From contig CM000155.2 of assembly GCA_000004695.1 (NCBI GenBank), positions 1,568,001-1,632,000 on the forward strand: a stretch of DNA of 64,000 nt, read 5' to 3'. The translations under genes and the position numbers were made by a program. The stretch is from Dictyostelium discoideum. Taxonomy: Eukaryota. Under the pieces are notes generated by a model that did not search any database, was not told the DNA's origin, and worked only from the letters and a program-made list of their open reading frames with translations. Positions 1 to 64,000 of this stretch are shown here, one piece after another. Numbering within the stretch: position 1 is the first letter of the stretch; each line of letters starts with the position of its first letter.

Positions 1-48
1 ACAAAAAATAAATAATAATAAATAATTATAAATAATTTATAATAATAA

Positions 49-540
49 TTACATATAAATTTTAATTAACGATTCAACTAATTTAATATTATTAATTATT
101 AATAATGGTGAAGTTTGCATTAAAATAACCATAAAATCAATAATTGATTTAATTGAAGATTGTGAGAAACCTGATCTATTTATATCCACTGTTACTAAAT
201 GTTGAATGAATTGAGTTGAATATGATTCAATAGTATCTTCATAAATTTGTAAAAGTGATGTAAATGATCTTAATACTTCAAATTTCATATCTTCATCAAA
301 ACTTTCTAAAAAATGTGGAAATAATAAATTCTCAATAATATCTTTTAAATAAACTGTGAATGAATTACTATGTTTAACATATCTTGATAACTTTATAAAC
401 AATAGTTTTATTAATATAAATTTTACATTAAAAATGAAATAAAATAAAATAAAATTAAATAAAAAATACTTTACATTTCCTAAAATTATTAAAGATTTTT
501 TATATAATTCAACATCTGATTTTAAAGTTTCAGATGTTTG

Positions 541-615
<75 letters not shown>

Positions 616-816
616 AATTTGTTCAGATTTTATTTTAAGTACAAATATGAATCTATTTATATTATCATTTGTTGATTGTTCAGTTTCACAAAAGTTTTTT
701 AAAAAGTAACTAACAATAGTTGTTGCATCTGTAATTTGAATTGCTTTAAAAAAACTTTCAAATGCTTCACTAATATCTGTTGGTATTGGTTCATTTATTT
801 TTGATTGAGATTCCAT
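49..816 (-). CDS. hypothetical Ser-rich protein of unknown function, probably 2 exons (about 816..475 and 390..49)
   Basis: ATG at 816-814, TAA at 51-49 (ORF track). The F/L/I/K-rich segment ...GNVKYFLFNFILFYFIFNVKFILIKLLFIK... is the translation of an AT-rich stretch bounded by a GTAAAG donor (about 474-469) and an AG acceptor (392-391). Removing it keeps frame (…LIILGN|LSRYVKH…). The poly-Ser tract is encoded by (GAT)24 at 542-613. No family recognised. Confidence 0.55.
542..613. repeat. (GAT)24 microsatellite, coding (poly-Ser on minus strand)
   Basis: Perfect trinucleotide run seen directly in sequence. Confidence 0.95.
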
Positions 817-1053
817 TTATTTTATTTTGTTTGATTAATTTTAATCAAATTAAATGTTTGAAAAAAAAAAAAAAAAAAAGAAAATAAAAAAAAAAAAAAA
901 AAAAAAACGACCTTTTTTTTCGTTTTTTATTTTATTTTGGCCCAAAAAAACTATTTTTAAATTATAAAGAAAAAAAATTATTATTATTTTAATAAAATAA
1001 ACTTTTTTTTTTTAAAATTTAATTTAAAACCAAAAAATCTATTTTTAAAACTA

Positions 1054-1086
<33 letters not shown>

Positions 1087-1200
1087 ATTATCATTATTAT
1101 TTGTTTATTTTTTTTTTATTTTATTTTATTTTTTTTTATTTAGTAATAAAATATAATTTATATTATAATATACTTTTTTTTTATTTTTTTTTTTTATTAT

Positions 1201-3104
1201 TTAATATTTAAAAGAAGGTGTTTTAAGATAATGAGGATTAAAGAAATCTCTAGCATTTAAAGTTTTTTTATCATTTCCAACGACTTTACTGGAAACGGAT
1301 GACCAAACTTCAATTTCCAAAACTTTAAATTCTTGACTATGAGCTAAAACATCATTATCAAAGGTATTGCATTTAACTGAACTACCATAATAAAGATCTT
1401 CATCAATCCATAACCCAAAAGCAGCCGATGAATCACCAGTACCCAACGAGATACAACCATTTGAAAACATGAAATTATCATTCTTTCTTGTCCAAGAGAA
1501 TTTCTTTCTCTCTATGGTGGTTTGTTGTCCATTATTATTACCAGTACAAAATTTAAATAAAAATGTTTCACCACTTCCATAATGAACTTTTTGATCTTGT
1601 TGCCATGGATCCGATGTGTAGGCACCAAATATGGTTTTACAATCATCTTTTATAACTAAAATACAAGGTGATCTTTGTTGAACTTTTGAGAAAAACGTTC
1701 TAATACTAATACCATGCTTCAAAGTACTATAAACCAATTCAAATGGTTCATCAACTAAACGAGCTGGTAAAAAACTTTGTAACCATAACATATCATCAAC
1801 TTTTAATAAATCTGATTTACCTTGAAAATGAATCGATGTTGGTGTATTTGTCGTTTTATAATTATCTAATGATGTTGTAAATGCACTATTATGACCACCA
1901 CCATGTTGATTAGTTGTTGTTGCTGCTGTTGTTGTTGTTGTTGTTGTTAAATTTTCTTCTTCATCATCATCATCAATAAAATAAAAATTATTTTCATTCA
2001 AGTCTTTATTATTTGTACTTAAATCAATAGTTTCATGTGTTTGTTGAATCTTTTTTAAATTTCTATATACAGTATTATCACTAAGTAAATTCTTATCAAT
2101 TGAATTATTTAATAATAAATTTGTTACTTTTCTATTTTGTAATTGAAGTTGTGGTTGTTGTAATAATTGTGATTTATTTTGATTATTATTATTATTTTGA
2201 TTATTATTATTATTTTGATTATTATTATTATTATTATTATTATTACTAAAATTATTAAAATTATTTTGTTGTTGTTGTTGTTGTTGTTGATTTAAATCAA
2301 TTGAAGAAAGTGTTGAATTAATTTCATCAATAACATCAATTGAAGGATCATCATAACCTAATAAAGCAATATCTTGACTTTCTGTAATCATTCTTGCTAT
2401 ATTTTTTGTAATACCTTCAATACTATAGTATTAAAAAATAAAAAATAAAATTAGATTTATAAAAAAGAAAATTGAAGAAAAAAAAAATTGAAAAAAAAAC
2501 TTACTCTGATTTTGGTAAATATAAAGAATATTGATTATTTGATTTTTCACCTTGAGAAGCTAATTTTAATTCCCAAAAGTTCTCAATTAAAGTCGATGCT
2601 GTATATCTACATTCAAATATTGAAATTAAATCAATAGAGAAACTTAGGTCATCCTGTTTGGTATTATTTGTACATGGATGAGAATCATTTTTACAATTGT
2701 CACTATTTTGATTTTGATTTGCAATTTGAATGAATGAAAATTTCTTTAGGTTAAAATAGATTTCACCTTCAAATATAGTATCGGGAGTTGGTTGATAATA
2801 AGCCGTAGGTATATGAGTTCTTTCAGAGTTTTCTAATCTAGTCTCAATTTTATGTTGCATTTTTGCTTTATCTGTTATCGATTTAATTGTTGCTTCAATG
2901 GTTTTAATCTTTTCTCTTTGTACTTCTGGTGAATCTGATGGTGAATATCCCATTAATACCCAGGATCCTTTAATCTTTACAATACGTAATACAAATGATC
3001 CTAAATTTTTTTTACTATTTCTTGGTGATATTGAAACTCCTTCTTCCATTAAATTTGTTATATTTCCATTATTTCCATTATTTCCATTATTTGAATTATT
3101 ATTA

Positions 3105-3136
<32 letters not shown>

Positions 3137-4157
3137 GTTGTTGTTGTTATTATTATTATTATTATTATTGTTATTATTATTTATTTCAAATTGTAATTGA
3201 TTACTATTAGTTATACTATTTGACATATAACCTGAATGTATATCTTTAATTTCTGTAAGATCACATGATTCAACTTGTTGAATAGTTTGTGATCTAGTGT
3301 CAAATAATACAATGAATGCTGATTTATCAGATACCAATAATGCAACTGGACTAGATGTAAAGGTTTTAATCATTTTTGGTTGTAATATAGTATTAAATGT
3401 TACTAATACTAATGAATATCCAATTATAAAATGTTGATCATCAGGTATAACCTCTTTACATTTATTAATATCTGCTTCACCCTAAATAATATTAAAAAAA
3501 AAAATAAAAAAAAAATAAAAAATATAAAAAAAAAAAGTGTAAATATTTAGGAATATTATTCATAACTTGTGTATTTTATATTATATATAATACATACCAA
3601 TATTCCAACCATTCTACTATCTAATCTATGAAGCAAATTAGAATTTGGAATTTGGGTGGTTGTTAAATTAAAATAATCGTCTATTTTTAAATCTTGAGGA
3701 GTATGTGCTCTTACTCCTTCTTTTGATTGATTTAGTTTGTTTATTATTGCTGTATTTGGTATTGAAGTTGTTGGTGTTGTCGAAATAGTAGAAACCGAGC
3801 TATTACTATCTTCTATGTTACTATTATCACTACTACTACTGCTATTGCTACTACTATCAGTATTATTGTTATTGTTATTAGTTTTATTGTCTTGTGTTGT
3901 TGTCGTTATATTTTCTGCCTCTGTTGATGTTGACGCAAAACTATTATTATTATTATCAAAACTAGAATTTAATGAACCAGATGACTTTTTCCTTTTAAAA
4001 TATCTAAATATTGAAGAGAATGAATTTGTCGCAGGTATATGTGCTGCGTTTGTTATTGATGTTTTTTTAACTACGATATTATTATAATTTTGGTTGTTAT
4101 TATTATTATTATTATAGCTTATATGATTTTGATGATTATTAATGTTATGTTTTCCTT
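1201..4157 (-). CDS. TLDc-domain protein (Oxr1/NCOA7/TBC1D24-like C-terminal domain), N/Q-rich; exons approx 4157..3598, 3481..2505, 2392..1201; start codon not in the first visible exon
   Basis: C-terminal exon translates to a TLDc-like domain (LPARLVDEPFELVYSTLKHGISIRTFF…GLWIDEDLYYGSSVKCNTFDNDVL). The ORFs 1201..2391 and 2501..3373 are joined by a GTAAGT donor (2504-2499) and a cAAG acceptor (2394-2393) in phase 2. The upstream exon is joined by a GTATGT donor (3597-3592) and a tttAG acceptor (3483-3482) in phase 0. A long open low-complexity frame, 3598-4157, has no ATG. It opens right after a TAA at 4161-4159, so a further 5' exon is implied. Confidence 0.65.
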
Positions 4158-4531
4158 CTTATTTTTGTTTTGTTTTTTTTTTTAATTTAAAGAAAGTAAA
4201 AAAAATGAAAAATAAAAAAAAAATTTTAATAGAGAAAAAAAAAAAAAAAATAAATAAATAATAAATAAAAAAAAATTTTAAAAAAAAATTAAAAAAAATT
4301 AAAAAAAAGGTTGAAAAGTTTTAATATTAATAAAACTTTTTAAATATTTTTTTTTTTTATTTATTTATAGGTAGGAAATTTTTATATGAAGTAATTTATT
4401 TATTACTGGTTTGATTTTGATTGATGAGGAAAAAATTTTGTTTTTTTACTTTTATTATTTATTTCGTTAGGGAGGCTCATTATTTTTTGAAAAAAATATT
4501 TTTTTTTTTGAAATTTTGTATCCTGGGTATG

Positions 4532-4576
<45 letters not shown>

Positions 4577-5142
4577 AAATAAAATATTTTTTTAAAAAAA
4601 AAAAAGTGATACCTCTGTATTGTGTTTTAAAAAAGCAATTGTTTTTTTTTTTATCTCGATTATTAAAGAGTTGAATAATGATTAAAAAAAAAAATAATAT
4701 TTTTAATAAATAATAGAAAATGAAAAAAATGTGGAAAAAAAAATTATATATATATATATAAATTATTAATTATTTAATTATTATTATTATTATAATTATT
4801 TATATGAGAGATAACATCCAAAAAAAAAAAAAAAAAAAAATTGGAAGTTTTATAAATATTAATGTATATATATTGATAAATTAAATTTAATAATGCTCTG
4901 ATTTATTTTTTTTTTATTATTTTTTTTTAAGGTCCAGAAGTCTGAAATTAATTTATTAAAACGTGGCTCTCGGGGTCAATAATTAAAAATTGTGATTGAA
5001 ATTTATGTGGTGAAGTTTTTGATTTTATTTTGTAACCTCTTTTTATCATTATTATTATTATTATTTTTTATTTTTTATTTCTTATTTTTAATTTTTTATT
5101 TTTTTATTTTTATTATTGTGCTATCTTACAATTATTTATTTT

Positions 5143-5144
5143 TT

Positions 5145-5223
<79 letters not shown>

Positions 5224-5224
5224 T
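5143..5224. repeat. (ATTT)n microsatellite, about 20 copies, intergenic
   Basis: Perfect tetranucleotide run. Confidence 0.95.
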
Positions 5225-5355
5225 TCATTTATTTCGCACTTTTCTTTTTTATTCTATATATTATTATTATTATTTTTTTTTTTTAGGAAGTGTGAAAAAA
5301 AAAATTGTTAAAAAGGAACTTGGAATAAACTGTGAATTAAAACTTTTAAGCGATG

Positions 5356-5388
<33 letters not shown>

Positions 5389-6060
5389 CAAACAATTAAA
5401 AAATTAAAAAAAAAAACAAAAACAAAAAATAAAAAAGAAAAATAAAAAAAAAATAAAAAATAATTAAAATGTGGTAAATTTATTCCCACAATATCTCTTT
5501 TTTTTTATTTTTTTTATTTTATTTTATTTTATTTAATTTTATTTTTGTTTAATTTAAACTGTTTAATATTTTTTCATTGAATAAAAACTAACACTCGGCA
5601 CTCCGACTATAATTAATATTATTTCATTTTAATGGCGATTTCCAAAGAATATTAATTCTTTTTTTTTTTATTGTAATATATTACTTAAAAATTATTACTT
5701 GGATAGTAAATAAAATATCAAAAGAGGAGGCAAAACTCGATTATTGCCATATATATATTTTTTTCTAAAAAAAATGATACTAAAAAAAAGAAATAAATAG
5801 GTTTTTTTTTTTTTTTTGGTAAAAAAAACATTTGAAATTAGTAGAAAATATTTTACTTTATCTTTAATTCTATTTTAAGATTCAGCAGATATATGGTTCA
5901 TCAAAAACATAAATACAACAAAATATAACACCCTGTTTTTTTTTTTTTTTATTTTTTTTATTTTTTTTATTTTTTTTTTTTACTGATTAAGTTTTCAGAT
6001 ATTATTGTTTTATTTTTTTTTTTTTTTTTATTTTTTTTTTTTTTTAAAAAATTTTCCTTT

Positions 6061-6486
6061 TTAATCAAAATCTTCGTCCTCAACATTTGGTTTCTTTGAA
6101 TTTAAATTATTTAAAATGTGTGAAATACTATTATTGGAATTGCTATTATTTGTATTTAGTATTGGTGGTACAGAAGAAAATGATGGTAAAGTCGATGATG
6201 AATTTGTTGATGAAAGGGATGGCAAAACAATACCATTTCCATTATTATCATTATTATTATTAGGATTATTAGGATTATAATTATTATTATCATTAAAATT
6301 ACTATTATTATTTGAAAATGTAAATGAATTAAATCCATTATCTTTATTATCGATGCTATTATTACTGCTATTCATTATACTGTTTATATTACTTTTATTT
6401 ATATTATGATTGGAATCTTCCTCATCAAAGTTTGTATTAATTTTTCTATTACTATTGTTATTATTCAAATTTCCAAGTATATGTTC

Positions 6487-6540
<54 letters not shown>

Positions 6541-6687
6541 GCTGCTATTATTATTATTGCTATTATTCAAAACTGGTAATGAAATTGGTGCCAAAGGTTG
6601 ATATTGATTTGATGGTAAAGTTATGGTCGACGCTGTAGATGATGATAAAAATTGTTGTCCTCTGTTATTATTATTGCTATTATTGCT

Positions 6688-6742
<55 letters not shown>

Positions 6743-6929
6743 TCATCTTCATTACTATTGTAGTTGTTATTATTGAAATTATTGTTGTTAAAATTGTTAT
6801 TATTATTATTACTATTGTTGTTGAAGTTATTATTGTTATTATTATTGTTGAAGTTATTATTGTTGAAATTATTATTATTGTTGAAATTATTATTATTATT
6901 GTTGAAATTATTATTATTGTTGAAATTAC

Positions 6930-6966
<37 letters not shown>

Positions 6967-7428
6967 GTTATTATTATTATTTAAAGGTGGGGATTGAATT
7001 GAACCAGCAGATGAAGATAAAAATGGACTTGATTTTGGAGATGTTGTATTTGATTTTCTTGCTGATGGTTTTTTTAAAGATGTTGATTGAATATCTTTTG
7101 GGGAATTTGCAAAGTTTGGTGTTGGTGTTGGTGTTGGTGTTGTTGTTGCGGTGGTTGTTGTGATTGTTGTATTTTTTAAAACAGGTGATGTTTCAGATTT
7201 AACTTTTCTGGTTGAAGCTCCTCCTCTTGCTCCTCCTCTACCACCTCTACTACCTTTGCCACCTCTGCTACCCTTTCCTCCTTTTTTAGGTGCTTCTTCC
7301 TCTTCTTCATCACTATCATCATCATCCTCATCTTCTTCTTCCTCCTCTTCTTCACCCATATCCATTTCTTCCTCCTCTTCTTCCTCTTCTTCACCTCCAT
7401 CTTCACCTTCAGTTTTCCTAAAAAAAAA

Positions 7429-7460
<32 letters not shown>

Positions 7461-7762
7461 TATATTAATATATATTAATATATATATATTGAATCTAATC
7501 TATTAAATCCAATGTTAAAACTTACTTTGGTCTACCTCTTTTCTCATTTTTATCATCTGGAATTCTATCAACAATTTCAGTTAAGAAATCAAATGTTGAT
7601 TCTTGTTTTATACATTCTTTTAAATGATTAACTGATATAACTTTACCTTTCTTTGCTTGTGTTATTTTACATGTTTTCATTACTAAATCTGCCATAAATA
7701 ATTCTAAACATTGAGCTAATAATTATTTGAATAAAAATAAATTAATAAAATTTGTATCTATA

Positions 7763-7796
<34 letters not shown>

Positions 7797-7913
7797 AAGG
7801 TACTTACAAATTAAAATTGGTGTTGCAGATGCAATTTTTCCCACTTCTTCATCTTTTTGCATTATCTTTTTGATTCTTGCCATTGGGAATTTTGTCTTAT
7901 ATTTCTTTTTCAT
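6061..7913 (-). CDS. NC2-alpha / DRAP1 homologue (histone-fold subunit of negative cofactor 2) with very long acidic and poly-Asn C-terminal extension; exons 7913..7808, 7715..7526, 7417..6061
   Basis: Exon 1 is [35 protein letters not shown]. Exon 2 is [64 protein letters not shown]. These match human DRAP1 ([47 protein letters not shown]…), including the following basic/acidic GRK…E-rich tract. Donors GTAAGT at 7807-7802 and 7525-7520. Acceptors tAG at 7717-7716 and 7419-7418. Phases 1 and 2 reconcile. Total 1653 nt, 550 aa. Confidence 0.85.
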
Positions 7914-8231
7914 TTTTTAATTTAAATATAAAATATTTTATCAAATATATAAAGAAAAAAAATTGGATATGAATATTTTCAATTATTTTTTTTTAATTTT
8001 ATTTTTTTTTTATTTTTTTTTTTTTTAATGAATTTGGAGTTGCAACCTTTTTAAATAAAAATAAAAAAAAAATAAAAAAAAAAAAATAAAAAAAAAAAAA
8101 AATAAAAAAAAATAAAAATTTTCAAATTCAACAGCAAAAAAAAAAAAAATTAAATATGTAAAAAGAAAAAAAATAAAAAAAATATAAAAAAAGTTCTAAA
8201 AATAACCAATTTTATTTATTTATTATTGTAA

Positions 8232-8273
<42 letters not shown>
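8232..8273. repeat. (AAAT)n microsatellite, intergenic
   Basis: ataaataaataaat… run. Confidence 0.9.
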
Positions 8274-8275
<2 letters not shown>

Positions 8276-8373
8276 AATTTATTTAGTTATTATTTTTTTT
8301 ATTTTTTAATGAAAAAAAAAAAAAAAATTAATATTTATTTTTATTTTTATTTTTATTTTATTTTTTAATTTTA

Positions 8374-10657
8374 TTAAAGAGCATTAAAATAAAATTGATG
8401 ACCTTGATCTTGTTTCATTTTAATATCTTGTTGTTTTTCACGTCTATATAAACCGAAACTTATTGCTGATAATAAAATGATAGCAGCAAAGAAAGCGATT
8501 AAAACCCAAAAGAAAATACCAGAAGGGTTAATGTATAATTCTAAAGTCCAACCCGTTGGATTTGATGGTTTGTATGGAATTGCTACGACTTGAGAGTTTG
8601 GAATTGTGCCAACCCAATTATTGAAATGTACAGATTGATTCAATGGCATACCAAAGAATAATTGATCAACATAATTACTAGTTCTACCCAACCCAAATAG
8701 ATTATAAGGTGTTTGCAATGACATATAACTACTAGAATACATTTGTGCACCAATTTGAATATGAGTATTACCAGATAAATCGGTATAAGTGAATTTAAAA
8801 GTGCCACCAGGGAAATTTACACCATAAGGTTTTGGAGAAGGGAATTTATCACCAGTTGGACACATTGTAGTGCAAACACCATTCAATCCCAAAGTTTTGA
8901 AAAAGAAAGCATCGTTATAGAAATTATTGAAAACTGCAGTCACCGATTCACTACCATTAACATCTCTTGATAATACTAAAATATCAGCGATACCATTCTC
9001 ACCAAAATCAACAAATACAGCACTATGTGCATTTGGTACCATTGTCAATGCATCAGTTCCATCGATTACCTTTGAAAATGAACGTCCATTCTGTCCATTA
9101 CTACAAACATTTGGTGAACATTCAACATTTTCCCATAATTCAACATGTGGTCCTGCTTCTAAATTTAATGGATCAATTAATGATATTAAAATATCTGGAA
9201 ATCCATCAATATTATAATCACCTGAATGTATAATTAATGGTATACCATTTTCAAAATCACTATAAAATATACTACCATTAAATTGATCATTTGATAATAC
9301 AATTGTAACCTTTAAAAAAAAAAAAAAAAAATTAATATTATAAATTATTATTATTATTTATTATTTTAAAATATAATATAATATACATACACCATCTGTA
9401 TCATTTAATGTATTTGAAAAACTAAAAGTACCATCAGTTGAACATAATGCATTTTGTGGTATACAAGATGCACTACTAAATAATGAACTTGAACAAACTG
9501 GTTTTTGTGTATTTGATACAATATAAATTTCATTTATAAATGTTGTTTGATTAATTGTATTTAAAACTGGATAAATCATATCTAAATCTCCATCATTATC
9601 TATAAAAAAATATTATAATATTTATTATTAATATATATATGTATATATATATATAAATAATTATATATATATTTTAATATTTACCAAAATCAGCAAAAGT
9701 AATTTGACCAGTACCAGGTGGAAAATTTAAAGTTGTAACTAAACTATAACCTAAATCTTTATTATTAATCCAAATTTCACCAATTATAGAATCATCATCA
9801 TCTAATGATTTTGAAGTGATAAAGAGATCAGCTAAACAATCACCATTTAAATCTATAAAAGAGTTACTATGTGGTGAAGATATTTGAGCACCTAATTGAT
9901 TTGGGTTGATTTGTGGTGCATTCATGGAGTAGAATAAAGCATCATCATCACTACCATCATTGTTTATCCATAGCGTTCTCTCACCAGTACTAGCACTGAT
10001 TCCAAACATGTCCAAATGTAAATCACCATTTGCATCAAATACTAAAACCTGGTCGGTTGGTACCACTCTATTGTTAGCGTTACCACCATAGATTGAAATT
10101 GGTTCGTCTATACTCGTATAATGACCTTGACATAAACTCATGTAATTCTCTTCACTATATCCAACGATTGTGCCATTCTCAGTCGTATTGGCTACTCTAT
10201 ATTGTATTAAAATATCCAATGATCCATCATATGTAAAATCACCACCTACAACATTATTAATTCTATTTCCTTCACCTAAATGAACTATTATATCTGATGC
10301 GTCATATTTCCAACTTTCAACATTCCATAAAAATACCTGTAATGTTGATTTATTCTCATATAAAAAAAAAGTATCTAAACTAAATAAATTAAAAAATATT
10401 AATAAATAATAAATAAATAATAAATAATATAATAATAATACTTACTATTTATCAGCATTAAAATCACCAAATGCCATAACTGTACCATTATAACCACTAA
10501 AGCCAATATCATCTATTGAATATAATTTTGAACTTGAAAATTTTGGGGCATTTGTGAATACAGGCTTCCAAAAATCACTAAAGAAATCTGCATTTACTAT
10601 ATTTATATTTATTATACAAACTATATATAATAAAACTATCAATATTATTGGTTTCAT
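8374..10657 (-). CDS. ITFG1/TIP-like FG-GAP repeat type-I membrane protein; exons 10657..10446, 10313 (alt 10336)..9685, 9599..9391, 9309..8374
   Basis: N-terminal signal peptide MKPIILIVLLYIVCIININIVNA. Repeated FG-GAP motifs (FGDFNADK, DANGDLHLDMF, DLNGDCLADLF, DFGDNDGDLDMIY, GDYNIDGFPDILI, VDFGENGIADILV). C-terminal TM segment. The tail …HQFYFNAL resembles human ITFG1 …HRFHFDAM. Donors GTAAGT (10445-10440), GTAAAT (9684-9679), GTATGT (9390-9385). Acceptors at 9601-9600 and 9311-9310. The exon-2 acceptor is ambiguous between 10315-10314 (phase-consistent) and 10338-10337. Confidence 0.75.
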
Positions 10658-11393
10658 CTTGAATTTGTATATTATATATATATATTATTTCGATATCGTT
10701 TTAGTTGTGTGTGTATGTATGTGTGTGTGTGATAAGGAGGAGGTCTATATGTATTTTTTTTTATTTTTTTATTTTTTTATTTTTTATTTTTTTATTATTA
10801 AATAATTATTATACAAAATTCCAACGGAGGAATACAATTCTAATAACAAATAAATGTTATTATTTGAGTTAATTTTCTATTTTTTTTTTTTTTAAAAATT
10901 GAATAAAAAAAAAAAAAATAAAAAAAAAAAATAAAATTTTTTAAAAAAAAAAAATTAAAAAATTCTTATTTTTTCGAGTCGTGAAAACTTTTTAAAGTTT
11001 TTAAAGAAATAATTAATTGCTTATTTAAAAATATTCACATGTGAATTTTATTGTTTAGTTTTTTTAGAAATTTTATTTTATTATTTTAAATAAAATAAAA
11101 TTTTATAAAAAAAGAAAAAAAAAAAAAAAAGAAAAACCACACACACAAATTAAAATCGGGACAAGAAAAAAAAAAAAAAAAAAAATATAACATTAAAAAA
11201 AAAAATAAAACAAAAAAACAATTTTTTTATTTTTTTATTTTTTTTTTTTTTCATTTTTATTTTTTTTTTTTTTCGTCGACCCTTTTTTTTTTTTTTTTAT
11301 TTATTTTTTATTTTTTTTTTGAAATCATCTGATTCTCTCTTTTTTAAATTAAAAAAAAAAAAAAACAGATCAAAATAATATATAATTTTAAAA

Positions 11394-12040
11394 ATGAGAG
11401 AAAAATTAAATCTTTTAGCAAAATTAAAGAGTGTTGTATATAAATTTGATCCATTGAATCCAAATACTAGATCAATAAGGTAAATATTTCAATAGTGTTT
11501 CAATTAAATCATAATTATTATTGTTATTATTATTTATATTACATTTTACTAATGCAGATATTTTTTATTTTATTTTTTTTATTTTTTTTATTTTATTTTA
11601 TTTTTTATTTTATTTTTAATTTTTTATAATAATAATAATAATAATAGATCTTTTATTCCATTAACAACATGTAAAAGATCTAGACAATTAGCACCAGAGT
11701 GTAGTATTAGTTTTGACCTTGGTCCACAAAACACATCACCAGTAATTGATATTAAATTTGGTATATATTTACTTCCACTCATACATAAATATAATAATTT
11801 TAGATTACACCATTTCAATATATTAATTAATTATGTATATATATTTTAGTTAATGGAACAGAAAAGAGTATTAAAACAGATACTTTAGAATTAATGTCAA
11901 TTGTTGAATCAATTGAACTTTTAAAGAAAAGTATAAGAATAGAAGAAATTGAAAAGATGAAAACTACTGAAACAACTCTTCAAGATATTTTACAACCAGT
12001 CAACAAAAAGAAAGATACTGGTGCTAAAGCAAACAGATAG
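11394..12040 (+). CDS. mitochondrial ribosomal protein L53-like (MRP-L53 / yeast Mrpl44 family); exons 11394..11479, 11648..11760, 11850..12040
   Basis: Spliced product MREKLNLLAKLKSVVYKFDPLNPNTRSIRSFIPLTTCKRSRQLAPECSISFDLGPQNTSPVIDIKFVNGTEKSIKTDTLELMSIV… aligns with human MRPL53 ([25 protein letters not shown]…[28 protein letters not shown]). Donors GTAAAT (11480) and GTATAT (11761). Acceptors AG at 11646-11647 and 11848-11849. Phases 2 and 1 consistent. TAG at 12038-12040. Confidence 0.65.
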
Positions 12041-12339
12041 ATTAATATAATAAAATAAATATATAATAATAATAATAATAGTAATATAGTAAACAATGGT
12101 GGATACACAAGCATAAACATATAAAAAAAAAAAAAAAAGGATCGAACCTATCAAAAAAAAAAAAAAAAAAAAAAAAAAAAGAAATAAAATTAATTTTAAA
12201 AATCTAGATTTTCTCTTTTATTCAAAATCTTATTAATCAAATATATATCATTATATTCAAAGGTTTTATAATGGTTGATAAAAGTAATAATAGAAATATC
12301 AATTATAAATAGTAATAATGATTTTATTTAATTATAATA

Positions 12340-12371
<32 letters not shown>

Positions 12372-12432
12372 TTTTGACCACCATTTAAATTATTATTGTT
12401 CCATGACTATTTACATTGATTTTTTCTTTTTT

Positions 12433-12469
<37 letters not shown>

Positions 12470-12487
12470 ATGTTTTAAATTAAGAGT

Positions 12488-12620
12488 TTATTCATTTGGA
12501 CCTTGTAATTCTTGTTCCTTTTTTGAATTAAATCTTCTTGATGGTGATGAATAGGATGATGAAGGAGAAATAGAGTTTTGAGAAGTTACTTGTTCATTGG
12601 ATTTTTCTGTTGAACTTCCA

Positions 12621-12658
<38 letters not shown>

Positions 12659-13002
12659 ATTATTATTGTTATTATTATTATTATTATTAATATTATTATT
12701 TTGTTGATGTTTTGGAATTCTATTTGTATTATATGATTGATGATTAAAATCATATTGAGGATAAGTAACATAAATTGCTCTTTGCTGTTGATGTTGTTGA
12801 TGATTTTGTTGGTGATGTTGTTGATGTTGTTGAGGATAATAAGATTGTCTTCCATAGTTTGAATAACCTAATTGTGGGTAAACTGAATTATTTGTGATTA
12901 TTGGATAATAATAAGAGGAGGAGGATGTTTGAATGTTATTATTATTATGTATAGAATTTGAATATGTTGGAGGGATAGAAGAGGAGATTTGAAAATCATT
13001 GA

Positions 13003-13060
<58 letters not shown>

Positions 13061-14620
13061 ATTAGTATTATTATTATTATAATACTTACTCGATTGATAA
13101 TACTTGGAGGATGAAGTTGTTGAAGATGAAGTCGATTGTTGATGTGCATTGGTTTGATGTGTTGAAGGATTTGGAATTGAACCTTGATGTTGAGTTTGAA
13201 TATGATGGTTTGTAGAATGATGATCATGTTGTTGATAAGGTGGATATGGATATAATACTGGTACCATCATATAATTATGTGGGTAATAGGTTGAGTTTTG
13301 ATGTTGAATAGTTCCATATGGTGACTCACTATAAGGCATTGGATGTTGATAGATTTCATATCCATCTTGAAAGATTGGAGGATGTGGAATACTTTCACCT
13401 CCTGCAGATGATGATATTATAGTACCAGTTGTACGATTGCCATTGCTGTTGTTGTTGTTGCAGTTATTATAATTCATTTCATTAACTGGTGATCCAGGTG
13501 AATTTGATGGTGGGATTGAGTTTGAACTGGCTTGGTTTCCATTATTTAAATGGGATGGAGATAACTGATGGTGATGTGGTTGGACTATAATTACCGATTT
13601 TGGAGGATATTGAGAAAGAATTTGAGGTGGAGAATGCATATGATGTTGGACAATATGCTGAGGTTGTTGATGTTGATTTTGTTGTTGATGTGGATGTTGT
13701 TGTTGCTGTTGTTGTTGTTGTTGTTGCAATCTCTTATTTTGACTATCTGCAATTCTAATATCAACTCTTTTTCCTAAAATTATATGTTGTTGTTCATTAA
13801 GAATTATTTCATTTACACTCTCATCTTTAAAACATATAAAACCAAATCCTTTTATTGTACCATTTTTCTCTGTTAATAAATTATATTCAGAAATTTCACC
13901 AAACTCTGAAAAATAATTATTGAAATCATCTATTTTATAATTAATAAAAAAAAAAAAAAAAAAATTAACCACAATTAATATTTTATTTATTTAGAAATAG
14001 TGAGTTTAATAATATAAAAATATTCTTACCAGATGTTATATGCTTTGGTAAACCACCAACAAATAATTTTTGTTTTTTTGGTTCTTCAGTCATTTCTTCT
14101 TTTGGAATTGCTCTTCGAATCTCTACATTTTTACCTTCAATACTATGATTAATTAATATAACTTCATCTATCACTGATGGGTCAACAAAGGTTACAAATC
14201 CAAATCCTCTACTTTTACTTGCTTTTTCTGTTGCCTTTATGACGATTGACTCTTTTACTTCACCAAAATTTGAAAAATAATCTTTTAATATTTCTATTTT
14301 TATTTTTTATTTTTATTTTAATTAAGAAGAAAATTTTATTTTTTGATTTTAATTATTTTTTTTAATTATTTTTTAAAATTCGTATTAATAGATAAAAATT
14401 ATTAGATTGACTATTTTTTTATATGTGTGTGGTAAAAAATTTTTTTTTGTTTTGATAATAATTACCATTTGATGAAGTTTTTAATAAACCCCCAACAAAG
14501 ATTTTTCCAGAAATTGATTTTGGTAAAGATAAATTACTACCCTCTTCATCATTATTGTTGTTATTTTCAATATGGTTTTTATCACTATCATTATTATTAA
14601 TATTATTGTTGTTATTGTTA

Positions 14621-14652
<32 letters not shown>

Positions 14653-14823
14653 TTCATAATTATTGATATTTGTATTTGATTTATTATCATTATTTTCAAT
14701 ATTGATATCATTAAAATTATTTAAAAGAATTTCATCATTTTGTTCAATTGTTTCATTTTTTTCATTATTATTGTTTTTATCATTTGAATTGATATTGTGG
14801 TGGTCAATGTTATTGTTATCCAT
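12488..14823 (-). CDS. hnRNP/Musashi-type RNA-binding protein with two RRM domains and long Q/N/Y/P-rich C-terminal tail; exons 14823..14466, 14293..14030, 13929..12488
   Basis: RNP2 (KIFVGGL, KLFVGGL) and RNP1 (RGFGFVTF, KGFGFICF) motifs present. Introns interrupt each RRM: GTAATT donor 14465 / AG 14295-14294, and GTAAGA donor 14029 / AG 13931-13930. Phases 1 and 1. The ORF-track Met at 13972 and the 13983..14174 and 14419..14823 ORFs are exon+intron read-throughs of this gene. Confidence 0.8.
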
Positions 14824-15123
14824 TTTTTTTTTTTTTTTTTTATAAATTATTTTATATTTATAAGATAAATAAAATTTAGTTGTTTTTTTTTTTTCTATTT
14901 TTTTTTTTTTTATATTTTACTGAACAAAAAAAAAAAAAGAAGAATAAAAAAAAATAAATTATAAAAAATAAAAAAATAAATTAATTTAATAAACTGTTTA
15001 ATTTTTTTTATTATTTTAAATTAAATTATTATTCTTATTATTATTATTATTTAAAATTATTCATATATAAATATTATTAATATAATTATTTTTTTAAACA
15101 AATAAAAGTAAAATAAGATAATT

Positions 15124-15159
<36 letters not shown>

Positions 15160-15729
15160 AAAATTATTATTATTATTTTATTTGTAGCTGATTGATGCAA
15201 AAATAAATTTTCATACAAACAAAATTCTACTAATTCTTATTTTTATAATTGTATTTGTATTTGTTTTTGATTTAAATTTTACAAAAAAAAAAAAAATAAT
15301 AATAATAATTATAATGAAAAAGATTATTTGATTTTTTATTATTATTATAAGTTTTTATTATTTTTTTTTTTTAAAACTAAAATTTTTTTTATTTTTTTTT
15401 TTTATGTTTTATTATCTAAAGAAAATTATTTTTTTTTTATTTTTTTTTTTTTGAAAATATTAATTTTCCTTTTATATTAATTAAAATATAAAAAAAAAAA
15501 AATAGAATTTTAAATTATGATCTTGGTACTAAACTTGGAATTTTAAAAAAAAAAATTGAAAAGGGGAAATCGCACATAACCCTTTGATTCATATGAATTT
15601 TAATAATAAATTGTAGATTTAAATAAATAAAGAATTAATTAATTTAAAAATCCAAAAAAGGTAATCTGTTTTTTTTTATCCCCTTTTTTTTATTTTTTTT
15701 TTATTTTATTTTAATTTTAAAATGTTCTT

Positions 15730-16311
15730 TTAATCCAAAATGGAACCTAAATATGGATTATTATAGGTATTATTATTATTTTGATTATTATTATTATTAT
15801 TTTGATTATTATAATTATTGTAGGAATTATTTAATGGTGGTGGTTGGTTATATAAATTTTGTTGATATGGTTGTTGGTATGGTTGTTGATATGGTTGCTG
15901 GTATGGTTGTTGTGGTTGTTGTTGTTGCTGATTATAGGGTGATGGAACTGGAATATTATAAACAGCTTTTTGATTACTATATAATAAAGGTGGTGGAGAC
16001 ATCATTGGTTGTAAAGGTTGTTGAAGTGCAAAATTTGTTGGTTGATAAACAGATTGGGGAATTGGTTGTAAAGGTGGTGGTTGTGATTGATAAACAGATT
16101 GGGGAATTGGTTGTAAAGGAGGTGGCTCTCTACTTTGATAACCATTACTACTATTACCCCATGAATCGATTAATTGTAAATCATGATTAATTGGTTGTGG
16201 TGGTGGTTGTTGTAATTGTTGATTATAGTTTGAATTTGGATTTAAATTACTTTGATGAATTGGTTGTAATGGTGGAGGACCGCTATTATAAAGATTTGAA
16301 TTATATTGAGG

Positions 16312-16394
<83 letters not shown>

Positions 16395-16653
16395 GATATT
16401 GAGTTGAATTTTGATTCGGTATTAATAATTCCATTTTTGATTGATTACTATTATTATTTTCATTAAAAGATTGTGGAACTGGTGAAGATCTACCTTTTCT
16501 TGGATCAAATTGATCATCAAAAATTGGTGAATGAGCACCTGATGGTGATGATGAGCTACCAATACTATTAGTATTATTAAATGAGGATGATGGAGAGGAA
16601 GATATTTTTCTTCCACCACCGGATCCGGTCATCTTTTGAAGGTTAACTGTTTC

Positions 16654-16702
<49 letters not shown>

Positions 16703-19700
16703 GTTGGTGGTATTTGAATTGGTTGAGGTAACATTGGTAATGGACGTCCTGATGATAATTTTCTTGGAGGAACACCATTACTACCACCACTTGCAACAAG
16801 TGTATTATTACTGTTATTAATATTATTATTATTATTATTATTATTACTATTTAATGAATTCTTTCTAGTTGTAGTTACATTTACAAGTTCTTGGTGATGT
16901 TGTTGTTGTTGAATGGTATTATTATTAGTATTACTAATTTGATTGGTTGAAGTTATTTGATATTGAATATTTGTTGTATTTGATCTACCTTTTTGTAAAT
17001 TTGGAGTTGAAGCAGATTGTTTAATTAGTGTAAGTTGTTCAAATTCTTTAGTGATTAAATTTGCACCATCTTTACCATTTTGATTAGTTGTGTTGATAAG
17101 ATTATTGGTACTTTGAGAGGTAGTGATGAATTGTGAAGATTTTTGTTCGTATAATTCTTGACGTAATGTTCTTTCTTTATCTTTATCGATTTTAGTGACT
17201 TCCAATTGAAAGTAAGAACTTACAGGTCTATGATCAGAAGCTAAAATCTCTTGTCTATGATAATAGAGTTGACGTAAATCATGATGAACTTTATTACTCC
17301 AAACGATTCTATCAGTCCAAGCTGGTGATCTTTGTTTTTGAGAAGTATCATATTGAGTGCTATTTAAATCATACTTATAAGTTGGAGGGAAAGCGATTGT
17401 CTCCTCCCTATAACCATTGAAAACTCTACCTGCTTCCATACATTTTCTAAGTTGATCATAGTTGTAAAGTTTTGGAAACTGTTGATCATAGACACATCTT
17501 CTAATTTCTTCATCGGGTAAGTCAATTCTAAAATTGAAATCACCCAACCAAAATGAATAATCTGAATCAGAGACCTTGAATTGACCTTGACGACCAAAGG
17601 CCAATGTTGAATCGATCTCACGGAAATCGGAAATACGATCTTCAACATTGGATTGACCAGCAGCGAAATGAGCCGTGACAAAGGTGAAGGAGGTATCGCT
17701 GAACAATAAACGTACACCAATTCCACCCTTATTACCAGCCAAGCCATTCATACCACATTTGACATTTTGAATTTGTACCTCTCTAAAATAGTGTATTGCA
17801 TCCTCACGTACATAGATTGCCATTAATAAACCTACCAATTGTGATGATTGTAATTTGATATACTTTACATTGGGTGATACTTTTGGAAGTGCACGTTCGA
17901 TTGCATCCTCCCATTGTTTACCAATGGATGAATCTGTTGCTAAAATCTGACCAGCCGTTAACTCCACCACCTCTTGTAGACCTAAAACGTAGAAATCCGG
18001 TGTTGGACAATTGGCACCATCAGGTCTTAACCATTGTACCAAATCAAAGTATGATGAATGTACACCACCAACATTATAAGTACCAACGAAAACATTCCTC
18101 CATTCTTTTTTCGAATATTCTTTAACTCTATCTTGAACTTGTTTTCTAATATTATCATCATGACCACTACCATTACCACCATTACCACCATTACCATTAT
18201 TACTATTATTGACAACCATTGATTTATGTAAACCTAACAATAGATCTAACACATCCTGTCTACCTGGATCTTTGAAATTATTGATATAGAAACGAGTCAT
18301 TGTTTTTTTACCATCTGCCAACATACCCATTATACCATAATCACCCTCACGTGTTAACGTTGATTTCAATGAACCTGAACCTGCATATTGAATCGACAAT
18401 GCATCACCATTATCTGCCCATGTTGTCTTTAATGTTTGTGATACACGTGGATAACTACCAATAGAATCATGACCTCTAAATAATCCTAACTTTCTTAGTT
18501 GACTTTCAAATAATACCCAACTAACTCTTGATTGTACAATATTAGTTCTATCCAAACAATCTTTACAATTTGTACGAATTATACCATTTTGTTTTGAAAT
18601 GATTTGACCATTTGAATTTTGAAAGAAATAACCAACAATTTTTTCACTAACGCCACCAGTGGTACCACCACCACCACTAATTGATTGATTATCAATATAA
18701 TTAATTAAAGAATCTAAAGGATCCATTCTATTACCTTTGGTTTGTTCATTTAAATCGAAATGATTATAGAAAACTTGTGGTGAACGTAATATTCTAATTT
18801 GTTCTTCATAAGCATTTACAAGATCACATTCACCTGATTTCAATTTTGAGAGTAAATTAACGATTACAATATTACCATACTTTTTAGTTTGTTCTTTAAG
18901 ATGCAATTGAAAAGCTGGTGTTGTCGCTTGAGTATTTCTAGCGATTGTAATCTTCTTTTTACTAATTTTACCAATTTTCGATAGATTCGACATTTTAATC
19001 TTTAGATCAGACATTTGTGGTGATGATTGATTCCAAAACACTGGTACAGAACCTCTAATTTGTAAGAATGCCAAAACACCATAACTTTCAATCGATAAGA
19101 TTTGTTCAGATTCACAAAAGTTTGCAACATTACCATCATCATCGATACCACGTGTAACGAATCTAGTACCAGCTCTAAAACGACTTCTTCTCGAAATCAA
19201 TGTGTAAACTACATTCTTTCCTTGAATATGACCGAGATGATCGGATACTACAAAACCTTGTATAATTGGGAAACACCAATCGTATAATCTATATGCTATG
19301 AAATCCTTTTGTAAATATTTATTCCAATAGAATCGCTTATCAACACGTTCCCATACTGGTAAATCCGATTTTGGCTCCAAACATTGACTTTGATAAGTAC
19401 GAGTTATATCAAAACTACTATTTGGTGGTGTCCAATAAAAGTGTCCACTATTCAATAAATTCATAACTTGAACATATGGTCTATCATCTTCTTTTGATTC
19501 TCCATTACCACTACCACCTCCACCACCACCTCCTCCTATTGATATATGCCCTCTACCAGTTTGAAATGATATAAAATCTGTACATCTAATCTTTCTAATA
19601 ACATTTGGTTGTCCTTGAAATTGAAAATTTGCCGCTATATCACTTTCAGTTACAACTACTAAATAACATTCTATTATTTTTTATTATAAAAAAAAAAAAC

Positions 19701-19718
19701 TATTAGAATTTTCTAAAA

Positions 19719-19803
<85 letters not shown>

Positions 19804-20013
19804 TATTTACTTACCATTTACTAATCTAAATATACCTAAAACACAATAAACTGATCTTTCAGATCTTAATGATTGATCAATTTGATCTGGTTGTATTATA
19901 TCGATTTTAGATGGATCTCTTCTATTAATTACTAATGCTTTACTATGTAAAGAATCTCTTTTAATTATAAAACTTTGTGTTGTTATAAAAATTCTAAATG
20001 TATTATCTGCCAT
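15730..20013 (-). CDS. synaptojanin-like phosphoinositide phosphatase (N-terminal Sac1 domain + inositol polyphosphate 5-phosphatase catalytic domain + Pro/Gln-rich tail); exons 20013..19815, 19670..15730; about 1379 aa; possibly the Dictyostelium Dd5P3 gene
   Basis: Exon 1 (MADNTFRIFITTQSFIIKRDS…GIFRLVN) is a Sac-domain N-terminus, spliced by GTAAGT (19814-19809) / AG (19672-19671) across a 144-nt intron holding an (AAT)n tract. Exon 2 continues the Sac domain (…RTNCKDCLDRTN… catalytic CX5R(T/S) motif). It then encodes a 5-phosphatase domain (GDFNFRIDL, PAWTDRIVW, FPPTYKY). The tail has repeated PPPLQPIPQSVYQ units and long CAA-encoded poly-Gln runs. Confidence 0.85.
16312..16396. repeat. 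(TTG)n = (CAA)n coding poly-Gln tract inside synaptojanin-like gene; similar tracts at 16656-16700
   Basis: Perfect trinucleotide run within the ORF. Confidence 0.9.
19722..19800. repeat. (AAT)n microsatellite inside intron 1 of synaptojanin-like gene
   Basis: Perfect trinucleotide run between donor 19814 and acceptor 19671. Confidence 0.9.
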
Positions 20014-20280
20014 TGCACATCTATTTCTCTTTTTAATTTTATATTATATTTGTATATATATATTTATTTTCGCTTTATAAAATTATTATTATTATTATTA
20101 TTATTTGTATTTAGGTATATGGTTTATTTTTTGCAATGAACTTGAGAATAAAGAGTTTATTTTTTTGAAAAAACAAAAAAAAAAAAAATAAAATAAAATG
20201 AAATTTTAAAAAAACAATAAATAAAATAAAAAAGGTATTTTTTACTATTTTACACTGTATGGATAAATAGGGTATAAATA

Positions 20281-20317
<37 letters not shown>

Positions 20318-20344
20318 TAATAAAACAAAAATTAATATCCAAAT

Positions 20345-20358
20345 ATTATTATTACTAC

Positions 20359-20418
<60 letters not shown>
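20345..20418. repeat. (ATT)n microsatellite, intergenic
   Basis: Perfect trinucleotide run. Confidence 0.9.
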
Positions 20419-21073
20419 GGTTAATTCTACAATTATACTTTTTAAGTATTTATTACTATTTTAAAAAAAAATATACTATTATTATTATTGTCGTTTTTTA
20501 TTTAAATAATAATATTTTTATGTGTAGATATTATTATTTGTTTTTTAACCCAAATATTTTTTTTTTTTTTTTTTTTAAATTTTTTTTTTTTTTTTTTTTA
20601 ATTTTAAATTTTTAAAAAAAAAAAAAAAAAAAATTAAAATATTTCAATTACTTCAACGAAGAAAAATTAATTTTTTTTTTTTTTTTTTTTTTCAAACAAC
20701 ATTTCCGAAACATTTTTCTGGATCGATTTATTAATTTTAAAATTTTGTGGGGGTAATATTGTATATTTTTAGATTTGTTTTATATATAAAAATGAAAAAA
20801 AATATTAAAATAAAAACTATGAATAATATGAGGTAATATTTTTATTATTCATTATAATAATAAAAATATTTTTAATTATTAAACTAAGTTTTTTTTTTTT
20901 TTTTTTTTTTTTCCAAAAATTTTAAAAATAAAATAAAAAAAATTAAAATAAAATATTATAAATTAAATTAAAATACCAAATTAATTGAAATAAATTGAAT
21001 TTTTTTAAAATAAATTAAACCAAAATAAAATAAAATGAAATGATATAAAATGAATAAAATAAAATTATCTTCC

Positions 21074-21106
<33 letters not shown>

Positions 21107-21544
21107 ATAAAATAAAAATAATAATAAAATAAAAAAATAAATAGAATCAATTATTTTAATAAAATAGGGACAAAAATGAATATATATAAATGTAAAAATA
21201 TTTTTTTAAGTTTACAACTTTTGTAACTTTATTTTTTTTTTTTTTTTTTTATATTGAAATTGATAATAACAGGAATAAGGAAATTATTAAAAAATAATTA
21301 TAAAAAGTTTTAAAAATAGAAGGTTCCTATTAATTTTTAGTAGTTAATCTTTTTTTTTTTTTCAAAATTGAATTTGTATTGGTTAATTTTAAAAAATCTA
21401 TTATTATTACAATTTTTTTTTTATTTTTGTTTCTATTTATTATAACAACAAACAAATATATCAATCAAAAATAGAATTTTTTTAATAGTTTGATGAATTT
21501 GTGCACATATAATAGTTGAAATTACTATTAATATTTCTGTGAAA

Positions 21545-21590
21545 TGTGTGTTTGTGTGTGTGTGTGTGTGTTTGTGCGTGTGGGTTGTTT
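21545..21590. repeat. (TG)n / (GT)n dinucleotide microsatellite, intergenic
   Basis: tgtgtgtttgtgtgtgtgtgtgtgtgtttgtgcgtgtgggttg. A GT-rich island in an otherwise A/T-only region. Confidence 0.9.
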
Positions 21591-21815
21591 TTTTTTTTTT
21601 TTTTTTGCCATGCCAATTAAATTATTTTTAGGATTTACTGCTATATGAAATGTGCAAAATATAATAAATTTAAAAAATGATAAAATATTTGTCAACCCAC
21701 ACATAAATCATACATTACATATATAATGTATGTATGTAAATATTTACATTTAATTTTTTTTTTTTTTTTTTTTTTTCAATTATAATAATTATTTTTATTT
21801 TTATTTTTAATTATT

Positions 21816-21846
<31 letters not shown>

Positions 21847-22143
21847 GGGAATATAATTAAAGGTTTTTTTTTTTTTTTGTGTATATTTTTATTTCCTTTT
21901 CAATCATTAATCAAACTTATTTAAATAATTAAGATAATAAAAAGGATTAACAAATCTTTGTTTCATTGAGCAAACACTGTATGTATAATTAAATTAACAA
22001 ATTTTAAAAATAAAAATAATAAATAAAATAAAAATTTAAAAAAAAAAAAAAAGAGTGACACATCATAAAAATCTACCCTAAAAATAATAGTAATAAAATT
22101 TTTTTTAATTATTATAATTAATAAAATTAAAATTAAAAATATT

Positions 22144-22177
<34 letters not shown>

Positions 22178-23187
22178 TTATTTTGGTTTATTATAAATTT
22201 AAAAAAAACTATTTAATTTGTATAAAAATAACCCAAAACATAAAATAATTAAAATAAGTAATAGCATAAGTCATATAAAAGTAATAAAAAAAAAATATAT
22301 AACTATTAGTTTTTTATTTTTTCCCCATTAAAAAAAAAAAAGTGTTTAAAAAAAAAATTTATACATTTTAACTATTTTAACTATTTTTTATTTAATTACA
22401 TATAACCCAATAACATATAAAAACAATTATTTTTTTTTTAATTTATTTCTTTATTTATTTATTTTTTTTTTTTTTTTTTTTTTTCAATAACCACACAAAA
22501 AAAAAAAAAAAAAATCTACTTTGCCTTTTAAAATGATACAATTTATATCAAACTGAGCAAATACCAATCCCTAATTTAGTATTATTGTTATGAATATCAT
22601 CATAACCTCCACCACAACCACTCACTACTACTATTACTACTACCACCACACCCCAACTAAATATTCCAAAAAATAATAATTATTATATCAACGGCAATCA
22701 AAATTAATTTTAAATAATCAAAAAAGATTTAAACAATTAAAATATTTTTTTAAAAAAAAAAAATCATAAATGTGGTTTTTTTTATTTAACTAAATGTGTT
22801 TGTATTTAATTGTACAGATAAAACAATTATTTTATTGGTATTATATTATATTTTTTAACTATTCATTTTTTTTTTTTTTTGTTATTTTTATTTTTATGTT
22901 TATAATTGTTTTTTATTTTTATTTTATCATTATCTATTTATTTATTTTTTTTAAAAAAAATTTTAATTATTATTTTCTCTTGATATATCTTTGTAAATAA
23001 TTAATATTTTATTTTATTTATATTTTATTTATATTTTATTTTTATTTATTTTATTTTTTTAAAAAAAATTTCTTAAAAAAAAAAATATATTATTAATTAA
23101 AAAAAAAAAAAAAAAGAATATATTATTTCTATACAATCAAATATATATATAGATTTTTTAATAAAATATAAAAAAAAAAGAAATACA

Positions 23188-23934
23188 ATGGATTCACCAA
23201 TAATGAATAGAGTAATTGGAAATACTAGTAATACTACATTACAACTTCAAGATAGAGTTGATGAATTAGAAAAAAGAAATAACTTTTTAGAAAAGGAATT
23301 AGAACATTACAAGAATGAATTAGCATCAACCAGAAAGATTTTAACAGAGAGGGATAATTTATTGTTACAACTTCAATGGGATGAAGATGATAAAGAATTG
23401 GATGCCGATGCACAAAAGAAAAAGAGATCAAAAGAACGTGTTGCCAATGAAGAACGTCAACAAATCACTCGTTTAAGATCACAAATGAAAATTATGGAAA
23501 CTGCATTAGAAGAAAGGGATACAAACATTCATAAACTTCATAAAGAATTGAGTGATTCAAAAATTCAATACCAAGTGACCGTTGATTCTCTTGCTCAAGG
23601 TAGAGATGCCCCAGTTAGAAGTAAAACAAGTTGGGGTTTTAAATCATCACCATCCTCTTCACCAATGGTTTATAAACCTTCTTATTCCGCAAGTCCAATT
23701 CAAAGTGAAAAACAATATTCAGTTGCTCCTTCTCCTGCCAATTCTCCTGCAATGAGTTCTCCAAATTTCGCTTCCTCTTCTTCAACTTCTTCTGGTTCAC
23801 CTTCAATGATGGAATTTGATTATAATAATCATCCAAAGAAATTAAACAAAAAAGGTAGTATCTTTAATTTCAGAAAATCAAAGAAATCACCAATTATTCA
23901 AGATACAAATTGGGCAACTCAATCTGCACATTAA
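23188..23934 (+). CDS. coiled-coil protein with Ser/Pro-rich C-terminus, unknown function (single exon)
   Basis: ATG at 23188. 248-aa uninterrupted ORF with heptad-like LEKRNNFLEKELEHYKNELASTRK coiled-coil region and normal Dictyostelium codon bias. AT-rich flanks on both sides. No family recognised. Confidence 0.55.
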   Translation: MDSPIMNRVIGNTSNTTLQLQDRVDELEKRNNFLEKELEHYKNELASTRKILTERDNLLLQLQWDEDDKELDADAQKKKRSKERVANEERQQITRLRSQMKIMETALEERDTNIHKLHKELSDSKIQYQVTVDSLAQGRDAPVRSKTSWGFKSSPSSSPMVYKPSYSASPIQSEKQYSVAPSPANSPAMSSPNFASSSSTSSGSPSMMEFDYNNHPKKLNKKGSIFNFRKSKKSPIIQDTNWATQSAH

Positions 23935-24144
23935 AAAAAAAAAAAAAAAAAAAACTAAAAAAAAAAACTAAAAAAAGAAACCCAATACAAACATGTAATT
24001 AAACAATTACACTATTTGTAAAAAAAAAACAATATTAATAATAAAAATAACTGTATAAACAATCTCTTTTTTTTTCTTTTTCTTTTTATATTTTTTAAAT
24101 TTAATTACTTTTTTTATTTATATTTATTGATTCGTATAAAATAT

Positions 24145-24902
24145 TTAAGCAACTAAGATACAAGCACCACCGACAGCTTTGATTTTCTTTTCAGCGACTT
24201 TAGAGAAATAACGAGCTTTGACGATGATTGGTTGAGTTGGGAGGATACCGTGACCTAAAACTTTGAAGAAACCTTTTTGGGTGACATCAACAACTGGAGC
24301 AGTACCGTCATTCTTGGCAGCTAATGATTTTCTGACGGATTCTGGGACTAAAGTCCAGATCTTTTCTAATGAGACGGTTGGACAATGGTATTGGTTTCTT
24401 AATAAATGGAAATGTCTCATACCTAATTTACCGAAATAACCTGGATGGTATTTGTCAAAGTTAATTCTGTGATGAGTGAGACCACCAGCATTACCACGAC
24501 CACCTGGATGCTTTCTGTGTTTACCAACACGACCGTAACCGGCACAAACGTCACCTCTTGATTTTCTATGCTTACTGAATCTGGTTGGCTAAATTTTAAT
24601 TATTATTATTAATTTTACATATTAGTCACTATTCTTTGTTTTGGTGTATTTTGTTTTTCATATATTTTCAAATGTAATATGAATCATAGTTTTGGTTCAA
24701 ATGTATAGTATTATTGATGTTTGATTTTGTTGTATTGGGTTTGATGATTGGTTGATAAAGGATTAACTATTTATTCTTTGACTAATTATCATTAATCTTT
24801 ATCAATCTTTTATCAATGAATGAATTCTAAATACATGACACCTAAACTAAAAAAAATATCATATACACATAGATACATGATATATATAATCCTACTCACC
24901 AT
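24145..24902 (-). CDS. rpl27a: 60S ribosomal protein L27a (uL15); exon 1 is the ATG alone (24902..24900), intron about 311 nt, exon 2 24588..24145
   Basis: Exon 2 is [72 protein letters not shown]…GGACILVA, near-identical to eukaryotic RPL27A. It has no in-frame ATG and starts right after an AG acceptor (24590-24589). Upstream, aaaATG|GTGAGT (ATG 24902-24900, donor 24899-24894) gives a 148-aa product of the expected length. Confidence 0.85.
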
Positions 24903-25461
24903 TTTAATATGTGATACTGACTAACAAACGAAAAAAAAAAAAAAAGTTGAGAAAATCAATTCACCCACAGCAGTCGCGGGAATTTTTTTTTTTTTTTTTT
25001 TTTTTCAATTTTTTTTTTTTTTTTTTTTGGATAACGTAAAAATATTTTATGAGACAAGTTTGTTGAGTTTTATTTTTATTTATTTTTTTTTTTTTATTTT
25101 AAAAATCTTTAAATTATGGTGATATTCTATTTAAAACAGTTAAATTTTTTTTTTTTTTTTATTTCCTTTAATATCATTATTAAAAAAAAAATAAGAAAAA
25201 AATAAAAAAAAAGATCATGTTATTTTATATTTATTTTTATTTTATTTTTTATTTTTTATTTTTTATGTTTTAAATTTATTGTTTGATATTATTTAATTTT
25301 AAATTTCCATGTGGGATTAAAAAAAAAAAAAAAAAAAAAAAAATAGACTCAATTAGTTTGGAAATAATAATTATTTCAATATTAAAAATTTTAGAATAAA
25401 TTTGTATATAGAATAAAAAGTAATAATAAGTTTATTTCTATTTTAATTTGTAGACTAACAC

Positions 25462-25511
<50 letters not shown>

Positions 25512-25746
25512 AAAATTAAGATATCGAAAATTTGGGGTTTCCCACACGATAATTTTTTTTTTTAATTTTAATTTTAATTTTTTAATATTTCGATTAGAAA
25601 TTTCTAAAAGAAACAATGTTATTCAAAAAGAATCTTTTTTTTTTTTTTTTATCTTTAAATTTAATTTTTAAAATTGTTTTTTTTTTTTTTTTTTTTTTTT
25701 TTTTCCCAAAGATCAAAATTAATAATAATTCCTTATTATTTAAATA

Positions 25747-26763
25747 ATGGAATTACAGATTTTATCAAATTACTATGATTTTGAAACTCTATCTGGTCGA
25801 AAATTGAATATTTCACAAGAGAGTGGAGAAACTGTTGGAAATGTAAAAAAAAGAATTGCTTCAATTTTTGGAAATGATGGAGAGATTGGAAGTGATGGTA
25901 GTTTTTATTTATTACATTATGGTAGAGAATTAAATGATGATGAAATTGTTAATCAATCTTTAATTGATAGTAGTGTGGATGGCGATGATAAATTAAGAGG
26001 AAATGGTAGTAAAAAGGATAATAATAATAATGGTAAACCAATTCAAATTCGTCGTAATAGATATAGTTGTTTTGCTGAACATATGATTAATGAGCATTTA
26101 GTAAAACCATGGTCAAAATGGATTGCTAGAATTTCTTGTATAATTTTTTCAGTGTTACTAATTGCATCATTGGCACAAATTTCATTTTACCTTCCACATG
26201 CTAAAAATGTACCAGTAACATTTCAAACATTGGGTGTATTTGTAATGTCATCTTTATTAGGATGGAAAATGGGATGCTCCAGTATTATCCTTTACTTATT
26301 ATGTGGTCTTGCAGGTGCTCCATTCTTTACAAATCAGAACCATGGTGTAACTTATATGTATGGAAGTACTAGTGGTTACTTGTATGGTTTCATCGTTGCC
26401 TCTTTTATTGTTGGATTTTTCGCCGAAATGGGTAGTGATAGAGCTTATATCTTTAATTGGAAATCCACTTTGTTTTCAATGATATTTGCAAATATTGCCA
26501 TTTACATTATTGGTATTCCTGTTTTAGCTATTAAAATTGGTTGGATAAAATCATTCAAATTAGGTTTACTTCCATTTTTAGTTGGTGATGCACTTAAAAT
26601 AATTATTGCAACAATTATAATTCCATCAATTTGGAAATTCATTGCATTTCTCTCAAATAAGCGTATAATTATTAAATCTCCAACAATTAAAGATATTTTA
26701 TCTTCTTCACAATTAAAAAATGATAAAACTTCAATTGAACTAAATAATATAAACTCACAATAA
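25747..26763 (+). CDS. ubiquitin-like domain fused to a BioY-family (bacterial ECF-type) biotin transporter membrane domain
   Basis: Residues about 130-300 (NVPVTFQTLGVFVMSSLLGWKMGCSSIILYLLCGLAGAPFFTNQNHGVTYMYGSTSGYLYGFIVASFIVGFFAE…LLPFLVGDALKIIIATIII) align along their length with bacterial BioY (…PVTLQTL…LG…G…LY…LG…GLPVFAG…GPTGGYL…). The N-terminal about 75 aa (MELQILSNYYDFETLSGRKLNISQESGETVGNVKKRIASIFG…FYLLHYGRELNDDEIVNQSLID) has a ubiquitin beta-grasp pattern. Single ORF, ATG at 25747. Confidence 0.7.
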   Translation: MELQILSNYYDFETLSGRKLNISQESGETVGNVKKRIASIFGNDGEIGSDGSFYLLHYGRELNDDEIVNQSLIDSSVDGDDKLRGNGSKKDNNNNGKPIQIRRNRYSCFAEHMINEHLVKPWSKWIARISCIIFSVLLIASLAQISFYLPHAKNVPVTFQTLGVFVMSSLLGWKMGCSSIILYLLCGLAGAPFFTNQNHGVTYMYGSTSGYLYGFIVASFIVGFFAEMGSDRAYIFNWKSTLFSMIFANIAIYIIGIPVLAIKIGWIKSFKLGLLPFLVGDALKIIIATIIIPSIWKFIAFLSNKRIIIKSPTIKDILSSSQLKNDKTSIELNNINSQ

Positions 26764-26893
26764 CTATTTTAATTTACCAATAAATTTTTTTTTTTTTATT
26801 TTTTTTTCTCTCCCAAACAAGTTTTTTTTTTTTTTTATTCCTTTATAAATTAATTCATTACATTAAAAATATATGGATAGTATATTTTAAATA

Positions 26894-26925
<32 letters not shown>

Positions 26926-27139
26926 TGGAATGGCACCAGCTCAGTTTTTTTTTGACAATTTCTTTTTTATTTTTTTTTTTTTTATTTACATTTTTTTTTT
27001 TCTTGATGATTCCTTTATATATTAATTCATTACATTAATACTATCAGGATTCTATTTTTTAAATAATAAAAAAAAAAATGGAAAAAAAAAAAAAATAAAA
27101 TGATTAATATACTTTTTTTTTTTTTTTTTTTTTTAACTT

Positions 27140-28418
27140 TCAACATACCATATTTCTATAACAAATTGGAGATTGAACAGTTGTAGTTGTTTCAGTTACA
27201 GTTTTTGTAGTTGTAGTTGTAGTTGTCATCAACATATGTTTACATTCACTACAAACATGTTGACAATTAACATTTGGACATTTAAAATCACCTTTTGAAT
27301 AGGTGTTTTGTTGATTTCCTTTTTTTTCGGAAATGTTCATATTTTTTATATCTTCATTTAGTTTGTTTTCAATTGTATTATTCATCATTAATTGATAAGT
27401 TGATTGTTCAAATTGTTCAATTTGTTCTTCTGATAAATCAATCCATTCATCCATCCAACAAAAGAGAGATCTATGTGCTTTTAGAAATACTTCTCTTAAA
27501 CCATTGGTTTGAACTAAATTTTCAACTCTATTTTGGAATCCCCAATAATTGAAATTTACAGTTACTAATTTATAAACCACCATTGCCGGATTTACCTCTT
27601 TTCTCCAATTTGGCGATGTTAATGGACCTCTACCAGTTAATTTTGATTTAAACATTCTTGGATCTTCATCTGTTTTGACATCTTTTCCTTCAACTTCATC
27701 TCTTGCAATATCAACATGGTCTACTATTCTTTTCTTTAATATATCTTTACTTAATCCAAATACATTCTCTTCTTCATCTCTACCATCTTTATGAATAGAT
27801 TCAATACATAAATAAAACTTTTCACCAAAAAATGGGCACTTTTTTTTTTTTAATTTAAAAGAAATAAATAAATAAATAAAAATAAATAAATAAATAAAAA
27901 TAAATAAATAAATAAATAAATAGATAAATAAATAATTATTTAGTAAAACTAATTTTTTTTTTTTTTTTTTTTTAATATGTCAAAATAATTACACTATAAA
28001 TTGTTTTAGTATTTGGGTAACTATTCCAAGATTTTTCTTCAATTTTTAAAGCACTTTTTGGTAAAATTGCAGAAGCATATCTTGGTAAAGATTTTTTCAA
28101 AAGAAATACTTTGTGAGTAAATGTACCTTTTACACCATTTTTATCTGTAAATGAACTTTTTTCCAAAAGTTGAACATTATCACCTGCATTTGAAGATTCA
28201 TGGGTTTTTCTGGCTGTCATATATTTTTGACCCAACCTATATTCTTCCTTGGTAAATGGTAATGTAATTCTACTATATTTTATTTAATGGTTTTTAAAAA
28301 ATTAATATTAATTACTATACACATATATTTAATTTTTTTATTTTTTTTTTTATTATTTTTTTTTTTAACTCTAAAAATTTAAAAAAAATAAAAAAACTTA
28401 CTATTCCTTAATTAACAT
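27140..28418 (-). CDS. phosphatidylinositol transfer protein (PITP alpha/beta family) with Cys/Thr-rich C-terminal extension; exons 28418..28402 (17 nt), 28272..27993, 27838..27140
   Basis: Spliced N-terminus MLIKEY|RITLPFTKEEYRLGQKYM…GQYTHKVFLLKKSLP…EKSWNSYPNTKTIYS matches human PITPNA ([25 protein letters not shown]…). Exon 3 carries …EDPRMFKSKLTGRGPLTSPNWRKE…YKLVTVNFNYWGFQNRVENLV…, matching …[23 protein letters not shown]…[21 protein letters not shown]…. Donors GTAAGT (28401-28396) and GTAATT (27992-27987). Acceptors at 28274-28273 and 27840-27839. Confidence 0.8.
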
Positions 28419-29448
28419 TTTTTTAAAATATCAATGGAAGTATTATTATTATAATTATATTAATATTTTTTAATTATTATTTCAAAAAATAATTTAATTT
28501 AAAAATAAAATTAATTAATTTAAATTTGTTATTTTTATATTTTTTTTAATTTTTTTTTTTTTAATTTTTTTTTTTTTAATTTTTAGAGTTGGTTTTTGAT
28601 TATTTTTTTTGTATTAAATTTAATATAATGGTGTTTTGAATAAATGGGAAAAAAAAATAGATTTAAAAAATCTTTAAAATGACAACAAAATGTTTATTTG
28701 GATAATAAAGGTTCTATAAAAAAACAAAGACAAAAATCAGATTAATTTAAAAATAAAAAAAAAATGAAATCATTATAATTTTTTTATTTTTTTTAATTTC
28801 CATTTTTTACAAAAAAGGATAACTTTACATTTATAATCATTTGTTGAAAAAAAAAGAATTCTTTTTTTAGAAATCGTCTTTTAAATTAATATTATTCAAC
28901 CACATTTATTCCCGTTTTGGAATTTTTTTTTTTATTTTTTTTTTTTATTTTTTTTTTATTTTTTTTTTATTTTTATTATTTTTTTTTTATTTTTTTTTTT
29001 TTTTTATATTTTTAAAGAAAAAACTTTTGGATAACCAATAAATTATTTTCATATTTTATTTTATTTTTTTTTAATTCAAATCTAACAAAATTATTTTATT
29101 TTTCATTTTTTTTTTTTTTTTTTTTTTTTAACAATGATTTCATTATATTTATTTTAATATTAATTTAGTATGGATAGTTGAGCATTAAAAATTTCACAAA
29201 ACGACATAAAATAAAAAAAAATAAAAAAAAAATGAAAAAAAACCTTTTATTTTTTGAATTTTTTTTTTTTTGAATTTTTTTTTTTATACAAAAATTAAGT
29301 TTGTTGTTGTAGAAAATGAAGAATGGAATATGGTAATTTAGTTTTTCCTTCTCATTCCTTAATCCAAAGCACAAATTATTATATTTTCTTATAAAGTTGA
29401 GATTTTAATTGGGCATAATAAAAAAAAAAAAGGAATAAATAAATAAAT

Positions 29449-29479
<31 letters not shown>

Positions 29480-29520
29480 AATTAATTAAACCTACAAAAA
29501 AAACCTATTAAATTCTTTAT

Positions 29521-33190
<3,670 letters not shown>

Positions 33191-33646
33191 ATATTGATTT
33201 ATATATAAACTTTTTTTATTATTCTCTAATTAATGTTCCAAAAAAAAAAAAAAAAAAAAAAAAAAAACTATGAAAAAAAGTTTTTTTTACACACAACCAA
33301 TATACATATAAATTTATTTTTTATTTATTATTTGTGAAATTTTTATTTATTTTTTTTACTTCTAATATTAAACCAATACAATTAAAAAAAAGTAATAAAA
33401 AACAAAAAAAAAAAATAAATAAAAATTTTGAATGCAATTTAAAAAATGAAAAAAATAAAAAAAATAAAAAAAATAAAAAAAATAAAATTAAAAAAAAAAA
33501 ATAAAAAAAAAAAATCCAAAAAGGATAGGATTTTATAATTGCTCCATGTTTATTATATTCTTCCTACTACAATTTTTTATAATTTTTTCTTTTTTTTTAT
33601 AATTTTTTTTTTTAATTTTTTTTAAGAATTAAAAAAAACTTAATAA

Positions 33647-33981
33647 TTAATTTCCATTAATGGTAAAATAAGATTTACGACTTCCATTTACATTATCTTC
33701 ATAAAGAGGTGCCATTTCTTGGATAACTTCCAACAATAGACTTGGTGATTCTGATAAAACTTTATTAAATTCTTTATTTTGGAATAATTTTTTAACATTT
33801 CCCAGTATAAACTCCATTGATGATTTTTTCAAAAATTTACAATTATAAATATCTGATTTTAATAAAAATAATGCAACATTATTTGAATTAATTTCAGTAA
33901 TTAATTTTAATTCACAACGGTCTATAAAAATAAATTTTTTTTTTTTTTTTGAAATTAATTTTAGTTTAATCTTTAAAAAAT

Positions 33982-34073
<92 letters not shown>

Positions 34074-35185
34074 TACGTTTTAAAGTATCTAATAAATATT
34101 CATCTGCTATAATAATTAATTGTAATACCATATCAATATTATCTTCATTTAATGAATCTGAATATAAATATTCAATCATTTTTCTAAAAACAGCAGGTTC
34201 ATAATTTACAATTTCAATTTCTTTTAATTGACTCTCTTTCATATCATTTTGAAACATTCCTTGAAATTTTTGGCATCTGGACGATAAAATATCTTTTTTT
34301 TTTTTTTATTTTTTTATTTTTTTTTTTTGGGAATAAATGTTAGTTTTTAGAAATAAATAAATAAAAAATAAATTAAAAATATACAAACTTTTATGAGAAA
34401 GTAAAAGTGAACCATCTAATAATTTAAAAGCAATATCACTATAAACTGGATTATTAAATAAAGAACCAATATTATTTACAAAGATTGAATGTAGGTTATT
34501 TGCACGTAATTTATTTTTTAATTTTCTAACTACAATTGTTTCACCACTATTTAATCCAATCTTTATAAATTTAGAAATAGTTAATATGTATATATTTATT
34601 TATGTATATATATGTATATATGAATATTGAAATTTAAATATTTACATCATTAGGACATTGTTCAGGATCTATTCTATCTTGAAATAAAAATATTAATTGA
34701 GATTCTTCAATTGAAAATCTTTGTGAAATATGTCCAAATAATCTTTTGAATAGTGTATGTTTTTTCATTAAAAATGGTGGTAAACTTGTAGTTTGAATAC
34801 CAACTGGTAATATATATATTGTTATATTTTCAACTGAAGGTGGTGGTGTATTATTAGCAGATTGTTGTAGTTGAGTCTGTTGTGGTTGTGGTTGTGGTGG
34901 TTGTGGTTGTTGTATTGCTAATAATTGACCTGTTAAAGTTATTCCTCCATTATCACCACTTTGTCGTTGTTGTGCCTGTTGTGGCTGTAATGTTGGTGGA
35001 TTTGAAGTTGGAGTTGAAATTGTTGTAGATAACATATTTAAATTATTATTACTATTATTATTATTATTTATATTATTTATATTATTATTATTATTATTAT
35101 TTACATTATTTATAGTTGAATTTAAAGCTGCAGTATTTGAAGTTGTTATTGTATTTAGTCCAATTGTATTTAAATTAAATGACAT
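33647..35185 (-). CDS. BTB/POZ-domain protein with N/T-rich N-terminus; exons 35185..34646, 34560..34385, 34276..34077, 33921..33647
   Basis: BTB core is split over exons 2-3 (…SDIAFKLLDGSLLLSHKSL|LCQKFQGMFQNDMKESQLKEIEIVNYEPAVFRKMIEYLYSDSLNEDNIDMVLQLIIIADEYLLDTLK). Donors GTAAAT (34645), GTATAT (34384), GTAATT (34076). Acceptors at 34562-34561, 34278-34277, 33923-33922. Intron 3 contains (AAT)n. The ORF-track Met at 35194 is a GTG. First ATG is at 35185. Confidence 0.7.
33990..34070. repeat. (AAT)n microsatellite in BTB-gene intron 3
   Basis: Perfect trinucleotide run. Confidence 0.9.
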
Positions 35186-35239
35186 TACATACACCTAATA
35201 CGTTTAATACAAATATTTGAACACAACAATAAAAACAAT

Positions 35240-35284
<45 letters not shown>

Positions 35285-35468
35285 AAAATAAAAAAAAATT
35301 TATAAAAAAAAAAAATAAAAATTAAAAATAATTTTTAATTAAATTTTAGACTTTTTTGTGAAAAAAAAAAAAAAAAAATAAAAAAATAAAAAAAAAAAAA
35401 AAAAAAAATAAAAAAAGGGAAAACTGGATTTTTTTTATTTTTTATTTTTATTTTTTTATTTTTTTATT

Positions 35469-36879
35469 TTAATCGAGTATACTTAAAAAGTCAATAGTTT
35501 TTCTGGAAGTACAAGCTTGACAATTACAAATAAAAGAATAAGTTTCTTTAAGAGTCGTTCTTCTTTTTTCAGTTGTTAATTTTTCACCATCTAAATAAGA
35601 TATGAAAAGTTCCTCACCTTTTTTAATTGGTCTTCTTGTACAGAAACGAATTGATTTATCATTTACAACTGGGGTTGCAATGAAAACATTTGGTTCGCAT
35701 GAATGGTTAAAGAAAGAACCTTGCATTAGAATACTTGCTAATTGTTGTGATGGAATCTCTTGGAAATCAAATGAATAGCCTAACTCATCCATTGGGTTTT
35801 TTTCAGAGAGAATTTTAATTCTAGAAGTTGGGAAAGCCACAGCATTCAATCTGATTATTGATTTAACACGATGATAAATCTCTTGAGTGATTTCACGATT
35901 TGAGAAAATTCCTTTTATAGATTGATAGATTTTCATATCTTTTCTACTTAAATATGAGGTTGTATGATTTTTTGATGGTTCAGTATGAACTAGTCTCTTT
36001 AAGAATTGGTCCATTTGCATTGAACGTAATGGTTCGTCTTGGTTACCACCAGTTGTATATTGCAATGAAAACACTTGTAACATTAATAAATACTCTGTTC
36101 TTTCTTCGTCATCCAATTTTGAAATATCATGATAAAATTTATTTAAAAAGTTTGTATGAACATTTGATGGTGTTCCACTGCATATTAATCTATGTCTTGC
36201 CATTCCCTGAGCTTCACATTCTGATGAACAAAATATAGCTTCATTACAATTTGGACAACAAACTCCACTAATAGAACCCAATGGTAAATTTGTCATACGA
36301 CTTAATGTATCCTCAATCTTTGGAAATTCTTTTGATTTTGATATCTCTCTATCATTTTGTAATTCAACTGGTTGCAATGATAAATGACAATTATTACAAT
36401 GTTCATCCTAAATAAAATAAAACATATGTTAATATTATGAAAAAATGTATATATATTATTTAAAAATTAATATTATTAATATTACATCATGTTTTTCATA
36501 TTTATGTTTTGCTAAATTTGTTGAAATTGAAAGTAATGAAGGTGCTTCAAAAAGTAATTCTTCTTCTTCAATATCTCTAGTTGCAAAGATACCTCTACCG
36601 TGAATTGGTGATTTCTTTACCATTGCATTACCCATTAAAGTTGATGATAAACCATTAAAGAATTCATAATCATCTTCATGATTTGGTACAATAACTGTAT
36701 CTGGATATAACATCATTTCTGCCTCTCTCTTTAAATCAACAATTTTTGGATTATGTATTAAAAGTAATGATTTTTCAAATGCAACAATTGCTTCATTATA
36801 TTTCTCTTTTCTAACTAAACAAATTCCTTTAATAACAAATGCTCTATATACAATAAAATATTATTATTATTATATATTC

Positions 36880-36933
<54 letters not shown>

Positions 36934-37457
36934 TAATCAATCACATTAATTAATTAATTCAATACATACTCTGATAAAATTTCACCTTCAGTTGAATTTT
37001 TAATAACTGTATTACAATCAATGATTGCATCATCTAAACGTGATAATGATTCTAATACTGTTGCACGTTGAATACGAACTGCATAATCGGCTGGTGTATG
37101 ACTAAGTACCCAATAATATCTTTTTAATGCTTCTTCAGGTTTACCATTCATAAATTCATCATATGCTTTTTGAATTGCAATTTGAATACTATAACTTAAA
37201 TGTAATGATGCTGGATCAACTGGTATTTTTGGTTTTATTTGTGGTGCATTTTGAAATCCTTTAATCTCTTCTTCAATATCTTCTTTACTTCTAATTGTAC
37301 TATTTATTGCATCTTTTGAATTTTTTGTTGAGAAAATATCTGACCCACCACCACTACCACCTGTACAAAAATATCTTGTTAAATTATTATAATTATTATT
37401 AAAATAAAATTTAATTAAATTTTCATTCTTTTTTAAACTTTGTAATCTATTTAACAT
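35469..37457 (-). CDS. SMYD4-like lysine methyltransferase (N-terminal TPR repeats, split SET domain, MYND zinc finger); exons about 37457..36970, 36843..36486, 36407..35469
   Basis: Exon 1 is TPR-like (…ALKRYYWVLSHTPADYAVRIQRATVLESLSRLDDAIIDC…). Exon 2 continues TPR into the SET N-lobe (…VKKSPIHGRGIFATRDIEEEELLFEAPSL…). Exon 3 begins with the MYND finger (DEHCNNCHLS…CCPNCNEAIFCSSECEAQGMARHRLIC) and ends with the SET C-lobe (GSFFNHSCEPNVFIA…GEELFISY). Donors GTATGT (36969) and GTAATA (36485). Acceptors 36845-36844 and 36409-36408. Intron 1 holds a (TCAA)n microsatellite. Exon-1 coordinates are +/-1 (frame disagreement with my hand indexing). Confidence 0.75.
36881..36943. repeat. (TCAA)n microsatellite in SMYD4-like gene intron 1
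   Basis: ccaatcaatcaatcaatcaa… about 15 units. Confidence 0.9.
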
Positions 37458-37575
37458 TTTCTCCAAAAATAAAAAAAAAAAAAAAGATATTTTTATTTGT
37501 TGATTGAGAAAATAAAATAAAATGAAATGTTTGAAAAAAAAATATTTCAAACGTTTGGTGAGACTCGGGTGGGTC

Positions 37576-37636
<61 letters not shown>

Positions 37637-38037
37637 AATTTTTATTTTAAATTTTTTTTAATTTTTATTTTTTTTAACACACTTTTCATTTTCTTGTAAA
37701 TGAATTTATTTATTTTCACACCAACCAAGATTTAATATTACTTTTTATTTTTTTTTTTTTAATTTTTTTTAAAATCGTATTAGTTGATTTTAAAATCTAA
37801 ATGAAAAAGATTAATTATTATGTTTTATTATATACTTATAAATTATATAAAACATATTAATTGATTTTTTCTTTTAAAATCAATTAATATGTTTTAAAAT
37901 CAACCGATACAATTTTAAAAAAAAATGATTTATATTTACAATAAAAAATAATATATTATATTATTCTTTTATTCATTTTTTTTTTATTTTTAATTATTTA
38001 AAAAATCCATCTTTTTTTTTTTTTTTTGATAGAGTTT

Positions 38038-38364
38038 TTATTCATAGTAACGAATAATCCATTCACAAATTGCAGAAGCTTTTGGTTGATCTTCAACTTC
38101 AAAAGTTAATTTAATAACAGCTTGAGCACCACCTGAAACTGGTGTTAATTCTTGTAATTCAAATTTACATCTTAAATTACCATCGACTGGTACTGGCGAT
38201 AAGAATCTAATTTTATTGAAACCATAATTTACACCATATTTAATACCTTCAACATTTGGCATAACTTCTTCTGCAAACATTGGTGCTAATGATAATGTTA
38301 AGAAACCATGTGCAATTGGACTATAATATATATATAAATATTAATAATTAGTATATACATTGAG

Positions 38365-38407
<43 letters not shown>

Positions 38408-38826
38408 ATAGAGGATAGATAATTTACCCACCAAAAGGACTTTCAGATTTAGCTCTTTCTGGATCAATATGAATCCATTGGAAATCACCAGTTGATTCAG
38501 CAAAAGAGTTTACACGATCTTGAGTGATTTTAAAGTATTCACTTGTACCAATCTCTTTACCAACTAAAGTTTTCATCTCTTCTAAACCTTTAAGAGTTTT
38601 AGTATTTCTTGCATTTCTTTGAGCTTGTGCTCTAATAACAAGTTCTCTTAATGATGCATCTGTATTATTTGATGAGAGATAAAAACTTTCTAATAATTTA
38701 AGGTTAATTTTTTTTTTTTTTTTTTAATATTCTGTTTTTTTTTTTTTTAAAAAAAAAATTACCATTTGATGATGAACATAAATGATTAGTTAATGTTTCA
38801 ACTCTTCTAATTTGTTGTTGATTCAT
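38038..38826 (-). CDS. MaoC-like hotdog-fold (R)-specific enoyl/hydroxyacyl-thioester dehydratase (HTD2-like) with N-terminal extension; exons 38826..38763, 38689..38428, 38320..38038
   Basis: Motifs FAESTGDFQWIHIDPERAKSESPFGG|PIAHGFLTLSLAPM are typical of MaoC dehydratases. Donors GTAATT (38762) and GTAAAT (38427). Acceptors 38691-38690 and 38322-38321. Phases 1 and 2 consistent. 202 aa. Confidence 0.75.
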
Positions 38827-39076
38827 TTTCTATAAATTTAATATAAACAATTCAAAAAAAAAAAAAAATAAAAAAAAAAATAAAAAAAATAAAAAAAAAA
38901 AAAACAAAAAAAATTAAAAAAATAAAAAAAATAAAAAAAAATAAAAAAAAAAATTAAAATTGAAAATGATATTCTGGAAATTTAAAATAAATAAATAAAT
39001 AATCTAAATAAAAAAATAAAATCAAATGAATGATTATAAATTTAATATACAATATTATTTATTTATTTTTTATATT

Positions 39077-39319
39077 TTAATAGAACTCTTCTTTGATAAC
39101 TTTACCATCTTTCCATTCTTGTAAAGCCCATTGAGTTTTCGCAACTTTGTAACCACCATAAGTGAAATTCATAAACATTTCATAGGCAGTATTATTTCCA
39201 TCAACTAAGATTTTGGTTATTCTTGCTTCATGAATGGTTGCATTATTAACAATTGGTTCTTAAGCTTTATGATTTGCTTCTTTACCAACACGGTTTGTTG
39301 AATCATCATTTTCATACAT
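39077..39319 (-). pseudogene. NTF2/SnoaL-like small protein fragment with an in-frame TAA (39262..39260); possible additional 5' exon beginning ATG 39486..39484; structure unresolved
   Basis: Minus-strand frame ATG(39319) MYENDDSTNRVGKEANHKA-TAA-EPIVNNATIHEARITKILVDGNNTAYEMFMNFTYGGYKVAKTQWALQEWKDGKVIKEEFY-TAA(39079..39077). GC content of the whole stretch is coding-like. Upstream MSIKENLEVSKIIKFWKF has no clean donor. Confidence 0.3.
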
Positions 39320-40383
39320 TAAAATATCCTTTTAAATTTAAAAATAAATTAATTTATTATTCATAAAAATAAAAAAATAATAAAAAAAATAAAAAAATAA
39401 AAAATAAAATACAAACATGGTAATTTTTATCAAAATTTCCAAAATTTTATTATCTTGGATACTTCTAAATTTTCTTTAATTGACATCTTAATAATTTTTT
39501 TTTTTTTTTTTTTAAAACTTAAAAAATTTTTAATTTATTTAAATTTATTTATTTTTTTTTTTTATATTTGTAATTTTTAATTTATTATTTTTATTAATAT
39601 ATTTTTCGGAATATCTTTTTTTTTTTTTTTTTTTTTTCTAAACGATCTGGGGGAGTATTCCGGAATCGAGATTTATAGTACAAATTTATTTTGTATTTTT
39701 TTTTTTCAAAATTTATGGGTAATATTCCACACGAACAAATCTTTGAGTTTTTACTGGAGCCACTGGATGAACCATCATACATATTCTTAAATCATTATAT
39801 TTTTCATTTTTAATACAAGACATTTTAATATTTTGATTTATATTTTTATTATTTTTCAATGAGAAATTATTTAAATTTTCTATATATATATATATAATAA
39901 AAAACATGATTTTAGTTAGTAAATATAATATTTTCTTTTTTTTTTTTTATTTAATTCTTTGTTTTTTTTTATTTTTTATTAATTTATTTTTTTTATTTTT
40001 TTTTTTTTTATTAAAAATATATACATACCAAATAACATTTTTTTTATTAATTATAAATATATTTTAAATAATAATTTAGTTTGAAATTAAATGAATAAAA
40101 AAAAAAAAAAAAAGTGTTTAAATAATTTTTTTTAATTTTATTATCAATATTTAAATCTTAAAATTTATATAATCAAATTTAGTAATAGTATTTTTTTAAA
40201 ATTTTTATTTATTTCATCATATATTATCATAAAAAAAAGTATTAATTTTATTAAATTGTTTCACTGAAGGTATGACACAAAAAAATATTGACCAACACAA
40301 AATAAAACAATTGGTAGAAATTTGTAAAATTTAAAAATAAAAAAAATAAAACAAAATAAAAAATAAATAATGATAAAATAAGG

Positions 40384-40421
<38 letters not shown>

Positions 40422-41067
40422 TAACGCACAATTCAAATAATCACGAAAAAAGCTTTTTAAAAAAAACATCGCAAAAAAATAAAGAACACCAATGTAAATT
40501 AAATCAATATGAAAGTGTGGAAAATTAAATATCTATAAGGAAATAGGAGGTTGAAAATGCACAGAAATAATTTTATAACCATAAATAATAATTTTTATTT
40601 CCCACACCATTTTTGATAATGTAAAAAAAAAATGAACAAGGATAATAATACTTCTTTACAAACAAAACAACACAAAAAAAAAAAAAAAAAAAAAAAAAAC
40701 AACACTTTCCAATAAAATTACAATAGCTTGCAAAAAATAATTATTGAAAATAAATAATGTTATTTAGATCATATTACAAATTTAACACCACTAATACAAA
40801 AAAAGAAATAATTTAAAAATAAAAATAAAAATAAAAAAAAAAAAATTAAAAATTAAAAATAAAAATAAGATATAAAAAAAAAAAAAAAATAAATGGTGAG
40901 AATTATTTCTTTTCAAATTATAACATTTTTGATATCTTTTTTTTTTTTATATTATTTTATTTTATTTTATTTATTTTATTTTAATTAAAAAATTATATAA
41001 ATATATATTATTTTTAATGATAATCTTTTTTTTTATTTTTATTTTTATTTTATTTTATTTTACTATT

Positions 41068-42039
41068 TTAATTTCTACTTCTTCTTTCTATTTGATCAAT
41101 AACATTATTTGATTTTGTAAATCTTTGACCTCTTAAAAATTGATCATCTTTGAATATACCCTTATAGATATGGGAGTAATTATTAAGTTGACCTATACCA
41201 TTGAATTTACCATCACGGAATTCACCTTGATAAATGTAATTTGGAGTTACAATTTTACCAGTACCATTAAAGTGTTGATATTTCTCTTTGTATGGATAAA
41301 AGAAACCAACAAAAGCACCAACTAACGTTGAGCCTAAATGACAAGCATGATCCAAAGGTGATCTTCTTGAAAAAAGGGGTAAAAATAAACCACAGAAATC
41401 GAAAAGTGCCAATGCTGCCAATACTTGAGAACCTTCGAAATCAAACATTGGTAAGAATATAATACTTACACGTGAATTTTCAAATAAAACAGAGGATGCA
41501 AAGAGTGAGAAAACACTACCACTTGCACCAATCGAGGGAACTACATAACTTCCCACCAACAATTTATAAGTTAAACTTGTCATTGAACCAAATAAACCAC
41601 CCAAGAAATAGAGTATTAAGAAATCACGAGTTCCTAAATGATCATAAGCCGTACTACCAAATGATGCCAATGCATACATATTAAAAAGTATATGAAGTCC
41701 TTCTGTATGTGTAAATGTTGAAAGAATTAAAGATGATGGATACTTATTAAGTGATGATGGTGAAAGGAAGAAATGTGGACCAAATCTTTCTAAAAATCCT
41801 TGAATCTTTAATAAACGCCATACTATAATATTTGCTGCAATTAATGAACCAATCACTAAATATTTCTCTGTAATTTTATATTTTAAAATTTTAAAATAGT
41901 ATGGTTTTTCTTCAATATCTTGTTTACCATTATCATTATCATTTGAATTATTACCAAAACCTAAAAATCCTAACCCAACTCCAACAAATGAAAATAACAT
42001 ATTTTTTTTATTTCTATTTAAAAAATTTAAAATTTTTTC

Positions 42040-42078
<39 letters not shown>

Positions 42079-42390
42079 TTCATTATTTTCATTATTTTCA
42101 TTATTATTATTATTTTCATTATTTTTATTATTATTTTCATAACCTTTATCATTAATATTTGTTGAATAGAATCTATTATTATTAAATGAATTGATAGTAA
42201 AATTATTATTGATTAATGATGATGGTGTTGTTGTTGATAATGTATGATGGTGGTTATTTGTTACATTATAAATCAAATTAACATTTTTAAAATTTGGTGT
42301 AATTTTTGTAAAGTTTGTTTTTATATGTTTAACTTGATTTTTATTTAATATATTTTTTGATATTTTTTTAAAAATTGACGAACTTATCAT
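41068..42390 (-). CDS. rhomboid-family intramembrane serine protease (mitochondrial PARL/Pcp1-like) with two C-terminal MORN repeats; single exon
   Basis: Catalytic GASGSVFSL (GxSG) and downstream ACHLGSTLVG (His in TM6) present, multiple TM segments, N-terminal basic/hydroxylated presequence MISSSIFKKISKNILNKNQVKHIK. C-terminal YQGEFRDGKFNGIGQ…YKGIFKDDQFLRGQ are MORN motifs. ATG at 42390-42388. Confidence 0.8.
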
Positions 42391-42861
42391 TTTTTTGTTT
42401 TTTTAGAGTGTTGATAGAAAAAAAAAATAAAAATAAAAAATATGATCACTAATCACAAGTGCATAAAAAATAAAAAAAAAAATAAAAAACAATTTAAAAA
42501 AACCAAAAAGTCAAAATTTCAAAAAAAAAAAAATACACATTTAAATTTGTTTTCAAATTAACATTAACCATTTTTTAAAAAATAGATAATATGGAATAAT
42601 TATTAATTTTAAATTTATTTGTTAAAAAAATGAAAATTGTATCTCAATAATATATATTTATATTTTTCTGAATAAATTATTTAATTGTATTAAAATAAAA
42701 AAAAAAAATAAATCCACCAGGCAAATTTAAAATTTTTTTATTTTAAAATTTTTTAATATTTTTATTTTATTATTACTTATTATTACTTATTATTATTATT
42801 ATTATTTATTTTTTAATTTTTTTTAATTTTTTTTTTTTTTTTTTTTTTTAATTTTTTTTTT

Positions 42862-44672
42862 TTAATGAGAAACTATAATTGGTTTTGAATTTGGATCAAA
42901 TTTAAAAGTTAATTTCTTCCAGAATAATAAAACTATACCCATATCGAAAACCCACATTGAAATTAATACAATGAAAAGTGGTAGACGTCTTATCATTGAT
43001 AAACCATAACCAGCCCAAAGCGGACCAAGAATTCTAGCAAGACTACCCATAATCATCATACAACCACTTAGGAAACCTTGAGATTCTTCTTCACCATAGA
43101 TTCTATTCAATAGTTTAGAATAAAGACTATAGACTGAAGTATTTTGAGTTGGAATACCAACAGTAGTGATTGCAACCGATAAAATGAATTTCCACATTGG
43201 TACACTATCAGTTGCCAAACCAAGTCCAAAGAAGAACATCATCAATATTAAACCAGCACCAATGAATAACATACCAAACATGATTGCATGTTTATCTTGT
43301 CCACCTTTACCTGTGAATATAACTGTAACAATAATGAAAACTATGATTTCCAATGACACCAAACTATACATAATACTATTTTGAATTGTACCAAAACCAT
43401 ACTGTTGTTGAGTGATTGGTGTAATTAAAGTTTCAAGTGAACCAAATACAAAATTTTGCACAAAATTAATTACAAAACATGTCAATAGTGATGCATTTAA
43501 TATCTTTTTTAAATTTTCTAAAAATGTTGGTTCTTTTTTCTTTTGATCAGCACCAAATAATCTTGATTGATGAATTGAACCACCATTTGATGAAGAGGTT
43601 TGATATTTTGAAAATTTTTTACTTGAAAAATGTTGAAATGATGATTGTGGTGTAATCATGGTAGTTGATAATGATTCACCACCATTTCCATTTAAACCTT
43701 TTGGATTAACCATTCTATATGTTAATGATCCTTCCTCTCCAAATGTTGGATATTTACTATATGTTGAATATTGTTGATTTATACTATGCTTATAGTCTCC
43801 ACCCAATGTAACTTCTGAATATTTATCTAATGCATGTGGATGGCTTGTACTTTTATGTAATAATGGTGCTTTTTCATTACTTTTAAATTTAGATGATGAA
43901 ATATGTTGTTGTTTTTCATTTATATCAATTTTAGATACTTGATCAATATTAGTTTGATTATTATCTTGATTATCAATTATTGGAGTTGGTTCTCTGAATC
44001 CAATGAATGATAATAAAATTAAGAATAAAAATAATGCTAATAACCAACCTGGTGTTCTTAATGGATCGAAAATGAAATGAACTTTACCAATCCAAAAATT
44101 GAAATTAACTTCACCAATACCAAGATTAAATGCTGGACCTGCAACTAAACCAAATGCATTGATACCATTGATTATACCCATAAATTTGGTTCTTTGCTCT
44201 TTGGTACTGACTGCTGCAATGTAACTATTGGTTAATGCCATATTACTACTACCGATACCTGCTATGAAACGACCTGCAATCACCATATATGGATCGATTG
44301 CCATTGCATAAACTATATTACCAATTACACCAACTATTAAACTTGCTATAAAACTTTCTTTCATTGTTCTTTTGTCTGCCCAAATTCCAACAATTGGTAA
44401 AAAACAAACTTGTGCTATTGAAAATACTGCTAATGCCCACCCCAATGAATTACTATTACCATTGATTGATTCTAAATATTTTAATAATGATGGCATTACA
44501 ATACCATATTCAACATTTGCCACAAATCCAATTATCATAACTGTTGTTAAACTTAACATGTGGACTCGATTTTCTGTTTTTTCATTTGATATTTCCACTT
44601 TTTCATCTTTTACTGATACTTTTTCTTCTTTATTTATTATTAAAATTGAATCATTACTATTATTATTTTCTA

Positions 44673-44676
<4 letters not shown>
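42862..44676 (-). CDS. mfsd8: major facilitator superfamily transporter, MFSD8/CLN7 homologue; single exon
   Basis: 12-TM MFS layout. LGWALAVFSIAQVCFLPIVGIWADKRTMKESFIASLIVGVIGNIVYAMAI…YMVIAGRFIAGIGSSNMALTNSYIAAVSTKEQRT aligns with human MFSD8 [48 protein letters not shown]…[33 protein letters not shown]. C-terminal …MGSLARILGPL aligns with …SGSGARILGPM. ATG at 44676. Confidence 0.75.
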
Positions 44677-44706
<30 letters not shown>

Positions 44707-44751
44707 CCAAATACCTTTTATTCAATGGTAATAATAATAAAAAAAGATGGT

Positions 44752-44788
<37 letters not shown>

Positions 44789-45118
44789 TTAAATAAAATT
44801 CAAAAAAAAAAAAAAAAAAAGGGGGGGTTATAAAAGGGAATCAACTTTGCTTGGGTTTTTTTTTTTTTTAACAAATTTTTAATTTTTTTTTAATTTTTAA
44901 TTTTTTTTTAATTTTTTTTTAATTTTTAAATTTTTTTTAAAACCCAAAAATATTTTGTTGTAAAGGAACAAATTTTCTTTTTTTTTTTTTTTTTTTTTTT
45001 TTTTTGGAAAAATTTTTTTAATGGGGGGTTATCATTCCCTAAAAAAACTTTTTCCCAAACCAAAAAAACCAAAAAAAATTTAAATTTAAAAATTAAAATT
45101 AAAAAAAATGGGGTTTTT

Positions 45119-45150
<32 letters not shown>

Positions 45151-45344
45151 TTATTATTAAAGGGGATTGGGTTTTTAAAAAAATAGAGATGAAAAAAAAA
45201 AATTTGGATATTTCGGAAAAAAAAAAAAAAAATTAAGAGTTTTTTTTTATTTTTTATTTACAACTTTAAAAAGATATTTTTATTATCTTTTTTTTTTTTT
45301 TTTTTTTTTCTTTATCTTTTTCTTTTTATATATATTTTTTTTTT

Positions 45345-45596
45345 TTATTTAATTCCAGTTTGTTTTTTAAAAACTCTAACTATTGAATTGAAGAAAATAG
45401 TTCCGAGGATAATTGAACCACTAACCAAAATCGAAATAAACCCTTGATATCCATTACAATATATTCTTTTTGATAAAAGAAGACATAGTGGAATAATAAA
45501 TGTTAATTGTATTGTAAAATCTAAATTGATAAACAAAGATAAAATTGAAAGACAAAAAAGAAACACTATTGAATTATTTTCAAAAGTTTCATTCAT
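45345..45596 (-). CDS. small (83 aa) two-TM membrane protein of unknown function
   Basis: ATG-to-TAA ORF with two hydrophobic segments and basic C-terminus (VRVFKKQTGIK). No intron signals. A (TTTTG)n microsatellite lies immediately 5' of the ATG. No family assigned. Confidence 0.4.
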   Translation of the reverse strand: MNETFENNSIVFLFCLSILSLFINLDFTIQLTFIIPLCLLLSKRIYCNGYQGFISILVSGSIILGTIFFNSIVRVFKKQTGIK

Positions 45597-45644
45597 TTTA
45601 TCTACTCTGGGAACATATCCTATTTTCTTTTGTTTAGTTTTTTT

Positions 45645-45701
45645 TTGTTTTGTTTTGTTTTGTTTTGTTTTGTTTTGTTTTGTTTTGTTTTGTTTTGTTT
45701 G
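45645..45701. repeat. (TTTTG)n pentanucleotide microsatellite immediately upstream of the small-membrane-protein gene start
   Basis: gttttgttttgttttg… 11 units. Confidence 0.9.
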
Positions 45702-46012
45702 GAGAAAAATAAAATAGGAAAATAATAGAAAAAAAAAAAAAATTTTAAAAAAAAAAAAAAATTTTTAAAAAAAATTAAAATTAATTCATCTGTAAAGGTT
45801 TTGTGATGGAAAACTCAAATAGTTAAAAAAATTTATAAAAATTAAAAAAAATAATATAAAAATCTAAAAAAAAAAACAATTAAATCTTTTTTTAGTTTTT
45901 TAAGTTTTTTTAAAATCCAAAATTAAATGTTTTCTGTATCCCAGTTACATATTAAGTTTTTATAATAAAATGTAAACCCAACAAATTCAAATCAATTCAA
46001 AATAGTAAGCAA

Positions 46013-46051
<39 letters not shown>

Positions 46052-46535
46052 AAAGTTTTTTTTTTAATATCTGGTATACAAGTAATTGTAATTAGGTATC
46101 ATCTATATTTTACATTTTTGATTCCAATTTTTATTTTATTTTTTTATTTAACATTTTCAACAAAGTATATTATTTCATATTGTAATTGATAGAAAGATGG
46201 AAAAAAAAAGTGCAAATGCAAAAGTTCTTTGAGAATTTGATGCTCGTAGGTACGGTGTTTTTTACTTTTTTATTTTCTGCGAGCGACTTTGCAAATTAAC
46301 ATAAATATAAACACCACAATCATTTCATTATTATTTTGTAGTTATAGAGATATTAGAATTTTATAATTTCTAACTATGCTTTTTTTTTTCTCCATATAAA
46401 ATTTTTTTTTGGCATTTTGTTGTTTTGGATTTGTGAGGTGGTTATTTTTAAATTTCATTTTTTTTATTTTTTTTTTATTTTTATTTTTTTTTTTTTTATT
46501 TTTATCCACAACAATTCAAACAAAAAAAAAAAAAA

Positions 46536-48003
46536 ATGATTGGTAGTGATAAATTATTTTTTAAAGTTTGGAGAAATATTTATTTAAAAAAAATAATATT
46601 TCATCATTTAAAATTATATAATTATATAAATAATTATTTAAATGATTTTTATAGTATAAATTCAATTTTTGAATTTAGAGAAAATTTTCAACCAAAAGGA
46701 TATTTAAATTCATTAGTTTTAAATATTAGTGATATATTAAATGGTAATGGAATTTATGATGATCATTCTGAATTATTTGATGGAATTCTATTTGATCAAT
46801 TTTTACCAAAAGATGTCACAACTCTAACTATAAAATACAGTAGGGATGCAATTTCATTAGGATTAGATGAACCAAGAATACAACTTGAATTACCACCATT
46901 ACCAGATCAAATCACCACATTAAATATATTCACCATGCAGATGGAATACTATCAAAATATTGATAATACTAAACCATTAGATATAAGTGAATGGCCATTA
47001 AAACCAAACTATTTAATGGGAAAAGTGAACTTAAGGAAATTAAATTTTAAAAAGATGCCAAATATAGATTATAACAAAATCAACCTACCATTATATATTT
47101 CAAATAGTTTTAATAAAATCACTACAATTTCAATTGGACAAATACCAATGGGAATTATTGATTTAAGATTACCAGATAATTTTAACGGTAATCTTGAAAG
47201 TGGTTGTATTCCATCAACAGTTTTAAAATTAAAATTTGGTAGAGCCTATGATAAACCTTTAAATAAATCAACAGATTTACCAATTGGTTTAATTGAATTA
47301 ACTTATCATGCTAATCATTCAATACCATTGAATTGTTTACCTGAAACTTTAGAAATATTAAAACTCGGTGAAAATTATAATTCACCAATCATAATTGGAT
47401 CATTACCAAAATCTTTAAAATCTTTAAAATTTGGTAAATCATTTAATCAACCATTGAAACAAATTGGTTGTTTTCCATTGAATGAAAATTTAAATACTTT
47501 GATATTAGGTAAAAATTGGGATAATATAGTATCAAATGGTGTTTTACCTTCATCAACATTAATTCATTTAAATTTAGGAAAAGCAAGTGATTTTAGATTG
47601 AAACAAACTATTTATTCATCAAGTATTAATATGTTTAGTAAATTCTATTCAGATGAATCATTAATTCAATGTAATAATTTGAAAACATTAATTATTAATT
47701 ATTTCGATAAACAAATCTTACCAAATTCATTACCAAATTCAATTGTAACAATTAAATTTAAAAATTTCAATAATGGTAATAAACCAATCCAACCATTTTC
47801 TTTACCATCTGAATTGGAATACATTGATTTTGGTAATAAATTCAATCAAAAGATTCAACCAAATTCTTTTTCTCATTTAAAAAATTTAAAAACAATTAAA
47901 TTTGGTAAATCATTTAATCAATCATTAGAAAATTGTATTATTCCTTCAACTGTTAATTTAATAACTTTTAAAAATTCAAAATTTAATAAATCACCACCAC
48001 CAA

Positions 48004-48042
<39 letters not shown>

Positions 48043-48629
48043 CTTTAAAATTAAAAATAAGAATGTATAATTCAAATGATTTAAGTAATGATTTTAAAAA
48101 TTGTTTAAATTCAATAGATTGTAAATTCTTATCAAATGAAGATGAATCAAATTTAAATTCAACTACATTCCCAAATTCATTAACAAGTTTAAAAATTAGA
48201 GATGAGTTTAGAAAACCAACAAGTTATAATGGATTTTTAAAAAATAAAATTAATTTAACAAATTTAGATATAAATGAACCAATTGAAAAATTAGAATTAC
48301 CTTTATTAAATAATAATGATAATAAAACAACAACAACAACGACAACAACACAAAATAATAATAATATAGTTAATAATATTAAAATTTTAACATTATATAG
48401 AGGTATACATCCATTATTAATATTTCCATCAATTGAAATTTTAATTATAAAAACTTCATATATTATTATAGATGAAAAACAATTCCCAAATTTAAAAGAA
48501 ATTCATTCAAAAAATCATAAATTTATAAATTCAATTTTTAATAATCCAAAATTATTTGAAATTTTAAAATATCCAATTAAAAATAAAAATCAAAAGCTTG
48601 ATGAAAGAGCTTCAACAATTTTATTTTAA
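46536..48629 (+). CDS. FNIP-repeat (Dictyostelium-type leucine-rich FNIP repeat) protein, single exon
   Basis: Many tandem copies of the FNIP motif (LPKSLKSLKFGKSFNQPL, FGNKFNQKI, KFGKSFNQSL, LP-S/N-L at about 22-residue spacing). ATG at 46536, TAA at 48627-48629. Poly-Thr tracts from (ACA)n. Confidence 0.8.
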
Positions 48630-48688
48630 ATATAATTTATTTATCAGAGTTGTTATTATTATTATTATTATTATTTTTACATTTTATT

Positions 48689-49348
48689 TTAAAATTTACC
48701 AGATTGAAAATCATAAAATGCTTGTTGAATTTCTCTTTGTGTATTCATAACGAATGGACCATGTTGTACAACAGGTTCACGTAATGGTTTTGCAGATAAG
48801 AATAAAAATCTAACACCATTTTCACCAGCGGTGACATCAATTTTATTTGGAATTGATTGTTGTTGATCATCTTTTGAGAGGGTATTGTTATCTTTGTTTT
48901 CTAATAAACCAATATGTTGATCACCGATTTTAACTTGATTACCTTGTGGACCGAAAAAACCTTCACCTTCGAAAACATAAACAAAAGAACTATGATCAAA
49001 ATCTGGAATTTCCTCTGAAAATTTAGCATTTGCTTTTAATTTAACATCTAAAAAGATTGGTTTAACATGTAAATCTCTAACTGGACCTTCGATACCATCA
49101 TAAACACCTGCGATGATTCTAACTTTTTTATCATCAGTATTAACCTCTGGTATATCTGCTGCTGGAATATCTTTATACCATGGTTCTGACATCTTTTCTG
49201 CTGCTGCTAAATTTAACCAAAATTGAAATCCAAACATCATACCATCACGTTGTTGTGGAATTTCTGAATGAATAATACTAAAATTATAAATTAAAATTAT
49301 ATTTATTAATATATATAAAATTTTTTTTTTTATTGTTTTTTAATTTCT

Positions 49349-49382
<34 letters not shown>

Positions 49383-49934
49383 ACACATACCCTTTACCTG
49401 CATTCATAATTTGAACCATGCCTGGTAATAATAAACCTCTATTTTTTCTATTATCCTCATGTAACATTGCACCTTCAATCATGTAGGTGAGAGTTTGTTG
49501 ACCACGATGTGGGTGATCTGGGAAACCTAAATAATAAATAATAAATTATTAAATTAGTTTGGGAAAACTCTGGATACTATATGCTATACTATGCTATATA
49601 TTATATTTACCTGCGATATAATCATCTGGGTTATCAGATTTGAAGGCATCCAACATTAAAAATGGATCAACTTCACTACTTTTTATAGAACCTATTGGAA
49701 AGAAAATAATTATTAATAAAATTTAAATTTCCTAAAGGAAATAATAAAAAAAAAAATAACCTAGGTGGGTTGCAATTTTTTTTTTTTTTTTTATTATTAT
49801 TAATATTAGGTGATAAAGTTAATATACTAAAATGAATTCATACCTCCAATAACACGAGTTAATGAAACTCCATCACCATCTTTTGTAGCAATACCTTTAG
49901 CTACCTTTAGTACTTTTCTTGATACACTTGACAT
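48689..49934 (-). CDS. pirin (bicupin) homologue; exons 49934..49844, 49681..49601, 49526..49391, 49277..48689 (298 aa)
   Basis: Spliced product …KGIATKDGDGVSLTRVIG|GSIKSSEVDPFLMLDAFKSDNPDDYIAG|FPDHPHRGQQTLTYMIEGAMLHEDNRKNRGLLLPGMVQIMNAGKG|IIHSEIPQQRDGMMFGFQFWLNL…EPVVQHGPFVMNTQREIQQAFYDFQSGKF matches human pirin (…DPFLLFDEFK…GFPDHPHRGFETVSYLLEGG…QWMTAGRGILHAE…GLQLWVNL…EPVIQHGPFVMNTNEEISQAILDF). Donors GTATGA (49843), GTAAAT (49600), GTATGT (49390). Acceptors 49683-49682, 49528-49527, 49279-49278. Phases 1,1,2 consistent. Confidence 0.85.
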
Positions 49935-50395
49935 TTTTACTATTTTATTATTTACTTTTTAAAAAATAAATTTTTTATGTTTGGGAATTTTTTTATTTTT
50001 TGAAAAAAAATTGTTTTTTATTTTTAATTAATTTTCGGCGATGTTCGGGGTGATATTTTTAGAGTGGATTGCTTTAAAAAAAAAAATAATAATAACCTTC
50101 AATTTTTTTTGCGTTTTATTTTTTTTTTCACAACTGGCGCTTTTTTTTTAATTAAATTAAAAAAATAATATGAAAAATTTAAAAATAAATAAAATTTTTT
50201 TTTTTACTTTATGATTCGATTAGAATAAAAACAATTTGAAATGGAGACAAAAAATATTAATCATTTAATATAGTGAAAATTTTATTTAGTTACCTAATAT
50301 TATTAGAAAAAGAAACCCAAATTACACACATCCATGTGTTTCTGATACTTTATATTACCAATATTTTAATCACGATAATAACATTAGACTTTTAA

Positions 50396-51731
50396 AAGGA
50401 TCAATACGTACGGATGCCCGCGAACGTCAATAGTGAACAGGTGGTACAATGGCCAAAGGATCAACAGGATTTTCTAATTAAAAATAAGGTACCGTTGGAA
50501 AGGATATGGAATTTGGACGAAACAGCAATAAAACTTGATGAAACTGCAGTTAAGGTAAAAGTATTAAACTTACAACCATTTTTTTAAGTAATATATTACA
50601 ATATATCATTCATATTAATTAATAAAATTCTTTGAATATTTTGATTATAGTATGTTGTAAACAAAAGTTTAGGTAAACCATTGACAAAACCACTCAACTA
50701 TTCCCAACATGTCACCATGATTGGGTGTATATCGGCGAGTGGTCGCCGTTTACCTCATTACTCAATTATAAAGGCACCAAAGACATCAATTGGCAATATA
50801 ACAATTCATACCCAAGGGAATATAATATTTAATGAGTCAGGATGGGTTGACACCAAACAAAAAGTAGATTTCATTAAGTATTTTGGTGATTCAATAAACA
50901 GAGGTCTAACCAAACCTTATCCATTAACTGTTTTATACTTGGACAATCATTCATCAAACTTACAAGAAGAAGTTGCAGATGCCTTGAATGAATATAATAT
51001 TCATTGTTATACGTTTCCAGCTAACTCAACTCACTTATTGCAACCATTGGATTTATTGGTTTTCGGTATTTTCAAAAGAAAGTTGAACCAGACCATTAAT
51101 AATTTAAAAAGGGTTAAATCCAAAAAGGATATACCCAAAACAAGCTAATTATCATTTGAGGAATTATTGGACGTAATAGAAACATCATGGGATGCTACTG
51201 CTTCACCAATTACTATTAAGAATGCTTTTGAAATGATTAAAATAGATTGGAAATCGATAAAAGCATCTTATTTGGATGAATTGGAAAATAATGACGATAA
51301 ATCTTTAGCATGTGTTTCCAATACTTTAGTTATAAATGAAAAACCCTCTTCAACCCAAATAGCAGATGCAAGAAAGATTGGGTTCCAAATTAACAGTTTG
51401 GGTGTAGGGTAGGTAAGAAAAAATAAAATCTATAAATTACTATTATTATATACTAATTTTTTAATTTTAAAATCACAGAAATACAATAAAAATAGATGAA
51501 GCACCAAAAAAAAGAGGTAGACCATCAAAGGTTACTATTAATTCAACTGTAAATGTTTTAAATGTCAATATCCAAAACAATTTTAATATACCAATTACCG
51601 ACTTTTCATCACCTGTGTTAAAACTTAACAAAAATGGCCAACCAAGAAAAAAATATACTAAAAAATTAAAGGCCATTCATGATAGTACAATAAATCAACA
51701 GAATTCAAACAAAATCTCTGAAATTGATTAA
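50396..51731 (+). mobile_element. 5'-truncated remnant of a pogo/Tigger-like DNA transposon. DDE_1 transposase ORF in 3 exons (about 50396..50554, 50651..51408, 51478..51731) with an in-frame TAA at 51146-51148.
   Basis: Translation …VPLERIWNLDETAIKLDETAVK|YVVNKSLGKPLTKPLNYSQHVTMIGCISASGRRLPH…LTVLYLDNHSSN…YTFPANSTHLLQPLDLLVFGIFK… has the DDE_1 signature (N-DE-T … LLLDN…SH … PPNST..LQPLD). It is followed by the typical …AWD…I.NAF… region and a C-terminal KKRGRPSK basic tail. The N-terminal CENP-B/HTH region is missing (reading frame opens only at 50396). Introns at GTAAAAG (50555) / AG (50649-50650) and GTAGGT (51409) / AG (51476-51477). This block is far less AT-rich than its flanks. Confidence 0.6.
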
Positions 51732-52090
51732 TCTCCAATATTAATAAATAATAATAAATAAATAAATTATTTTTTTTCTCATATAAAATTTTAATTAAAA
51801 AAAATGTCGGTTGCAAAAAAAAAAAAAACTCGAAAAAAAATTGAAGGTAATAACCAATTTAATATTTAATCAATAACAATAAAATTAGAATAATTTAAAA
51901 AAATAAAATAAATTAAATTAAAATATCAATAACAATAAGATTAAATTATAAAAAAAAAAAGTGATATTTGAAAATATCTATAAAGGTGTCAATTTTGAAA
52001 AGTGATTAGAGATTTCAATTTAATCATCATTTGTTTTTTTTGGTTATTACTTAGATTAAAAAATAATTTGAATGATTATAAATATAATAA

Positions 52091-52103
52091 TTATTATTAT
52101 TAC

Positions 52104-52161
<58 letters not shown>

Positions 52162-52170
52162 TAATTTTTA
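52091..52170. repeat. (TAT)n microsatellite, intergenic
   Basis: Perfect trinucleotide run. Confidence 0.9.
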
Positions 52171-52627
52171 GTTATAATTAATGATCCAAAAAAACAGAAT
52201 CATTTCATTCATTTTTTTATATTTGATACAATAATTATACTTTTTTTAATTTTTTTTTTTTTTCATTTTTTTTTAATAACATGTAAATGGTATAATTTTA
52301 GTAAGATTATTTAAAAATACAAATGAAAATCAAAGACCACCATTACCAGAAAGAAAAGGGTGCTCCATTATTACCAAGATATGAATATATATAATTCAAA
52401 GAATATGATTATAATGAAGATGATGAAATTATTTATGTTTTATATAAAATATTTTACTTTTCCATTTAGTAAATTTTAAATAGGACATTTACCAAATAAA
52501 ATTTATAGATTTAATTTATTTAATTTTCTCATGTACATAAATAATCATATTTTATTTAAAAAGTTATTTTTATTTATTTATTTTAATAATTTATTTAATT
52601 AATAATAATAACAATAATAATAATAAT

Positions 52628-54628
52628 TTAACCCCATTGACTGGTTAATTCAATTAATAAACAAAAACTATCAGAATAATGACTATATTTATCTTGTTTA
52701 TATAAAGTATCTAAAGAGATGAATTTTGGCCAACCCCAAGCACTATCGAATCCTTCATCAAACATTTTCTTAAAACTAAATTCAATTGAATCTTGGAATC
52801 TAAACCCAATTACACTTGCCAAAACTGATATTGCTAATGGTTTTGTTAACTTACTACCAAATGCCAAATAAACAGCCAATTGACCTTTTTCTCTTTCCTT
52901 TAATTGAACGAAAAACTCTCTATCCTTGAATGAGAATCTCTCTAAATTTGCTGGTAATTTTATATCCTTTTTAATTCTATATAAAAATTGATTAGTTGAT
53001 TGACCAAATTCTGATGAAAATGAATTTAATGGTATAATTTCATTTGTAACATTTGAATCAAATGGTTGAGCTTTTTAAAATAAAATTAAAAAATTAAAAA
53101 ATTTTAATAATAAAATGAATAAATAAAAAAAAAAAAAAAAAAACTACTTACTAATACCTAATAAAAATTCAATTGGATAGGGTCTTTTTCTATTATTACG
53201 TGGTCTTCTATAATGGTAACCTAAAAATGAGAAACTTTCACCTCTATTTGATTTTAAAATATGTCTAAGAAGATTTGAAATTTCTTTATCTGGTATAATT
53301 TTTAAATTATCTAAACGTTCAAATGCTTCGCCGATATTCATATTTTCCCAACGAATTAGTGGTAATACTTCATCCAATAAATTCTTATCGATTGTTGTAT
53401 CCCAATCTTCAATGATATCTAAGTCATCCTTATTTGTTGAATATTCATAATCATCGTTTGCTGAATCATCTTTATCATCATCATCGGTGAAATCATCATC
53501 CTCATCATCATCTTCATCATCATCGTCACCATCTTCGGAATCATTTTCAAAATCATCGCCAACACCACCACCACCATTACGATGTTCTTCATCATCAATA
53601 TCACTATAGGTTTCTTCTGTATCGCTATGACAATCGTTGTTATTGTAATGACCACCACCACCACCACCATTACCAATGTGCTGTCTGTGGTGATCTTTTA
53701 ATGATAGAGAATTTCTTCTTGAACTGCATCTACTACTACAACTTCCATCGGATCCACCATCACCATCATGCTTTTTCAAATGTGATGAACTACTTCTTTT
53801 ACCATGACTTTTACCACTTGCACCATTTGCAGATTGAAGCTGTTGTTGCTGTTGCTGTTGCTGTTGTTGAATGGAAGCTTGTGAATTCTCTCTACACCAA
53901 TCTATAACACAATCTAATATATCCAATTCTTCCATCCTTAGACCATCATTACGTAACATTTGAACGAGTGTTGTCAAACTGATACTATAGAAAGCATCAC
54001 AATGTAATGAAATACTTGCATATTGTAGGACGAAAGCTCTTAAATGGGGGTGAACACTCTCGACTGGTATAGCACTTTGATTTAAAGAATCCCAAAGAAA
54101 AAGAGCACTTTCAACATCTGGTTTCTCTAGATACATTTGTGCGATTTTACCCATTGTTGCCAATGATAATTCTTTACCTCTTTGAAGACCCAAAAGATCG
54201 CAATACTGATAGATTGAACTCACCATCCTATGATCATAGTCTAAATCTAAAATTCCAATACAAATATATTTCAAAACGGTAAAAAACACATCAGGATCAA
54301 CACCCTCCAAGGTAATCTCTTTAATTGATGATTCTTTCATTGATCCAGTGAACATTGCTTTAAAGTACTCGCTTCTTGCCACTAACATTATCTTACTTGC
54401 AAAGAATTTCCTATCACCAACTTTAAATATTACATCACTAAACTGCGATGGTTGATCAGAATCCCCTAATAATATACCAAATGTATTGGTTAAATCTCTA
54501 GCTAATTTTATAATATCTTCATCTGTTCCATTACTATTACTATTGTTATTATTATTAGTATTATTATTATCATCAACACTTGAATTTAATGGATTTGGTG
54601 ATTTTTGATTATTAATATTTGATATCAT
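52628..54628 (-). CDS. BTB-BACK-PHR protein (BTBD1/2/3/6-like); exons 54628..53152 and 53070..52628; possible extra short 5' exon about 55128..54953
   Basis: BTB core FSDVIFKVGDRKFFASKIMLVARSEYFKAMFTGSMKESSIKEITLEGVDPDVFFTVLKYIC. BACK-like region. Long acidic/Gly insert. The last exon is PHR-like (FSFKDREFFVQLKERE…GFRFQDSIEFSF…GWPKFISLDTL). GTAAGT donor at 53151-53146 and AG at 53072-53071, phase 1. An AG acceptor sits immediately 5' of the 54628 ATG (tatAG|AAATGATA). It can be joined in frame to an upstream MEIEPVVRISFNGNN…PINQ mini-exon via a GTTAGT donor. This is speculative. Confidence 0.75.
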
Positions 54629-55969
54629 TTCTATAAATATAAAAATAATAAAAAAATATTAAAATTACATTAAAAAAAAAAAAAAAAAAAAAAAAAAAGT
54701 TGGACAAGTAATAATAAATTATTTATAAATTATAAATAAATAAAAAAAAAAAAAACAGTTAATATGTGGTTTTTTTTTTGTTTTGTTTTTAATTATTATT
54801 TTTATTTTTGTTTTGTTTGTTTTTTGTTTTTTGTTTTTTGTTTTTTTTTTAATTATTTATTTTTATTTTTTTTTTTATTTTATTTTTTTTTTTAATGTGG
54901 TGGGTTGTGTGTTGAAAAAAAAAAAAAAAAATAAATAAAAAATACTAACTTTGATTTATTGGTTTTTTTACACTAGGTTTATTGGTGCTATTAATGTTAC
55001 TACTATTATTGTTATTATTATTGTTGTTACTATTATTATTGGTGTTGTTGTTGTTGTTGTTGTTGTTGTTTTGATTATTATTTCCATTAAAAGATATTCT
55101 TACAACAGGCTCAATTTCCATTTTGAATTATTTGCAAATCCCACAAATAATTTAATAAATAAAAAAAATAAATAAATAATTTATTTTATATTATTCTAAT
55201 TAAATAAATTTTTTTATATTAAAAAAAAAAAAAAATAAAGAAAAAAAAAATAAGGAAAAAAAAAAAAAAAAATAATAAAGAAAATAAAAAATTATTTGTA
55301 ATGTTAATTTATATTAAATCAATAATTGAAAAATAAATATTTTTTATTTTTTTATTTTTTGGATAAATTAAAATAATTATGATAATATTAAATGCATATA
55401 AATAAATATATATATTTATAACTTTATAATAACAAGAATTATGATGACCCCACACAAAAAAAAAAAAAATTTAAAAAATCTGTTCATATAAAAAAAAAAA
55501 AAAAAAAAAAAAAAGAGAACAAATTGTTAGCACTGATTAGAGTGTGAGTGATTGAATGTATTTTTTAAAAAAAAAACTACTATTGTTTATGTTGGTTAAC
55601 ATTTTTGAGTATTGAAAAAATGTTGGAACCAATTATATTTATAGTTATAATTATAACTATCATTATTTAGTGTTTTGACATTTTTTTATTAATTTTTAAT
55701 TTTATCTTTTAATTTTATTTTTTGAAGGTGCCAAACTGTTTGGTATCCTTAAATTATTATTGTATTTAAAAAAACAATGAAACAATTTTGTGTGGGTGTA
55801 TTTAAAATTCAAAGAAACAATATTTTTTTAATTTTAAAATAAAAAAAATATAAAAAAAAAATATAAAAAAATAAAAAAATAAAAAATAAAAAATTAAAAG
55901 TATAATTAAAATAAAAAAAATAAAACAAACCTTTAAAACTTTTTATTTATTGTATATGAAATTATTTAA

Positions 55970-56004
<35 letters not shown>

Positions 56005-56702
56005 AAAAAAAAATATTGTTTTGGATTATATATATATATTAAATACCTAATGAATCAAAATAATCAATTTTTTTATTTTTATTTTTAATTTTAATTCTTT
56101 TTTTTTGTTGGGGTGTGATGAGGTTGGAATTTTATTTGTGTAATTTTTAACACAAAACTGTTTTTTTTTTTTAATTTTCCTAGTCACTTTTTTTTTTTTT
56201 TTTTTTTTTTCTTTTACATAACCCCGTCCATTAATGGTTTGTCAGTGAATATATTATTGAGAATGGAGGTATAATATGTAAATATTGTTTATTTTTTAAA
56301 TTTTATATTTCTTTTTTAAAATTATTATTATTATTTATGTTATTATTTTTAATATATTATTATTTATAAACAAATTGGTGGAGATAATTAATAATAGTTA
56401 TTGATAGTAGATCTATAAAAAAAAAATGTGTATGTACAAGTGATGTATTTCCTTTATTTTTTATTTTTTATTTTTTATTTTTATTTTTTGTTTTTTGTTT
56501 CCATTTTTTTACTTTTTTTAAAAATCTAAAAACAATTGCATGTCAAAATAATAAAAAAAAAAAAAAAAAATAAATAAAAAAAATAAAATATAATAAAATA
56601 AAAGTTCCTCTTTGTTTACATACCAAATTTGATTGAATTTTGATAATATATTTAATATATTAAATATATTAAATATTATTATATATTAAAATATAATAAT
56701 TG

Positions 56703-56738
<36 letters not shown>

Positions 56739-56753
56739 ATAACATAATTATAC

Positions 56754-56785
<32 letters not shown>

Positions 56786-57032
56786 TTGTATAATATTTAT
56801 ATTCAAAAAAAAAAAAAAAAAAAAAAAATTATATAATTGTATAATATTAATTCAAAAAATGTGTGGGTGAGGGGCAATAAGTGGGGGTTTTAGTTAACTG
56901 CTTACCAAAATGAATTCATTTCCAAAGTTGAAATTAGTGACCACCCTATGTAGTTTTTACATATATTATAATATAGATTTAATCAATTGAAATGGATTTT
57001 ATTTAACAGTTTAATTATTGCTAATTATTTTT

Positions 57033-57044
<12 letters not shown>

Positions 57045-57128
<84 letters not shown>
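57045..57128. repeat. (AAT)n microsatellite, intergenic upstream of TPR gene
   Basis: Perfect trinucleotide run. Confidence 0.9.
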
Positions 57129-57129
<1 letters not shown>

Positions 57130-57547
57130 GTAATTTTTGAGATCAAAACATTTATGCTATATTAGTAAATTACTCTGATTTTTTATTTTTATTATTATAA
57201 GTAATTTACTTTGATCTTTTATATTTAAATTTCCCATTCATTTTTTTTTTAAATTTTCCATTTTTTTTTTTATTTTTTTTGTTTTTAAACAAAAAAATAG
57301 ATGGAAAAAAGAAAAAAAAAATGAAAAAAAAAAATGAAAAAATTTAATTTTTTTTTTTGAAAAAAAAAAAAAAAAAATTCAAAATTCAAAATCATTTCGA
57401 TATCAAAGTAATTTATTCAAATAAATAAATCAAACAAATTATCTGTCTGTACATATATATACATAAATAAATATATATACATTTTATCAAAAAAAAAAGT
57501 ACATCTTCTTTAGTTTTTATTTAATAAACACAATAAAAAAAAAAAAA

Positions 57548-57971
57548 ATGGGAAAATCAAAAAAGAAAGTTATACCAACTTCTAATAAAGAACCGAAGAA
57601 ATCAACATCATCACAACAACAACAACAACAGCAACAACAACAGTTAACACCACAACAAGCTCAACAATTGCAACAACAACAAATGCAACACCAACAACAA
57701 ATTCAATACGCACAACAACAATTGCAACAAGCACAACAAATACAACAAGCACAACATCTTCAAATGCAACAAACCTCTCAAAGATTAGCACAACAAATCC
57801 AACAAATTCAACAAAAGAAAATTTCAATTAATCTAGATAACCTTGATAAAAACTTTTTATCTTTAAATTTAGATGCATTAAAACATTCTCAAAATCAAGC
57901 AAATGGTATATTCAGTTCATCATCCTCGTCAAATAAAAATACTAAAAATAAGAATAAAAATAATAATAATA

Positions 57972-58002
<31 letters not shown>

Positions 58003-60181
58003 TAGCAATAATAACAGTGGCAATAACAATAGTAGTAATAATAGTAATGATAAAAATAATAATAATAATAATAATAATAGCGGTAGTTCAGATGATAATG
58101 GACCAAAACAAAAGACATTCATGGGTGACGTTCCATTGAGTGCTTTGTATTCATTTAGAAATGGTAATAATGAATATTATAATGAACGATATAAAAATGC
58201 AGTTGAACATTATAATACTGCAATATCATTATCATCTTCAAAAATTCCAACATTTTTAGTTGTAGTTTTAATTAATAGATCAATTACTAAATTAAAATTA
58301 CAAGTAAGTAGTATATACATAATATTATATCTGTTTTATTTTTATTTTTATTTTTTTTTATTGTTTTTTTTTTTTTTATTCTTTCATATTATTCATACTC
58401 ACACTATTATTTTTAATTTATTTTTTATAAAAGGAATATAAAAGATCAATTTTAGATAGTACATTAGCAATATCTATTCAGCCAAATTGTATTAAAGCAT
58501 ACATTTGTAGATCATTTGGATACTTTTTCTGTAAAGACTATAAGAAAGCATTTGCGGATCATTTAATTGCCACAAATTTAGCACCTCATAATCTTACACT
58601 TCAAAAAGTAATGAGATATGCACATGGTTCTTTATCAATGTTTAATGCTGATTTCTTTGATTATTCTTTAAATAATTTAGCAAAAATGTAAGATATATAT
58701 AAATTATTAAGATTTATTTATTTATTTTAAAATGATTTATTCTAATAAATATATTTTACTTATATAAATATAGAAAAAGTATACAATTAGAATGGTTAAG
58801 TGATTTTAATTTATTATCAATTGAAGAGGAACCAGGTAGAATGCATTTATTAGTTAAATATATGAAAGATTTAATAATAAGAACTAAAGATAATCCACAT
58901 CAACAAGGACCACAACAACAATTCATTAATCAATCATTACAGGCAGCACACCAACAATCACAAATTCTAACTCAAAATCCAGGTATAATACCACAGGCAT
59001 CATTACAACAAACACAAATTCAAAATTGTAGAAACACAAGTTCAACACCACCCTCATTAATACCATCAGGCGAATTCACTACTCGTACCTCTTGGAATGA
59101 TCTCGAAGAGTATTATTCCCTCTTTAGGCATCCACAAAGTGAAGTATTGGCTTCAAAACAAAAACTTTTAGGTAATGCTGATTTTCAAGAAAAAAGGTAT
59201 GAAGCTGCATTAAGTCATTATTCAAAAGCTATAAAATTAAATCCAGAGTATGTATTTTTTTAAAAAATATTTATAAATATTTATAAATTTTGTTATTTAT
59301 TTTTTTATTTATTAATTTTAATTTATTTTGTATAAAAAAAAAAAAAAAATAAGTGATTCTATTTATTACTCTAATAGAGGTATTGTATATTATAAATTAA
59401 ATAGATTTTATGAAGCAATTACAGATTGTACAATGTCAATTGAAAAACAAGCTAAACAATTTAAAGCCTATTTAAGAAGGGGTTCATCCTATGCAGCTAT
59501 TGGTGATTATGCAAATGCCATTATAGATTTTAAAGCTGGTTTAAAATATGAACCAGAAAGTATAGATTTAATTGATGGTTTATATAAATCATTGAAATGG
59601 ATTGAAAATGATTTAAGAAAAAGAATAGCTTCTTCTTCTTCTCCTTCTTCTACTACTAATAATACAAACTCAACAACTACTACAACTACTACAAATAATA
59701 CTACTACAATAACTCCAAATAATACAAGTTTTTTAGAATTATCTTTAAAAACCGTCAATTTTGAATTGTCTTTAATTGCTGCGAAATTAAATTCAACAAA
59801 GAATTCACAAATTGATCCAAGTCAATTACCTTCAACAACAACAACAACAATAAATAATAATAGTAATAATAATAATAATAATAATTTAAATAATAATAAT
59901 ATCAATAGTAATAATACAACAACAGCACAACCAATATCTTCAACAAATTCACCATTTTTATCACAACCAATTACAAATAATCCACCACCATCATTATCTA
60001 AAAATTTTCATGAGAAAATTTTACAAGAAAAAGATAAACAAAAGGAGAAAGAAATAGAAAAAGAAAAAGAAAAAGAAAAAGAAAAAGAAAAAGAAAAAGA
60101 AAAAGAAAAAGAAAAAGAAAAAGAAAAAGAAAAAGAAAAGGAAAAAGAAAGAGAAAAGGAAAGAGAAAAAGAAAGAGAAAG

Positions 60182-60212
<31 letters not shown>

Positions 60213-60836
60213 AGAGCAATGGAATCAGAATTAGAAGAAAGGGAGAGAGAAAGAGAAAAACATGTAAATAAAAAACAAAAACATACACATAAACAACAAC
60301 AACAACAATCACAACAACCACAGGAACAATTATCACCACCAACATCAAGACCACCAACACCACCAACAACACCTTCATCACCAACATCTGGATCACCACC
60401 ATCACCACCACCACAATTTTCATCATCATCAACAACAACATCAACACCACCATTAACACCACCATTAACACCATCATCATTTGCAACATCACAATCATTG
60501 AATTCAATTGATTCATATAAGAAAATAGCATGCTTTAGACCTATAACAGCAGAACAAAAGAATAAGCTAGAGTCATTGGTAAACTATTTAACAGATTTAA
60601 TCACTGATGAAATTGGTGACCCTTCTTTAATTTTATTCTCAAGAGCTGAAGCCTATTCTCAATTAAGAGACTACATATCTGCTTTTAGAGATTTTGAAAT
60701 TGCAACTCATTTAAATCAAAAATATACTGATATTCCAAAACGTCATCAAAGATTAAGACAAATAATAAAAGAAGATCAAGAACAAAGAAAACAACTTAAT
60801 AATCTAATTTATCACCATCCCCAAAGTCATCTTTAA
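57548..60836 (+). CDS. TPR-repeat protein with poly-Gln N-terminus, N/S-rich linker and (EK)n tract; exons 57548..58303, 58434..58687, 58774..59247, 59354..60836 (about 988 aa)
   Basis: Spliced TPR blocks …GDVPLSALYSFRNGNNEYYNERYKNAVEHYNTAISL…KLKLQ|EYKRSILDSTLAISIQPNCIKAYICRSFGYFFCKDYKKAFADHLIATNLAPHN… and …GNADFQEKRYEAALSHYSKAIKLNPE|DDSIYYSNRGIVYYKLNRFYEAITDCTMSIEKQAKQFKAYLRRGSSYAAIGDYANAIIDFKAGLKYEPES. Donors GTAAGT (58304), GTAAGA (58688), GTATGT (59248). Acceptors 58432-58433, 58772-58773, 59352-59353. Phases 0,2,2 consistent. The ORF-track entries 57548, 58841 and 59328 are pieces of this gene. Confidence 0.7.
60055..60165. repeat. (AAAGAA)n hexanucleotide repeat, coding (EK/KE)n then (ER)n in TPR gene
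   Basis: aaagaaaaagaaaaagaa… then gaaagagaaaga. Translates to EKEKEK…EREKER. Confidence 0.9.
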
Positions 60837-60898
60837 AAATAAAAAATAAAAAATAAAATAAAATATCAATAGATTATTTAAAAATAATAATAATAATG

Positions 60899-60953
<55 letters not shown>

Positions 60954-60969
60954 TAATAATAATAATAAA

Positions 60970-62506
60970 CTATTTATATTGGTTGAAACAAACTAACCAA
61001 TATAAAAAAAAATAAGAACAAATCAGATAAAATTTTATTTTTACTTTTTTTTTATTTTCTATTTTTATGAGATATCTTTTCCAACCAAAGATATTTTTAT
61101 TGCTATTACATTTACCTTTAAGGTTATTAGTCTCTCCAAAATTCTTTCTTATAGTGTATAAATCATATTGAACCAAAGATGAATCATAAGAGTGATCTAC
61201 ATTTGCTTCATTTGGTGGTAGAGTTACTGATGGTCTTTGATTTATATGCCAACCTCTTAAAAAGTTAATTTTAATTGGTGGTTGTAATGACATTGAATAA
61301 GTAACACGAAATTCTGTTTCTCCAAAGAATATAATATCTTTAAATATTACTTTATTCCAAATACTATTTGATACTTTATCATTTAGATTTGATTGTTCAT
61401 TTCCATTATAGATACCTAATAATTTATCACTATTTAAAGATGCAATCGATGATCTTGATTGTAATGGAATAATGTGAATTGAACCTCCTTTAAATCTACC
61501 TTCAAATATATTTGATTCATAGAATGAATACTGTGAAGTTGAAATAATACCACTATTAATATAATCTATATTATCTGGATATTGTACTCTTGGCCCAACA
61601 GTACTGGTGTTTGAATAAAATGAAATGAATGCATTATAATTAATGTTGAATTGTTCAGTACCATATAATAATGAAATACCACTCATACTTAATCTATCTG
61701 ATTATTCTTTTAATACGAATGAATTACCAATGACATTACCAAATGAACGAATTGCTCCAATGAATGATCTTGGTGTTAAACTTTGTTGTCGAGTTCCTGA
61801 ATGAATTGCTGCTAAAAAACAATTATTTTCAATATTTACAGATTTTTTATTATGGTATAAAGTTATTGGATATCTATTTGGAATATTATTACTTTCATCC
61901 AATGGTGATGATGTTGTATGTCCAAAATCATAGAATACTGAATTTTTAATATCAACAGTTGATGAACCAGTGAAAACCATTGAACATTTACCAATACCCT
62001 GGATCCATACATTTTTATTATAAGGATTTATTAATATAAAACCAGTATCAGTACCTAAGGTTAAATCATAGGAATATTTATCAGTATTAGTTTCCTTCAA
62101 CATATCTGTGTAATAATTGTGCAACTTGTATTGTTCAGTACCATATACATCTTTTGAACCACCAAGTTTAATAATTGGCATTCTATCATTTGAGAATGGA
62201 AAGCTTCTAATGAATGTTGTTCTATTTGTTGTATCATAACCAGTCCATGTTGAACTTGAATCGAAACCTCTAATTGTAATATTACCATATATTGAAAGTA
62301 TTGATGGAATATTTGTTAAGGTAACTTTAGCAGCCTTTACACGATTTTTATCTAAACTGTAAAATTTATCACCAGTGTAATTTAAATTTGTACTTGTTGG
62401 ATAATAATTAATATTATATGATTCACTACCAAATTGGTCATAGACAATATTATTTATATTAACATCATATAATTGTCCACTTGAAACTTGTGAATTACAA
62501 TCTATT
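60970..62506 (-). CDS. probable secreted repetitive (beta-helix-like) protein whose reading frame is interrupted by a single in-frame TAA (61704..61702); upstream signal-peptide exon not resolved
   Basis: ORFs 61702..62181 and 60970..61686 are in the same frame, separated only by TAA + 15 nt. The frame is also open upstream of 62181 to an AG acceptor near 62507 (…taattaatAG|ATTGTAATTCACAAG). Composition N/S/T/G/Y-rich with repeated NIxIxN-type segments. Family assignment weak. Confidence 0.45.
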
Positions 62507-63230
62507 AATTATAATAAAAAACAAATTTAAATTAGTTAATAAGTGGTGGGTTTATTCTTTTAATTTCTATAATTTTATTATTTCAAAACAAACATTTAAA
62601 TAATATTGAAAGATTTAAAAGAAATATTAAAATAACTTTTCATTGTTTATTTTATTTTTTTATTTTTTTTTTTGAAGAAAATAAAAAGAAATAAATTTTT
62701 TCATTTTTATACTATTAATTTTTTTAGTTGATTTTTAGTAAGAGAAAAACATATGTATAATGATGGAATGGTGTGATATTTTTCATTACAAAAAATAATG
62801 CTTAAATCAGGAAAAAAAAAAATATCTTACTTTCAAGCTTAAAAATTTTGAACACAGTGGATTGATAAAAAATGCTTCTTTAAAGTTGGAATATGAAAAA
62901 TAAAAGGCAGAAAATCTGGAAATTTAAGATAAAAAAAAAAAACTAAAATTAAAAAAGATCTTTTTTCAACCAGACTTATTAAATTTTTAATTTTTTTTTT
63001 ATTTTAGTTTTATTTTTATATTTTTCATTGTCATTTTTATTTTTATTTTTATTTTATTTTTATTTTTATTTTTCTTTTTTCTTTTTGTTTCTATTAAAAA
63101 ATAAAATTATAAAATTTAGTTTTTGAATTTTTTTTTTTTTTTTAACTTATACCTTTTCACTAAAAATTTTTTATTTTTATTTTTTTTTTTTTTCATTTTC
63201 AAAAGATATCAATTCTCAAAAAAAATTAAA

Positions 63231-63843
63231 ATGGACCCTTTAGCCAATATTAAAAATGAAATAAATTTAATGAATCATAGAATTTCATCATTCGCTACTT
63301 ATGTAAATTATCAATTGTTAGAATTTAAACAGAGCATGTCAAATATTGGTGTGTAGTAAATAATAATTCAATTCTCAAGATTTTTTTTTTTTTTTTTTTT
63401 TTTTTAATTCCAAATCTTCACAATCATTGATTCTAACCTTTTTTTTTTTTTTTTTATTTTTTTTTTTTTTAATTTTTTCTGCAAATCAATGAAAATGATA
63501 ATTTCACTCAATGATTGATTAAAATAAATAATGTAAACAAAAAAATATATTTATTTTTTTAGAATTAATGTTACAAGAAAATATTGAATCAAAAAAAAAA
63601 ACAAAAACAGATACAGAACCAAATTCACCAACAAAACCACTTTCAACATCAATTCCAACTACAACAACAGCAGCAACTAGTCAATCAATCACTTCAACAA
63701 GTTTATCATCCTCCTCATCATTATCAAATCAAATTGCACAACCACCAATAATAAATGGACAGGTATTAAATTCTTCAATTTTAACTCCAACATCAAGAAA
63801 AAAACTTTCATTAGTTGACATAGATAAAAACAATTATAATAAC

Positions 63844-63940
<97 letters not shown>

Positions 63941-64000
63941 TAACAACAACAGATAAAAAAGAAGGAGAAAAGAATGAAAATGAAAATGAAAATGAAAATG
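63231..64000 (+). CDS. 5' part of a gene running off the window: exon 1 63231..63348, intron 63349..63562, exon 2 63563..>64000; S/T/N-rich protein of unknown function
   Basis: ATG at 63231 (MDPLANIKNEINLMNHRISSFATYVNYQLLEFKQSMSNI). GTGTGT donor at 63349. tttttttAG acceptor at 63561-63562 restores frame (G+AA). The downstream frame stays open through the (AAT)n-encoded poly-Asn to position 64000. Confidence 0.5.
63841..63940. repeat. (AAT)n coding poly-Asn in terminal partial gene
   Basis: Perfect trinucleotide run in frame with exon 2. Confidence 0.85.

Follow-up and report, generated by a model that had tools for sequence, protein, structure and literature searches.

The window, a 64,000-bp stretch of Dictyostelium discoideum DNA (GCA_000004695.1 CM000155.2:1568001-1632000), carries on its minus strand the first exon of the pirin gene (49827-49934, with the ATG at 49934 and an ORF beginning MSSVSRKVLKV), and a pirin gene model occupies the same place in an independent lab-strain assembly (locus L011). 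Upstream of pirin lies a 1752-bp element at 50096-51847, bounded at both ends by inverted repeats, and its near end is 161 bp from the pirin ATG rather than the approximately 450 bp given in a first-pass annotation of this DNA. That annotation had placed the element at 50396-51731, which proved to miss the true ends by 300 bp (5') and 116 bp (3'), and had called it a non-genic block, a description that does not hold since AX4 annotates a gene, DDB_G0292434, there. Similarity to homologous loci in recent Dictyostelium assemblies extends from about position 50078 to 51851 and then ends, the flanks being unrelated. At six of these loci (L001, L003, L008, L009, L010, and L012) homologous copies sit in unrelated contexts, with homology ending exactly at the element termini. 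With regard to tRNA-targeted insertion, no tRNA gene is present within 10 kb of the element.

Searched for terminal inverted repeats and target-site duplications, the locus yielded both. The 5' terminal inverted repeat (plus strand, 50096-50140, CCTTCAATTTTTTTT...CACAACTGGCGC) aligns with the 5' ends of the copies at L001, L008, L009, L010, and L012, and its 3' counterpart (minus strand, 51803-51847, ...ATGTCGGTTGC(A)14CTCGAAAAAAAATTGAAGG) lies at the limit (51848-51852) of the homology with L001, L003, and L009. The outermost 15 nt, CCTTCAATTTTTTTT at 50096-50110, recur as the reverse complement at 51833-51847 and are perfectly inverted; this 15-mer occurs only twice within the 64-kb window, inverted and at the homology breakpoints, against a chance expectation of 0.37 for any match. 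From there the repeats run on imperfectly to about 45 nt (an inverted-repeat search pairs both arms). Within them lies an inner motif (CGCAACTGGCG / TGTCAGTTGC) kept among the copies, in which the window copy differs by a single private substitution per repeat (50130 and 51809). The triplet TAA stands immediately outside both ends, at 50093-50095 and 51848-51850, a like arrangement being found in other copies. A BLAST match to L008 that continues into the flanks (to 51913, and back to 50076) was dismissed as chance similarity of AT-rich DNA, as the true ends of that copy, with TTA on either side, are clear.

Triplets flanking the CCTTC...GRAGG termini could be compared on both sides in six copies: TAA and TAA in the window copy and L002, TTA and TTA in L001 and L008, TAA and CAA in L009, and TCA and TCT in L012 (5' and 3' respectively). 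Triplets readable on one side agree with these (TTA in both L003 and L010). The two triplets thus match perfectly (TAA or TTA) in four of six copies and with one mismatch in the other two; the middle base is duplicated in 6/6, T occupies position -3 in 7/7, and A occupies position +3 in 6/7. The most economical reading is a putative 3-bp T-N-A duplication, resting on six copies, two of them with one mismatch. Models with a 2-bp TA duplication fit five of the six copies and were set aside, as they need an extra base at one end and hence an asymmetric element. The flanks are therefore 3-bp triplets and not the classical 2-bp TA duplication of the pogo superfamily, which does not exclude membership in that superfamily, because TAA duplications have been reported within pogo (Gao et al., 2020; PMC7386202).

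The plus strand of 50396-51731 encodes NLDET, LYLDNHSSN, and FPANSTHLLQPLD as well as KKRGRPSK, and so the DDE_1 core and C-terminal tail originally described there are indeed present. The first-pass annotation had named the lack of any DDE_1 hit as a refutation; instead, the spliced conceptual protein matches Pfam DDE_1 (PF03184) strongly (E = 8.4e-19, 68.2 bits against a cut-off of 22, profile positions 5-177 of 177). DDE_1 is the sole significant Pfam family, with DDE_3 below its own cut-off, and the catalytic triad is complete (NLDET, LYLDNH, and LQPLD), with 35 residues between the second and third aspartates (DD35D).

Aligned with its relatives, the window copy could be resolved into a series of plus-strand features. 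A start codon and the first four codons (50241-50253, ATGGAGACAAAAA) run into the junction of a 420-bp deletion, at which L008, L009, L010, and L012 go on with exon 1. The sequence resumes in a 3' remnant of intron 2 (50254-50289, ending ...TTTTATTTAG), which aligns with intron 2 of L009, L003, and L010. Exon 3 (50290-50554), which contains the first catalytic aspartate (NLDET), is 265 nt long instead of 267 owing to a private 2-bp deletion near 50421, and is followed by intron 3 (50555-50650, 96 nt, GT...AG), whose position is common to L009, L001, and the gene models P0001 and P0053. Exon 4 (50651-51408) encodes the remaining part of the Pfam DDE_1 core (LYLDNHSSN, LQPLD) and contains the triplet TAA at 51146-51148. 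Intron 4 (51409-51478, 70 nt, GT...AG) is kept in L009, L001, L003, and L008, and exon 5 (51479-51731) encodes the C-terminal tail, which is basic (KKRGRPSKV, KNGQPRKKYTKK, NSNKISEID), and includes the stop codon, the tail motifs being invariant even in paralogues at 35-52% identity. The two canonical introns described earlier are thus real, both being GT...AG introns at shared positions, except that the donor of intron 4 is at 51409 and not at 51413.

Three lesions interrupt this gene. The largest, the 420-bp internal deletion, takes away what follows in exon 1, together with intron 1, exon 2, and the greater part of intron 2, as compared with L010 (element positions 1-159 correspond to L010 4770-4929, and positions 157-470 to L010 5350-5671). 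The copy had been taken to be 5'-truncated, but the 5' inverted repeat, the 5' UTR, and the ATG at 50241 are all retained; the N-terminal part reported missing is indeed gone, through this internal deletion. The codons lost with it (approximately 5-130) are presumed, from their position, to have encoded the DNA-binding region. The second lesion is the frameshift near 50421, where the window reads GCCCGCGAACG and L010 reads GCCCGAACGAACG, with L009, L001, and L003 also in frame. Frame 0 of exon 3 reads LPNIIRKRNPNYTHPCVSDT...RTDAR, and past the shift the frame reads ...NVNSEQVVQW; the methionine of MPANVNSEQ, previously taken as the start of the coding remnant, reflects an overlooked 2-bp frameshift, coding sequence actually starting at 50241 (ATG) or, for exon 3, at 50290. 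The third is the in-frame TAA at 51146-51148, noted from the outset and borne out by comparison with other copies: it is a private AAA to TAA change (Lys to stop), the codon being AAA in four others (L008, L009, L001, and L003). The independent lab-strain assembly at L011, which is 99.945% identical to the window over 7.3 kb, is identical across all 1752 bp of the element, TAA included, and a 143-aa ORF ending at the TAA is found in assemblies of public read sets (P0056); the TAA and the other lesions are therefore real and not sequencing errors.

Besides the window copy, at least two further copies are present in the lab strain (L008 and L010), and each of these at least three is defective in a different way. 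L008 has an internal deletion of about 960 bp, while L010, to which the partial AX4 gene DDB_G0294368 corresponds, is truncated at the 3' end and has been rearranged. At L010 5754-6000, the truncated copy gives way to short 'TTAAAGTAACCTTAAAAATTACC' units in tandem-like order, along with part of exon 3 duplicated in inverted orientation (5873-5986); the locus is near a chromosome end and adjoins an integrase-type gene. No full-length protein of the window-copy subfamily was found among the annotated AX4 or AX2 proteins.

At least six annotated copies, on at least four contigs, are present in the assembly of a probable cryptic sister species. In its full-length form, the element measures 2181-2184 bp (L009 4859-7039; L012 5838-8021), with five exons, four introns, and a 538-aa protein. 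L009 and L012, both near-intact, are 99.5% identical to each other, and L001 differs from L009 at only 4 of 1787 aligned positions; this near-identity points to recent activity in the probable cryptic species. The L012 copy has an uninterrupted 538-aa frame, yet its intron-1 acceptor is changed from AG to AA and DET to DKT by the first catalytic aspartate, and L009 has an A13 run in exon 1 where A15 is otherwise found. Five of the seven substitutions between L012 and L009 are G to A on the same strand, clustered at element positions 366-871, and two of these are the changes that destroy the intron-1 acceptor and turn DET into DKT. The gene model P0001, considered as a possible orthologue of the window gene, was rejected as such, its locus (L001) sharing with the window only the element and no flanks, as in a paralogous insertion.

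More distant paralogous families, at 52 and 35% protein identity and with their own inverted repeats, are represented by L002 and L004. The 52%-identical pogo-type element at L002 holds, between its 5' inverted repeat and its ATG, a nested element of about 600 bp (5384-5985) that has inverted repeats of roughly 115 nt (GGACCTTTCTGTGAATAACTGAATTAATTCTG...) and looks like a MITE of another family. The cryptic-species genome may also contain a further DNA transposon family, represented by a gene at L001 2720-4166 whose transposase domain is DDE_3 (Tc1/mariner-type), beside a TgrO1-like gene and 6 kb from the pogo-type copy.

A profile search of 1.84 billion representative proteins returned 11 matches at E <= 1e-30 and 2336 at E <= 1e-10. 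Apart from the four Dictyostelium queries, the strong matches comprise five proteins from the D. discoideum complex, one metagenome cluster, and one from Branchiostoma, and the nearest named proteins outside this group are from Synstelium and the oomycete Aphanomyces. With few matches at the stricter threshold and many at the looser one, the family is a distinct branch of a very large superfamily.

Pogo transposases carry N-terminal HTH DNA-binding domains of the CENP-B_N, the HTH_psq, or the HTH_Tnp_Tc5 type. In the N-terminus of the full-length relatives (reconstructed 538-aa protein, P0004), no HTH domain was found in Pfam at E <= 1, DDE_1 being present, and a PDB sequence search on the N-terminal domain returned nothing informative. 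Tigger termini begin with CAGG or CAGT, and Tigger transposases have CENP-B-type HTH domains. The window element shares with Tigger and pogo sensu stricto the superfamily, a DDE_1 domain that includes the third-aspartate motif ...LLQPLD, and inverted repeats of a cut-and-paste type, but differs from Tigger in its CCTTC...GAAGG termini and 3-bp duplication, and identity to animal pogo-like proteins is only 26-30%. PIF/Harbinger elements, which encode a DDE_Tnp_4-type transposase and need a second Myb-like protein, likewise produce 3-bp TWA (TAA/TTA) duplications; unlike them, the window element has a single gene and DDE_1 only, with no DDE_Tnp_4 domain.

The closest resemblance is to the Fot and Fot-like elements (Fot1 of Fusarium and stramenopile and protist elements). 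Gao et al. (2020; PMC7386202) report TAA duplications, together with 40-60-nt inverted repeats and DD35D, for the majority of Fot and for some of the Fot-like pogo elements, the other pogo families making TA duplications; Entamoeba invadens is the only Amoebozoa entry in their table. The Dictyostelium family agrees with these elements in DDE_1, DD35D, the TAA-type 3-bp duplication, a length of about 2 kb, and inverted repeats in or around that size class (roughly 45 nt in the window element; 84 nt at 85% in L002), and Aphanomyces, as the source of the closest named relatives outside dictyostelids, fits the reported Fot-like host range. In contrast to Fot and Fot-like elements, the full-length Dictyostelium gene has four spliceosomal introns, the middle base of the duplication may be A, T, or C, and the basic C-terminal tail has a conserved RGRP (AT-hook-like) motif. 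The initial label of pogo/Tigger-like is therefore retained as to the pogo superfamily of the IS630-Tc1-mariner group (on DDE_1, the triad, and the inverted repeats) and dropped as to Tigger, the features fitting Fot/Fot-like better. We file the element as a pogo-superfamily member with Fot-like features, on the basis of duplication, inverted repeats, and DD35D and not of phylogeny.

The DNA transposons described from D. discoideum, namely Tdd, DDT, and thug, have no transposase resembling known ones according to a review (PMC5633606). Tdd-4/5, DDT-A/B/S, and thug-S/T share with the window element the host, low copy number, and inverted-repeat structure, whereas the window element has a clear DDE_1 transposase, which argues against its being one of them as described there. 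The present family appears to be missing from the published D. discoideum transposon lists (PMC5633606), and a literature search found no paper on Dictyostelium pogo elements; a clear pogo-type transposase would thus add to a catalogue that consists of Tdd, DDT, and thug only. It is an ordinary kind of element, and the general view of transposon function is unchanged.

Orthologous pirin loci were found in three related assemblies, L005 and L006 (both labelled D. discoideum) and L007 (D. cf. discoideum). These assemblies come from a study that sequenced the lab strain AX2-214, a pair of tropical isolates of D. discoideum, and two possible cryptic species (PMC12745789; PNAS 2025), the strain assignment of each assembly being our inference. 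All three loci are syntenic with the window on both sides, at 88-93% identity, and are without the element, homology to them stopping at 50087-50092. An intact syntenic orthologue, which would have spoken for a domesticated host gene, was thus not found at the pirin loci of these three relatives. Because three related lineages lack the element at the orthologous locus, it is an insertion specific to its lineage rather than a domesticated gene. The comparison shows that the window copy was inserted in the lineage leading to the NC4-derived lab strains (AX4/AX2), after its split from the other sampled lineages of the D. discoideum complex. Found in NC4-derived strains and missing from three other lineages, the insertion can serve as a presence/absence marker and amounts to a natural experiment on the region upstream of pirin. 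A base-exact empty site was also sought in L005, L006, and L007 and given up, because their AT-rich intergenic DNA has diverged too far for the duplication to be fixed to the base. A GC-rich motif (TTCGGCGATGTTCGGGGTGAT) at approximately 50033-50054, some 100 bp upstream of the pirin ATG, is kept in four lineages amid poorly conserved AT-rich DNA, and represents a candidate promoter element of pirin.

Between the window copy and the subfamily of the sister species, dN/dS is 0.08 at a dS of about 1.1, a divergence far above that of the host flanks. The subfamilies are therefore old and evolved as working transposases, which were under selection in the past. The closest relative of the window copy, L008, differs from it at 15 of 1037 positions (1.4%), and about 10 of these 15 differences are private to the window copy; each inverted repeat has one of these private changes in its inner motif. 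On the truly shared part of the alignment, used for dN/dS against L008, there are three non-synonymous changes and one nonsense change against one synonymous change, too few for a test; these changes are consistent with neutral decay of the window copy.

Taken as a whole, we consider 50096-51847 to be a single pogo-superfamily DNA transposon copy of the cut-and-paste type, defective and non-autonomous, inserted beside pirin in the lab lineage, with a probability of about 0.9. The lesions and the DDE_1 core support the earlier view of a dead pogo-superfamily copy with spliceosomal introns. More tentatively, and at somewhat less than even odds, it may be the fossil of an uncatalogued Fot-like pogo family characterized by four introns and T-N-A duplications, whose activity was recent enough to leave insertion polymorphism between lab strains and wild isolates, and perhaps still active in the cryptic sister species, with copies at 99.5-99.8% identity. 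By analogy with the mechanism of the superfamily, a transposase of about 538 aa would be translated from the five-exon gene of an intact element, would bind the terminal inverted repeats, probably at the inner motif GCAACTGRC, and would excise the element and reinsert it at T-N-A sites (mostly TAA/TTA), where a 3-nt staggered cut would give rise to the 3-bp duplication. We infer the mobility of the family from the distribution of its copies. After insertion, the window copy would have been disabled by its three lesions (the 420-bp deletion, the 2-bp frameshift, and the Lys to stop change); without the DNA-binding part, and with a frameshift and a stop, it would be inert, making no transposase and being movable at best in trans. 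If the transposase of the near-intact copies in the sister lineage can be repaired, a native DNA-transposon tool for Dictyostelium is conceivable.

The annotated AX4 protein DDB_G0292434 (P0002, 256 aa) matches the window exactly, and a second annotation of 50414-51731 differs from it (P0202, 345 aa), each inventing another intron to avoid the TAA. A literature search found no paper that mentions DDB_G0292434. Domesticated pogo-derived genes are known from vertebrates (CENP-B and the TIGD genes), and DDB_G0292434 might likewise be a genuine host gene giving a shortened DDE-domain protein, seeing that it is annotated as protein-coding in both AX4 and the second assembly, that its catalytic residues are unchanged, and that the family has been under strong purifying selection (the dN/dS of 0.08). 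We regard this as very improbable. Both models start past the frameshift and cross the TAA by ad hoc introns; inverted repeats and duplications are present around an ORF with three breaks; L005, L006, and L007 have no copy at the locus; and the other copies in the lab genome are different deletion derivatives at other loci. The low dN/dS, moreover, accrued between subfamilies and not in the window copy, whose few changes from L008 are mainly non-synonymous or nonsense. We read the DDB_G0292434 model as an annotation artefact, spliced around a stop. This model and ACTFIT_009340 of the new lab-strain assembly hide a nonsense codon and a frameshift, and both merit a transposon-pseudogene flag.

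Starting from a defective transposon copy, the window element might nevertheless be still mobile in present-day D. discoideum, through transposase supplied in trans by a full-length member. Its two ends survive with their 15-nt termini unbroken, the divergence of two other lab-strain copies is only about 1.4%, separate deletion derivatives at different loci are a usual by-product of an active DNA transposon, and near-intact copies are present in the sister lineage. Present-day mobility is nonetheless unlikely, given that all three lab-strain copies found (the window copy, L008, and L010) are defective, that the annotated AX4 and AX2 proteins include no full-length protein of the subfamily, that the inner motifs of both inverted repeats have private substitutions, and that the independently assembled lab strain shows no difference from the window across the element. 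An effect on pirin had also been suggested for the insertion, and its main consequence could be regulatory, with the distal upstream region of pirin replaced and pirin expression altered in the lab lineage. The short distance to the pirin ATG would favor this, as would the different distal region in the relatives, in two of which a BB_PF-domain gene ends there. A mainly regulatory role seems doubtful, however, because the conserved TTCGGCGATGTTCGGGGTGAT lies between the insertion and the ATG, so that the proximal pirin promoter is probably intact. Such a role would in any case be compatible with, and not opposed to, a dead transposon.

The BB_PF-domain gene (263-286 aa) lies between pirin and a BTB gene in the two D. 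discoideum-labelled isolates (L005 6589-7449; L006 3688-4555), looks decayed in the cryptic-species assembly (L007, about 4420-4700), and is missing from the window. A connection between the insertion and the missing gene was considered and rejected, as the deletion junction (approximately 51962-52000) is more than 110 bp outside the element; for this reason, loss of the BB_PF gene and insertion of the element are best seen as separate events. Further downstream of the element, the intergenic DNA contains a long (ATT)n microsatellite at 52085-52160.

Follow-up and report, generated by a model that had tools for sequence, protein, structure and literature searches.

Two long open reading frames (ORFs) on the minus strand of Dictyostelium discoideum AX4 DNA, kept apart by one in-frame TAA, are very probably the remains of a single gene. 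We analyzed a stretch of 64,000 nucleotides (the window) and conclude with high confidence that the region is an unprocessed, intron-retaining, duplication-derived pseudogene of a family of secreted proteins with a divergent G8 domain and a β-helix. It is homologous to a family with intact members (P0018 and P0019) and carries several disabling lesions. Intron 1 is kept in its ancestral position, and synteny with the orthologous locus of a cryptic sister species extends to both sides, consistent with an unprocessed copy. Including the TAA there are at least five lesions, of which three would each have been enough to disable the gene. The coordinates are collected in Table 1.

Table 1. Features of the pseudogene and its neighbours, numbered along the forward strand of the window.
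Feature	Position	Strand	Remarks
DDB_G0292424 (BioY)	25747-26763		Exact protein match, AX4
DDB_G0292432 (MFS)	42862-44676		Exact protein match, AX4
triA/trishanku (XP_629612)	52628-55121		Exact protein match, AX4; chromosome 6
TPR gene	57548-60836	+	~980-988 aa; tail-to-tail with the pseudogene
Read-on into former 3' flank (NKNIFGWKRYLIKIENKKKVKIKFYLICSYFFLYWLVCFNQYK)	60970..61099	-	Fortuitous TAG at 60972-60970; not ancestral coding
Downstream ORF	60970..61686	-	238 aa; same frame as the 159-aa ORF
C-terminal deletion junction	61100..61103	-	Alignment with the orthologue (L001)
Exon 2 after the stop	61103..61701	-	Homologous to second β-helix half; open frame
ATG of downstream ORF	61686-61684	-	Internal Met of the ancestral protein
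Spacer, 15 nt	61701-61687	-	Between the TAA and the ATG of the downstream ORF
In-frame TAA	61702..61704	-	C-to-A transversion in a Ser codon; codon comparison with orthologue and paralogues
Upstream ORF	61702..62181	-	159 aa; start is an incidental internal ATG at 62181
Exon 2 before the stop	61705..62501	-	Homologous to family N-terminal region and first β-helix half; open frame
G8-domain deletion junction	62311..62313	-	Comparison with L001, L002 and L006
Intron 1 remnant, 92 nt	62502..62593	-	Kept at ancestral position; acceptor AG at 62503-62502
Exon 1 remnant	62596..62643	-	ATG at 62643-62641; alignment with L001 and L002
SDRLSMSGISLLYGTEQFNINYNAFISFYSNTSTVGPR			Example peptide of the locus

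A single TAA interrupts a long open frame

The minus strand around the stop reads ...GTA TTA AAA GAA TAA TCA GAT AGA TTA AGT ATG AGT GGT.... As the initial annotation had described, two ORFs lie in the same frame with a TAA and 15 nt between them, and their common frame has no stop upstream until 62505. With the local composition, the probability of a stop is 0.09 per codon and that of finding at most one stop in 511 codons is 6e-20, indicating that the region is coding now or was until recently. The two remaining frames of the same strand contain 34 and 78 stops. A Pfam search with both window ORFs gave no family match.

No credible intron removes the stop, in agreement with the initial annotation. 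All the frame-preserving GT..AG pairs that span the TAA are 23-84 nt long and would excise conserved coding sequence, the flanking residues being encoded contiguously in the homologues. An intron-interrupted gene was rejected on the length of these pairs and on the intervening codons kept by the homologues.

A homology search with the conceptual readthrough product returned at least three Dictyostelium proteins of 65-73% identity that span the stop, and all three have Ser at its position. The word-indexed protein search is incomplete, as the BTB region of triA gave no match in it although triA is present, and few matches in it do not equate to absence; with the TPR neighbour as query it was dominated by low-complexity words. 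At the codon level, the window has GAA TAA TCA, the orthologue from the cryptic sister species GCA TCA TCA, and two paralogous copies (L002 and L003) both GAA TCT TCA. The intact P0018 shows AAT-TCA where the window has the TAA. The paralogue comparison that the initial annotation had put forward as a check thus returned Ser in both cases. With TCA in the orthologue and TCT in the paralogues, the TAA is a single C-to-A change in a Ser codon. The change arose on the AX4 lineage, later than the split from the cryptic sister species. The stop corresponds to about residue 383 of P0018, which lies in a loop joining β-helix coils in the predicted model.

An error in the reference sequence or its assembly, with a sense codon as the true reading, was one option of the initial annotation. 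It has the prior plausibility of any single-base difference and nothing more in its favor. We compared the window with the triA-bearing locus (L005) of GCA_054883475.1, an AX4-like assembly and the only further one with the exact triA sequence, in which L005:2491-4164 corresponds to window 62643-60970. The two are identical over these 1674 nt, TAA included. Across window 52000-64000 (12 kb) there are 0 mismatches and 4 indels, all of them in intergenic homopolymers of at least 12 nt. The independent assembly therefore reproduces the gene region and excludes a sequencing error for the AX4 lineage, leaving the error reading next to no chance. In a benchmark against the AX4 reference there were no assembly errors beyond homopolymers of at least 12 nt. 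The assemblies compared here are probably Nanopore-only (10.1101/2025.10.22.684067), and for this reason single-base frameshifts in the orthologue (L001) and in L003 carry some risk of error.

It is also very improbable that the region holds two independent small genes of 159 and 238 aa with their own starts, or a truncated neo-functional fragment. Both ORFs do start at an ATG, and for an AT-rich genome they are long. Both ATGs, however, are internal to the ancestral protein. The Met that starts the 159-aa ORF is Met in the orthologue and Leu in the paralogues, and the one that starts the 238-aa ORF is M274, invariant among the relatives and found within ...MSGISLLYGTEQ... (...MSGISLLYG...). 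The 15 nt between the ORFs leave no space for a promoter, and each ORF is predicted to encode an incomplete slice of the β-helix without a signal peptide. When both ORFs were looked up as gene products across the annotated assemblies, neither was on record. To arrive at 461 aa, the sole automated model at this place has to combine a 7-nt first exon with a pseudo-intron of 23-84 nt in conserved codons.

The gene is damaged at both ends

The initial annotation had treated the TAA as the sole defect of an otherwise intact gene. This did not hold, as four of the lesions lie beyond the region around the stop that it had described. The first is a frameshift in exon 1, caused by the loss of 8 nt (ATTATTTT) between 62629 and 62628. 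From the ATG to AATATTTC/TTTATTTC the distance is 23 nt in both the orthologue and L002 and 15 nt in the window. The frame of the window ATG reads MKSYFNISFKSFNII and terminates at a TAA at 62598-62596, while the hydrophobic core of the signal peptide, ILIFLLNLSILFK, sits in a different frame. No other upstream ATG in the window restores the signal-peptide frame. The earlier description of the gene product as secreted is consequently right for the ancestral protein and fails for the window copy, in which the ATG and the signal peptide are in different frames.

The donor of intron 1 is GTTTGT (62593-62588) in the window as against GTATGT in the orthologue. Loss of the purine at +3 weakens a splice donor, and the window donor is probably weakened.

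At the G8 junction, 129 nt (43 codons, in frame) present in the orthologue are gone from the window. Besides these, ~190-215 nt (64-72 codons) of the paralogues L002 and L006 have no counterpart in either the window or the orthologue. At the other end of the gene ~1145 nt (L001 11651-12795) are missing, and with them the C-terminal ~310 codons together with the native stop. Here the coding sequence for ..NNLKGKCNS is joined to sequence that forms the 3' flank of the orthologue, and the orthologue flank AATAAAAATATCTTTGATTGGAAAAGATATC runs straight on in the window. The final ~44 'codons' of the 238-aa ORF are thus former 3' flank and fortuitous. In all, the window copy retains less than half of the ancestral codons. 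A functional product would not be expected from the locus, given that the start is out of the signal-peptide frame, the G8 domain is deleted, the helix is interrupted and the C-terminal third is lost. The locus is also probably not expressed.

In viruses and animals, programmed readthrough occurs in contexts such as UGA-CUAG and UAG-CARYYA. Programmed readthrough had been another option for the window, with the TAA decoded at a useful frequency to yield a fused 511-aa product. We find it hardly credible. There is a single stop with the same frame open on both sides, and readthrough on eRF3 aggregation has been suggested, speculatively, for Dictyostelium (PMC11537047). The stop is not conserved, however, with Ser codons in the orthologue and paralogues, and of the stop codons UAA is the least leaky (PMC7783166). 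The +4 base is U, no known readthrough motif was found after the stop, and the 110 nt downstream, with a folding z-score of +0.93, give no RNA structure. The upstream ORF is without an in-frame start joined to the signal peptide, and the 'extension' terminates in the former 3' flank with ~310 codons lost. Constraint is moreover relaxed (ω ~0.5-0.8).

The orthologue and a paralogous locus are also decaying

The orthologue (L001) is from GCA_054859205.1, 'D. cf. discoideum', the cryptic sister species. Its DNA is ~88% identical to the window, and ~92% over the gene. Synteny on both flanks identifies it as the orthologous locus. It has two in-frame stops (GAA to TAA and AAA to TAA), two 1-nt deletions (one of them in a non-homopolymer context) and deletions of 3, 3 and 21 nt. 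None of these nonsense, frameshift and small-deletion lesions is in common with AX4. The orthologue is broken independently of the AX4 copy.

In L002 and L003 only the gene body matches (83%) and the neighbours are different; they represent a paralogous locus, locus B, with a TPR gene on one side and a FYVE gene on the other. In isolate ACTFIR (L002:10001-13477) a ~490-bp insertion divides locus B in two. In the AX4-like assembly (GCA_054883475.1, L003:10100-12600) it is truncated at the N-terminus and carries frameshifts, among them a 5-nt deletion. It is intact in GCA_054859145.1 (L006), with a 958-codon ORF. Both close family copies appear non-functional in AX4.

The G8-region deletion shared by AX4 and the cryptic species suggests that the locus of the pseudogene (locus A) was already impaired when these lineages separated. 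The in-frame deletion probably came first and would have relaxed selection, after which each lineage would have collected its own lesions independently. The TAA is an ordinary nonsense substitution that struck a copy by then close to neutral evolution. The open frames flanking it are still long because gene death is recent and substitutions have been too few to create further stops.

Constraint on the window copy is relaxed

The Nei-Gojobori dN/dS between the window and the orthologue is 0.54 for the target (dS 0.099), 0.16 for the TPR neighbour (dS 0.097) and 0.035 for triA (dS 0.103). At equal dS (~0.10), constraint on the window copy therefore seems relaxed relative to its neighbours. The numbers are also compatible with a fast-evolving gene that was still constrained until recently, dN/dS being 0.54 and not 1. 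We polarised the changes with L002 and L006 as outgroups and used ~3.75 non-synonymous sites per synonymous site. On the AX4 lineage there were 7 synonymous and 21 non-synonymous changes, or an ω of ~0.8 from a small count (28). The orthologue lineage had 9 synonymous, 23 non-synonymous and 2 nonsense changes, and its ω of ~0.7 likewise comes from a small count (32).

Stops are made by 6.4% of the possible point mutations in the ORF, and ~30 substitutions lead to an expectation of ~2 nonsense codons per lineage. The observed numbers, 1 on the AX4 lineage and 2 on that of the orthologue, fit this neutral expectation. One stop in a long open frame is the expected look of a young, neutrally drifting pseudogene. 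The nonsense pseudogene, listed as one option in the initial annotation, is strongly supported by the further lesions, the relaxed constraint and the Ser codon in the homologues.

The TAA, with or without the other lesions, could be a segregating null allele limited to the NC4/AX4 laboratory lineage, with a sense codon or an intact gene in wild isolates. The AX4-like assembly, the one other D. discoideum sequence compared at this locus, has 0 SNPs in 12 kb and is silent on wild variation, and all four AX4-specific lesions are younger than the split from the cryptic species. Pseudogenes of the tgr family in AX4 are also sometimes open in other strains (10.1101/2025.10.22.684067). We nonetheless consider this reading unlikely. 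The G8-region deletion is common to the cryptic sister species and ω is ~0.7-0.8 in both lineages, suggesting that the locus had lost its function before the diversification of D. discoideum. The four lesions that arose independently in a single lineage likewise suggest long neutrality and not one recent laboratory mutation. A segregating null allele would in any case concern only the spread of the lesions and is compatible with a pseudogene in AX4.

We see little prospect of a transcribed locus whose β-helix fragment, lacking a signal peptide, has taken on a new intracellular or regulatory role, whether as either ORF or as a low-level readthrough fusion (for example on eRF3 aggregation under stress). 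The same low probability goes for a milder variant, a presence/absence polymorphism in a rapidly turning-over, tgr-like surface family with the gene intact in wild isolates.

The family and its ancestral product

An exhaustive HMMER search gave 13 family representatives at 50% clustering, several of them of 950-1110 aa. P0018 (956 aa), from locus B of GCA_054859145.1, is encoded by the uninterrupted 958-codon ORF and exon 1. A D. discoideum isolate carries an intact copy of P0019 (1017 aa, ~45% identical). At the C-terminus, P0019 and P0020 have a Ser/Thr-rich stretch and a hydrophobic tail.

Pfam placed a G8 domain (PF10162) at residues ~105-214. In P0017 it scored 23.9 bits, above the gathering threshold of 22.9 bits. 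At the homologous position of P0001 (E = 0.014) and P0019 (E = 0.058) it fell below threshold. The predicted structure, a model of moderate confidence (pLDDT 68.5, pTM 0.73), has a right-handed parallel β-helix after the G8 domain. AF2 with a 5-sequence alignment gave no usable model (pLDDT 30). Neither Foldseek against the PDB (no match at E <= 1e-3) nor a profile search of PDB sequences found similarity to solved structures. Judged from sequence and predicted fold, the ancestral protein was probably a secreted protein of ~950-1020 aa with a signal peptide, a divergent G8 domain, a right-handed β-helix and C-terminal β domains.

The gene had also been called repetitive. This was not confirmed, as the N- and C-terminal halves match in BLASTP only at E = 0.11 through a short YGTEQ motif, and the periodicity is that of the β-helix coils. 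We found no significant paralogues within the window and no significant internal repeats of the gene.

In P0017 (1901 aa) two full-length copies are fused head to tail, and both have a G8 domain, a β-helix and C-terminal domains. Its makeup points to a dictyostelid genome with either a tandem duplication or a merged gene model.

Annotation of the locus and its neighbours

The automated annotation of GCA_054883475.1 places a 461-aa protein over the pseudogene (L005:2491-4164). In the reconstructions that we inspected, a 7-nt first exon is combined with a 23-84-nt 'intron' that runs through conserved codons and removes the TAA; there are 843 equally artificial solutions. As its length can be reached only with artificial micro-introns, the model is an annotation artefact. 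The locus is best annotated as a pseudogene rather than as one or two protein-coding genes.

Similar patchwork models cover decayed family copies in other assemblies (P0002, P0021, P0022, P0024, P0025 and P0027). Five of these, P0021, P0022, P0024, P0025 and P0027, were considered as alleles of this locus and rejected, since identity is at most 70% and over short stretches only; they are models of decayed copies elsewhere. Such patchwork models inflate the apparent size of the family.

Splicing of the TPR gene in the window uses canonical donors (GTAAGT, GTAAGA and GTATGT), is clean and yields 988 aa. The gene called at the syntenic place in the cryptic species has this length too. In the AX4-like assembly the TPR gene is called at 980 aa, which fits an alternative acceptor at 59378. 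The exact 988-aa reconstructions from the window and from the orthologous locus were looked up in the protein collection, and neither was present. The TPR gene and the pseudogene converge at their 3' ends, and the short space left between them is taken up by an (AAT)n/(ATT)n microsatellite of ~80 nt (window 60880-60960). Such microsatellites are the usual intergenic simple sequence of Dictyostelium. No literature match was found for the neighbouring DDB_G identifiers.

In AX4, triA and a pirin gene are separated by a DDE_1 (PF03184) transposase gene (window ~50430-51750; L005:13391-14708), and the matching interval is ~1.7 kb shorter at the orthologous locus. A different DDE_1 element is found just upstream of the target gene in the cryptic species (L001:7459-9314) and has no counterpart in the window. 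The DDE_1 elements that flank the pseudogene are lineage-specific transposon insertions.

Comparison with known systems

A by-product of this analysis is a small, uncharacterised dictyostelid family of G8/β-helix proteins (~1000 aa) whose close copies are intact or dead depending on the lineage. It may be modestly useful to those who study social amoebae and their lineage-specific surface proteins or polysaccharide-active proteins. The family, with its lineage-specific gene death, is the only mildly new item here and leaves current understanding unchallenged.

Like genes with programmed readthrough, the window copy has an in-frame stop with an open frame downstream. Unlike them, its stop is an unconserved UAA without stimulatory context or structure, and both ends of the gene are destroyed. 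Among β-helix adhesins and enzymes, PfbA (4mr0/3zpp), PL6 lyases, AlgG, GH28 and phage tailspikes resemble the predicted protein at only 7-16% identity. On the model, this resemblance would be one of fold and not of family membership. The architecture of the ancestral protein is similar to that of the CEMIP (KIAA1199)/TMEM2/PKHD1 type (PMC9704909). In contrast to that type, no GG domain was detected in the window family and the G8 similarity is marginal in most members. The window copy itself differs from G8/PbH1 proteins (PF10162) in that it is without any G8 segment.

The tgr genes are a birth-and-death gene family of D. discoideum with pseudogenes annotated in AX4 (bioRxiv 10.1101/2025.10.22.684067). 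The window family differs in its domains, a G8 domain and β-helix where Tgr proteins are Ig-like, and the diversifying selection and wild-strain polymorphism of tgr are not in evidence for it. In its form of decay, however, the window copy is like the unprocessed pseudogenes of tgr type: a duplicated member at a fixed position, with its intron kept and with nonsense, frameshift and deletion lesions. As in families of that type, other copies are intact or dead according to lineage, as seen at locus B in L006 (intact), L002 (split) and L003 (frameshifted).
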